Shown piece by piece: positions 1 through 39,993 of a stretch of 39,993 nucleotides of DNA (positions are counted from its first letter, which is position 1; each line of letters begins with the position of its first letter). The position numbers were made by a program, and so were the translations under genes. Source of the stretch: Minisyncoccota bacterium. Its GTDB lineage: Bacteria > Patescibacteriota > Minisyncoccia > Phycocordibacterales > UBA9973. The stretch is taken from assembly GCA_025453495.1 (NCBI GenBank), contig JALOQM010000005.1, positions 1 to 39,993 on the forward strand, in the 5' to 3' direction. The notes under the pieces were generated by a model. That model saw nothing but the letters and a program-made list of their open reading frames with translations, had not been told where the DNA came from and did not search any database.

Positions 1-2
1 AG

Positions 3-152
3 ACCATTGCCCGTATCAATGCCCTTGCTGACTATCTTCCTAGAACTCCGGTATCTACACCAGCACAGACACCACGCCTTGTAGCGCCAAGTACAGGGAG
101 TGTTTGGAGTGTACTTACACCACCGGGCGAGGGGGTAGCTAGAGAAATGTAA
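3..152 (+). CDS. 3' end of an upstream gene (partial, unknown product, Pro/Thr-rich tail)
   Basis: Open frame from the window edge (TIARINALADYLPRTPVSTPAQTP...GVAREM) to TAA at 150-152, followed by a large hairpin. Confidence 0.55.
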   Translation, partial: TIARINALADYLPRTPVSTPAQTPRLVAPSTGSVWSVLTPPGEGVAREM

Positions 153-203
153 ATTCCTGAAAAGAGGCAAAAAATAATTGATGATAAGTGTACTTTTTAT
201 ATG

Positions 204-245
204 ATTCAAGACAAAAACCAGTAATTACTGGTTTTTGTCTTGAAT
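204..245. terminator. Perfect 42-bp palindrome, probable bidirectional terminator
   Basis: ATTCAAGACAAAAACCAGTAA|TTACTGGTTTTTGTCTTGAAT is its own reverse complement; a second hairpin (AGTAGTG/CACTACT) follows at ~244-270. Confidence 0.65.
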
Positions 246-396
246 GGTGAGTAGTGCACACTACTACCATAGACATTAATACTTGTGATGTAGGCTGCTG
301 ATTTCTAGGAAAACACCTCGTCTATTTTTGTCTTGTGCCGTGAGCTAGAGGTTTTTTGAAAGACACATATAGGTATAAGTAGTTACGGTAGTACTA

Positions 397-424
397 TTGA
401 CGCACAGAAGAAAATAAGTAGAAT
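397..424 (+). promoter_or_regulatory. Sigma70-type promoter for rpoBC
   Basis: TTGACG (397-402), 16-bp spacer, TAGAAT (419-424). Confidence 0.65.
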
Positions 425-430
425 GAACCC

Positions 431-567
431 ACTTCACTCTGATTGAGTTACTGGTGCGAGGAAGGCTTATCAACGCATAATCTCGTCGATTATCTTGCCA
501 CATAACAGCGCACTATAATACGGCACGCACAAAACGGGACATCGGTCACCCTGTTTTTTTCTTTTTT
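431..567 (+). promoter_or_regulatory. Structured rpoB leader ending in a terminator-like hairpin (candidate attenuator)
   Basis: Nested stems GTGCG/CGCAC, GGC/GCC and ATAATC/GATTAT, then an AAAACGGG...CCTGTTTT hairpin (531-557) with a T-tract to 567, just before the rpoB ATG at 584. Confidence 0.45.
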
Positions 568-583
568 ATAAGTAGCAGCATCT

Positions 584-3500
584 ATGAGTAAAACTACGCA
601 CGAGAAAAAATATTTCTCACGATACAAAAAGCCACTGGCAATACTTCCAAATCTTTTGGAAAACCAGATCCATTCATTTGAGTGGCTCGTTCAAAAGGGT
701 CTTAAGGAAGTCTTCAAAGAATTCTCTCCGATCCAGGACTATTCAGGAAAAAAGTTTGTTCTTGAATTTACCTCTTTTTCGCTTGGCGAACCAAAATGCG
801 ACGAGCAACATGCCAAAGCAAATAAACTCTCCTATGAAGGACAGCTCAAGGCGGTTGTGAAATTGACCAACAAAACAATTGGTGTTTCCAAAGAGCAGGA
901 AATTTTCATGTCGGATCTTCCGCTCATGACCAATCATGGTACCTTCGTTATAAACGGTGTTGAACGTGTCGTTGTGCCACAGCTCGCACGTTCATTTGGT
1001 GTCTTTTTCACCGATATGGAAGTGAAAGGTAAGACATACTTTGGTGCCAAGATCATCCCTGCGCGTGGTGTGTGGATCGAAATTGAATCTGATGCTGATG
1101 GCATCATATATGTGCGCATCGACAAGAAGCGCAAGTTTCCTGTCACCTCGCTTTTGCGCGTCCTTGGTCTTACGACCGATGAGGCGTTACTCAAGCACTT
1201 TAAAGATGAAGAGCAAGTAAAGACACTCAAATTGATACTTGAGAAAGATCCTGCAAAGACGCAAAGTGATGCATATATAGAAATTTACAAGCGTCTTCGT
1301 GATGGCGATCTTGCAACAGCTGAAAATGCAAAGGAATTTATCGATGCACTTTTTTCTACAGAGCGATACGACTTGTCTGCTGTTGGTCGTTTCCGTTTCA
1401 ATAAGCGCTTCGAAAAAGATATGAGTGATAAGGAAATGGAGCGCCGCACCATATCTGCAGAAGATGTCGCGACTATCATTATGCATATCCTTTTGCTCAA
1501 TACTGATCCCTATGCAAAAGCCGATGATATCGACCATCTTGGACAGCGTCGCGTCCGCTATATCGGTGAACTTTTTCAACAGAAGATTCGTATGGGTATG
1601 GCGCAGATCAAGAGAAACATTCAAGACCGTATGTCTACGATTGATACCTCCACAACTCTCCCGATTGCGATTATCAATCAGAGACCGCTGCAGGCGCGTA
1701 TTAAGGAATTTTTCACTACAAACCAGCTGTCGCAGTTTATGAACCAAGAAAACGTGCTCTCTGAGCTTGAGCACTTGCGTACACTCTCTTCACTCGGACC
1801 GGGTGGTTTGACTCGCGAGCGTGCAGGTCTTGAGGTGCGTGACGTGCACACTTCACACTATGGACGTGTCTGCCCGATCCATACTCCAGAAGGTCCAAAT
1901 ATCGGTCTCATCCTTCACTTGTCGATGTATGCGAAGGTCAATGATTTCGGTATCATCGAGACACCATATGTGAAAGTTAAAAACGGCAAGATCACCGGAG
2001 AAATTGTCTATTTGAATGCACTTGAAGAAGAAAAGTATGTCATCGCACACGCGGCAGTACAGTATGACGCGAGTGGGAAGCTTACTGATGAAAAAGTTGA
2101 AGCTCGTATCAAGACAGAGCCAGGTTTTGCACCACGCGAGGAAGTTGATTTTATTGATATCTCGCCAAACCAAGCATTCTCTATTGCAACTTCGATGATT
2201 CCGTTTCTTGAGCACGATGACGCGAATCGTGCATTGATGGGATCGAACATGCAAAAACAGGCAACGCCGTGTGTTCTTCCTGAAGCACCGCTTGTTGCGA
2301 CTGGTATTGAAGAGCTTTCGGCAAAGGATTCTGGTCGCGTGATTGTTGCGGAAGAAGAGGGGACAGTTATCAAGGTTGATGCTAAAAAGATTGTTGTCAA
2401 AAACGTTAAAGGTAAGGAAAAAACATACGATCTTGTTAATTTTTCTCGTACTAACAATTTCACTTCCTTCCATCAGCGCCCGGTAGTCAATCTGAATCAA
2501 AAAGTAGCAAAAGGTGATGTGCTTGCTGATACCTCTTCATCAGATCGTGGTCAAATCGCCCTTGGACAAAACATGCTTGTTGCCTTCATGTCATGGAGTG
2601 GTGCAAACTACGAAGACGCGATTATTCTCTCAGAGCGTGTTGTTAAAAATAGTAAATTCACTTCGATTCATATTGAGGAGTTTATCTGTCTTGTCCGTGA
2701 TACAAAACTTGGACCTGAAGTCACTACTCGTGACATACCAAATGTCGGTGAGGCAAAACTCAAAGATCTTGATGAGGATGGCGTCATTCGTATCGGCGCG
2801 GAACTCCGTGAAAACGATATTCTCGTGGGTAAAATTACTCCAAAGGGTGAGACTGAACTTACTCCGGAAGAAAGACTTCTTCGCTCTATCTTTGCCGAGA
2901 AGGCGCGCGATGTGAAGGATACATCACTCCGTATGGATCACGGCGCACGCGGTCGTGTTATCGGTGTAAAGATCTTTTCACGTGATCAAGGACACTCACT
3001 CGAATCCGGTATCATCAAGAAGATTGTTATCGAAGTCGCACAAGTGCGCAATATCTCAGTTGGTGACAAACTCGCTGGCCGTCATGGAAACAAGGGTGTC
3101 ATCTCTCGTATTCTTCCTGAAGAAGAAATGCCATACATGGCTGATGGCACACCTATCGACGTTATTCTCACACCGCTTGGTGTCCCATCTCGTATGAACC
3201 TCGGACAGATTCTTGAAATGCATCTTGGTATGGCAGCGCATACGCTTGGCTATCAGGCAATTGTGCCACCATTTTCTGGTGCGACAGATATCGAGATCAA
3301 GGCTGAACTCAAGAAAGCAGGTCTTGCAGAAACAGGAAAAATGAAGCTCTACGATGGTCGCACTGGTGAGGCATTTAACCAAGATATTGCTGTCGGCTAC
3401 ATGTATATCTTGAAACTACACCACATGGTCGAAGACAAGATCCACATGCGTTCAATTGGTCCGTACTCACTTATTACTCAGCAGCCACTTGGCGGTAAAG

Positions 3501-3769
3501 CACAAGGTGGTGGTCAGCGCTTCGGCGAAATGGAAGTGTGGGCACTCGAAGGGTATGGCGCGGCACACACACTCCGTGAGATGATCACAATCAAGTCAGA
3601 CGACATTATGGGTCGAAGCGCGACGTTTGACGCAATTATCAAAGGACAAGAAATTCAGGAACCAAATGCTCCAGCATCGTTCAATGTAATGCTCAACTAT
3701 CTCCGCGGACTCGCGCTTGATGTTGAACTCAAGAAAGACGATGCACAAGATCCAGAAATAAACGATTAA
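584..3769 (+). CDS. rpoB: DNA-directed RNA polymerase subunit beta
   Basis: Motifs GTFVINGVERVVV, LSSLGPGGLTRERA, HTPEGPNIGL, GDKLAGRHGNKGV, GGQRFGEMEVWALE; compact 1061-aa form. Confidence 0.99.
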   Translation: MSKTTHEKKYFSRYKKPLAILPNLLENQIHSFEWLVQKGLKEVFKEFSPIQDYSGKKFVLEFTSFSLGEPKCDEQHAKANKLSYEGQLKAVVKLTNKTIGVSKEQEIFMSDLPLMTNHGTFVINGVERVVVPQLARSFGVFFTDMEVKGKTYFGAKIIPARGVWIEIESDADGIIYVRIDKKRKFPVTSLLRVLGLTTDEALLKHFKDEEQVKTLKLILEKDPAKTQSDAYIEIYKRLRDGDLATAENAKEFIDALFSTERYDLSAVGRFRFNKRFEKDMSDKEMERRTISAEDVATIIMHILLLNTDPYAKADDIDHLGQRRVRYIGELFQQKIRMGMAQIKRNIQDRMSTIDTSTTLPIAIINQRPLQARIKEFFTTNQLSQFMNQENVLSELEHLRTLSSLGPGGLTRERAGLEVRDVHTSHYGRVCPIHTPEGPNIGLILHLSMYAKVNDFGIIETPYVKVKNGKITGEIVYLNALEEEKYVIAHAAVQYDASGKLTDEKVEARIKTEPGFAPREEVDFIDISPNQAFSIATSMIPFLEHDDANRALMGSNMQKQATPCVLPEAPLVATGIEELSAKDSGRVIVAEEEGTVIKVDAKKIVVKNVKGKEKTYDLVNFSRTNNFTSFHQRPVVNLNQKVAKGDVLADTSSSDRGQIALGQNMLVAFMSWSGANYEDAIILSERVVKNSKFTSIHIEEFICLVRDTKLGPEVTTRDIPNVGEAKLKDLDEDGVIRIGAELRENDILVGKITPKGETELTPEERLLRSIFAEKARDVKDTSLRMDHGARGRVIGVKIFSRDQGHSLESGIIKKIVIEVAQVRNISVGDKLAGRHGNKGVISRILPEEEMPYMADGTPIDVILTPLGVPSRMNLGQILEMHLGMAAHTLGYQAIVPPFSGATDIEIKAELKKAGLAETGKMKLYDGRTGEAFNQDIAVGYMYILKLHHMVEDKIHMRSIGPYSLITQQPLGGKAQGGGQRFGEMEVWALEGYGAAHTLREMITIKSDDIMGRSATFDAIIKGQEIQEPNAPASFNVMLNYLRGLALDVELKKDDAQDPEIND

Positions 3770-3788
3770 TCCATTCATCAATACATCT

Positions 3789-6700
3789 ATGTCTAAAACA
3801 ATTGATACAAAAGACTTTGAACTGATCTCGCTCTCACTCGCGTCTCCTGAGCGTATTCGTGAGTGGTCATTCGGCGAAGTAACCAAGCCAGAAACTATCA
3901 ACTATCGTACCGGTCGCAGTGAACGTGGTGGGCTCTTTGATGAGCGTGTGTTTGGTCCTGAAAAAGATTACGAATGTTATTGCGGAAAGTATCGCAGAAT
4001 CCGCTACAAGGATATTGTCTGTGAGAAGTGTGGTGTAGAAGTTACTCGCTCTATCGTGCGCCGTGAACGCATGGGACACATCGAGCTTGCAACACCAATC
4101 GCGCATATTTGGTTCTTGAAGGGTGTGCCATCTCGTATGTCTATACTGCTCAATGTACCAATTACTGATCTTGAGAAGGTAATTTATTTCGCAGGATACA
4201 TTATTACCAAGGTCAACGAAGGAGAAAAGGAAACCATTCTCAAAGACCTCGATTCGGAATTCAAAACGAAGGTGAAGATGACAAATGACGATGAGACCAA
4301 GCAGAAACTCAAAGATGTGCTCTCAAGTACAAAAAAAGAAATCGCCGAGATATACGAAGGAAAGGTGCTCAATGAAATTGCATATCATCACTACAGTCTC
4401 AAATACGGTACTGCGTTTGAAGCGGCAATCGGTGCTGAAGCGATCTATACTCTTTTCAAAAACCTTGATCTTGAGAAATTGCGTCAGCAGACTGAAGCAA
4501 TGATTGAGAAGGCAAGCCGTATCGATAAAGAAAAGCTCGAGCGTCGACTCTCACTCATCCGTTCTATGCAAAACGCAAAAGTGCGTCCTGAATGGATGTT
4601 TCTCACAGTCATCCCAGTTATCCCACCAGCGCTTCGCCCGATGGTTGCTCTCGAAGGCGGTCGTCACGCGACATCTGATTTGAACGATCTCTATCGTCGC
4701 GTCATAAACCGCAATAATCGCCTGAAGAAACTCAAAGAAATTGGTGCTCCAGATGTCATTTTGCGTAACGAAAAGCGCATTCTCCAGGAAGCTGTCGATG
4801 CGCTTATTGACAACTCTATTTCAGCAGGTGATAACGCAGCGATGAGTCAAGCACAGAAGCGTGCGCTCAAATCACTTTCTGACAACTTGAAGTCCAAACA
4901 AGGTCTCTTCCGTCAGAATCTCCTTGGTAAGCGCGTAGACTACTCTGGTCGCTCCGTGATCGTGGTGGGTCCACAGCTCAAGCTCTCACAGTGTGGTCTT
5001 CCAAAGCATATGGCACTTGAGCTTTTCAAACCATTCGTCATCTCCAAGCTCATCGAACGTGAACTTGCGTTCAATATTCGCGGTGCGAATCGTTTGATTG
5101 AGGAAGGAGTACCAGAAGTATGGGCAATTCTTGAAGAAGTGATCGACGGCAAGCGGGTACTTTTGAACCGTGCGCCAACACTCCACCGTCTCGGTATTCA
5201 AGCATTCATGCCAGTTCTTATTGAAGGTAATGCTATTCAATTACACCCGCTCGTGTGTGCTGCATTTAATGCTGACTTCGACGGCGACCAAATGGCAGTT
5301 TACGTACCGCTCTCTGATGCTGCACAAGACGAAGCTCGTGATCTCATGGCTGCAAACAAGAATCTCTTGAAGCCTCAGAATGGTGATCCAATTGTCTCAT
5401 CTAAATTGCTTGATATTGTCCTTGGTTGTTATTGGATGACTAAAGCAATCGATGGTGAGACTGGCGAAGGAAAATTCTTCGCTAGTCCAAACCAAGCTAT
5501 CACGATGTATGACTTCGGTGGTGTGTCATTCCGTGCCAAGATCAAAGTACTCGGCACTGATTCAGAGAAGTATGCAAAATTTGAAAATAAACCGTTTGAG
5601 ACAACTGTTGGACGACTCCTTTTCAATAGCGTGCTCCCGTCTGATTTTGAGTATATAAACGAAGAAATTACACAGAAAAAAATGTCTGTCATTATCGATC
5701 AAGTCATTATGCGTTATGGCGTTGATGCGACACCAGATATACTCGATAAGCTCAAAGAGTTTGGCTATCGCTATGCAACTGTTTCTGGTGTCACTTGGAG
5801 CATCGACAATGTCATAGTTCCTGAGGAGAAGAAGGCAATTATCGCAAAAGGTGAAGCACAAGAAGCTGAAGTTGTTGTACAATTTAACGAAGGTCTCCTT
5901 TCTGAAGAAGAAAAATATCTAAAGACAATCGAAATCTGGGAGCAGATCAAAATGGAAGTTGAAAAGCATATCCCTGGAACACTTGATAAAAATGGTTCGA
6001 CACACGATATGGTTATGTCAGGCGCTCGTGGCTCGATGGGTAATATCACTATGATGGCCGGTATTAAGGGTCTCATTCAAGGTCCAACTGGTCGCACGAT
6101 TGACTTCCCAATTACAACTTCATACAAAGAAGGTTTGTCACCGGTTGAATACTTCATTACCACACACGGTTCACGTAAAGGTCTTGCCGATACAGCGCTC
6201 AACACCGCAAAGGCTGGCTACTTGACACGTCGCCTTGTCGACGTCGCACAGGATGTCATGATTACTGAGGAAGATTGTGGTACTAAGGAAGGAAAGATGG
6301 TCGCAAAGGAAAATATTTCTGGCATCGAAATTACACTTACAAAAAATCTGAAGGGTCGCGTGCTCGCTGCTGATATCAAAGACGAAAAGGGAACAGTGCT
6401 CTACAAGCGTGGTTTCCTTGTTATGAAGGATGACGCTATGAAGATCGAAGCGCTTGGTATCAAGGAGGTTATGGTCAGATCACCACTTACTTGTAAGACT
6501 ACAGATGGTATCTGTGCGATGTGTTATGGTCTTGATCTTGGTAGAAACCACCTAGTGAAGCTTGGTGAAGCGGTTGGTATTGTCGCCGCACAAGCGATCG
6601 GTGAGCCGGGTACTCAGTTGACACTCCGTACCTTTCACGCCGGTGGTGCTGCAGGTACTGACATTGTCGCTGGTCTGCCGCGTGTTGAAGAAATCTTTGA

Positions 6701-7415
6701 GCGTAGAAATCCAAAAAATCCAGCAGTGGTCTCACAGACAAATGGTACTGTTATCGAAGTCAAAGATCTCGGAAAGGAAAAAGTTATCACTGTCTTGTCT
6801 GATACCAAAGTAGATGGTAAGTCTAATCAGATTGAATACACGGTCGCGTATCGTCGGAATCCGATTGTCAAAAATGGCCAGAGTGTCAGTGCAGGCGAGC
6901 TTTTAACAGATGGTTCAGCAGATATTACCGAAATCTTCCAGTACGGTAGTAAAGAAATGGCTGAAGAATATATCATCAGAGAAATCAACAAAGTGTATGA
7001 ATTGCAAGGTGCTTCGATCTCGCGCAAGCACGTCGAGATTATCATCCGTCAGATGTTCTCACGTCGACGCGTCAAGCATGCCGGTGAGACGCTTCTCTCT
7101 CCAGGTGAAATCGTCGAAGGTCGCGAGCTTGCACGTGAAAACAAAAAGATGAGAGCACAAGCAAAAGAAGAAGCAAAAGCAGAGCAGATCGTGCTTGGTA
7201 TCACCGAAGTATCGCTCACGACAAAAAGCTGGCTCTCCGCTGCGTCGTTCCAGAACACAAACCGCGTCCTTATCAACAATGCCGTACGCGGTGGTGTCGA
7301 TCGTTTACGTGGTCTTAAGGAGAACGTCATTATTGGTAGACTTATCCCAGCTGGTACTGGATTCCGCGAGCGATTAGCAAAGAAAGAAAAGCAAGTAGAA
7401 GAAACAGCAGAATAA
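3789..7415 (+). CDS. rpoC: DNA-directed RNA polymerase subunit beta'
   Basis: Catalytic NADFDGD, N-terminal Zn finger, LLGKRVDYSGRSVI, GEPGTQLTLRTFH. Confidence 0.99.
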   Translation: MSKTIDTKDFELISLSLASPERIREWSFGEVTKPETINYRTGRSERGGLFDERVFGPEKDYECYCGKYRRIRYKDIVCEKCGVEVTRSIVRRERMGHIELATPIAHIWFLKGVPSRMSILLNVPITDLEKVIYFAGYIITKVNEGEKETILKDLDSEFKTKVKMTNDDETKQKLKDVLSSTKKEIAEIYEGKVLNEIAYHHYSLKYGTAFEAAIGAEAIYTLFKNLDLEKLRQQTEAMIEKASRIDKEKLERRLSLIRSMQNAKVRPEWMFLTVIPVIPPALRPMVALEGGRHATSDLNDLYRRVINRNNRLKKLKEIGAPDVILRNEKRILQEAVDALIDNSISAGDNAAMSQAQKRALKSLSDNLKSKQGLFRQNLLGKRVDYSGRSVIVVGPQLKLSQCGLPKHMALELFKPFVISKLIERELAFNIRGANRLIEEGVPEVWAILEEVIDGKRVLLNRAPTLHRLGIQAFMPVLIEGNAIQLHPLVCAAFNADFDGDQMAVYVPLSDAAQDEARDLMAANKNLLKPQNGDPIVSSKLLDIVLGCYWMTKAIDGETGEGKFFASPNQAITMYDFGGVSFRAKIKVLGTDSEKYAKFENKPFETTVGRLLFNSVLPSDFEYINEEITQKKMSVIIDQVIMRYGVDATPDILDKLKEFGYRYATVSGVTWSIDNVIVPEEKKAIIAKGEAQEAEVVVQFNEGLLSEEEKYLKTIEIWEQIKMEVEKHIPGTLDKNGSTHDMVMSGARGSMGNITMMAGIKGLIQGPTGRTIDFPITTSYKEGLSPVEYFITTHGSRKGLADTALNTAKAGYLTRRLVDVAQDVMITEEDCGTKEGKMVAKENISGIEITLTKNLKGRVLAADIKDEKGTVLYKRGFLVMKDDAMKIEALGIKEVMVRSPLTCKTTDGICAMCYGLDLGRNHLVKLGEAVGIVAAQAIGEPGTQLTLRTFHAGGAAGTDIVAGLPRVEEIFERRNPKNPAVVSQTNGTVIEVKDLGKEKVITVLSDTKVDGKSNQIEYTVAYRRNPIVKNGQSVSAGELLTDGSADITEIFQYGSKEMAEEYIIREINKVYELQGASISRKHVEIIIRQMFSRRRVKHAGETLLSPGEIVEGRELARENKKMRAQAKEEAKAEQIVLGITEVSLTTKSWLSAASFQNTNRVLINNAVRGGVDRLRGLKENVIIGRLIPAGTGFRERLAKKEKQVEETAE

Positions 7416-7420
7416 ACTCC

Positions 7421-7457
7421 CGATCAGCGCCCAAAACTACGGGCGCTGATTCGTTTT
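7421..7457 (+). terminator. Intrinsic terminator after rpoC
   Basis: ATCAGCGCCC-8 nt loop-GGGCGCTGAT followed by TCGTTTT. Confidence 0.75.
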
Positions 7458-7526
7458 CTGACTTGTTTGAGAGATGTGCGATAGTTACTATACATATACG
7501 TGAGAAAATAAGAGTCAAAGTTATAT

Positions 7527-9269
7527 ATGCTTTCTCCAGCACAAGAAATAAAAGAACGGTTGCATATTATTGATGTCGTGTCTTCGTACATCAAGCTTGA
7601 AAAAGCGGGAGGCAATTACAAGGCACGTTGCCCATTTCATTCTGAAAAGACGCCATCGTTTGTCGTTTCGCCGGCGCGTGGCACGTATCACTGCTTCGGT
7701 TGCAACAAAGGTGGTGACATATTTAGTTTCGTCCAAGATATAGAAGGTATTGAGTTTCGTGATGCACTTGAGAAGCTCGCTTCGCGTGCCGGTGTCGCGC
7801 TCAAGTATATCGATCCAAAGGAGCTCTCCAAACAGAAGGCACTCTATGACTGTATGGAACTTTCAGCTCGCTTCTTTGAATTTGTCTTGAAGCGTACACC
7901 CAAAGCGTTAGAGTATTTGAAGTCGCGTGGACTAACGGAGGAATCAATCAGTACATGGCGGATTGGCTATGCTCCTGCTGATTGGCGGAAGCTCACTACA
8001 TTTCTTCGCGAGAAAAAAATGTCTGAAGAAGTGATTGAAAAAGTCGGTATGGCGATCAAACCTACCCGTCCTTCAGGAGTAGGCGGAAGCCATAAAGATT
8101 TATATGACCGTTTCAGGGGGCGCATTATGTTTCCTATCTTTGACGCGCAGGGAAGAGTAGTAGCATTTTCGGGGCGTATATTTGATCTCACTGGCAAGCA
8201 GAAAGATGACATTGCAAAATACGTTAATTCACCGGAAACAGTACTTTATAATAAATCAAAGATTCTATACGGCTACGACAAAGCAAAGCTTGGAATGCTG
8301 AAGGAAAATATATGTGTGCTTGTAGAAGGGCAAGTTGATCTTGTGATGGCACACCAAGTAGGTACCACCAATGCAGTCGCGGTATCAGGCACTGCACTGA
8401 CGAGTGAACACCTTGGTCTTATCAAGCGATTTACCGATAATCTCGTGATTTCTTTTGATGGCGATAGTGCAGGACTTTTGGCAGCCAAACGCGGCGTCTT
8501 ACTTGCTCTCGGACTTGGTATGGATGTCAAAGTTGCTGCACTTCCAGTTGGCATGGATCCTGCTGATCTTATTGCCAAAGATTCAGATGTGTGGCGTTTG
8601 GCACTTTCTCAAGCAGAGCATATTGTACCGTTTTATCTCAAGCATCTTGCTGTACGAGAGCTTCCAAAGCGCGACTTTATAAAAGAAGTTTCTCGAGAAG
8701 TTTTACCGCTTGTTGCTGAAATTACAAATCGCATCGATCAAGAACATTTCATTAAAGAAATTTCTCGTGAGCTTGGTATGGGTGAGGAGGCAGTGCGTGA
8801 AGAATTGGCAAAGGTAGTAGCCGAGCGTGTCGGGAGCAGTGTCTCAAAAAGCGACACAGCAACAGAAATCAAAACCCTTTCAGATGATCCAGTTAGAGAA
8901 CGATTATTTGGTATCTATCTCTGGCAGTCTAGTTGTCCGTCTCCTGCGATATCGCTGACAGGTGCTGCAAGCGAATATGCTCGTATTTCTCATTCTGATA
9001 TTACTTCCGATCTTGCTCTTTTGTCTGAGAACAAACGACAAGATCTCATCCTCCAGGCAGAAGTCTACTATGCAGGACATGAGCGTCTTGAGGTTGAGCT
9101 TGGAGAATTACTACTCTCTTTTGAGGATACACTTCTTGCTCGTGAACTTGTCGACCTTCTCGGTACACTTGCCGAATCTGCTCATGAAGATCCAGCTATC
9201 ACCAAGAAGGTATATGATATCCAACGTCGTCGCGATGAGATGAAGAGAAGTCGATTTTCTGAAAAATAA
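7527..9269 (+). CDS. dnaG: DNA primase
   Basis: CPFH...CFGC Zn-binding domain, DRFRGRIMFPI, KYVNSPET, TOPRIM motifs VEGQVD and FDGDSAG. Confidence 0.98.
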   Translation: MLSPAQEIKERLHIIDVVSSYIKLEKAGGNYKARCPFHSEKTPSFVVSPARGTYHCFGCNKGGDIFSFVQDIEGIEFRDALEKLASRAGVALKYIDPKELSKQKALYDCMELSARFFEFVLKRTPKALEYLKSRGLTEESISTWRIGYAPADWRKLTTFLREKKMSEEVIEKVGMAIKPTRPSGVGGSHKDLYDRFRGRIMFPIFDAQGRVVAFSGRIFDLTGKQKDDIAKYVNSPETVLYNKSKILYGYDKAKLGMLKENICVLVEGQVDLVMAHQVGTTNAVAVSGTALTSEHLGLIKRFTDNLVISFDGDSAGLLAAKRGVLLALGLGMDVKVAALPVGMDPADLIAKDSDVWRLALSQAEHIVPFYLKHLAVRELPKRDFIKEVSREVLPLVAEITNRIDQEHFIKEISRELGMGEEAVREELAKVVAERVGSSVSKSDTATEIKTLSDDPVRERLFGIYLWQSSCPSPAISLTGAASEYARISHSDITSDLALLSENKRQDLILQAEVYYAGHERLEVELGELLLSFEDTLLARELVDLLGTLAESAHEDPAITKKVYDIQRRRDEMKRSRFSEK

Positions 9270-9358
9270 TTTATGTATCTAGAGCAGTATATATTTACAA
9301 GCACAGGTATTCGTTTGGTATGAAGATAAACTCATGCTAAGCTACACATTGTCATTTT

Positions 9359-10630
9359 ATGAAGAAAAAAACAAAAAAAACGCATACGGTGAAGGTAAAA
9401 AAGCCAGCTAAAAAGGTGGCTAAAACCAAGCCGATTCAAAAAAAGAAAGTCGTAAAAAAACCGGTTGCAAAGAAGCCGACTTCAATCAAAAAGGCACCAC
9501 AGCCCAAAGCAAGCCCTGCTGAGCCAAAGTCAAAAAAGAAACTCTCTCCCTCAGAGAAAAAAGTAGAACTTTGGAATCACAAAGCAAATGATCTTGTCAC
9601 CAAAGGCAAGAAGCGTGGATTTATCACTTATGATGAGATACTAAAGACGTTTCCAGATATCGAAAGCAATGTCTTTTTTCTCGAAGAGCTCTACGAGAAA
9701 CTATCTGTTGCTGGTATAGATGTGCTTGAAGGAGGAAACTTGCTCGATATTGACGCTCCTGAGAAAGATCTCAAGAAGTTTGTAAAAGATGGTCCTGCAT
9801 ATGACTCGGTCCAGATGTATCTCAAAGAGATTGGCCAATATCCACTCATCATGGCAGCCGAAGAAAAGGAGCTTGCCAAGCGTATTGAAAAAGGGGATTT
9901 TGAAGCAAAGAATCTTCTTGCTCGTGCCAACCTCCGCCTTGTCGTCTCGATCGCGAAGAAATACGTTGGCCGTTCAAGTGATCTGACACTCCTTGACCTC
10001 ATCCAGGAAGGCAACCTCGGCCTCTTCAAAGCGGTTGAGAAATTCGACTGGACGAAGGGGTACAAGTTCTCAACCTACGCGACCTGGTGGATCCGCCAGT
10101 CGATCACTCGCGCACTTGCTGATCAGTCACGCACTATTCGTATCCCTGTGCACATGGTGGAGACAATTTCCAAGTACAAGCAGGTATTTCGTCGTCTCTC
10201 ACAGGATCTTGGTCGCGACCCACTTGCCGAAGAGATAGCCACAGAAATGGGTATCGATGTTGAGAAAGTGCATGTAATCGAAAATATCAATCAAGATACG
10301 CGCTCGCTTGAGCAGCCAATCGGCGATGATGATGAGAAGTCGACGCTTGGCGAATTCATCCCTGATGACAAGATTCTCCGTCCGGACGAGGACGCATCAC
10401 GTCGTATCCTTGGTGACCAAGTACGGGAAGTACTCAATGATCTCTCGCCAAAAGAGCGTAAGATTCTTGAGATGCGTTATGGACTCCTCGATGGTGTTCA
10501 ACATACACTTGAAGAAGTAGGCCAAGAATTTGGCGTGACCCGTGAGCGTATCCGTCAGATTGAGGCAAAAGTGCATGACAAGCTCAGAAACAACGAAAAG
10601 ATTATGCGACTCAAGAACTACTTCGACTAA
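9359..10630 (+). CDS. rpoD: Primary sigma factor RpoD with a Lys/Pro-rich N-terminal extension
   Basis: Region 1.1 ([13 protein letters not shown]), 1.2 ([11 protein letters not shown]), 2 ([27 protein letters not shown]) and 4 ([20 protein letters not shown]); lies directly after dnaG. Confidence 0.97.
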
Positions 10631-10643
10631 ATAGCAACTATTC

Positions 10644-10669
10644 AAAAAGCACCCTATGAGGTGTTTTTT
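10644..10669 (+). terminator. Intrinsic terminator after rpoD
   Basis: AAAAAGCACC-CTATGA-GGTGTTTTTT. Confidence 0.75.
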
Positions 10670-10740
10670 GTGTTATTGACATTTATATAAAAAATGTTAT
10701 CTCAATAACGGAAATCATTCATAAACCAAAACGTTACAAT

Positions 10741-10914
10741 ATGAAGAAAATAATGGCCGATGACCTCTCTGCCAGAGAGCATGACTCAATTGTCAGAATT
10801 TTACAGAGACAGAATCGCGCCCTCGAGGCGGATAGATTCAGGAAAGGTGAGCTTGCTATTGAAATCATTCTTTCTGAGCCTGTAAATTTTACAGACTTTA
10901 GCAAGAAAAACTAA
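10741..10914 (+). CDS. Small hypothetical protein (57 aa), below the ORF-track cut-off
   Basis: MKKIMADDLSAREHDSIVRILQRQNRALEADRFRKGELAIEIILSEPVNFTDFSKKN; TTGACA at 10676-10681 upstream and a terminator downstream. Confidence 0.65.
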   Translation: MKKIMADDLSAREHDSIVRILQRQNRALEADRFRKGELAIEIILSEPVNFTDFSKKN

Positions 10915-10939
10915 GCTCGAAGTAGCTCAAAAACTTCAC

Positions 10940-10964
10940 CACTCTTGAGATAGAGTGTTTTTTT
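10940..10964 (+). terminator. Intrinsic terminator after the small ORF
   Basis: CACTCT-TGAGAT-AGAGTG followed by TTTTTTT. Confidence 0.6.
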
Positions 10965-11253
10965 ATTTATGCCGATTTATTCTAATATAATATTTATATG
11001 CGGTCGTGTATAAATATTTATATGTCTTTTTTCTCTTGATTTTCTTAAAGAGCAATCGTTTCTGCTTACAGAATTGCTTGCTGAATAATCGGAGGTTATA
11101 CCCTCAACTATTCATTAAGGATTGGTTTTATGTCAATCTTTTTTCTATAAATTCCAAGGTTACACCTTGGGCATATTTGATATATTGAGACTGTGCACTT
11201 TTATTGATAAACAGTCGTTTTAATGGTAGTATAGTAGCGCTTTTATATATCTT

Positions 11254-12492
11254 ATGATCGGTGTTGGAACAGCTATATTTTATACAGCAGTGTTTCTCTC
11301 TGTGTATGTACAGGTCTTTTTCTTGGTTACATTTCTCGAGAAACGACGACATATCGTCATCCGCAAGGATTCGATTTCACTCCCAGAGTATCCAGGGGTC
11401 ACAATTATCGTCCCGTGCTGGAATGAAGAAAAGACTGTCGAGAAGACAGTGGCATCACTCCTTGCACTTGAATATCCCAAAGACAAATTACATATCACGA
11501 TTGTCGATGATGGCAGTACAGACAACACATGGGGTGTACTTCAGAAGTATGCACATACTCCAAATATTCATCTCTACAAAAAAGAAAACGGCGGCAAGCA
11601 TACTGCGATGAACTACGCGCTTGCACAGACGACGACGCCATTTACTGGTTGTCTCGATGCTGATTCGGCGGTGCATCCTGAGGCGCTTAAGCGCATCATG
11701 ACGTATTTCGCGGATCCTGAGATTATGGCAGTAGCACCATCAATCATGATAGAGAAGTCAAAGAATCCAATTCAGATCGCCCAGCGCGTCGAGTATGATA
11801 TGGCAGTGTATGTCAAAAAGATGCTCGCATTCATAGGTGGCATTCATGTCACTCCTGGGCCGTTTTCTATTTTTCGCAAGAAAGTGTTTGATGATCTTGG
11901 TAACTATCGTAAAGCACACAATACCGAAGATCAAGAGATTGCACTTCGTATGCAGTCATATGGATATAAGATTGAGCATTGTCCGGATGCATATGTGTAT
12001 ACCGTAAGTCCAAATACGGTGAAGAAGCTCTACAAGCAGCGTCTCCGTTGGATTTATGGTTTTCTCAATAATTTGATTGATTATCGCCATTTGCTCTTTC
12101 GCAAGAAATACGGAAATGTCGCATTGTTTACACTACCATCAGGTTTGATCTCAATCGTGACGGCTATGTTTGGTTTTGGCTATATTCTGTATCGATTTGG
12201 TATATATATTGCAGATAAAGTTGAACAGATACGCATTGTCGGGTGGCAGTTTTCATTGAGACCATTTGATTGGTTCTATGTCAGCACAGAATCAACTATT
12301 TTTCTCTCTATTCTCTTGTATGGTCTCGTTATTTTGGCAATTATGCTTGGTCGTAAAATGTCTCAGGATCGCAAGAAACTCTCGCTCGATTTCCTTTATT
12401 TTATAGTGATCTATAGCGTGGTGGCACCGTTTTGGCTTGCAAAAGCCGTGTATAATACAACTGTTGCCAAAAAGATGCCAACTTGGCGTTAA
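11254..12492 (+). CDS. Processive GT2 glycosyltransferase (PgaC/IcaA/cellulose-synthase-like)
   Basis: IIVPCWNEE, DDGSTD, DAD, TED and QRLRW (QxxRW) motifs; N- and C-terminal hydrophobic helices. Confidence 0.92.
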   Translation: MIGVGTAIFYTAVFLSVYVQVFFLVTFLEKRRHIVIRKDSISLPEYPGVTIIVPCWNEEKTVEKTVASLLALEYPKDKLHITIVDDGSTDNTWGVLQKYAHTPNIHLYKKENGGKHTAMNYALAQTTTPFTGCLDADSAVHPEALKRIMTYFADPEIMAVAPSIMIEKSKNPIQIAQRVEYDMAVYVKKMLAFIGGIHVTPGPFSIFRKKVFDDLGNYRKAHNTEDQEIALRMQSYGYKIEHCPDAYVYTVSPNTVKKLYKQRLRWIYGFLNNLIDYRHLLFRKKYGNVALFTLPSGLISIVTAMFGFGYILYRFGIYIADKVEQIRIVGWQFSLRPFDWFYVSTESTIFLSILLYGLVILAIMLGRKMSQDRKKLSLDFLYFIVIYSVVAPFWLAKAVYNTTVAKKMPTWR

Positions 12493-12524
12493 TATGTTAT
12501 GTATCTTATAGTAGAAATCAAAGG

Positions 12525-13220
12525 ATGAATCAAAAAATCGACTGGAAAAAATATATACTCGTATTTTTCATTACTCTTTCACTGTTTCTGACAGCAGTCT
12601 ATCTTTCTAATTTCTTTCATCGCAGTAGAGCAGAAGAGATCAAGTCAATCCAAAGCAAAATTGCTATCGACATACTCTCTTCAGAGACACAATATGCATT
12701 GCTTGAAGATCTCTCATGCAAAGATGTCTCAAACTCAATGCTTTCCCAGGAGCTCAATTCACTTGGCGACAAAATAGATTATCAAGAATCAAATAGTTCT
12801 GCAGGAAATGCAGCTGATCTTGTTGATCTCAAACGATATTACTCATTACTTGAAATAAAAGATTATCTGCTCATGCAGAAAGTGACAGAACGATGCGGCG
12901 AAAAAGCATTCTTTATTCTCTATTTTTATACTGATAAAGAAAATTGTAGTGAGTGTGTGAAGCAAGGGTATGTGTTGACGGCTCTGCGAGAGAAGTACCC
13001 ATCGCTTCGTGTGTATTCTTTTGATTATAGTCTTGATCTCTCAGCAGTGCGCGCACTCAAATCAATCTACAAAATCGATGACAGAAACCTTCCGGCGCTC
13101 ATCATAAACAAAGAAGTAGTCACTGGCTTTAAGAGTGTGGAAGATATCGAAGAGCAATTTCCTGAACTTGAGACATTGTTGATTGTCGAAAAAACGAAAG
13201 AAGAGCTAGGCAAGAAATAA
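12525..13220 (+). CDS. Membrane-anchored protein with a C-terminal CxxC (thioredoxin-like) domain
   Basis: Likely start MNQKIDWKKY at 12525; N-terminal TM helix; YFY...CSECVKQG and a downstream LPALII segment consistent with a Trx fold. Confidence 0.65.
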   Translation: MNQKIDWKKYILVFFITLSLFLTAVYLSNFFHRSRAEEIKSIQSKIAIDILSSETQYALLEDLSCKDVSNSMLSQELNSLGDKIDYQESNSSAGNAADLVDLKRYYSLLEIKDYLLMQKVTERCGEKAFFILYFYTDKENCSECVKQGYVLTALREKYPSLRVYSFDYSLDLSAVRALKSIYKIDDRNLPALIINKEVVTGFKSVEDIEEQFPELETLLIVEKTKEELGKK

Positions 13221-13260
13221 CTCTCGTCTTGCAATTTCTTTTCTGCTACACTGATTGCAT

Positions 13261-15141
13261 ATGAAAAAAGGTATTGCCGCATGGCCGCTGTTTGTCGAAT
13301 TCGCTTTTTCTTTCTTTTCGATTCCACTACTTTTTGGTACATTACTTTCTCCACTCCGACGCGAAGGCAATGCAGGGAATATGGATCTTATCGAGAGTAT
13401 TGCATTCTTCTTTCTCTCGCGGGTTATCGGCTTTGTTCTTCGTGTTGCCTGTATTACGCTCGGACTTATTTTTACTTTCTTTGCTCTCCTGTCGCTGCCG
13501 ATTTTTTTCCTTCCAGTGTCGCTTAACAGAGATGTACTGATGCGCAAAGGAAGTTTCGGTATGGAGCTTTCGTTTAGTACTACGTATTTCCTAGATACAC
13601 ATAGTCGGAGACTTTCATTTTCATATGCGCAAAAATTGTATGGTCGTGATGTTGTAGTAAGTATGATTGTTCGTGGCCTGACGAGAGATGGCAATAATAA
13701 TGTATTGCTTGCAGGTGTTCCAGGTGTCGGTAAATCCACAATTCTTGGTTATCTTTCTCAAATTGCAAGTTCAGGTCTTGCTCCCAAAAAAATTCGCTAT
13801 CATCGTGTCATTGAGCTTATGATGGAGGGCATTAGTATGGATGATCTTTCGAGAATGCTCGAAGAAGCAAAGCAAGCAAAAAATGTAATTCTCGTTATTG
13901 AAAATATCCATCTCTATACCGATGCAAGTAGTATCCTCCTGCCATATCTGCAGTCAGAAGATATTGCCATAATTGGTACCACCGATGGTCATGCGGCAGC
14001 ACTCAATTCTGAGCACACTGAATTCGCAAGAATGTTTGAACAAGTCAATCTAGCGTCTGCTTCAGCTGAGGATACTATACTCATTCTAAAAGATGTTATC
14101 CGTGCTCATGGCATGCATATTGATGAGAATGCAATTCAAGAAATTATTCGTCTTACAGGACGCTACATGCCAAATGCTCCTGAACCAGCACGATCACTTG
14201 ATATACTTGAAGAACTCCGCGCACTAGGTACACAGATCACTCTTGTTGATGTCCAGCAGATAGTATCACAAAAAACAAATATACCACTCGGTGCGCTTTC
14301 TGCTAATGAGACAGAAGTCTTGCAGACACTGGGCGAGCGTATGCGCAAGAAGATTATAGGTCAAGACGAAGCGGTCAAAGATGTCACTGCAGCGATCCGG
14401 CGTCTGCGCGCTGGTATCGCTGATCCCAAGAAACCTGCTGGTAGTTTTCTCTTTCTTGGACCAACTGGCGTGGGAAAGACGCAGACTGCAAAAGTACTTG
14501 CCGAAAACTATTTTGGACATTCAAATGCAATGATACGTTTTGATATGAGTGAATTTGCTCTTGAGGGAAGTATTGAAGTTCTCAAACAACGTATCGCTCG
14601 AGCTATTGAACTTACCCCACTCTCACTTGTTTTTTTTGATGAACTCGAGAAAGCACACTCATCAATACATAACCTCCTTTTGCAAGTGCTTGATGAAGGA
14701 CGTTTGACAGAAAATAATGGACAGACTGTAAACCTCAAAAATGCGATTATTATTGCTACCTCAAATGCTGGAAGTGCTGATATTATCGCAAACCCAGAGA
14801 TTTCTAAAACGAGTCTTATTGCGCTACTGATAGAACGTGGTATCTATGCACCAGAATTCCTTAATCGTTTTAGTTCGGTGGTACTTTTTTCTCCACTTGA
14901 TCCAAAAGAGACCAGACAGATTGCCGAACTTATGCTCGCAGACGTTGCTGCACGACTGCTTGCTGACAAGAAAATTATACTGCAAGTACAAGATGCAGTC
15001 ATGGATCAGGTCGCCGCAGTTGGGTTTGATCCACAATTTGGTGCGAGACCGATCAAGCGTGCAATTGAAGAACTTATTGAAAACAAAGTTGCTGATGCGA
15101 TTATCGCTGGAGCAGGCGAGGGGACACTTACTATTGGTTAA
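13261..15141 (+). CDS. ClpA/ClpB-family double AAA+ ATPase with a hydrophobic N-terminus
   Basis: Walker A GVPGVGKS and GPTGVGKT, SFLFLGP, RFDMSEF, FFDELEKAH, LLLQVLDEGRLT, PEFLNRF, FGARPIKR; exact start uncertain. Confidence 0.88.
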   Translation: MKKGIAAWPLFVEFAFSFFSIPLLFGTLLSPLRREGNAGNMDLIESIAFFFLSRVIGFVLRVACITLGLIFTFFALLSLPIFFLPVSLNRDVLMRKGSFGMELSFSTTYFLDTHSRRLSFSYAQKLYGRDVVVSMIVRGLTRDGNNNVLLAGVPGVGKSTILGYLSQIASSGLAPKKIRYHRVIELMMEGISMDDLSRMLEEAKQAKNVILVIENIHLYTDASSILLPYLQSEDIAIIGTTDGHAAALNSEHTEFARMFEQVNLASASAEDTILILKDVIRAHGMHIDENAIQEIIRLTGRYMPNAPEPARSLDILEELRALGTQITLVDVQQIVSQKTNIPLGALSANETEVLQTLGERMRKKIIGQDEAVKDVTAAIRRLRAGIADPKKPAGSFLFLGPTGVGKTQTAKVLAENYFGHSNAMIRFDMSEFALEGSIEVLKQRIARAIELTPLSLVFFDELEKAHSSIHNLLLQVLDEGRLTENNGQTVNLKNAIIIATSNAGSADIIANPEISKTSLIALLIERGIYAPEFLNRFSSVVLFSPLDPKETRQIAELMLADVAARLLADKKIILQVQDAVMDQVAAVGFDPQFGARPIKRAIEELIENKVADAIIAGAGEGTLTIG

Positions 15142-15295
15142 AAAGAATGTATTAGAAAGCTAGTATGTATTTAGTGCAATCTTCTTTGTATAAAACAGAG
15201 CTTCGAGTTTGTAAATTTTTGAGAAAATTCTTCTTCAATTGTTCGTGTACAGTATACTTCTTGCACTCAATATGTTTATTTGAAAACATGTTTTT

Positions 15296-15371
15296 TGGAG
15301 CCGCTTCTCGGACTTGAACCGAGGACCTTCGCTTTACAAAAGCGTTGCTCTACCAACTGAGCTAAAGCGGC
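15296..15371 (-). tRNA. tRNA-Thr(TGT)
   Basis: Acceptor GCCGCTT/AAGCGGC, D arm GCTC/GAGC, anticodon loop TTTGTAA, T arm CTCGG-TTCAAGT-CCGAG, encoded CCA. Confidence 0.97.
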
Positions 15372-15478
15372 AATACTTTTTTATTCTTCTACTTACCTCA
15401 ATTTTCGCTGTTGTTAGTTACCAAGACAGCCAAAGCGTCATATAGGCACAACTTTGCCTATTTACTATAGCATATTTT

Positions 15479-15910
15479 TTACAAAGTACCAGTCTCTTTC
15501 TCTTTTGCTTCCTCCTGACGCTTCATGTATGCATGAGCTCTCTGAATCCTTTTTTTATATTCAGAAATATTGTGGAGAAAATGAGATACAGCACTTTCGC
15601 GCGCAGGAAGATGGCGCCGTCTTTTGGGAGTGAGAAGTGTGCGTATCTTTGGCTCAAGTACTCTTGCTTTACGCTTGAGAAAATAGGTTCCTTTGATCCA
15701 CAGACGCAGAAGAATAAGAACAAAGCGGTGTCCGAGATATTTGCTATAGAACAGTACAGTGTTTTTGAGGGCAGCGAAATTCACATCGGGAAAATGTAAA
15801 TTTTCTGAATTAAAAGTATATGTGCGACCAAGTCGCAATTGCCGTATCCGTATCCCGATCATAACTATGATCGCAAGGAGCGATGCAATAAAGATAAGAT
15901 AGAGGATCAT
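15479..15910 (-). CDS. Hypothetical membrane protein
   Basis: 143-aa ORF with an N-terminal TM helix and basic C-terminal region; starts 20 bp after the tsf stop. Confidence 0.8.
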   Translation of the reverse strand: MILYLIFIASLLAIIVMIGIRIRQLRLGRTYTFNSENLHFPDVNFAALKNTVLFYSKYLGHRFVLILLRLWIKGTYFLKRKARVLEPKIRTLLTPKRRRHLPARESAVSHFLHNISEYKKRIQRAHAYMKRQEEAKEKETGTL

Positions 15911-15930
15911 ACTACGAGTGGGTCCTTGTA

Positions 15931-16701
15931 TTAGATACTAAAGACAGCGTATTCGGTGAGAGTAGCACCGCTTGATTCGAGAAGTTTTCCAACGGTCACA
16001 TCAGGATTTTTGATGAATGGCTGGTCAAGTAGTGTTTGTTCTTTGAAGTATGAGCTGATTTTTCCTTCAAGTATTTTTTTCTGTATATCTTCTGGTTTTT
16101 CAGATTCCGCGACTTCTTTTGCAAACAGTTCAGTTGCCATACGTTTTGCATCTTCAGGAACGTCATTTGCGCTCATGTATGCTGGCTTCATCGCTGCGAT
16201 GTGCATGGCAATATCTTTTGCAAGATCAGTTGTGCCGCCAGTGAGATTGGTAACAACTCCTGATTTACCATTGTGCACATAGAGTCCAAGTGTTTCGCCA
16301 GTAAATTCTCTTATATCTCCAAGCTGGATGTTTTCTCCAACTTTCTGAACAATTGCACTTATCATCTCTGGCGCAGCTGTCTGTGTAGCTTCTACGCCAT
16401 CAGCGAGTGCTTTTTCAGCGATAGTATTAGCAAGACTTGTAAAGTCTTCATTTTTTGCGACGAAGTCCGTCTCGCAATTTAAGATTACCGCAACTGCCTT
16501 TGTCCCTTCTTTTTTGATCACCACAACTCCATCTTTTGCTTCACGATCAGATTTCTTTGCTGCAATTTCACTTGATTTCTTCTTGAGAATCATAAGTGCT
16601 TTTTGCATGTCGCCACCTGCTTCTTCGAGTGCCTTTCTGCACTGCATAACTGAGACACCTGTAGCGTCACGCAATTCTTTGACTTGTTCTGTGGTAATCA
16701 T
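15931..16701 (-). CDS. tsf: Translation elongation factor Ts
   Basis: VKELRDATGVSVMQCRKAL, NCETDFVAKN, DIAMHIAAM, LLDQPFIK; follows rpsB. Confidence 0.98.
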   Translation of the reverse strand: MITTEQVKELRDATGVSVMQCRKALEEAGGDMQKALMILKKKSSEIAAKKSDREAKDGVVVIKKEGTKAVAVILNCETDFVAKNEDFTSLANTIAEKALADGVEATQTAAPEMISAIVQKVGENIQLGDIREFTGETLGLYVHNGKSGVVTNLTGGTTDLAKDIAMHIAAMKPAYMSANDVPEDAKRMATELFAKEVAESEKPEDIQKKILEGKISSYFKEQTLLDQPFIKNPDVTVGKLLESSGATLTEYAVFSI

Positions 16702-16784
16702 AGGTTATAGTTTCTAGTGATTAGATTTTAGTAAAAAAACGATTTACTAACAGCTAGGAAACTAGCTACTAGTAACTGTGGTGA

Positions 16785-17492
16785 TTATTTCGCCGCAAAT
16801 GTAGCTTCTTTATACGCCTTTACGATCGCTTCCACAAAGAAAGCGATACTTGATGCAGCTGCATCATTTGCGACGATAGGGTAGTCGATGTCGCGAATAT
16901 TGGTGTCTGAGTTTGCAAGAGCAATAACTGGCACACCTGCTTTCTTGGCTTCAGTGACCGCGATGTGCTCTTTTTTGGCGTCTACCACAAAGAGTGCTTC
17001 TGGTGTTTTGACGACGTTTACAACACCGGAGAAAAGCTTGTGCAATCGCTCGATTTCGCGCTCAATCATAAGCTTTTCTTTTTTTGTGTAGACGCCTAGT
17101 TCACCGTTTGCTCGTTTTGCTTGTAGATCAGTAAGCTTACTAATGCGCTTTTTGATCTCAGAGAAGTTGGTGAGCGTGCCACCGATCCAGCGCTCGATGA
17201 CATAGGGCATATCAAGTGAAGTAGCTCCTGCTTCAATTGCTTTCTTTGCTTCTGGTTTTACGCCGACAAAGAGTATCTTTTTCCCTGTTTTTGCAAGATC
17301 TGCGACAAATGCAAGCACCTCAGCGAGCTGAGTATCAGTCTTTTCAAGATCAATGATGTCGGTCCTGTTCTTCGTGGTGAAGATCAGAGGAGCGACTGAC
17401 GGGTGACGTCGAGTCTTCGAATAGCCGAAATGCGCGCCGGCTTTAAACATGTCGTCAACGAGTCCTGCTGTTTTAGCTTCTTTCGTATTCAT
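16785..17492 (-). CDS. rpsB: 30S ribosomal protein S2
   Basis: MFKAGAHFG, IIDLEKT, RWIGGTLTNF, AVTEAKKAGVPVIAL, IDYPIVANDA. Confidence 0.98.
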   Translation of the reverse strand: MNTKEAKTAGLVDDMFKAGAHFGYSKTRRHPSVAPLIFTTKNRTDIIDLEKTDTQLAEVLAFVADLAKTGKKILFVGVKPEAKKAIEAGATSLDMPYVIERWIGGTLTNFSEIKKRISKLTDLQAKRANGELGVYTKKEKLMIEREIERLHKLFSGVVNVVKTPEALFVVDAKKEHIAVTEAKKAGVPVIALANSDTNIRDIDYPIVANDAAASSIAFFVEAIVKAYKEATFAAK

Positions 17493-17500
17493 ACCGGACT

Positions 17501-17529
17501 ATCCTAGCAGAAAAGGGTGATTCTCGCAA
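17501..17529 (-). promoter_or_regulatory. rpsB-tsf promoter (near-leaderless)
   Basis: Minus strand reads TTGCGA-17 bp-TAGGAT with an extended TG, then 8 nt to the ATG. Confidence 0.7.
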
Positions 17530-17531
17530 CA

Positions 17532-17669
17532 CTTCGACTCGCTCTGCTCGCTCAGTGCAAGCTATTAAAAATTAAAGATCGAGACGAAGTGTCATGAGTC
17601 AATCGAAGGATCTGGTATGCACGGAGCAGTGGTGAATGGCCCTGAGCGAGGGTAGTGCCGAGTTGAAGG
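17532..17669. repeat. Cluster of REP-like CTTCGA...CTCAG elements
   Basis: Plus copy CTTCGACTCGCTCTGCTCGCTCAG from 17532; minus copies CCTTCGATTGACTCATGA (17592-17609) and CCTTCAACTCGGCACTACCCTCGCTCAGGGC (17639-17669). Confidence 0.55.
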
Positions 17670-17762
17670 ACAGTCAGAAACAAAAGTGTTGAATGGGTTT
17701 ATACAGGCTACTTGAGTTTTTTGAATCATTTTGAAGATAAGCAATCTTAATATGTCTATTTT

Positions 17763-17791
17763 TTGACTTGGGCCTTTATTTACTATAGTAT
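17763..17791 (+). promoter_or_regulatory. proS promoter (near-leaderless)
   Basis: TTGACT-17 bp-TAGTAT, then 8 nt to the ATG at 17800. Confidence 0.7.
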
Positions 17792-17799
17792 GTGGGCAC

Positions 17800-19059
17800 A
17801 TGCGCCAATCTCACCTATTTACAAAAACACGCAAAGAGGCACCTGCTGACGAGATGTCAAAAAACGCCGAGCTTCTTATCAAGGCTGGCTTCATCCACAA
17901 AGAGATGGCAGGCGTCTACTCTTTTTTGCCACTTGGGCTTCGCGTTTTACAAAAGATTGAAGCTATTATTCGTGACGAGATGAACAAGATTGGTGGTATC
18001 GAGATGCGTACATCAGCTATACAGACAAAAGAGGTGTGGGAAAAAACAGATCGCTGGAGTGATGATGTTGTCGATAATTGGTTCAAGACGACACTCAAAA
18101 GTGGTGGCGAGATCGGTCTTTCATTTACAAATGAAGAGGCGTACTCAACTATTCTCAAGCAGTATATTCATTCATACAAAGATCTCCCTATATATCCCTA
18201 TGATTTCAAAACTATTTTTCGTAATGAGACGCGAGCTAAGTCAGGGATGCTGCGCGGAAGAGAATTCTATTGGAAGGCACTCTATTCCTTTTCAAAAGAT
18301 ATAGCTGAGCACGATGTGTTCTATGAGAAAGCAAAACAGGCATATAAGGCAATATTTCAAAAAGTCGGTATCGGACATATTACCTACGTGACGTTTGCTT
18401 CAGGTGGGACATTTTCCCAATTCTCTCATGAATTTCAGACTATTACTGCAGCAGGTGAAGATACCATTTATATTGATGAGTCAAAGGGTATAGCGGTAAA
18501 CAAAGAAGTCTATACCGATGAGGTGCTCGCTGAGCTTGGTCTCGTAAAGGAGCACTTAATCGAGCAGCGTGCGGTCGAGACTGGAAATATTTTTTCACTT
18601 GGTACTAAGTTCTCAGAGCCATTTGATCTTGCCTATGCAGATGAAACTGGTGTGCGACACTTAGTGATAATGGGAAGTTATGGCATTGGACTTGGTCGCT
18701 TGATGGGTACCGTTGCTGAGACACTCTCTGATGACAAAGGTATTGTCTGGCCAGAATCCATTGCGCCATTTCGCACACACTTACTTGTACTTGGCGATTC
18801 TGCAGCAGTAAAATCAGAAGCAGACAGAGTGTATGCCGAGCTTACAGAAAAAGGAGTAGAAGTATTGTTTGATGATCGTGTTGGTATGAGCGCTGGAGAG
18901 AAGTTTGCTGATGCTGATCTTATCGGCATTCCGTATCGTCTTGTGGTCTCTGAACGCAGTATTGAAGCTGGCGGGATCGAACTCAAGAAGCGTATCGAAG
19001 AGAAAGGGATGGTCGTACCACTTTCGGAATTAGTTGATATGCTAACTGCTCGAAACTAG
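17800..19059 (+). CDS. proS: Prolyl-tRNA synthetase, short form without the INS editing domain
   Basis: MRQSHLF, LLIKAGFI, GVYSFLPLG, FRNETRAKSGMLRGREF, SHEF, MGSYGIGLGR, C-terminal anticodon-binding domain (GEKFADADLIGIP). Confidence 0.95.
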   Translation: MRQSHLFTKTRKEAPADEMSKNAELLIKAGFIHKEMAGVYSFLPLGLRVLQKIEAIIRDEMNKIGGIEMRTSAIQTKEVWEKTDRWSDDVVDNWFKTTLKSGGEIGLSFTNEEAYSTILKQYIHSYKDLPIYPYDFKTIFRNETRAKSGMLRGREFYWKALYSFSKDIAEHDVFYEKAKQAYKAIFQKVGIGHITYVTFASGGTFSQFSHEFQTITAAGEDTIYIDESKGIAVNKEVYTDEVLAELGLVKEHLIEQRAVETGNIFSLGTKFSEPFDLAYADETGVRHLVIMGSYGIGLGRLMGTVAETLSDDKGIVWPESIAPFRTHLLVLGDSAAVKSEADRVYAELTEKGVEVLFDDRVGMSAGEKFADADLIGIPYRLVVSERSIEAGGIELKKRIEEKGMVVPLSELVDMLTARN

Positions 19060-19068
19060 AAATACTAT

Positions 19069-20115
19069 ATGATCAAGAAACTCTTTGAGCTATTTTCAAA
19101 TGATATCGGTATCGACCTTGGTACTGCGTACACACTCGTGTATCTCAAAGGGCACGGCATTATCATCAACGAACCATCAGTTGTTGCTCTCAATCAGAAG
19201 ACAGGACAGATAGTCGCAGTTGGTACAGCAGCGAAGGAAATGCTTGGTAGAACACCGCCACATATCAAGGCAGTTCGTCCACTTGTTGATGGCGTCATCT
19301 CAGATTTTGATGTCACAGAAGAGATGCTTTCTTATCTCATAAACAAAGCAGAAAAAATATCCAAGAAATTTTTTCGTCCGCGAGTGGTTATCGGAGTACC
19401 ATCAGGTATCACCAATGTCGAGACACGCGCTGTCTATGATGCTGCAAGAAATGCTGGTGCGCGTGAAGTACATATTGTAGAGGAACCAATGGCTGCGGCT
19501 ATCGGTATCAAGATTGCAGTCAAAGAACCTGTGGGCTCTATGGTAATCGATATTGGCGGTGGTACTACAGATATAGCAGTTATTTCACTTGGCGGTATCG
19601 TCATGGCAAAGAGTATAAAAATAGCAGGAGACCGACTCAATCAAGACATCATGACGTATATGCGCGATGAGTTCAAAATGCTTATCGGTGAGAAGACTGC
19701 AGAGCAAGTAAAAATCGCTATTGGCACTGTTTCCGAAGGTGAGAATCTTGAAGCAGAAGTTCGTGGTCGGGATCTTGTGACTGGCTTACCGAGACAAGTT
19801 ATCGTCACCTCTGCAGATTTGCGCGAAGCGATGTCAGGTTCGATAGGAAATCTTATTGATGGAATAAAAGAAGTACTTGAAAAGACGCCACCTGAGATTC
19901 TCTCTGATGTTATGCGTGGTGGTATCGTCCTTGTCGGTGGGGGTGCGCTCATAAAAGGTTTTGATGCAGTACTTGGAACGGTGCTTAAAATTCCAGTATT
20001 TGTCGCTGATGATCCATTGACTGCAGTGGCGCGTGGCACGGGTATCATTCTTGAAGATCTTGTATTTTATCAGGAAGTGCTTCTTCCAGCTCACGATGAG
20101 TTACCTCCGCAATAA
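19069..20115 (+). CDS. mreB: Rod shape-determining actin-like ATPase MreB
   Basis: DIGIDLGTA, NEPSVVA, RPLVDGVI, EEPMAAAIG, DIGGGTTDIAVISLGG. Confidence 0.97.
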   Translation: MIKKLFELFSNDIGIDLGTAYTLVYLKGHGIIINEPSVVALNQKTGQIVAVGTAAKEMLGRTPPHIKAVRPLVDGVISDFDVTEEMLSYLINKAEKISKKFFRPRVVIGVPSGITNVETRAVYDAARNAGAREVHIVEEPMAAAIGIKIAVKEPVGSMVIDIGGGTTDIAVISLGGIVMAKSIKIAGDRLNQDIMTYMRDEFKMLIGEKTAEQVKIAIGTVSEGENLEAEVRGRDLVTGLPRQVIVTSADLREAMSGSIGNLIDGIKEVLEKTPPEILSDVMRGGIVLVGGGALIKGFDAVLGTVLKIPVFVADDPLTAVARGTGIILEDLVFYQEVLLPAHDELPPQ

Positions 20116-20884
20116 AGCACTCCGGCAGAGAAAAATCTTTCACCTCGCACTGACTATCTGTGCAGTGGTGCTTGCTGTTGTATTTCGTGCGCCGCTTGGC
20201 ACTGCTTTTTCAAAAGTAGCGCATGGTGTTGCATGGCCATTTCTTGAGCTCAAACAGTCGATTTCTGAAGTCTTCTCTGTAGTACAAATTACTTTTCAAA
20301 CAAAAGAGACACTTGTTGCTCAAAACGAAGCACTTCTTCAAGAACTTGAGGAAGCGAAGCTTGCAAATCTTGAGCGCGACATTCTCTTTGCAGACAATGT
20401 CGCACTCCGCGCCGCATTAGAGCGTCCTCAAACTGAAGGAGAGCGTTTAGTCGCAACAATCTTGTCTAAGCCAAATAAATCTCCGTATGACACGCTTGTT
20501 ATCGATATTGGGACAGATACTGGTATTACTCCTGGTGCTACTGTCTTTGCACGTGGGTCAGTACCTATCGGCATGATTGATGAGGTATACAGACGAAATG
20601 CACGTGTCCGCCTTTTTTCTACTCCAAAAGAGAGCACTCAAGTCACTTTAAAGAATGGTATCCAGATAGACATTGTCGGGACTGGTGGCGGTAGTTTTAA
20701 AGCGACACTACCACGTGATATCACTATTGTAGAAGGTGATATACTCACACTTCCATTGCTTACGCCGCAGATTGTCGCAGTGGTGAAAAAAATCGTTTCT
20801 GATTCACGTGATCCATTTCAGACTATTCTTGCGACATCTCCAGTGAATATTCAGGAGTTGAAATTTGTAGAAGTAGAAAAGTGA
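20096..20884 (+). CDS. mreC: Rod shape-determining protein MreC
   Basis: TM helix, coiled coil (ENxxLR-like) and beta domain (PYDTLVIDIG); overlaps the mreB end; start set at ATG 20096. Confidence 0.85.
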   Translation: MSYLRNKALRQRKIFHLALTICAVVLAVVFRAPLGTAFSKVAHGVAWPFLELKQSISEVFSVVQITFQTKETLVAQNEALLQELEEAKLANLERDILFADNVALRAALERPQTEGERLVATILSKPNKSPYDTLVIDIGTDTGITPGATVFARGSVPIGMIDEVYRRNARVRLFSTPKESTQVTLKNGIQIDIVGTGGGSFKATLPRDITIVEGDILTLPLLTPQIVAVVKKIVSDSRDPFQTILATSPVNIQELKFVEVEK

Positions 20885-20993
20885 TTGTCTGGCTATTTGT
20901 AAAACACCGCCTCTTATTTTTGAATGAGTAGTGTAGAGAAGCTATCAGCTTGTAAGGTATTTCAAAAAACCTTTGCACTTTAGAAAGTCATCA

Positions 20994-22235
20994 ATGGAAA
21001 AGTTTAATTTTAAAATTACAAAAAAGCTCGATGGTGCTCTTGGACGTGCTGGTGTGATCACAACACCACATGGCACGATCGAGACGCCGGCATTTGTCAC
21101 CGTCGGAACGAAAGCAACAATAAAAGGAGTGTCTCCAGAGCAACTTCGCGACCTTGGTGCTGCGGTTGTGCTTGGTAATACGTATCATCTCTATTTACAA
21201 CCAGGTGATGAGCTTGTCGCAAAAGCAGGTGGTATGGGGAAATTTATGCATTGGGAGGGACCAACGATGACTGATTCCGGTGGCTTTCAGGTATTTTCGC
21301 TTGGTGCGGCGTACGGCAAAGAAATTTCAAAAGTGGTCAAGATTACTGACCCGTCGCTCATGATTCCTGAGCGCTTTGATGATTCTGATGCGCCGCGTCT
21401 TGCAAATATTGGGAATGACGGGGTCTCATTCAAATCGCATCTCGATGGTTCGATTCACTATATTACTCCTGAGAAATCGATTCAGATTCAGCACAATCTC
21501 GGCGCGGATATCATCTTCGCATTTGATGAGTGCACGTCTCCAGCCGAGGATTTGCGCTATCAGGAGGAAGCGCTTGAGCGCACGCATGCGTGGGCGCATC
21601 GTAGCTTGAAGGAGCATTTGAAACTAAAAGAGGAAGACAAAAAGGAAATTGCGCTTTTTGGCATCGTACAGGGAGGTCGCGATGAAATACTCCGCAAGCG
21701 CTCGGCAAAAACTATCGCTGAGATGGAAGTCGACGGACATGGATTCGACGGCTTCGGTATTGGCGGCTCATTCGCCAAAGAAGACATGTCGACTGCTGTT
21801 CGCTGGGTGAATGAGGTGTTGCCGGAAGATAGGCCGCGTCACCTGCTTGGCATTGGCGAGCCAGAAGACCTTTTTATGGGATGTGAAAACGGCGTCGACC
21901 TCTTTGACTGCGTGCTTCCGACGCGTCTTGGCAGGAATGGCACACTCTATACAAAATTCGGTAAGATCAATATCACCAATGCAAAATATCGCGACGATTT
22001 CTCGCCGGTTGACGACGACTGCGGCTGTTATGCGTGCAAAAACTATACTCGTGCGTATATTACACACCTTTTCCGTGCGGATGAAATGTTTGCTGGTACG
22101 CTTGGTTCAATTCACAACATCTATTTTTTGGTGAATCTTGTGAAAAAAATCAGACAGTCAATTATTGATAGCAATTTTAGTGAAGTGAAAGAACAGTTTC
22201 TTACGACTTACAAAACCAACAAGAAAGGTGTATAG
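20994..22235 (+). CDS. tgt: tRNA-guanine transglycosylase
   Basis: TPHGTIETPAF, NTYHL, TDSGGFQVFSL, FDECT, GIVQGG, GVDLFDCV, Zn site CGCYAC...H; start set at ATG 20994. Confidence 0.96.
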   Translation: MEKFNFKITKKLDGALGRAGVITTPHGTIETPAFVTVGTKATIKGVSPEQLRDLGAAVVLGNTYHLYLQPGDELVAKAGGMGKFMHWEGPTMTDSGGFQVFSLGAAYGKEISKVVKITDPSLMIPERFDDSDAPRLANIGNDGVSFKSHLDGSIHYITPEKSIQIQHNLGADIIFAFDECTSPAEDLRYQEEALERTHAWAHRSLKEHLKLKEEDKKEIALFGIVQGGRDEILRKRSAKTIAEMEVDGHGFDGFGIGGSFAKEDMSTAVRWVNEVLPEDRPRHLLGIGEPEDLFMGCENGVDLFDCVLPTRLGRNGTLYTKFGKINITNAKYRDDFSPVDDDCGCYACKNYTRAYITHLFRADEMFAGTLGSIHNIYFLVNLVKKIRQSIIDSNFSEVKEQFLTTYKTNKKGV

Positions 22236-22261
22236 TGTTGCCAGAATCAAAACATAAACTC

Positions 22262-22591
22262 ATGGAGAACAAATATCCAGAACCAGGTTTTTACTATCAT
22301 TACAAGCACAATCCGGACGGAACGGTGGGTAATTTCGCCTATGAAGTATTAAACATTGGCTCCCACACCGAAATGGAGTGGAACGAAGGCATGTTTGTCG
22401 TGTACCGTCCGTTGTTTCCTGAAGCAAAAGTGTATCGTGAAGGAAAGTTGTGGGATATTCGGCCTCTCGACATCTTCATGGAAGTAGTCAATGAGGAGGA
22501 ATACAAAGGTGAGCGCTTCATTAAAATCACTGATCCGGAACGCATTGCGGAACTTGCAAAGATGCGCGATGAGATGTATCCTTGCTCGTAG
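22262..22591 (+). CDS. DUF1653-like protein
   Basis: PGFYYHYKH...YEV...HTE...VVYRPL...RPLDIFM...RF pattern; alternative GTG start at 22235. Confidence 0.75.
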   Translation: MENKYPEPGFYYHYKHNPDGTVGNFAYEVLNIGSHTEMEWNEGMFVVYRPLFPEAKVYREGKLWDIRPLDIFMEVVNEEEYKGERFIKITDPERIAELAKMRDEMYPCS

Positions 22592-22599
22592 ATTGGTTA

Positions 22600-22745
22600 T
22601 GGGCACCGTGACAAGTGCGTCAAGAGTGCCGGGAAAACCGACATCCGACACGCAGCATACGCTGTGCCTTGGAAGCCGAATGCCGGGATTGTAGTTCTTG
22701 CGAGAAGCCCCGGGGTACATCCGGTACACCCGCACGGCGGGAGAA
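22600..22745 (+). other. GC-rich multi-hairpin segment, candidate ncRNA or in-frame extension of the DUF1653-like gene
   Basis: At least five short stems (see findings); ends directly before a terminator. Confidence 0.35.
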
Positions 22746-22749
22746 AGTA

Positions 22750-22787
22750 AAGGAGAATCAACTGCCAGGCAGTGGTTCTCCTTTTTT
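22750..22787 (+). terminator. Intrinsic terminator
   Basis: AAGGAGAATCAACTGC-CAG-GCAGTGGTTCTCCTT followed by TTTT. Confidence 0.75.
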
Positions 22788-22825
22788 ATTTGACACACCC
22801 TGTATAATAGATACTGTTACAGTCT

Positions 22826-24919
22826 ATGTTATCGAACCCATTCAAATTAAGTACTCATATGAAGCCCGCCGGTGACCAGCCGAAGGCTATTGCGGCGCTT
22901 GTGGATGGACTCGAAAAGGGGATGCGCAAACAGACACTCCTTGGTGTGACCGGCTCTGGTAAGACATTTACTATGGCAAATGTCATTGCCGCAATCGGTA
23001 AGCCGACGCTTGTTATCGCACACAACAAGACGCTTGCCGCTCAACTTGCCCAGGAGTACAAAGAATTTTTCCCTGACGCAGCGGTACACTATTTCGTCTC
23101 GTACTATGACTACTATCAGCCAGAGGCGTATCTCCCAGTAACAGACACCTATATCGAGAAGGATGCACAGATCAACAAAGAAATCGACCGCCTACGCCAC
23201 GCGTCCACGCAAGCATTGCTGACGCGACGTGATGTTATCATTGTTGCGTCTGTGTCGTGCATTTACGGTCTCGGTTCACCAGAAGAATATCGCGAAGAGA
23301 ATATGAGTATCAGTGTCGGGCAGAAGGTCTCTCGTACTGATTTCATGAAGAAACTTGTAACGCTTCATTTTGAGCGCACTACCGCTGACCTTTCGCCTGC
23401 GCAATTTCGCGCACTTGGCAACAAGATTGAAATCATGCCAGTTTCAGAAACATTTGTCTGGCATATCGAATTTGTAAGCGATACTATTTCAAACATACTA
23501 AAGATCAATCCAGTATCGTCAGTCATTATCGAAGAACCAAAAGAAATTTTTATTTTTCCTGCAAAACACTTCTTAACTGACAAGAAAAAAATCGATAAAG
23601 CAATCAAAGCTATCAAAGACGAACTTGCCGTCCAGCTCAAAAAATTTGATACAGAAGGGAAGTTACTTGAAGCAGAACGTATCAAACGTCGCACGAACTA
23701 TGATCTTGCGATGATAAAAGAAGTAGGGTATTGCTCTGGAGTCGAGAATTATTCTCGCCACTTGTCGGGCAAAAAAGAAGGCGAACCGCCTGAAACGCTT
23801 CTTTCCTATTTTCCACACAAAGCAGATGGGAGTCCCGATTTCTTGACGGTTATCGACGAATCGCACGTCACCATCTCACAACTGCGTGGCATGTATGCTG
23901 GTGATGCCTCACGCAAAAATACACTTGTTGAGCACGGCTTCAGATTACCTTCAGCAAAGGATAACCGACCGCTTACATATGATGAATTTGAGCCTCGAGT
24001 CGGTCAGGTAGTCTATACAACTGCGACACCTTCTGAGTATGAACGTGAGGTAAGTCAACAAATTGTCGAACAGATCGTCCGCCCGACTGGTCTTGTCGAT
24101 CCGCTATTGACTGTCCGGCCGATTGTCCCAAGTGGTGTTTATAAAGGTCAAGTTGGTGATTTTATTGATGAGACAGTTAAGGAGGTACAGAAAGGTGGGC
24201 GAGTACTTGCAACCACGTTGACCAAAAAAATGGCAGAAGATTTATCGGTCTATCTCAAAGAGCAAGGTCTCAAAGCCGAGTACTTGCATAGCGAGATTAC
24301 TACACTTGATCGTATCAAGATTCTCACCAGTTTTCGGCGTGGTGAATTTGATTGCCTTGTTGGTGTAAACCTCCTTCGTGAAGGACTCGACATGCCTGAA
24401 GTGTCATTTATAGGCGTGCTCGATGCCGACAAGGAAGGATTTCTACGTAGTGATACGTCACTTATCCAGACCATCGGTCGTGCAGCAAGAAACGTCGACG
24501 GTCGCGTTATTCTCTATGCAGATACAATGACTGGCTCAATGGATCGAGCCATCACTGAGACAAATCGTCGTCGAGCGCTGCAGATCGCTTATAACAAAGA
24601 GCACGGCATTACCCCAAAAACAATCATAAAGAAGATCAAAGATATTACACAAGAACTCGAAAAAGAACATGATAAGGCGGTCGCATATAACCTTGCGCTT
24701 GATGTAGCGATGTTTAGCAAGAACCTGAAAGCACTGACAAAAAAGGAAGAGAAAAAATTGACTCGTCTTTCTGATGAGGAACGCAAGAGTGCAGTGTATG
24801 AAAAGATCATCAAGATTAAAGAGAAGGAAATGAATAAGGCAGTCAAAGAACTCGACTTTGAGACTGCGGCGATTTTGCGAGATGAGATTAAGGTGTTGGT
24901 AGAGAGAATGAAGAAATAA
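22826..24919 (+). CDS. uvrB: Excinuclease ABC subunit B
   Basis: PAGDQP, LLGVTGSGKT, FVSYYDYYQPEAY, DESH, QTIGRAARN, C-terminal LDFETAAILRD. Confidence 0.99.
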   Translation: MLSNPFKLSTHMKPAGDQPKAIAALVDGLEKGMRKQTLLGVTGSGKTFTMANVIAAIGKPTLVIAHNKTLAAQLAQEYKEFFPDAAVHYFVSYYDYYQPEAYLPVTDTYIEKDAQINKEIDRLRHASTQALLTRRDVIIVASVSCIYGLGSPEEYREENMSISVGQKVSRTDFMKKLVTLHFERTTADLSPAQFRALGNKIEIMPVSETFVWHIEFVSDTISNILKINPVSSVIIEEPKEIFIFPAKHFLTDKKKIDKAIKAIKDELAVQLKKFDTEGKLLEAERIKRRTNYDLAMIKEVGYCSGVENYSRHLSGKKEGEPPETLLSYFPHKADGSPDFLTVIDESHVTISQLRGMYAGDASRKNTLVEHGFRLPSAKDNRPLTYDEFEPRVGQVVYTTATPSEYEREVSQQIVEQIVRPTGLVDPLLTVRPIVPSGVYKGQVGDFIDETVKEVQKGGRVLATTLTKKMAEDLSVYLKEQGLKAEYLHSEITTLDRIKILTSFRRGEFDCLVGVNLLREGLDMPEVSFIGVLDADKEGFLRSDTSLIQTIGRAARNVDGRVILYADTMTGSMDRAITETNRRRALQIAYNKEHGITPKTIIKKIKDITQELEKEHDKAVAYNLALDVAMFSKNLKALTKKEEKKLTRLSDEERKSAVYEKIIKIKEKEMNKAVKELDFETAAILRDEIKVLVERMKK
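24745..24816 (+). repeat. uvrB 3' segment duplicated at 27040-27111
   Basis: Ungapped 58/72 identity by manual alignment. Confidence 0.8.
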
Positions 24920-25009
24920 AATAGTCTTTTCAAGACAGACTAATTTATTTCTTTTGTTAAGATAGTTTAAGATTTATTCCGTCTGTAATGTATATTAAGT
25001 AATATTTAT

Positions 25010-25047
25010 AAAAAATCCCTCGACACAGTGTATGTGTTGAGGGATTT
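25010..25047 (-). terminator. Terminator of the minus-strand hypothetical gene
   Basis: Minus strand: AAATCCCTCAACACA-5 nt-TGTGTCGAGGGATTT followed by TTT. Confidence 0.75.
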
Positions 25048-25054
25048 GGTCTCA

Positions 25055-25597
25055 CTAAAACCAACCATTTCTAATTCGATTTACTACACTTTCTCCAACT
25101 TCAAGAGCATCTTTTTTACTATTCTCTCCTTGCTTCTTTTTAAGGTAAAAATCATAAAGATTTTTATAAAGCACAGTGCTCTTTTTCGAGTTCCATTTTT
25201 TTTGTGCAATATCTTTTCCGATACCTTTTCCTATATAATAAAAAGCAATAGAACTAGGAATAGTCGAAAGTACAAATATCACGAGACTTGAACCCACTTC
25301 CATGATTTCCGGGCGAGGATCGATATCGAATTTATCAAAAAAGAAAGCCACAGTTATTATAAGAATTGCCATAGGAATAACGAAAATCCACTGTAAGTCC
25401 ATTCCAGCAAGGATATAGGCAGCCCCTTCTTTTTCTGTCGATCTGTTTACTGTTACTATTTCTTCATCCGTCAATTCATCGATAAATGATGTATTTTTAT
25501 CAATATTGATAGTGTGCTTTTGATTTGAATTTCTTCCATTCAAATTTTCTGCAATACCGTTGCTTTGATGGCGTTGGATAGTTTCTTCAGTATTCAT
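25055..25597 (-). CDS. Hypothetical membrane protein (two TM helices)
   Basis: ATG at 25597 (MNTEETIQ...); two hydrophobic segments; AT-rich; own terminator. Confidence 0.75.
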   Translation of the reverse strand: MNTEETIQRHQSNGIAENLNGRNSNQKHTINIDKNTSFIDELTDEEIVTVNRSTEKEGAAYILAGMDLQWIFVIPMAILIITVAFFFDKFDIDPRPEIMEVGSSLVIFVLSTIPSSIAFYYIGKGIGKDIAQKKWNSKKSTVLYKNLYDFYLKKKQGENSKKDALEVGESVVNRIRNGWF

Positions 25598-25814
25598 GAT
25601 TATGTTTTTGTGAGTTAAGCACGAGTCAAGCAGGGGCACTATGGCCGCTAGTTTTCTAGTGCTTTCCTCTGGTTTAAAATAACAGGTTATTTATCTCAGG
25701 ATATTTTATCATATTTATGTCTCTTGTCAAGTATTTACTATAGTGCTACTACTTAATTATATTCTCATTTTTTGATATACTATGCTTAGATATTTATCGA
25801 TTATTAATTATTTT

Positions 25815-25988
25815 ATGGACATAAAAAAAGAAGAGAAGAGCATAGAGGCTGTGTATGACAATGCTCTTGAGCAAATACATACGCTAAAAAACAAAAAGAA
25901 AACAATTATTCGGTCATACATAGATGTTTTAGTAGGTAAAAAAATCGCATCAATTAAAAATATTATCATTAATAAATTTTCAAAATGA
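25815..25988 (+). CDS. Small basic hypothetical protein (57 aa; 68 aa if started at 25782)
   Basis: ATGA overlap with the next gene; TGATATACT extended -10-like box upstream. Confidence 0.6.
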   Translation: MDIKKEEKSIEAVYDNALEQIHTLKNKKKTIIRSYIDVLVGKKIASIKNIIINKFSK

Positions 25989-27019
25989 GTTTCAATAATA
26001 ACGAAAAACAGTCACTTGAAAATGACTTGGCAAGGCTTGGACACGAAAATGATACTGAGGGTATACGTAGGTTTGTTGAGGACGTTGAGTTGCTCGGAGG
26101 GTATGAAGACTTGATAGCGATGGCACAAGAAAAAATCAATGAAATTGAAGCAGCAAGCGTGTCAGCACAAAGAATTGAACCAGCTGTAGTCGAAGAAATA
26201 ACAAATGCCGGTGGTTCTGTTGAAGTAGTGGATCAGATGACTGCTGAAGTTGATGCTGAAATAGAAGATACAGAAGGAAGAGCGACTGAGACTATTCAAC
26301 ATCAGATTGATGTAGCAAAAAAAGAACAAATACAGTTCGCGACTCTTGAAACATATGATGAAGAAAAAGAAAAGTCTAAAAAACGCTTTTCTGAAATAAG
26401 TGATTCTGAAACTAGATTATACAAAGCATTCATCGCAGATGATACTCTATATGCTAAATTGCAGGAGTTTGATGCTAGTCTTGGTGCTACTGCAGCTGGT
26501 TTTCAAATACAAAATGTTTTAAAAAACTTTCTTAGGAGTGCTTCAAAAGAAACTATTGTTTCAATGCCACCCGAAGTGCAAAAAGAAATTGAATTATATC
26601 AATTAGCAAAAGCTGATTATGAAGATAGTGTAAATAAAATCAAACCAATAGAAAAGTTAGCGGAGGCTCGTAACTCACTTGAGGCTATAAATGCAGTACT
26701 TTCAAAGATTGATGAAATGAAAATAGGAGATTCGATATATGGTAAAAAAAGATTTGAGCTAAATGAGCTAGGGCAAATACGAGAAGCTACAGAGACGAAA
26801 TCAATGCTATTTGACCAGGTTCGTTCTCACGATTATTCACTCAATCCATTTCAACTTGAATCAACTATGACCGATCCAAGTAATGAGCAGTATCTAAATA
26901 AGATTTTGACTGCTCAAGAAGTAGTTACCATGGTAAAAGCTTATTGGACCAAGAAGCAAGAACTGGCAGCTGAGATATATAAAAAAGAAATCGACACTTT
27001 TTCTCAGCAAGGTATTTAG
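25985..27019 (+). CDS. Acidic helical/coiled-coil hypothetical protein (344 aa)
   Basis: Long E/K-rich ORF; no recognisable catalytic motif. Confidence 0.85.
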   Translation: MSFNNNEKQSLENDLARLGHENDTEGIRRFVEDVELLGGYEDLIAMAQEKINEIEAASVSAQRIEPAVVEEITNAGGSVEVVDQMTAEVDAEIEDTEGRATETIQHQIDVAKKEQIQFATLETYDEEKEKSKKRFSEISDSETRLYKAFIADDTLYAKLQEFDASLGATAAGFQIQNVLKNFLRSASKETIVSMPPEVQKEIELYQLAKADYEDSVNKIKPIEKLAEARNSLEAINAVLSKIDEMKIGDSIYGKKRFELNELGQIREATETKSMLFDQVRSHDYSLNPFQLESTMTDPSNEQYLNKILTAQEVVTMVKAYWTKKQELAAEIYKKEIDTFSQQGI

Positions 27020-27039
27020 GTATTAAAACTCAATAAATA

Positions 27040-27111
27040 GGAATAAAAGAAACTTATACGTCTTTGTGATGAGAAACGCAAGAGTAGAGTGAATGAAAAG
27101 ATCGTAAAGAT
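27040..27111 (+). pseudogene. Degraded fragment of the uvrB 3' end
   Basis: Translates RLCDEKRKSRVNEKIVK versus UvrB RLSDEERKSAVYEKIIK. Confidence 0.75.
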
Positions 27112-27134
27112 GTTTAAACAATTGGTTTAGTAAT

Positions 27135-27175
27135 ATTAAATAAAAAGTGGTCAATTAGACCACTTTTTATTTAAT
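27135..27175. terminator. Perfect 18-bp inverted repeat, probable bidirectional terminator
   Basis: ATTAAATAAAAAGTGGTC-AATTA-GACCACTTTTTATTTAAT. Confidence 0.75.
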
Positions 27176-27404
27176 GAAAAAGCACGATAGCTTCCAGAGA
27201 GCAAGCAGAACCTTTTTACACGTTCTATTAGGAATTGCTCCTCATTACTAGCTGACAATTAAGTATCTCATTTTGACGCATCGCGTATTTTTATCTTAAG
27301 GCAACATTTTGCAGTATTAATTTTTTTGCAGTTCGCGCATAAAAGATATATCTGGATGTATTTTATGTTTGTATGTTTTATTACAATACGTAAGTAATAT
27401 ATCT

Positions 27405-27432
27405 TTGTCAAATTACTACTTTGTGTTACACT
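27405..27432 (+). promoter_or_regulatory. uvrA promoter
   Basis: TTGTCA-16 bp-TACACT with an extended TG; GC-rich hairpin CACCC...GGGTG (27456-27480) in the leader. Confidence 0.6.
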
Positions 27433-27504
27433 AGCTAAGTAATAAAAGAGATATACACCCATACGGGCGAGCCGCGGGTGCGTTTCTATTTTCAAAACAC
27501 ACAC

Positions 27505-30144
27505 ATGAGTACCGAAAAAATAAAAAAATTCAATACTGGTGCCGAGTCGATCGTTGTTCGTGGCGCGCGAACACATAATCTCAAAAACATCGATGTTGAG
27601 ATGCCGCGCAATGCAATGGTGGTCATTACCGGTATGTCAGGTTCGGGCAAGTCATCGCTTGCCTTTGACACCATCTTTGCTGAGGGTCAGCGTCGCTATG
27701 TCGAATCGCTTTCTTCGTATGCGCGACAGTTTTTGAAACAAATGGGTAAGCCTGATGTTGACGAGATCACTGGGCTGTCTCCTGCAATCTCAATTGATCA
27801 GAAATCTCGTTCAAACAATCCGCGTTCGACTGTGGCTACGATCACCGAGATATACGATTACTTGCGTGTGCTCTACGCACGTGTCGGTAGACCGCACTGT
27901 ATTCTCTGTGGCGATGAGATCAAGAAGCTCTCAAACGAAGAGATTGTCGCGCTTGCGATGGCGAAGGTAAAAAGTTTTGATACCAAAGGCAATGAAAAGA
28001 AAGTCATGGGTGTAGCATTCAATGATATCCGCCTTCAGATTTTCTCACCGGTCGTCCGTGGGAGAAAAGGTGAGTACTATCAATTGCTCTACGATATGCT
28101 TGGTCGTGGTTTCTCAAAAGCACGTATTGATGGCGTGCTCCGTAATCTACGTGATCAAATTATCCTCTCAAAAAATAAGCAACATGATATTGATTTTCTT
28201 GTTGATGAGATTGCATTGCATGAATTCAAAGACGCACCAAAAGACGCCGGCATGCGCCTTTCCGAAGGTATTGAGCGTGCCTTGCTCGAATCCGACGGAC
28301 TTGTACGAATCAGTTTTGATATTGACAAAGAGCTAAAACTCGGCGAGACCGAATTTTTGCTTTCAGCGAAATTTGCCTGCCCGCGAGATGGCTTCTCGTT
28401 CCCGGAAATTGAGCCACGCCTCTTTTCTTTTAACTCTCCTCACGGCGCCTGCCAAGAATGCCACGGCTTGGGAACCAAACACATGTTTGGTGATGATTCT
28501 TGTGATAGCTGTAAAGGACTCCGTTTGCGACCTGAAGCACTAAATGTATTCATCGGACCAGACAACCAAAAAGGTAGGAAAAATATTGTTGAACTAACTG
28601 GGCAGTCTATTGAAGATGCATTTGCATTTTTCAAAAGTCTGAAGCTCACTGCAAAAGAGAAAAGCATTTCCGCGCCTGTCATCCGTGAGATCGAAGCGCG
28701 TCTGCAATTTATGCTCAATGTCGGCCTCGAATATCTCTCGCTCAATCGTCGTGCAAACACCTTGTCGGGTGGGGAAGCACAGCGCATCCGGCTCGCGTCA
28801 CAGCTTGGCTCGCGTCTTGTGGGCGCCCTCTACGTGCTCGATGAGCCGACGATCGGCCTGCATCAACGCGACAATGAAAAGCTCATCAAGACACTGCAGG
28901 ACCTTCGTGATCTTGGCAATACAATACTTGTTGTTGAGCACGATGAAGATACTATCTATTCATCAGACTATATCATCGATATCGGACCAAAGGCGGGCGT
29001 GCATGGTGGCGATGTTGTCGTATCTGGCTATCTCGACAAGTTGCTCTCTGCAAAGAAGAACGATTCCGGTTCACGTACGCTTGCATATCTGCGTGAAGAA
29101 GAGAAGATTGCCGTGCCGGAAAAGCGCCGTGAGGCGGACAAGGGCGCGATCAAGATCTTCGGCGGCAAAGTGTTTAACATCAAGAATATGAATGCGGAAG
29201 TGCCGCTTGGCAAGATGGTGTGCATTACCGGCGTGTCCGGTTCGGGCAAGTCGTCGTTTATGTATGAGATATTGCACAAGAATCTACAAGCGCGACTTGA
29301 GCGCAAATATCGAAGCAATCAGGTGTTTAATTGTGCATCATTTTCTGGTACAGAGTATATTTCCCGAGCGATTCTTATCGATCAGTCGCCAATCGGTCGC
29401 ACACCACGTTCAAATATTGCGACCTATACTGGTGCATTTACCTTTATCCGTGATCTCTTTGCTGAGTCCGAAGAAGCACGTCTGCGCGGCTGGAAAGCCA
29501 ATCGTTTCTCCTTCAACGTACCCGGCGGTCGCTGTGAGGCATGTCAGGGTAATGGCGAGATCGCTGTTGAGATGCATTTTCTTCCGACAGTGTATGTGAC
29601 GTGTGATGTCTGTAATGGTAAGCGCTTTGACAAAGAAACGCTCAAGGTGAAGTACAAGAAGAAGAATATCTACGAAGTGCTCAATCTGACCGTCGAGGAG
29701 GCAATCAAATTCTATGAAGAAATTCCAGCAATTTATGACAGACTGAAGACGCTCATGGATGTCGGTCTTGGGTATGTCGCGCTCGGCCAGTCGGCGACAA
29801 CGCTCTCCGGGGGTGAGGCGCAACGCGTGAAAATTGCATCAGAGCTCTACCGTCCGCATGTCGAGAAGACCATGTATCTCCTTGACGAACCGACCGTCGG
29901 TCTCCACTACGACGACGTCGCAAATCTCATCGGCGTTCTTGATCGGCTGGTCGCGAAAGGGAATACTGTCGTCGTGATCGAGCACAATATGGATCTCATC
30001 AAATGCGCGGACTATCTCCTCGATATCGGCCCCGAAGGAGGCGTCGGCGGTGGTACACTCGTGGCAAAGGGAACGCCGGAGGAGGTAGCGAATAATTCAA
30101 AGTCGCATACGGGGAAGTATCTCAAAAAAGTATTAAAAAAATAA
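27505..30144 (+). CDS. uvrA: Excinuclease ABC subunit A
   Basis: [10 protein letters not shown], two Walker A motifs ([16 protein letters not shown]), two LSGGEAQR signatures, Zn fingers; start set at ATG 27505. Confidence 0.99.
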
Positions 30145-30185
30145 TGGAGCTTCGTTTGGAAGCCCCATTAGGTTAATTAGACAGT

Positions 30186-30614
30186 TCAGGATTCTTTTTC
30201 GTTTGGGAGAGCTGCAAAAGCACGCGCAAATTGTTCACGTTCGTTCTCATTGAGTGGGCGCTCACAAACTAAAATGTTATCTACGACAGTGGGCAAAGTA
30301 GGAGTTTTCGAACGAGTAAAACAGGCAGTAAGATGATCAGGATAATCAAATGAAAATACGAAATCATAAATCTCGTATTTTGATACTCCTTCTCTGATTT
30401 CTTCGACCAGTTCATCCATCGATTTATAACCGTCATCTGCCCAAACTACCTTGGAATGAAGCACATCATCCCACAAGCCCGTTTCAACTGGCTTGCTGTA
30501 AACACTCGTTGGCTTTACTGCTTCTTTAGAATCAGAAATAGTATAGACGTGATAAAGCGTTCTATTGTTAGTGTAATCAATAGAAGCAAAGACATAAGCT
30601 GTTATTGTTTTCAT
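30186..30614 (-). CDS. Hypothetical protein (142 aa)
   Basis: ATG at 30614 (MKTITAY...); fills the uvrA-uvrC gap on the opposite strand. Confidence 0.7.
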   Translation of the reverse strand: MKTITAYVFASIDYTNNRTLYHVYTISDSKEAVKPTSVYSKPVETGLWDDVLHSKVVWADDGYKSMDELVEEIREGVSKYEIYDFVFSFDYPDHLTACFTRSKTPTLPTVVDNILVCERPLNENEREQFARAFAALPNEKES

Positions 30615-30677
30615 TCTGTATAGTATTAAGTGGAACAATCAGTTGATTTTTGCTGTGTATTTTATATCATTAAAAGA

Positions 30678-31916
30678 ATGCAAAGTCAATATCTTACAAA
30701 AAAGAAACTGCCTGATACACCCGGTGTGTATTATTTTCTGGATGACAAGAAAAAACCGATCTATATTGGCAAGGCAACATCCCTGCGCGACCGCGTGAAG
30801 AGTTATTTTGCAAAAGATCTGATCGTTACTCGCGGGCCACATATTCTCGATATGACGGTAAAGGCGTGCGATATCAAGTGGCAGGAGACGGACAGTGTGC
30901 TTGAAGCACTGATCCTTGAGGCGAACCTCATCAAGAAGTACAAGCCGTACTACAACACCAAGGAAAAGGACGACAAAAGCTTCAATTATGTCTGTCTGAC
31001 AAAAGACGAGCTGCCTAAGCTCACAACGCGTCGCGGCAAAGAGCTTGATTTTGAAAACCTTACCGACACGACGGGGACCAAGTTTTCTGTCTGTTATGGC
31101 CCATACACTTCGGGTGGTGCGCTCCGCGAAGCGCTCAATATCATTCGTAAGATATTTCGGTATCTCGATGAGAAATCGCGCGTAAAGGGTCGTTATGAAT
31201 TTTATCGCCAGCTCGGGCTTGTGCCGGATATATCACATGAGGAGGGTGTGATCGAGTATAAGAAGATGATTCGTCATCTCAGACTGTTCTTCGACGGTAA
31301 AAAGCGTGATCTTATCAAAACGCTCGAGAAGGAGATGAAAGCGTACGCGAAGAAGCAGGAGTTTGAGCGTGCCGATGCCACCAAGCGCATGATCTTCGCG
31401 CTCACGCATATTCGTGACGTATCGCTTATCAAGGAAGAGAATCTTGTCGAGAAGTCCGGTGAGCGTGTATTTCGTATCGAAGCGTACGATGTCGCGCATA
31501 CAAGCGGCAAGAATATGGTGGGCGTCATGACAGTAGTTGTTGATGGAGAAGTTGAGAAAAAAGAATACCGAAAATTTAATATCAAAGGTTTCGATGCGTC
31601 AAATGATACCGGTGCGCTTGGTCAGATGATTGAGCGGCGTCTTGGGCATCCAGAGTGGCCGATGCCGGCGCTTATAGTTGTAGATGGTGCGAAACCACAG
31701 ATCAATATTACAGAAAGTACTCTTGGTCGGTATGGTGTCAGAATTCCTATTGTTTCCGTGGTGAAAGACGAGTTGCATCGTCCACGCGGCATACTCGGTG
31801 ACGAGAAAATGGCTCAGAAATATGAAAAGCAGATTTTACTCGCCAATAGTGAAGCACATCGCTTTGCAATCGGTTTCCATAGAGAAAAAAGAAGAAAAGG
31901 GCTGTTTGGGAAATAA
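30678..31916 (+). CDS. uvrC: Excinuclease ABC subunit C, short form
   Basis: GIY-YIG domain (LPDTPGVY..IYIGKA..LRDRVKSYF), UVR helix, RNase H-like domain (RIEAYDVAH, VVDG, EAHRFAI); no C-terminal HhH; start set at ATG 30678. Confidence 0.93.
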   Translation: MQSQYLTKKKLPDTPGVYYFLDDKKKPIYIGKATSLRDRVKSYFAKDLIVTRGPHILDMTVKACDIKWQETDSVLEALILEANLIKKYKPYYNTKEKDDKSFNYVCLTKDELPKLTTRRGKELDFENLTDTTGTKFSVCYGPYTSGGALREALNIIRKIFRYLDEKSRVKGRYEFYRQLGLVPDISHEEGVIEYKKMIRHLRLFFDGKKRDLIKTLEKEMKAYAKKQEFERADATKRMIFALTHIRDVSLIKEENLVEKSGERVFRIEAYDVAHTSGKNMVGVMTVVVDGEVEKKEYRKFNIKGFDASNDTGALGQMIERRLGHPEWPMPALIVVDGAKPQINITESTLGRYGVRIPIVSVVKDELHRPRGILGDEKMAQKYEKQILLANSEAHRFAIGFHREKRRKGLFGK

Positions 31917-32097
31917 TCTAATTTTCAATTATTTGAATAAGTACATTAGTATTGTTTGTCTGCAAAATACACTACTTCTATGGAAGAATACAGTTTGCAT
32001 TCTGTTTGAAAATAGGTAGAATAAGAAAGCTTAATGAATATAGACCTGTAGCTTTTTTGGTAAATGAGAGCATATAGGTAAAATATAAATAGAATAT

Positions 32098-32170
32098 GGG
32101 CCTGTAGCTCAGTTGGTAGAGCAGTGCTTTTGCAAAGCAAAGGTCAGGAGTTCGAATCTCCTCAGGTCCA
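32098..32170 (+). tRNA. tRNA-Ala(TGC)
   Basis: Acceptor GGGCCTG/CAGGTCC with the G3:U70 Ala identity pair, anticodon loop TTTGCAA, T arm AGGAG-TTCGAAT-CTCCT; CCA not encoded. Confidence 0.97.
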
Positions 32171-32178
32171 CATTAGAA

Positions 32179-32205
32179 GACTTCGCTTCCAAAGTGAGGT
32201 CTTTT
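32179..32205 (+). terminator. Terminator after tRNA-Ala
   Basis: GACTTCGCTT-CCA-AAGTGAGGTC followed by TTTT. Confidence 0.7.
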
Positions 32206-32328
32206 ACTTTGAAAAAGCTACACATTTCGGTGGTTCCAAAAAAATTATTTTGATAGACCAATCCTGATGGAAATTGGAACCATTGCAAGAACTAAAGTGT
32301 GAGCTTTTTGAGATGATTAATGCTCTGT

Positions 32329-32363
32329 AAAAAAAGAACCCCTGCCGAATTACAGGCAGGGGT
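32329..32363 (-). terminator. Terminator of the candidate ncRNA
   Basis: Minus strand: ACCCCTGCC-8 nt-GGCAGGGGT-TC-TTTTTTT. Confidence 0.85.
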
Positions 32364-32712
32364 GAAAATGCGTAAGCCCATCAGTGGACGTTTAACCACG
32401 TCGGATGTCACGTCAATTTGACACTGACTTTCTCTTAGAAACCATTGGCGCACGGTCCCAGTTTCTACTGGCTCACTTAATTGAAAGTGGTTCTTGTTCT
32501 TTCTTCCTTCCTCACACATTTGTGGCAGTTTCTTTGATAATCAGATTTCTCTTTTACAAAGAATAGGAATTAACCTATCTTGTGAACTTAATCACTGCCT
32601 CACGGCACAGGTGAACTTCTTTGGGCGGTGTGTACAAGGACGATTTTTGCGCCTGTTAAGACTTGCTTTCGCTGTTGTCCCCCAAAGCACTTTCTAGTAA
32701 GGTGCAATTTCA
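32329..32712 (-). ncRNA. Candidate structured ncRNA mimicking 16S rRNA (h35-h40 plus nt 1388-1404)
   Basis: Own promoter and terminator, no convincing ORF, exact 17-nt CCTTGTACACACCGCCC, and a collinear covarying h35-h40 module at 32496-32616. Confidence 0.75.
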
Positions 32713-32717
32713 TTTTT

Positions 32718-32746
32718 ACACTAACAAAAAATCTCTCCGAAATCAA
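32718..32746 (-). promoter_or_regulatory. Promoter of the candidate ncRNA
   Basis: Minus strand: TTGATT-17 bp-TAGTGT with an extended TG. Confidence 0.65.
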
Positions 32747-32824
32747 TAGGAATAACAGAGAAAACTAGCCCTTCTATAATGTCGGAAAACTCCTAGATAT
32801 AGTGGTGCGTAGTGTAGGCTAAAT

Positions 32825-32860
32825 AAAAAACCCACCAAATAGTTTATCTATTTTGGCGGG
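32825..32860 (-). terminator. Terminator for the minus-strand gene cluster
   Basis: Minus strand: CCCGCCAAAATAG-5 nt-CTATTTGGTGGG followed by TTTTTT; insulates the ncRNA from upstream transcription. Confidence 0.7.
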
Positions 32861-32893
32861 GCTTGGCTTTGTGTGGTCGAACTATTCAGTACT

Positions 32894-33097
32894 CTATGGT
32901 TGTGCGTAATAGGATTCATTGATTGCTACATAATCCCAAATCATTTGTTGCCATACCTGTTCTATCGAATAGATAGTTATTGTTTCTGACTCATTTTGTT
33001 CAAGTATGTTTCCTAATGTTGGACCATCCGTATCATCATATTTGAACCATTTATTGTTTTTGGCAATAACAATATGGGTAGGTGTCTTGAACATCAT
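32894..33097 (-). CDS. Small hypothetical protein (67 aa)
   Basis: ATG at 33097 overlaps the stop of the previous ORF (ATGA); ends just before a terminator. Confidence 0.55.
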   Translation of the reverse strand: MMFKTPTHIVIAKNNKWFKYDDTDGPTLGNILEQNESETITIYSIEQVWQQMIWDYVAINESYYAQP

Positions 33098-33450
33098 GTT
33101 GTGTTCACGAGGTCTGAGTCGCAAGTGAATTGTGCAAATGATAGCAAGTAGGGTATCTTCTCTTTTGAATTGACCCATGGTATTTCAATCAATCCTATAA
33201 CAGCACTCCAAGTGAAAACCTTACAGCGGTCTTCTCGTTTGGTGCATCCTCTAATTTTGCCTTGATATTCTTTGTAGCCTCCTTCTTCCATTTCAGGGCT
33301 ATGTTTTGATACGATAACCTCTCTTTTTTCTGGAAGCTTGGGGTAAGTAACACTTCTGTTCTCAATGTCAATTTTGACATCTCCAAAAATGTTCATTTTT
33401 AAAAACAAGGTTTTGAGTACTGTTTTTCCGCCTCTTGCAATAGTATTCAT
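33094..33450 (-). CDS. Hypothetical protein (118 aa)
   Basis: AT-rich ORF with ATG start, coupled to the next ORF. Confidence 0.65.
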   Translation of the reverse strand: MNTIARGGKTVLKTLFLKMNIFGDVKIDIENRSVTYPKLPEKREVIVSKHSPEMEEGGYKEYQGKIRGCTKREDRCKVFTWSAVIGLIEIPWVNSKEKIPYLLSFAQFTCDSDLVNTT

Positions 33451-33495
33451 TTTTAAAAGATTTTTACCGCAACGTAGCGATGCCAGGATTATTCC

Positions 33496-33654
33496 TTATT
33501 GCATCGTCATACGACGGAGCAATGCGTGCGCACGCATGCAATGTGAGAGCATTGTGGCACTGACATGATCGATCGCTTTTTCCCAGAAAATCTCTTTGAG
33601 TATTTCTTCATCTCTTGGAAATACTATTTTCTGGGTCTTCTTTTGTTTTTTCAT
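33496..33654 (-). CDS. Small hypothetical protein (52 aa) overlapping the kinase 3' end
   Basis: MKKQKKTQKIVFPRDEEILKEIFWEKAIDHVSATMLSHCMRAHALLRRMTMQ; fills the gap between the kinase and the next ORF. Confidence 0.5.
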   Translation of the reverse strand: MKKQKKTQKIVFPRDEEILKEIFWEKAIDHVSATMLSHCMRAHALLRRMTMQ

Positions 33655-35080
33655 GAGATATAGGTAGTACTACAGTAAATGTGGTACTACGACCAGGCTC
33701 AGTTGAGACAGTTATTGTACCGAGGAAATCTTTTTTGATAATTTCTTTGGTCGTTGAAAGTCCAAGTCCAAGGCCATGTATCTGAGTTTTTGTCGTAAAG
33801 AATGGGGTAAATATCTTATCTTTGATGCGGGAATCAATCCCACCTCCAGTATCTGAAATAGCAAACGTGACAAATCTATCATTCTTGGTAAGTGAGATAG
33901 TGATCTGTTTTTCACCTTCTGTTTTTTCCTCGATTGCATCAATGGCATTTGCGATAAGATTTATGGCTATTTGGTGAAACTTAAGTGGATTGCCATATAC
34001 ATAGATAGTTTCTTCTATGCTTGTATTGAGTGTGATACCTGTGCGCAGTATGCGGTGTTCGAGCATTGCAATCGCTTCATCAAGTTCCTGTTTGACAGGG
34101 AAAGAGGTAAAGATTTCTGGTGTACCCATTTGCTTTCTAATGGATCCAAGAAGTGCTCCCATGCGGCGACTGGCATTGACTGCACGTACGATGTACTGCT
34201 TGGACTGTGCTCCACCATCTAGAGATTTCTCAAAGCTATTGATATTTGCGATAAGCGCGTTGAGTGGATTCATGAGGTCATGAAATATTCCTGATGAAAT
34301 TTTCCCGAATTCAGCGAATCGGTACAATTGCGTAAGCTTCTCATGTTCTGCTGCGCGGAGTGCTTTTGTCCGTTCCTCAACCTTTAGCTCAAGAGAACCT
34401 CTTTCTATTTTGAGTGCGTGTTCACTCTTTCGAGCTCGCACCAAAGACCTTTCGACTTCGCGATTAGAAAGCCAAGAAACAGTCATGATGAGAAAGAGGA
34501 GAATCGAAAACTCAATAGGATCTTCAAGTCCGATTGGTTGGTATTTCCAGGAAAGCATAACGGGAGTGAATCCATGCACTTGCGCCCATCCAATACCGAC
34601 AAGTGTTAGTGCGATAATAGTAGTGAAGAAAAATCCGAATCCAGTACCCACAAGTACGCTTGCGATAATGATTGTAAGTACATACGTAAAACCAGCGAGT
34701 GGTAATTCAACTCCCCATCGGATAGCAGAGTACGTTGCTGAGGTGTAATAGAGTGCAAGTAATATTGCTGTTGCAATTTTAAAATAACCAACTCGTGAAA
34801 GCACAAGTAACAAAATAAACAACACGAGAATACTACTGTACCCTAGAAATGATATGCCTTGATAGGCATTACCGTGTTGAAATGATAGGAATAAGATAAA
34901 AAGATCGAGTATTCCGACAAGTACGACTGATCCGAAGAGAATGATATTGAGTATGAATTCTTGGCGCCTACTATCTTCATCAGATGCTTTCGGTCTAATA
35001 CATCGGCTGTATATAAAATGAATACCACTCAGAACAAGGGTACTCAGTTTTTGAAATAGGGTTCTAGAATCAGTATTCAT
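33608..35080 (-). CDS. Sensor histidine kinase with a multi-TM input domain
   Basis: H box IFHDLMNPL, N box NLIANAIDA, G1 DTGGGI, F box PFFTTK, G2 GLGLGLS; about six N-terminal TM helices. Confidence 0.95.
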   Translation of the reverse strand: MNTDSRTLFQKLSTLVLSGIHFIYSRCIRPKASDEDSRRQEFILNIILFGSVVLVGILDLFILFLSFQHGNAYQGISFLGYSSILVLFILLLVLSRVGYFKIATAILLALYYTSATYSAIRWGVELPLAGFTYVLTIIIASVLVGTGFGFFFTTIIALTLVGIGWAQVHGFTPVMLSWKYQPIGLEDPIEFSILLFLIMTVSWLSNREVERSLVRARKSEHALKIERGSLELKVEERTKALRAAEHEKLTQLYRFAEFGKISSGIFHDLMNPLNALIANINSFEKSLDGGAQSKQYIVRAVNASRRMGALLGSIRKQMGTPEIFTSFPVKQELDEAIAMLEHRILRTGITLNTSIEETIYVYGNPLKFHQIAINLIANAIDAIEEKTEGEKQITISLTKNDRFVTFAISDTGGGIDSRIKDKIFTPFFTTKTQIHGLGLGLSTTKEIIKKDFLGTITVSTEPGRSTTFTVVLPISHEKTKEDPENSISKR

Positions 35081-35094
35081 TTTATTTTATTGGC

Positions 35095-35199
35095 TTATGG
35101 CCACGGTGTGCACTCGTCCTGCGAGAATAACACTATCTTTGTGGTCGTTTTACTTCGCGCATCCGCGTTTGCAACTAGCTGCTGTGCGATAGTGCTCAT
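35095..35199 (-). CDS. 34-aa peptide ORF directly upstream of the kinase
   Basis: MSTIAQQLVANADARSKTTTKIVLFSQDECTPWP; more GC-rich than its AT-rich flanks; stops 14 bp before the kinase ATG. Confidence 0.45.
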   Translation of the reverse strand: MSTIAQQLVANADARSKTTTKIVLFSQDECTPWP

Positions 35200-35294
35200 G
35201 TGTATATCTATACTTTGTTATAGCCGTTGACTTGTCGGCTATATTAATCGCAGAAAAAAATAAGTAAAGTAAAGATAAACTTTTTATCAAATTG

Positions 35295-35981
35295 TTAGCG
35301 TTTTAGGTCAATTTTGTATCCACGACCTGGGACGCTATGGATGAGTTTGCGTTTCGTGTTTCGGTCTATTTTTTTGCGGAGATTCAAGATATGCGTTTCG
35401 ATGGTATTTGAAAATGGGTCGGCATTGATGTCCCAGACGTGCTCGGCAATCGCACTTCTTGAGACGACGCGTCCTGAGTTTCGCGCCAGGAATTCAAGCA
35501 GAGCGAACTCTTTTCTGGTGAGGTAGATGGACTCTTTGCCGCGGATCACTTCTTGGCGATCCGAGTCGATGATCAGATTGTCTATGCTCATGCGGGCACT
35601 TTCTCTGATTCTTGGCCGACGAAGTATGGCTTGTATGCGCGCGAGTACTTCCTCAAAGAAGAACGGTTTAGTTATGTAATCGTCAGCGCCATGTGACAAT
35701 CCTTCGATCTTGTACGGAACATCTCCAGTAATGGAAAGCATAACGATTGGTACATGTTTGCGACTCTCGTGCTCTTGCACTCTGATATCTTGGCAAACAA
35801 CGAAACCATTTTTCTTCGGAAGTCCGTAATCAAGTATAACTAGATCATAATCATTGGTTCGTGCTAGATAACTGCCATGTTCTCCGTTTTCTGTTCCATC
35901 AACAGAAAACCCTTTTTCTCTCAAGCCTTTGGTGAGTGATTCAAGAGTGTCTGTGTCGTCTTCGATAATCAAAATTCGCAT
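35295..35981 (-). CDS. OmpR/PhoB-family response regulator
   Basis: MRILIIEDD, LVILD phospho-acceptor, GADDYITKPF, winged helix (LTRKEFALLE, LRKKI, IHSVPGRGY). Confidence 0.97.
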   Translation of the reverse strand: MRILIIEDDTDTLESLTKGLREKGFSVDGTENGEHGSYLARTNDYDLVILDYGLPKKNGFVVCQDIRVQEHESRKHVPIVMLSITGDVPYKIEGLSHGADDYITKPFFFEEVLARIQAILRRPRIRESARMSIDNLIIDSDRQEVIRGKESIYLTRKEFALLEFLARNSGRVVSRSAIAEHVWDINADPFSNTIETHILNLRKKIDRNTKRKLIHSVPGRGYKIDLKR

Positions 35982-35995
35982 AAATGATGTATATC

Positions 35996-36092
35996 ACTGT
36001 ATTGTAATAATTACTTTTGATTTCCTAATTATTTAGAGTATTTTTCTACAACATTATACTAAATTAGAAAAGTATGGACTGTATTGTAATAA
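35996..36092. repeat. 15-bp direct repeat upstream of the response regulator
   Basis: ACTGTATTGTAATAA at 35996-36010 and at 36078-36092. Confidence 0.7.
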
Positions 36093-36197
36093 AGAAGAGA
36101 GAACTGTAAATAAAAAAAAGATAAAGAAAAAATAAATCCACACTTTTCTTTTTGCTTTGTTAACTTTTCATAATGAAATACTTTTCTCATGATAACT

Positions 36198-36808
36198 ATG
36201 TATACACTGCGAGACAATGATCTTTTTCTTAATACTTCAAATGAAGGAAAAAACGTGTTCTAAAGATTCAGGACTTGCCGAAAGAGTCAAAGCCTCGTGA
36301 ACGCACACTTGCTGGAGCAACAAATCCTACTCAGTTTGTAAAAGAACTTGATATCCTAGTCGGCAAAGCACTACAGTTTGTGGCATGCACAGAACTTGGT
36401 CGAAGATTCTTCAAAACACGTCAGGGTGGACTACTGGTTGTGCGCACAGCAAAAGATGCATATCGGTATTTCAAAGATGTGGAATCGCTCCCGAAAGAGC
36501 ATTTGTGTGGCATCTGTATTGATAGACACTATAGGGTTGTTCATGATGAGGTGATCTCGATTAGTACAATCAATACTAATATCATTCACCCGAGAGAGGT
36601 GTTTAAGCCTGCTATGGAGTATGGGGCTGCTGCTGTGGTGCTTGCGCATAACCACCCATCGGGTATTACCAAACCAAGTCAGGCAGATATAGATGGTACG
36701 CGTCAACTTGTCGAGGTCGGTAAAATGCTTGGCATAAATTTGATCAATCACATCATTATCGACAAGGATTCTTTTGTAGGTTTTAATATTGATTATTCAT
36801 CAGAATAA
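36198..36808 (+). pseudogene. radC: RadC/JAB-domain gene, frameshifted and apparently internally deleted
   Basis: IQDLPKESKPRE, HPREVFK and HNHPSG..PS..D motifs; the ATG 36198 frame stops at 36263 and the body lies in the -1 frame. Confidence 0.75.
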
Positions 36809-36919
36809 AAACATGCGTTTACTATACTATATTCCTTCATGTGGATATATCACTACCGTGGCTTGTATTACAGTGCCTTACTTTTAAAATAGCGGCAGTG
36901 TGTACTATACTGATAGTAA

Positions 36920-38881
36920 ATGAATTCTGAAGATACAGTAACTTATTTTGGCGCGGCCGATTATCGTGGCAAAAAAACTAAATTTGGCATCAAAGCCAAG
37001 GATCGAGCTCGCCATGTGTATGTCATCGGTAAGACTGGTATGGGTAAGTCGACCCTACTTGAAAACATGGCCGTACAAGATATTTTGAGCGGGGAAGGCA
37101 TGGCATTTATTGATCCACACGGTGGCACGGCCGATAAACTACTCGAATATATCCCTGAAGAGCGCATCAAAGACGTTGTCTATTTCGCGCCATTTGATCT
37201 TGAGAATCCAGTCTCATTTAATGTGCTTGAAGATATCGGCTTTGACAAGCGTCATCTCGTTGCAAGTGGTCTCATGAGTACTTTTAAGAAAATCTGGGTT
37301 GATGCCTGGAGTGCTCGCATGGAGTACATATTGAACAACACACTTCTCGCATTACTTGAATATCCAAACTCGACGCTGCTTGGTGTCAACCGCATGCTTG
37401 CAGAAAAAGACTTCAGAAATGCTGTTGTTGCAAATGTGAAAGATCCTTCAGTGAAGTCATTTTGGACCGAAGAATTCGCAAAGTTCTCCGCAAGTTATAT
37501 GCAAGAAGCAGGCGCTGCGATTCAAAATAAGATTGGACAATTCACTGCCAATCCAATTATTAGAAATATCATCGGCCAACCCAAGTCGAGTTTTGATATT
37601 CGTAAACTCATGGATGAGAAGAAAATTCTCATCATGAACCTCTCTAAAGGACAGATTGGTGAACAGAATGCATCACTTTTGGGCGGTATGCTTATCACGA
37701 AGATTTATCTTGCTGCCATGTCACGCGCTGACATGAGCGGATTTGAACTTAAAAAACTTCCGAATTTTTACTTTTACGTCGACGAATTTCAGTCGTTTGC
37801 AAATGCGACCTTTGCAGACATTTTGTCAGAAGCGAGAAAATATAAACTCAATCTGACGATCGCGCATCAATATATCGAGCAAATGGAGGAAGAAGTGCGC
37901 GATGCGGTGTTTGGGAACGTCGGTACCACTATTGCTTTTCGCGTTGGTCCTTTTGACGCTGAAGTGCTTGAGAAAATTTTTGCGCCGACCTTTTCACGTG
38001 AAGACCTCGTGAATATCAGTAAGTACCAGATCTATTTGACGCTTATGGTGGACGGGATTGGCTCACGACCTTTCTCAGCAGCGACGCTTGATGCTATACC
38101 TCTTCGTGAAGATTCCAACAAAGAACGAGTAATCCGAAGCTCACAAGAATTATTTGGTCGGCCAAGGAAGATAGTTGAAGAAGAAATCAATGCATGGTTT
38201 GCGCCAATCACACCGCCACAGCGCCCTCGTCCGCAAGGAGAAGGAGAAGGAAACACTGGGCGTCCGCGCTCATTTATCGAAGAAAGGGCACCACGTTCTG
38301 CTGATCGATTTGAAAAGCCACGACCTGAATATAATCGTGATGGACCATCTCGCCCGCGTCCTGCTGGAGATGGAGAAGTACATACTCGTCAGCCACGCCC
38401 TCATTCATTTACCGAAGATAGACCACAGAGACTACAACACCAGAAGGCGGAAGAAAAGAAGCCGTTTGCAAGTCTCAAAGACATGCTTGCTATGCTTGAG
38501 AGTGGTGAAGTGAAAGAAGTCAAAGAAGTACCTTCTATTCCTCCGCAAACACATCCACCAAGATCTCCTGTGCCGACACGATCTGAGAATAGTCGTCCTA
38601 TGAGACACCCACAACATGAGCGATCAGCCACACGAGCACCAGTGCAGTCAACTCCTCGTACAATTCCACTTTCGTCATTGAAACAACCACCAGTACAATC
38701 ACAAAATCTCTCTGCACTCAGAGACGTACTTGCATCAGTGACAAAGGCAACCGAAGCTCCTGTTTCAACACCCGCGCCTCTTCCAAAACAACAAGAAGTA
38801 CCTAGATCTGCTACCGTTCCTTCGATACAACAGCAAAGAAAAGAAGTCTCGGAAGATGTCCTTCGAAAGATTTTGGAGTAG
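36920..38881 (+). CDS. Type IV coupling protein / HerA-FtsK-like (VirD4/DUF87-type) ATPase with a long disordered tail
   Basis: DRARHVYVIGKTGMGKS, FIDPHG, YVDEFQSF, LSEARKY, IAHQY, VFGNVGT; ~220-aa P/R/S-rich C-terminus; TATACT 8 nt before the ATG. Confidence 0.88.
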   Translation: MNSEDTVTYFGAADYRGKKTKFGIKAKDRARHVYVIGKTGMGKSTLLENMAVQDILSGEGMAFIDPHGGTADKLLEYIPEERIKDVVYFAPFDLENPVSFNVLEDIGFDKRHLVASGLMSTFKKIWVDAWSARMEYILNNTLLALLEYPNSTLLGVNRMLAEKDFRNAVVANVKDPSVKSFWTEEFAKFSASYMQEAGAAIQNKIGQFTANPIIRNIIGQPKSSFDIRKLMDEKKILIMNLSKGQIGEQNASLLGGMLITKIYLAAMSRADMSGFELKKLPNFYFYVDEFQSFANATFADILSEARKYKLNLTIAHQYIEQMEEEVRDAVFGNVGTTIAFRVGPFDAEVLEKIFAPTFSREDLVNISKYQIYLTLMVDGIGSRPFSAATLDAIPLREDSNKERVIRSSQELFGRPRKIVEEEINAWFAPITPPQRPRPQGEGEGNTGRPRSFIEERAPRSADRFEKPRPEYNRDGPSRPRPAGDGEVHTRQPRPHSFTEDRPQRLQHQKAEEKKPFASLKDMLAMLESGEVKEVKEVPSIPPQTHPPRSPVPTRSENSRPMRHPQHERSATRAPVQSTPRTIPLSSLKQPPVQSQNLSALRDVLASVTKATEAPVSTPAPLPKQQEVPRSATVPSIQQQRKEVSEDVLRKILE

Positions 38882-38942
38882 TGATCTTTTGGTTAGCTAT
38901 ATTTTAAATTTCTTTTATTCTTAATCTGTTACATTTCGGCAT

Positions 38943-39993
38943 ATGAAACATATATGCCGTTTTGTTTTTTGTATGCTGCTTATATTGTGTGCTCACAGTA
39001 CTAGCGCATACTCGCAAGTACTTGTCAGTGAAGTCATGTATGACCTACCAGGGTCAGACAGTAAACGTGAATGGATAGAAGTATACAATAGTGGTGATAC
39101 AACACTCGACTTTACGAAATGGAAGCTTTTTAAAAAAGAGACTAATCACGGCATCAAGCAATTCAAGGGCAGTACTGTGCTCTCTCCTGGTGAGTTTGCA
39201 GTTATAGCAGCAAATGGTGAGCAGTTTATGATTGAGTATCCTCAATACGCAGGTATTCTTTTTACAAGCAGTTTTTCACTTTCTAATGACGGGGGAATTA
39301 TCGGGCTAAAGGATAGTAGTCTCAATATCGTCCATCAAGTCTCCTATGAGAGTACAGCCGGTGCATCAGGTGACGGTACTAGTCTCCAGAAATTACATGA
39401 CACATGGAGTGTGGCACCACCGACGCCTGGCCGGACAAATGAACCTGCATTAGCAAAAGATACTGCTTCAGTAACTTCTCCAGAAGTATTGAACGGAATT
39501 ATTTCAGTTGCCGGTGATCCTATTGCTGGTGAGGTGCTTACATTTACAGCTAATGTACAACATACTGTCGGAGATAAGTGTGTTTGGAATTTCGGAGATG
39601 GTACAACGGTACTAGGTACTCTAGATGCTCAAACAGAGCATATCTTTGATTTTGCCGGTACCTATGCTGTTGTTGTTGAATGCGGTGACAAAGCTCCGGT
39701 TTCACCATATGCACGTCTTGTGATTACTATTACTGAAAGAAGGGCGCTCACAGAGACGATTACAACACCCATACACAACACTGCTTCTGTAGCAGAAGTA
39801 CGATCTCTCGATAGTAGTGATCTGATAACACCGGTGGTAGTTACAGAAGGAGAAATCAATAACACCATGTCCGAGAGTTCAAGTGTTTCGCAGACTACTA
39901 CGGCTATTAATGCAAATACTCCACTTTGGTCATGGCTTCTTGGATTAGCGGGATTTGTGGTACTCGCTGTGATTGCGCTTCGGTTGTTTGGCA
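38943..39993 (+). CDS. Exported lamin-tail domain plus PKD domain protein with a C-terminal TM anchor (runs off the window)
   Basis: Signal peptide, VSEVMYDLPGSDSKREWIEVYN, SLSNDG and TPG (LTD), WNFGDG (PKD), hydrophobic WSWLLGLAGFVVLAVI; not in the ORF track because there is no stop. Confidence 0.85.
   Translation, partial: MKHICRFVFCMLLILCAHSTSAYSQVLVSEVMYDLPGSDSKREWIEVYNSGDTTLDFTKWKLFKKETNHGIKQFKGSTVLSPGEFAVIAANGEQFMIEYPQYAGILFTSSFSLSNDGGIIGLKDSSLNIVHQVSYESTAGASGDGTSLQKLHDTWSVAPPTPGRTNEPALAKDTASVTSPEVLNGIISVAGDPIAGEVLTFTANVQHTVGDKCVWNFGDGTTVLGTLDAQTEHIFDFAGTYAVVVECGDKAPVSPYARLVITITERRALTETITTPIHNTASVAEVRSLDSSDLITPVVVTEGEINNTMSESSSVSQTTTAINANTPLWSWLLGLAGFVVLAVIALRLFG

What the first reader, a model, noticed from the sequence alone, without database searches (positions are those of the whole stretch)
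32496..32616. Helix-by-helix covarying copy of the 16S head helices h35-h40
Seen on the minus strand, compared with E. coli 16S ~1061-1195 recalled from memory. Closing stem GUUC/GAAC (16S GUC/GAC). h35 CCUGU/AUAGG (GCUCGU/ACGAGC). h36 GCC-GUGA-GGC (GUU-GUGA-AAU). h37 GUGA-UUAAGU-UCAC (UGGG-UUAAGU-CCCG). h38-like UUCCU/AGGAA. h39 UUCUUUG/CAAAGAA (UCCUUUG/CAAAGGA), capped by AGA-GAAA-UCU. Then ACUGC, h40 CAC-AAAU-GUG and GAGGAAGG. Loops and junctions are retained while both strands of the stems have changed, which points to selection on the fold rather than pseudogene decay. Known: h35-h37 form part of the S2 binding site, and h38-h39 contact S9/S10. Inference: it may bind S2, which is notable because rpsB in this window is near-leaderless and has no room for a cis autoregulatory leader.
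Basis: partly seen in the sequence, partly recalled or inferred. Interest (0 to 1): 0.9.

Follow-up and report, generated by a model that had tools for sequence, protein, structure and literature searches.

The report
Detached structure-conserved 16S rRNA domain copy
A tiny Saccharibacteria-type genome carries, far from its real ribosomal RNA genes, a small non-coding RNA containing a diverged but correctly folding copy of one domain of 16S rRNA, which probably acts as a decoy for proteins that normally bind the ribosome.

Summary
Window 32616-32496 (minus strand) folds helix for helix like 16S h34(top)-h40.

- **Homology to 16S.** The window copy gets no direct Rfam SSU hit. Its homologues do: G054 scores 62.7 bits at SSU positions 1047-1194, and G042 scores 25.7 bits.
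- **Reciprocal test.** A covariance model built only from the detached copies finds genuine 16S genes at h34-h40 in whole-genome searches, 13 of 150 class-level genomes.
- **Selection on the fold.** Among five copies, 93% of cells pair and 13 of 29 pairs show compensatory changes.
- **Setting.** The segment is an optional insert in a ~380-nt, terminator-ended RNA. Relatives lack exactly this insert, and other genomes carry it as a stand-alone unit.
- **The carrier is also rRNA-like.** It has an h17-h18 copy with a covarying 530 pseudoknot, a 17-mer identical to 16S ~1380-1396, and in relatives a 26-27-nt 23S motif.

It is not a leader, not a recent duplicate of the organism's own rRNA and not a decaying pseudogene. 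The most likely function is a trans-acting protein decoy, with uS2 the best candidate for h35-h37. Binding and expression are untested. Distribution is sparse, about 5% of family genomes searched.

The parts
32330..32708 (-). Whole composite non-coding RNA, about 380 nt. It runs from the first position conserved among homologues to the end of the terminator U-tract. The promoter is not established.
   Evidence: Homologues in G042, G143, G103 and G080. R3 hit at 32616-32708, R1 hit at 32487-32622, R2 hit at 32357-32484. Fold of 401 nt has z = -2.78. No Rfam family matches.
32617..32708 (-). 5' part. An outer stem (CUUUGGGGG / CCGCCCAAAG) encloses a stem with two hairpins (GC-GAAA-GC and GUCU-UAAC-AGGC). 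It is homologous to the stretch that in relatives is 92-100% identical to real 23S around position 650. That motif is degenerate in the window copy.
   Evidence: A6 alignment and R3, 94.4 bits. 23S identity for G042 27/27, G103 25/26, G054 26/27 and G143 23/26, but no hit for the window copy. cmscan LSU 646-698 at E=0.14-2.1.
32623..32639 (-). 17-mer identical to real 16S at about positions 1380-1396. Here it lies partly in the 3' strand of the outer stem.
   Evidence: 17/17 identity to 6 of 8 SSU subjects compared (7 diverse real 16S genes plus the organism's own 16S), E=2.5e-4. 15/16 identity to the organism's own 16S. Present in G143 and nearly so in G103, but not in G080 or G042.
32496..32616 (-). 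THE FINDING: the 16S h34(top)-h40-like module.
- Closing stem 32616-32613 / 32499-32496
- h35 32611-32607 / 32578-32574
- h36 32606-32597, GUGA loop
- h37 32595-32582, UUAAGU loop
- h38 32569-32565 / 32508-32504
- h39 32563-32557 / 32536-32530
- h40 32528-32510
   Evidence: Sequence. R1 score 142.6 bits. Aligns column by column with real 16S. Covariation. Absent from the G143 and G103 homologues, where only 3 and 12 nt lie between the flanks.
32474..32488 (-). Small hairpin CACUU-UCAAUU-AAGUG that follows the module. It is conserved in all carrier homologues, including G042.
   Evidence: Sequences; MFE fold.
32357..32484 (-). 16S h17-h18-like part.
- Stem UAGAAAC/GUUUCUA, 32467-32461 / 32442-32436
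- h18-like hairpin, 32428-32380
- 530-loop pseudoknot, 32422-32420 with 32402-32400
   Evidence: A5 alignment: 98.9% of cells paired, 4 of 22 pairs compensatory, pseudoknot middle pair CG in 2 and UA in 2 sequences. R2 hits real 16S in 23 of 26 loci checked, including the organism's own 16S at positions 450-553. cmscan of G143 gives SSU 491-534, E=0.095.
32328..32363 (-). Intrinsic terminator: 9-bp stem with 7 G-C pairs, followed by a U-run. It ends the RNA.
32098..32171 (+). tRNA-Ala(UGC), convergent with the RNA and the only full copy in the genome. The same tRNA adjoins the module-bearing RNAs of G042 and G054.

Best explanation
The segment is a genuine, independently folding RNA domain that descends from, and still folds like, 16S rRNA helices h34(top) to h40. 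It is kept by selection on the fold.

In this genome it is an optional module inside a ~380-nt, terminator-ended non-coding RNA. That RNA is itself assembled from rRNA-like pieces: a 23S ~650 motif, a 16S ~1380-1396 17-mer, and 16S h17-h18 with the 530 pseudoknot.

Shown:
- homology to 16S
- the fold and its covariation
- modularity (insert present, absent or free-standing)
- location away from the real rRNA genes and from any r-protein gene

Inferred: the RNA works in trans as a structural decoy. It offers proteins that normally recognise these rRNA domains a second binding site, so it could buffer, store or sense them when free. uS2 is the best candidate for h35-h37. Proteins or biogenesis factors that bind h18 are candidates for the other module.

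My confidence in the descriptive part is about 0.9. In the decoy mechanism it is about 0.4, and in uS2 specifically about 0.15-0.2.
For: Homology to 16S:
- SSU covariance-model hits on homologous copies.
- Reciprocal hits of R1 on real 16S: G328, and 13 of 150 class-level genomes, all verified.
- A motif pattern taken only from the copies hit at least 120 loci. Of 10 checked, 9 were real SSU genes; the tenth (L125) is the detached copy itself, in a Saccharibacteria MAG.

Fold under selection:
- 13 of 29 pairs compensatory and 93% of cells paired among 5 copies.
- The h35 and h38 pairs were not part of the model used to align, yet they covary.

Module behaves as a unit:
- Absent from G143 and G103, with 3 and 12 nt between the flanks.
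- Free-standing in G342, G386 and G054, each followed by a stem plus U-run.

Other rRNA-like modules:
- h17-h18 with a covarying 530 pseudoknot and reciprocal 16S hits, 23 of 26 loci.
- A free-standing h18-like unit in G050 lies in the same argS / class-I aaRS gap that holds the h34-h40 unit in G342 and G386.
- 26-27-nt identity to 23S in relatives.
- 17-mer identical to 16S.

Not a leader: the RNA ends in a terminator facing a tRNA.

Literature:
- uS2 contacts h35-h37 (PMC10931766 and PMC6007441, passages).
- The enterobacterial rpsB S2-binding element is reported to resemble the S2 site of 16S (bioRxiv 10.1101/596353, passages and figure legend).
Against: - The promoter was read by eye only.
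- The window copy itself gets no SSU hit. R1 does not hit the organism's own 16S at h34-h40.
- Distribution is sparse: about 7 of 151 family genomes carry any such RNA, 2 of 151 genomes in genus g46, and none of 148 genomes outside the family in the class draw. This argues against a core housekeeping role.
- uS2 is a late, non-primary binder that also needs h26 (PMC10931766). An isolated h35-h37 may not hold it.
- h34 internal loops and h39 are not preserved.
- The 23S-like motif is degenerate in the window copy, and R3 finds no real 23S.
- Covariation rests on 5 and 4 sequences, and G342 and G386 are close kin. The alignment was partly fitted to the model. Model E-values are rough.
Confidence: 0.45

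Rival explanations
1. uS2-specific regulator in trans. The module titrates free uS2 and so replaces the missing cis leader of the near-leaderless rpsB-tsf operon.
For: - h35-h37, the head-side uS2 site, is the best-conserved part of the module, including the GUGA and UUAAGU loops (PMC10931766).
- rpsB has a promoter-like site 8 nt before its ATG.
- An rRNA-like S2 operator is described in enterobacteria (10.1101/596353).
Against: - A decoy that only sequesters uS2 does not by itself repress rpsB.
- The module was not found in 148 of 151 family genomes, which face the same regulatory need.
- It is 15 kb from rpsB.
- It travels with unrelated rRNA-like modules such as h18 and the 23S motif, which uS2 does not bind.
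Confidence: 0.12
2. Relic of a broken ancestral rRNA operon around the spacer tRNA-Ala(UGC), with no function of its own or only a local one.
For: - tRNA-Ala(UGC), by recall the usual 16S-23S spacer tRNA, adjoins the RNA in G000, G042 and G054.
- It is the only full copy in the genome.
- The real 16S and 23S lie on other contigs with no tRNA-Ala beside them. The same holds in 12 of 12 relatives' 16S loci.
- Distribution is patchy.
Against: - Compensatory changes keep the helices.
- The order of pieces is scrambled relative to rRNA: 23S-like, then 16S ~1390, 16S 1047-1194 and 16S 450-553.
- There is no detectable sequence likeness to the organism's own or the family's rRNA.
- The module boundaries coincide with a structural domain.
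- Free-standing copies with their own terminators lie in another locus.
Confidence: 0.1
3. Accessory, conflict-related or mobile decoy. The rRNA look-alikes divert something that attacks or modifies rRNA, such as an rRNA-targeting nuclease or toxin, a modification or assembly enzyme, or a ribosome-binding drug. They are exchanged between strains as small cassettes.
For: - Sparse, patchy distribution across 45 genera.
- Modules occur in different combinations, orientations and loci.
- Positions next to tRNA genes.
- RadC and a type IV coupling protein lie a few kb away in the window.
- The pieces copied are the most conserved functional centres: the 530 loop, the ~1390 region and the head domain.
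Against: - No integrase, repeats or conserved protein partner beside the loci.
- No hit in viral contigs for the module pattern.
- The h34 drug-binding internal loops are not retained.
- No candidate attacker is known.
Confidence: 0.2
4. The region encodes a small protein (ORF 32292-32519, 75 aa) and the RNA structure is incidental.
For: The ORF exists. Translated ORFs over the homologous RNAs give BLASTP matches.
Against: - ORFs on both strands match equally, as expected from conserved DNA.
- The ATG lies inside the optional module, which G143, G103 and G080 lack.
- The ORF runs through the terminator.
- Substitutions are pair-compensating.
Confidence: 0.02

Closest known systems
16S rRNA helices h34-h40 (Rfam RF00177, model positions about 1047-1194)
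   Same: Same helices in the same order and nesting. Same loops (GUGA in h36, UUAAGU in h37), ACUGCC and GAGGAAGG. Homologues score as SSU, and R1 finds real 16S.
   Different: Only about 121-150 nt. It has its own terminator or sits inside another RNA. h34 is reduced to a 4-5-bp closing stem and h39 is shortened and variable. Stems are rewritten. The copy keeps a GNRA-type GUGA loop in h36, whereas the real 16S of this family has UUGA there.
rRNA-mimicking autoregulatory leaders of ribosomal-protein operons, in particular the S2-binding element of rpsB-tsf
   Same: An RNA outside the ribosome that resembles the rRNA site of an r-protein. For S2 the element is reported to resemble the 16S S2 site (10.1101/596353; PMC10931766).
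   Different: Known leaders are short, act in cis and lie upstream of the regulated gene. This RNA is a whole multi-helix domain, encoded in trans and ended by a terminator with no downstream gene. It is combined with copies of other 16S and 23S pieces and is clearly homologous to rRNA rather than convergent.
rRNA gene fragments and pseudogenes, and split rRNA genes
   Same: Pieces of rRNA sequence outside a full rRNA gene, here next to the usual spacer tRNA-Ala(UGC).
   Different: Not colinear with rRNA. Not similar to the organism's own rRNA at sequence level. Helices are kept by compensatory change. The real 16S is complete, so the fragment is not a needed piece of a split gene.
Large or modular bacterial ncRNAs of unknown function often found near tRNA genes (GOLLD, ROOL; recalled, not tested beyond Rfam)
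   Same: Structured, terminator-ended, sporadically distributed and tRNA-adjacent.
   Different: No Rfam match to any of them. This RNA is built from rRNA-derived domains.

Membership tests
SSU_rRNA_bacteria (RF00177): 16S rRNA or a fragment of it | Scores with the SSU covariance model | tested here: inconclusive
   The window copy gives no hit at E<=10. Homologous copies do: G054 62.7 bits (above the gathering score of 50) at positions 1047-1194, and G042 25.7 bits, E=8e-6.
SSU_rRNA_bacteria (RF00177): 16S rRNA or a fragment of it | h34-h40 helices and conserved loops in the rRNA order | tested here: met
   Column-by-column alignment with 6 real 16S genes. 93% of cells paired on the 16S-derived structure.
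SSU_rRNA_bacteria (RF00177): 16S rRNA or a fragment of it | Part of a full-length 16S gene that builds the ribosome | tested here: not met
   The complete 16S is on another contig, C1:7833-9383 at 1373 bits. This copy is 121 nt inside another RNA.
Ribosomal-protein leader (cis rRNA mimic), e.g. the rpsB S2-binding element | Lies in the 5' UTR of the r-protein operon it controls | tested here: not met
   It ends in a terminator that faces tRNA-Ala, with no downstream gene on its strand. rpsB is at 16785-17492.
Ribosomal-protein leader (cis rRNA mimic), e.g. the rpsB S2-binding element | Resembles the protein's rRNA binding site | tested here: met
   The h35-h37 three-way junction and its loops are retained. 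uS2 contacts h35-h37 (PMC10931766).
Ribosomal-protein leader (cis rRNA mimic), e.g. the rpsB S2-binding element | Binds the r-protein and represses its synthesis | not testable with these tools
   No RNA-protein prediction or experiment was available.
rRNA pseudogene or decaying relic | Recognisable similarity to the organism's own rRNA, with helices eroding without compensation | tested here: not met
   BLAST to the organism's own 16S gives only a 15/16 match elsewhere. The nhmmer profile of 16 family 16S segments finds no copy. 13 of 29 pairs are compensatory.
rRNA pseudogene or decaying relic | Pieces colinear with the rRNA operon | tested here: not met
   Order along the RNA is 23S-like, 16S ~1380-1396, 16S 1047-1194, 16S ~450-553.
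Independent sRNA gene | Own promoter, own terminator and a detectable transcript | tested here: inconclusive
   The terminator is clear. The promoter was read by eye only. No RNA run is listed.

The most novel reading that the evidence does not exclude
Some Saccharibacteria encode a tool-kit of portable rRNA-domain RNAs: h34-h40, h17-h18 with its pseudoknot, and a 23S domain-II motif. These are strung together in different combinations. They would assemble with ribosomal proteins or biogenesis factors into partial, ribosome-like particles. That would amount to a dedicated buffering, storage or sensing system for ribosome components in ultra-small epibiotic cells, evolved by exaptation of rRNA duplicates.
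Probability: 0.3. Interest if true: 0.9.

Novelty: new variant of a known kind. Interest (0 to 1): 0.8.

Why it matters
rRNA mimicry is known from short cis-acting leaders. I found no report of whole rRNA domains kept as separate, trans-encoded and modular RNA genes under selection for the rRNA fold. This absence rests on the listings of my literature searches and on Rfam having no such family.

If the decoy reading is right, it shows a new way for a minimal cell to manage free ribosomal proteins or factors. It also gives natural, autonomously folding mini-domains of 16S for studying assembly. The 530 pseudoknot and the h35-h37 junction both survive outside the ribosome in these RNAs.

It also matters for annotation. 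Such copies can be mistaken for rRNA fragments or chimeric assemblies in metagenome bins.

Tried and rejected
**Other stable RNAs.** RNase P RNA and tmRNA were found elsewhere in the genome, so the RNA is neither of these. SRP RNA models found nothing anywhere in the genome, and the RNA shows no SRP hit, so I did not pursue that idea.

**Direct SSU test of the window copy.** Negative. R1 against the organism's own 16S was negative at E<=10. The nhmmer profile of 16 family 16S segments against the 5 copies was negative. I read these as 'not a recent copy of own rRNA', not as 'not rRNA-like'.

**Pattern scans.**
- The first genome-contig scan mostly returned real Bacteroidota-type 16S genes. It was informative but did not find new copies, except L125, which is identical to G042's copy.
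- The metagenome scan gave one locus, L167. It is a coding region and a chance match.
- The viral scan gave none.

**Doubtful or discarded hits.**
- The G119 hit of R1 (L046, 29 bits) looks like chance.
- The G144 hit of R2 (L177) is a divergent real SSU gene in a contaminated bin.
- L189 was left unresolved.

**R3 and 23S.** R3 did not find real 23S, so the 23S likeness rests on the 26-27-nt identity in relatives only.

**Alternative hairpin.** RNAalifold proposed AUAGG-UUAAUU-CCUAU. I rejected it in favour of h35 because G054 cannot form it and h35 covaries.

**Expression.** No RNA holder was listed. Three DNA runs were found, one of which may be the source.

**Neighbours and literature.**
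- No conserved protein neighbour was found.
- Literature searches found no precedent. Only listings were seen, except for passages of PMC10931766, PMC6007441 and 10.1101/596353.
- Complex prediction, structure prediction and the protein searches were not used, because this is an RNA question.

Full report
**Setting.** The window is contig C12 of a 685-kb, 12-contig genome. A public Saccharibacteria MAG contig carries a copy identical to the one in relative G042, so the family belongs to Saccharibacteria (CPR). The finding lies in a 720-nt gap. On one side is tRNA-Ala(UGC), 32098-32171 on the plus strand. On the other is a 94-codon ORF, 32894-33178 on the minus strand. uvrA and uvrC lie upstream. 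A two-component system, RadC and a type IV coupling protein lie beyond. rpsB and tsf are 15 kb away.

**The observation.** The 121 nt fold somewhat better than shuffles, z = -2.28. The 401 nt up to the strong terminator at 32363-32338 give z = -2.78.

Rfam finds only two tRNAs in the window at gathering thresholds. It finds no rRNA match to the region at E<=10.

**Homologues change the picture.** BLAST of 32330-32730 (minus strand) against 400 genomes of the family gave six real matches.
- G143 and G103 match both flanks, with only 3 and 12 nt where the finding lies. The finding is therefore an insert in a conserved carrier RNA.
- G042 has carrier plus insert.
- G342 and G386 match the insert alone. 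There it stands between argS and a T-box-led class-I aaRS gene, followed by a stem and U-run.

A covariance model of the four inserts (R1) found a fifth, more divergent free-standing copy in G054.

**Homology to 16S.**
- G054's copy scores 62.7 bits against Rfam SSU_rRNA_bacteria at model positions 1047-1194, above the gathering score.
- G042's copy scores 25.7 bits at positions 1050-1188, E=8e-6.
- Reciprocally, R1 was built only from detached copies. In whole-genome searches it picked genuine 16S genes at exactly this region: G328 (verified as SSU) and 13 of 150 other genomes of the class. All 13 lie inside 16S genes.
- A motif pattern written from the copies alone matched at least 120 loci in the genome collection. 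Of 10 checked, 9 were real SSU genes. The tenth (L125) is the detached copy itself, in a Saccharibacteria MAG.
- The R1 alignment puts the five copies and six real 16S genes in register helix by helix.

**Selection on the fold.** I placed the 16S-derived structure on the five copies: h34 top, h35, h36, h37, h38 and h40, 29 pairs in all.
- 93.0% of cells pair.
- 13 pairs have changes on both sides.
- No shuffle of 500 reaches this, and sliding the partners drops pairing to 42-50%.
- h35 and h38 were not in the model used for alignment, yet they covary. h35 reads CCUGU/AUAGG, CUAAU/AUUAG, CCAAU/AUUGG and GCUUGU/ACAAGC in different copies. h38 reads UUCCU/AGGAA or UCCCU/AGGGA.

Caveats:
- There are only five sequences, two of them close kin.
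- The window's h35 is slipped by one nucleotide.
- h39 is present in each copy but differs in length and register.

**Not a recent duplicate of the organism's own rRNA.**
- BLAST to the organism's own 16S finds nothing in this region.
- R1 does not hit the organism's own 16S.
- A profile of 16 real 16S segments from the family finds none of the copies.
- The family's real 16S has a UUGA loop in h36, where the copies keep GUGA.

**The carrier RNA is also rRNA-like.**

The 3' part (32484-32357) has a stem followed by an h18-like hairpin.
- The outer stem covaries (GUCAGU/ACUGAU, GCGAGU/ACUCGC, GUAAGU/ACUUAU).
- The three pairs corresponding to the 530-loop pseudoknot are kept, with the middle pair C-G in two sequences and U-A in two. 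The numbering 505-507/524-526 is recalled, not taken from a call.
- Overall 98.9% of cells pair, and 4 of 22 pairs are compensatory.
- A model of this part (R2) scores the four carriers at 135-146 bits. It also gives about 39 genomes a single ~23-bit hit each. Of 26 such loci checked, 23 are real 16S genes, including the organism's own 16S at positions 450-553.
- cmscan of G143 gives SSU 491-534 as the top hit, E=0.095.
- G050 has a free-standing h18-like unit in the same argS / aaRS gap, on the other strand.

The 5' part has two further pieces.
- In G042, G103, G143 and a second RNA of G054, a 26-27-nt stretch is 88-100% identical to real 23S around position 650. The window's and G080's versions are too diverged to hit. 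cmscan LSU hits are weak, and R3 finds no real 23S.
- The window and G143 also hold a 17-mer identical to 16S ~1380-1396.

The order of the pieces is scrambled relative to rRNA.

**Distribution and context.**
- In the 151-genome family draw, about seven genomes carry any such RNA: G000, G042, G054, G080, G103, G143 and G050.
- In genus g46, 2 of 151 genomes carry one.
- None was found outside the family in the class draw.
- tRNA-Ala(UGC) adjoins the module-bearing RNA in G000, G042 and G054, and tRNA-Asn adjoins it in G143.
- This tRNA-Ala is single-copy. It is not next to the real 16S or 23S, nor next to the 16S of 12 relatives.
- This hints that the RNAs arose from an old rRNA-operon neighbourhood.
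- No protein neighbour is conserved.

**Mechanism.**

Established here:
- The RNAs are rRNA-derived, domain-precise and structurally constrained.
- They are modular.
- They are neither part of a real rRNA gene nor a leader.

The explanation I favour is a trans-acting decoy for proteins that recognise these domains. uS2 contacts h35-h37 (PMC10931766 and PMC6007441, passages). An rRNA-like S2 operator is described for enterobacterial rpsB (10.1101/596353, passage and legend). That makes uS2 the first candidate for the module.

Against this:
- uS2 is a late binder that also needs h26.
- The sparse distribution argues against a core regulatory role. It leaves room for an accessory or conflict-related decoy, or for an exapted operon relic.
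- Expression could not be checked.

**Verdict.** The fold-selection reading is supported. The S2 function is plausible but untested. This is a new variant of rRNA mimicry, and I rate it of high interest.

Noticed in passing
window 32727-32829 (-); L003:1498-1625; L004:1498-1622: A ~100-nt conserved element lies just upstream of the composite RNA. It is also present in G013 and G011 in other contexts (73-75% identity). It ends in a hairpin plus U-run and looks like a separate small RNA. In G011 it lies about 300 nt from tRNA-Ala(UGC), with no rRNA-like RNA between them.
   Followed up: partly
G000:C6:43934-47747 (L171): The organism's own 23S gene spans 3814 nt against a 2925-position model, so it carries about 900 nt of insertion. 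ARAGORN calls an odd tRNA-like element inside it. The 16S and 23S genes are on different contigs.
   Followed up: no
whole genome G000: Neither the small nor the large bacterial SRP RNA model finds a match at E<=1 in a genome that is 97% complete.
   Followed up: no
window 17493-17540 (-): Promoter-like TTGCGA-17-TAGGAT ends 8 nt before the rpsB ATG, so rpsB may be leaderless or nearly so. The rest of the 300-nt gap up to the divergent class-II aaRS gene is unexplained.
   Followed up: partly
L001 and 15 family 16S loci: Real 16S of this family has UUGA (GGUU-UGA-AUU or GGCU-UGA-GCU type) in h36 instead of the common CGUGAG form. Many copies also carry 50-150 nt of extra sequence between h39 and h40.
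   Followed up: no
L176:1440-1640 (-), G050: A free-standing h18-like small RNA with a TTGACT-17-TATATT promoter-like site and a terminator. It lies antisense in the argS / T-box-aaRS gap, which holds the h34-h40 unit in G342 and G386.
   Followed up: partly
L207:1380-1600 (-), G054: A second composite RNA of about 230 nt, with a TTGACG-17-TATAAT promoter-like site. It starts with the 23S-like 27-mer and is followed by two direct repeats of UUUGACUUCGGUCUCG and further hairpins of unknown relation.
   Followed up: no
L018:1660-1760 and L004:1640-1740: A shared stretch (GUCAGGAAUAA...GAAAAUUUUCACGAC) lies downstream of the G103 carrier RNA and in the G011 spacer next to tRNA-Ala. It may be another small conserved element.
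   Followed up: no
window 36275-38881: A RadC-like JAB protein and a VirD4/TraG-type coupling protein lie 4-6 kb from the RNA. This is a possible accessory or transfer-related region.
   Followed up: no

Follow-up and report, generated by a model that had tools for sequence, protein, structure and literature searches.

Why does a small bacterial genome carry an exact piece of 16S rRNA apart from its 16S rRNA gene, and what kind of gene does this piece belong to? The question is raised by 17 letters in the window, the whole stretch of 39,993 nt analyzed here, which is part of a host genome (G000) of 685 kb in 12 contigs with a completeness of 97%. On the plus strand, positions 32623-32639 read GGGCGGTGTGTACAAGG, the single match in the window even with 2 mismatches permitted, and none of 100 dinucleotide shuffles contained any match at the same tolerance. 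The reverse complement is identical in 17 of 17 letters to positions 1388-1404 of Escherichia coli K-12 rrsA, as compared with the rrnA operon, and it has no match in E. coli rrlA. The first-pass annotation had described an exact 17-nt complement of 16S 1388-1404 at this place, and the comparison with rrsA bears out both its coordinates and its numbering. The other letters quoted there are also present on the minus strand, namely ACAGG at 32656-32652, GGGGGACAACAGCGAAAGC at 32683-32665, and UGGGC at about 32379-32375, near the 3' end of the RNA described below. Judged from the sequence and its homologues, the 17-mer truly belongs to a free-standing, structured noncoding RNA that is predicted on the minus strand, measures about 390 nt, and carries a terminator of its own.

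The gene and its surroundings

The whole predicted gene occupies 32335..32725 on the minus strand (about 390 nt). Its 5' end is approximate, with the similarity to the homologue in the related genome G026 starting at about 32722, and its 3' end is given by the U-run of an intrinsic terminator at 32338..32363 (minus strand), in which a stem of 9 pairs is followed by the U-run. Equivalent terminators are found 3' of the homologues in the genomes G026, G112, G152, and G089 and at the metagenome locus L036. As the terminator lies on the minus strand, the 17-mer (32623..32639, minus strand) is read as CCUUGUACACACCGCCC in the transcript, which is the sense sequence of E. coli 16S 1388-1404. The G-U pairs in the covarying helices are likewise compatible with the minus strand only.

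The RNA locus contains no long ORF and no Pfam match. The RNA converges on a tRNA-Ala gene (32098-32171, plus strand) and has no downstream gene, while two small overlapping ORFs without a Pfam match lie on its far side (32894-33450, minus strand). The neighbors in the window are uvrC, small unnamed ORFs, and a two-component system. The RNA adjoins tRNA genes in the window, in G152, and in G026, and at L036 it is located between ileS and argS. No conserved protein-gene neighbor was found, the neighbors being different in every genome compared and the adjacent small ORFs being blank in Pfam.

Searching the whole window with Rfam at the gathering score returned two tRNAs only. With E-values of up to 10, the regions 32150-32950 and 32364-32615 yielded terminator-like noise or no match, and no small-subunit (SSU) or large-subunit (LSU) rRNA. 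The known housekeeping RNAs (RNase P RNA, tmRNA, signal recognition particle [SRP] RNA, and 6S RNA) were rejected as candidates, having no Rfam match at the locus. A divergent RNase P RNA or tmRNA was also dismissed, since the host genome has its RNase P RNA on contig C9 and its tmRNA on contig C6, both away from the RNA locus. The SRP RNA models RF00169 and RF01854 had no match in the host genome or in four relatives, and the 6S RNA model RF00013 had none in the host genome. A divergent SRP RNA was discarded because the locus shows no SRP-like motif and because a search for the Ffh M domain (PF02978) likewise gave nothing. A leader of a ribosomal-protein operon does not fit either, as the RNA ends at the terminator (32363-32338) and converges on tRNA-Ala, with no ribosomal-protein gene downstream on its strand.

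Metagenome bins often misassemble conserved rRNA stretches, and the locus might thus be an assembly chimera of rRNA reads joined to unrelated DNA, for which the first-pass annotation had proposed to inspect the junction at 32616-32623. No sign of such a join is seen. A contig of 12,922 nt from run X1 spans 32000-33000 with 0 differences, although X1 may be the source sample and is therefore not independent, and in run X3, which belongs to another study, a contig of 268 nt from a diverged relative covers 32561-32807 and shows 23 differences and 11 gaps there. The arrangement is shared by G152, G112, and G026, and overall the layout is found in four other genomes and on two metagenome contigs. 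The spanning contigs together with the layout common to the relatives exclude a chimeric join, and we regard this explanation as refuted, with a probability close to nil.

Domain 1 combines a 23S-like twin hairpin with the 17-mer

For the structural comparison, covariance models were derived from the window, G026, and G112 homologues, with model R1 covering the 5' domain and model R2 the 3' domain. Domain 1 (32608..32694, minus strand) is composed of a helix P1, a 23S-like twin hairpin, and the 17-mer. It scores 96.6 bits with R1, and the independent homologues in G152 and G089 score 68.4 and 39.5 bits.

Helix P1 is formed by the 5' strand CUUUGGG (32681..32687, minus strand) and the 3' strand CCCAAAG (32619..32625, minus strand), the latter overlapping the 3' end of the 17-mer, whose final three letters lie in it. 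In five sequences, 94% of the cells of this helix are paired, with one change from U-A to U-G and one two-sided change. The long-range pairing of GCCCA with UGGGC that had been drawn in the first reading of the sequence gives way to this local helix, in which CCCAAAG pairs with CUUUGGG just upstream, and UGGGC instead belongs to the covarying closing helix of domain 3.

The twin hairpin (32649..32673, minus strand) consists of a hairpin with a GAAA tetraloop and a second hairpin, and its likeness to 23S rRNA comes through the homologous letters of G026 and G152. The G026 copy matches the LSU model at 669-694 (E = 0.11) and shares 24 of 30 letters with E. coli rrlA 627-656, the G152 copy gives a weak match to the LSU model at 670-694 (E = 2.1), and R1 also matches the true 23S rRNA of the genome G162. 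The hairpin GGGGGA...AGCGAAAGC, previously assigned to 16S h7/h8 or h27, is therefore better described as 23S-like.

For the interior of domain 1, two folds compete. The h28-like stem of ACAGG with CCUUGU suggested by the first-pass annotation is compatible with the alignment (24 of 25 cells paired), but it shows no two-sided change and the rival fold covaries more. The fold that includes it, together with a GGGAC/GUCUU stem (fold A), is paired in 95.5% of its cells with little covariation, and its values are reached in 72-93 of 500 shuffles. In the rival fold (fold B), GGACNN/NNGUCC closes around the 23S-type twin hairpin; here 89% of the cells are paired, four pairs have changed on both sides, and the values are reached in 5-16 of 500 shuffles. 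The central ACACA is unpaired in both. The 3' end of the 17-mer would thus form the closing helix of domain 1 and its 5' end would enter a local helix, with the partner given by fold A or fold B, and the ACACA center would be left single-stranded, like in 16S rRNA. To look for antisense targets of the single-stranded stretch ACACACCG, its complement was run against the host genome as an 8-mer and as a 9-mer, and only scattered matches came up.

The identity of the motif to 16S 1388-1404 is 17/17 in the window and in G152, 16/17 in the X3 contig with the sole change at 32634, 15/17 in G112, 14/17 at L036, 10/17 in G026, and 6/17 in G089. The motif is thus not invariant among homologues, which the first-pass annotation had named as evidence against it, yet its ACACACCGCCC core recurs in the window, in G152, and in the distant L036, where it is followed by AAAG despite a different domain interior. 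The poor match in G026 and G089 indicates that the exact 17-mer is not needed for whatever the RNA does.

Domains 2 and 3 resemble the 16S head and the 530 loop

Domain 2 (32493..32616, minus strand) is an optional, shrunken segment resembling the 16S head. It is 71% identical to its G026 counterpart (E = 6.9e-26), which was the one clear homologue in a BLAST search over 61 relatives. The G026 copy matches the SSU model at 1050-1188 with 25.7 bits (E = 6.7e-6), where the nested helices are kept but shortened. A hairpin with a UUAAGU loop (32595-32582) shows two-sided changes at three of its four pairs between the window and G026.

Domain 3 (32364..32482, minus strand) is composed of a closing helix, a 5' hairpin, and a 530-loop-like hairpin. 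It scores 139.5 bits with R2, and the independent homologues reach 119.6 bits in G152, 105.7 bits in G089, and 39 bits at L036. With the structure modeled on h18, 96% of the cells are paired in six sequences, compared with 32-42% when the partners are slid, and 14 of 31 pairs have changed on both sides; on four of five measures, 0 of 500 shuffles reach the observed values. For five helices, this alignment had been fitted to the model, whereas the pseudoknot and a stem of two pairs lie outside it.

The copy of the 16S h18/530-loop hairpin is located at 32380..32428 (minus strand), with a pseudoknot between GUC (32422-32420) and GAC (32402-32400). The three pairs of this pseudoknot are formed in 18 of 18 cells in the six sequences, the middle pair being C-G in three and U-A in three, and we take it to be the rRNA-type 530 pseudoknot, presumably equivalent to 505-507/524-526. 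The G152 copy has a weak match to the SSU model at 491-534 (12.5 bits; E = 0.095) with both stems kept, and it shares 21 of 24 letters with E. coli rrsA 514-537. In the window copy the 530-loop letters are degraded. The window RNA itself gives no SSU or LSU match, and its domains 2 and 3 are read through their homology to these relatives.

Compensatory changes have preserved the helices in homologues that are independent of the models, as in a structured noncoding RNA under selection. The alignments thus show purifying selection acting on the structure of the predicted RNA.

Module order

From 5' to 3', the segments of the window RNA are LSU 669-694-like, SSU 1388-1404, SSU 1050-1188-like, and SSU 491-534-like. 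The first-pass annotation had placed the 1388-1404 stretch ahead of the head-like segment (32616-32493), and the G026 homologue shows that this order is indeed permuted relative to rRNA. Because the modules stand in an order different from that of rRNA, simple deletion of an rRNA gene does not explain the locus. A 16S gene or pseudogene (RF00177) was rejected on the same ground and for want of a collinear SSU match, the local matches in relatives scoring just 12.5 and 25.7 bits where the gathering score is 50.

The anatomy makes it very probable that the RNA is a mosaic, in which several modules that fold by themselves, each of them reproducing some part of rRNA in reduced size, follow one another in an order that no rRNA has. 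The modules would be the twin hairpin of 23S domain II, the 16S 1388-1404 stretch (the neck and the top of h44), an optional reduced 16S head, and a 530-loop hairpin with its pseudoknot, and they would have been lost or rearranged between relatives.

Homologues and distribution

R1 matches 9 of the 151 genomes of the family. Five of the matches are strong (G000, G112, G026, G152, and G089) and three are weak (G093, G063, and G067), and one is the true 23S rRNA of G162. R2 matches 5 of the 151 genomes, namely G000, G112, G152, G089, and, weakly, G034, and it has no match in a sample of 150 further genomes across the order (149 from other families and 1 from the same family). No copy of the mosaic RNA turned up in G001, a genome of the same genus with a completeness of 82%. 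Exact-pattern scans of genome and metagenome contigs yielded few loci (L018, L019, L035, and L036), of which L019 is the G112 locus, while in the metagenome scan two contigs (L035 and L036) proved to carry a further, more distant RNA. A phage origin was dismissed, as two pattern scans of viral contigs gave 0 and 7 matches, none of the 7 fitted R1, and no viral relative was found.

The module content differs between the members. Every strong member has domain 1. Domain 2 is confined to the window and G026, with G112, G152, and G089 lacking it, and domain 3 occurs in the window, G112, G152, and G089 but is absent in G026. At L036, a domain-3-like (530-loop-like) hairpin precedes the domain-1-like unit, which is the reverse of the order in the window. 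G000 and G112, which belong to two genera, share 88% identity in domain 3. By these searches, the mosaic RNA is rare and patchy in the family.

The 1400 region and the cell's own rRNA genes

The host genome has a complete 16S rRNA gene at C1:7833-9383 (1551 nt, 1373 bits, model positions 1-1533) and a complete 23S rRNA gene at C6:43934-47747 (model positions 1-2925). This 16S rRNA contains its own 530 loop and 1400 region, and the 23S rRNA contains its own 600-region hairpins, with a different version of the twin-hairpin region. A relic of the cell's own rRNA was rejected as an explanation of the locus, because blastn and local alignment to the own 16S and 23S rRNA were not significant apart from a 16-mer; the local alignment score of the window RNA is reached in 6 of 200 shuffles for 16S and in 16 of 200 for 23S. 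A fragmented functional rRNA acting in trans was ruled out as well, since the own 16S and 23S rRNA match the models end to end and carry their own versions of the segments.

The 1400 region of the own 16S rRNA reads CTTGTACTCACCGCCC, which is one letter off the 17-mer motif. This family form (16 letters, with T at 1396) occurs in 87 of the 151 family genomes at 88 places; its position inside a 16S gene was established for G000 alone (C1:9242), many of the other matches lying at contig ends, where rRNA genes often fall. The universal form CTTGTACACACCGCCC occurs in 2 of the 151 genomes, both times inside the mosaic RNA. At position 1396, the mosaic RNA thus has the universal A and the 16S-type form of the family has U. 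The restriction of the universal form to the mosaic RNA, together with the T at 1396 in the family's 16S form, argues that the 17-mer is not a recent copy of the family's own 16S rRNA.

These letters also matter in practice. The family's own 16S rRNA differs at one position from the universal 1392R-type primer site, and loci of the mosaic type, with their universal-primer-like sequence and weak SSU and LSU matches, may confuse rRNA-based annotation, binning, and chimera checks.

Other rRNA-like small genes in the family

Further small rRNA-like units ended by terminators were seen in the family, in part through an LSU survey of 40 of its genomes, in which three candidates per genome were scored and which is thus not a census. 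G067 has a terminator-ended unit of about 175 nt that matches LSU 234-470 (69.7 bits), with a twin hairpin resembling LSU 669-694 grafted onto one hairpin tip. G034 carries two tandem units, one similar to LSU 37-483 and one to LSU 2126-2215, each followed by a terminator. In G007, an extra copy similar to LSU 37-482 exists besides the full 23S rRNA, and G063 has a piece similar to LSU 46-470 within a contig of 198 kb.

The family may hold a class of free-standing genes for off-ribosome rRNA domains, with the mosaic RNA, 23S domain-I mini-genes, and an LSU 2126-2215 mini-gene as putative members. Seen beside these other small genes, the window RNA looks like one member of a broader set.

Possible function and alternative explanations

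As the cell has complete rRNAs of its own, a ribosomal role of the mosaic RNA is unnecessary. Like beads on a string, the modules fold alone and come in varying numbers and arrangements, and no protein gene travels with them; taken together with the complete rRNAs, we infer from this that the modules are displayed off the ribosome. The RNA may work there as a decoy or sponge of rRNA binding sites, a reading drawn from the anatomy that we put forward tentatively and rate somewhat below an even chance. Such a decoy would offer binding sites of rRNA in folded form, and in trans, to molecules whose usual partner is the ribosome; these might be ribosomal proteins, factors for assembly or modification, or a toxin or drug directed at the ribosome. 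Judged by what is generally known of the ribosome, the 530 hairpin could be bound by uS12 or uS4, domain 2 by head proteins, and the 1400 stretch by assembly or modification factors that attach to the neck. The host genome encodes a homologue of RsmH, whereas a search of it for GidB/RsmG found none. That this bacterial family has further free-standing miniatures of rRNA domains that bind proteins is, in our view, a point in favor of the decoy role. When the structural description and the decoy mechanism are rated together as a single compromise, we see the chances as roughly balanced. The RNA would offer an entry point for studying how bacteria that are very small and depend on a host deal with factors that bind the ribosome, defend their own ribosomes, or attack those of others.

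A narrower form of the decoy idea starts from position 1396, where the universal, non-family letter leaves room for a decoy against an agent aimed at ordinary bacterial ribosomes. The family would have altered its own decoding region and kept an RNA in which the 530 loop, the 1400 region, and the head helices are shown in their ordinary bacterial form, and the target would be something directed at ordinary ribosomes, such as a toxin or antibiotic from the cell itself, its neighbors, or its host. The mosaic RNA, with the universal A kept at 1396, would then imitate rRNA of a foreign type rather than the cell's own and act as an immunity or carrier RNA. We consider this version doubtful and give it a small chance.

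Among the alternatives, the locus could be a decaying and functionless relic in a variable region next to a tRNA gene, made up of the scrambled remains of a former second rRNA operon or of rRNA fragments that were captured. Its patchiness would fit, with domain 3 found in 5 of the 151 family genomes (one of them weakly), as would the modules lost or shuffled between relatives, the tRNA genes adjoining it in the window, G152, and G026, the broken small ORFs alongside, and the degraded 530-loop letters in the window copy. Decay is, however, hard to reconcile with compensatory changes that preserve at least four helices and the pseudoknot across six sequences, with the intrinsic terminator kept by each homologue, or with a domain 3 that is 88% identical between two genera. 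The L036 RNA moreover lies between ileS and argS and not in an island, and the genomes are compact (0.5-0.9 Mb), so that we consider a relic unlikely. That the 17 letters match 16S rRNA by coincidence, in an unrelated structured RNA whose own helices fix these letters, is slightly more improbable still. In the RNA family, a further three modules have matches to SSU or LSU models, one of them at E = 6.7e-6 with nested structure, the rRNA pseudoknot is kept in the 530-loop copy, the ACACACCGCCC core recurs in L036 despite the different domain interior, and 0 of 100 shuffles contain the motif with 2 mismatches permitted. Coincidence could draw on the pairing of the CCC end in P1 and of CCUUGU or GUCC locally, the drop of the motif to 10/17 and 6/17 in two homologues, the deviating letter in the host's own 16S rRNA, and the insignificant overall similarity of the window RNA to the own rRNAs; by plain arithmetic, a given 17-mer is expected about once by chance across approximately 250,000 windows of 40 kb.

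Two further explanations appear very improbable to us. The RNA could be a true component of the ribosome that supplies rRNA segments in trans, as in some organelles, and its modules are in sense orientation with rRNA-like folds in a group of bacteria (the Candidate Phyla Radiation [CPR]) whose ribosomes are generally known to be unusual; against this stand the complete own 16S and 23S rRNA, with their own 530 loop, 1400 region, and 23S 600-region, and the lack of the RNA in most relatives. Alternatively, the plus strand could be the functional one, giving an antisense RNA that pairs with 16S 1388-1404, of whose universal motif it is a perfect complement. In this case, the wrong strand would carry both the terminators and the G-U pairs found in covarying helices, the organism's own 16S rRNA would be mismatched to its antisense partner, and the plus strand has no terminator 3' of the motif.

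Comparison with known RNAs

Within the texts reached by full-text searches of the literature, nothing comparable to the mosaic RNA came up. 16S rRNA itself is similar in the 1388-1404 stretch (17/17 letters), in the outer stem, inner stem, 2-pair stem, and pseudoknot kept by the 530-loop copy, and in the nested helix order kept by the head module. In contrast to 16S rRNA, the mosaic RNA is non-collinear and far shorter, includes a 23S-like piece, has its own terminator, and is separate from a complete 16S gene; it also differs from the 16S rRNA of its family by the universal A in place of U at 1396.

Organelles can have scrambled and fragmented rRNA genes, the pieces of which together make up the only rRNA. 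The mosaic RNA shares with these the sense-oriented rRNA pieces and their permuted order, but it occurs in addition to full-length genes for 16S and 23S rRNA. RNAs that act as decoys or sponges, 6S RNA and CsrB among them, would be similar in the proposed action, that of a stable RNA imitating the natural nucleic-acid partner of a factor, whereas they have no sequence or fold in common with the mosaic RNA.

The closest published kind is the rRNA mimicry in the leaders of ribosomal-protein operons, among which those for L1, S8, S15, L10, and L20 contain autoregulatory sites that mimic rRNA. The mosaic RNA resembles the leaders in its rRNA-like folds, and it would share with them the placing of a short copy of a protein-binding site of rRNA outside of the ribosome. 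The leaders are cis-acting, lie in the 5' untranslated region of the operon that they regulate, and carry one site, whereas the mosaic RNA is free-standing and carries several sites from both subunits, and by its position it does not belong with them. To our knowledge, rRNA is imitated outside of the ribosome only by short sites that act in cis within the mRNAs of ribosomal proteins, and a free-standing bacterial gene stringing together folded mini-copies of several rRNA centers from both subunits would represent a new kind of RNA.

Sequences flanking the rRNA-like RNA

Immediately upstream of the rRNA-like RNA, the minus strand carries a distinct conserved element roughly 100 nt long (window 32727-32829), which is present as one copy in the genome that holds the window. 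The element is 73 to 75% identical to sequences of two other genomes, G013 (locus L004, about 1500-1615) and G011 (locus L005, about 1500-1610), and neither of these copies has the rRNA-like RNA downstream of it. A 151-nt contig from a public sequencing run of another study (X2) is identical to window positions 32726-32804. This conserved stretch may represent a junction or a promoter.

Two overlapping small ORFs of 118 and 94 aa are found in different frames on the minus strand at window 32894-33450. The Pfam search for both ORFs yielded no match, and they may represent a single broken gene. About 4 kb from the RNA, the window carries a RadC-like gene together with a VirD4/TraG-type coupling-protein gene (36275-38881). 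In G026, a close coupling-protein homologue is encoded about 3 kb from the RNA (locus L018, 4853-7003), indicating a loose synteny between the window and this genome.

Other stand-alone copies of 23S parts

Further stand-alone mini-copies of 23S parts are found in four genomes of the same bacterial family, being located at L028 1474-1648 in G067, at L044 358-447 and 610-989 in G034, at L045 373-622 in G007 and at L046 233-643 in G063. They comprise 23S domain-I-like units, one of them with a grafted twin hairpin (a 23S-like module), and a unit resembling positions 2126-2215 of the Rfam LSU model, which has its own promoter-like site and its own terminator. The mini-copy of G007 is an extra one, since this genome also carries a full 23S.

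The 23S gene of the genome holding the window (C6:43934-47747, minus strand) is 3814 nt long, compared with 2925 model positions, and includes one additional block of about 110 nt at gene positions 670-790 (approximate), directly before the 600-region hairpins.

Signal recognition particle, 6S RNA and 16S rRNA

Searches of the whole genome holding the window, which is 97% complete, gave no match for the SRP RNA (RF00169, RF01854) or the 6S RNA, nor was the Ffh M domain (PF02978) found there. RF00169 also had no match in the four relatives G026, G013, G011 and G112. The signal recognition particle is either highly divergent here or lost.

In the 16S-type stretch of the family, CTTGTACTCACCGCCC, a T replaces the universal A at E. 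coli 16S position 1396. The stretch was found in 87 of the 151 family genomes, namely the one holding the window (C1:9242-9257) and 86 others, and the family letter amounts to a single mismatch within the 1392R-type primer site.
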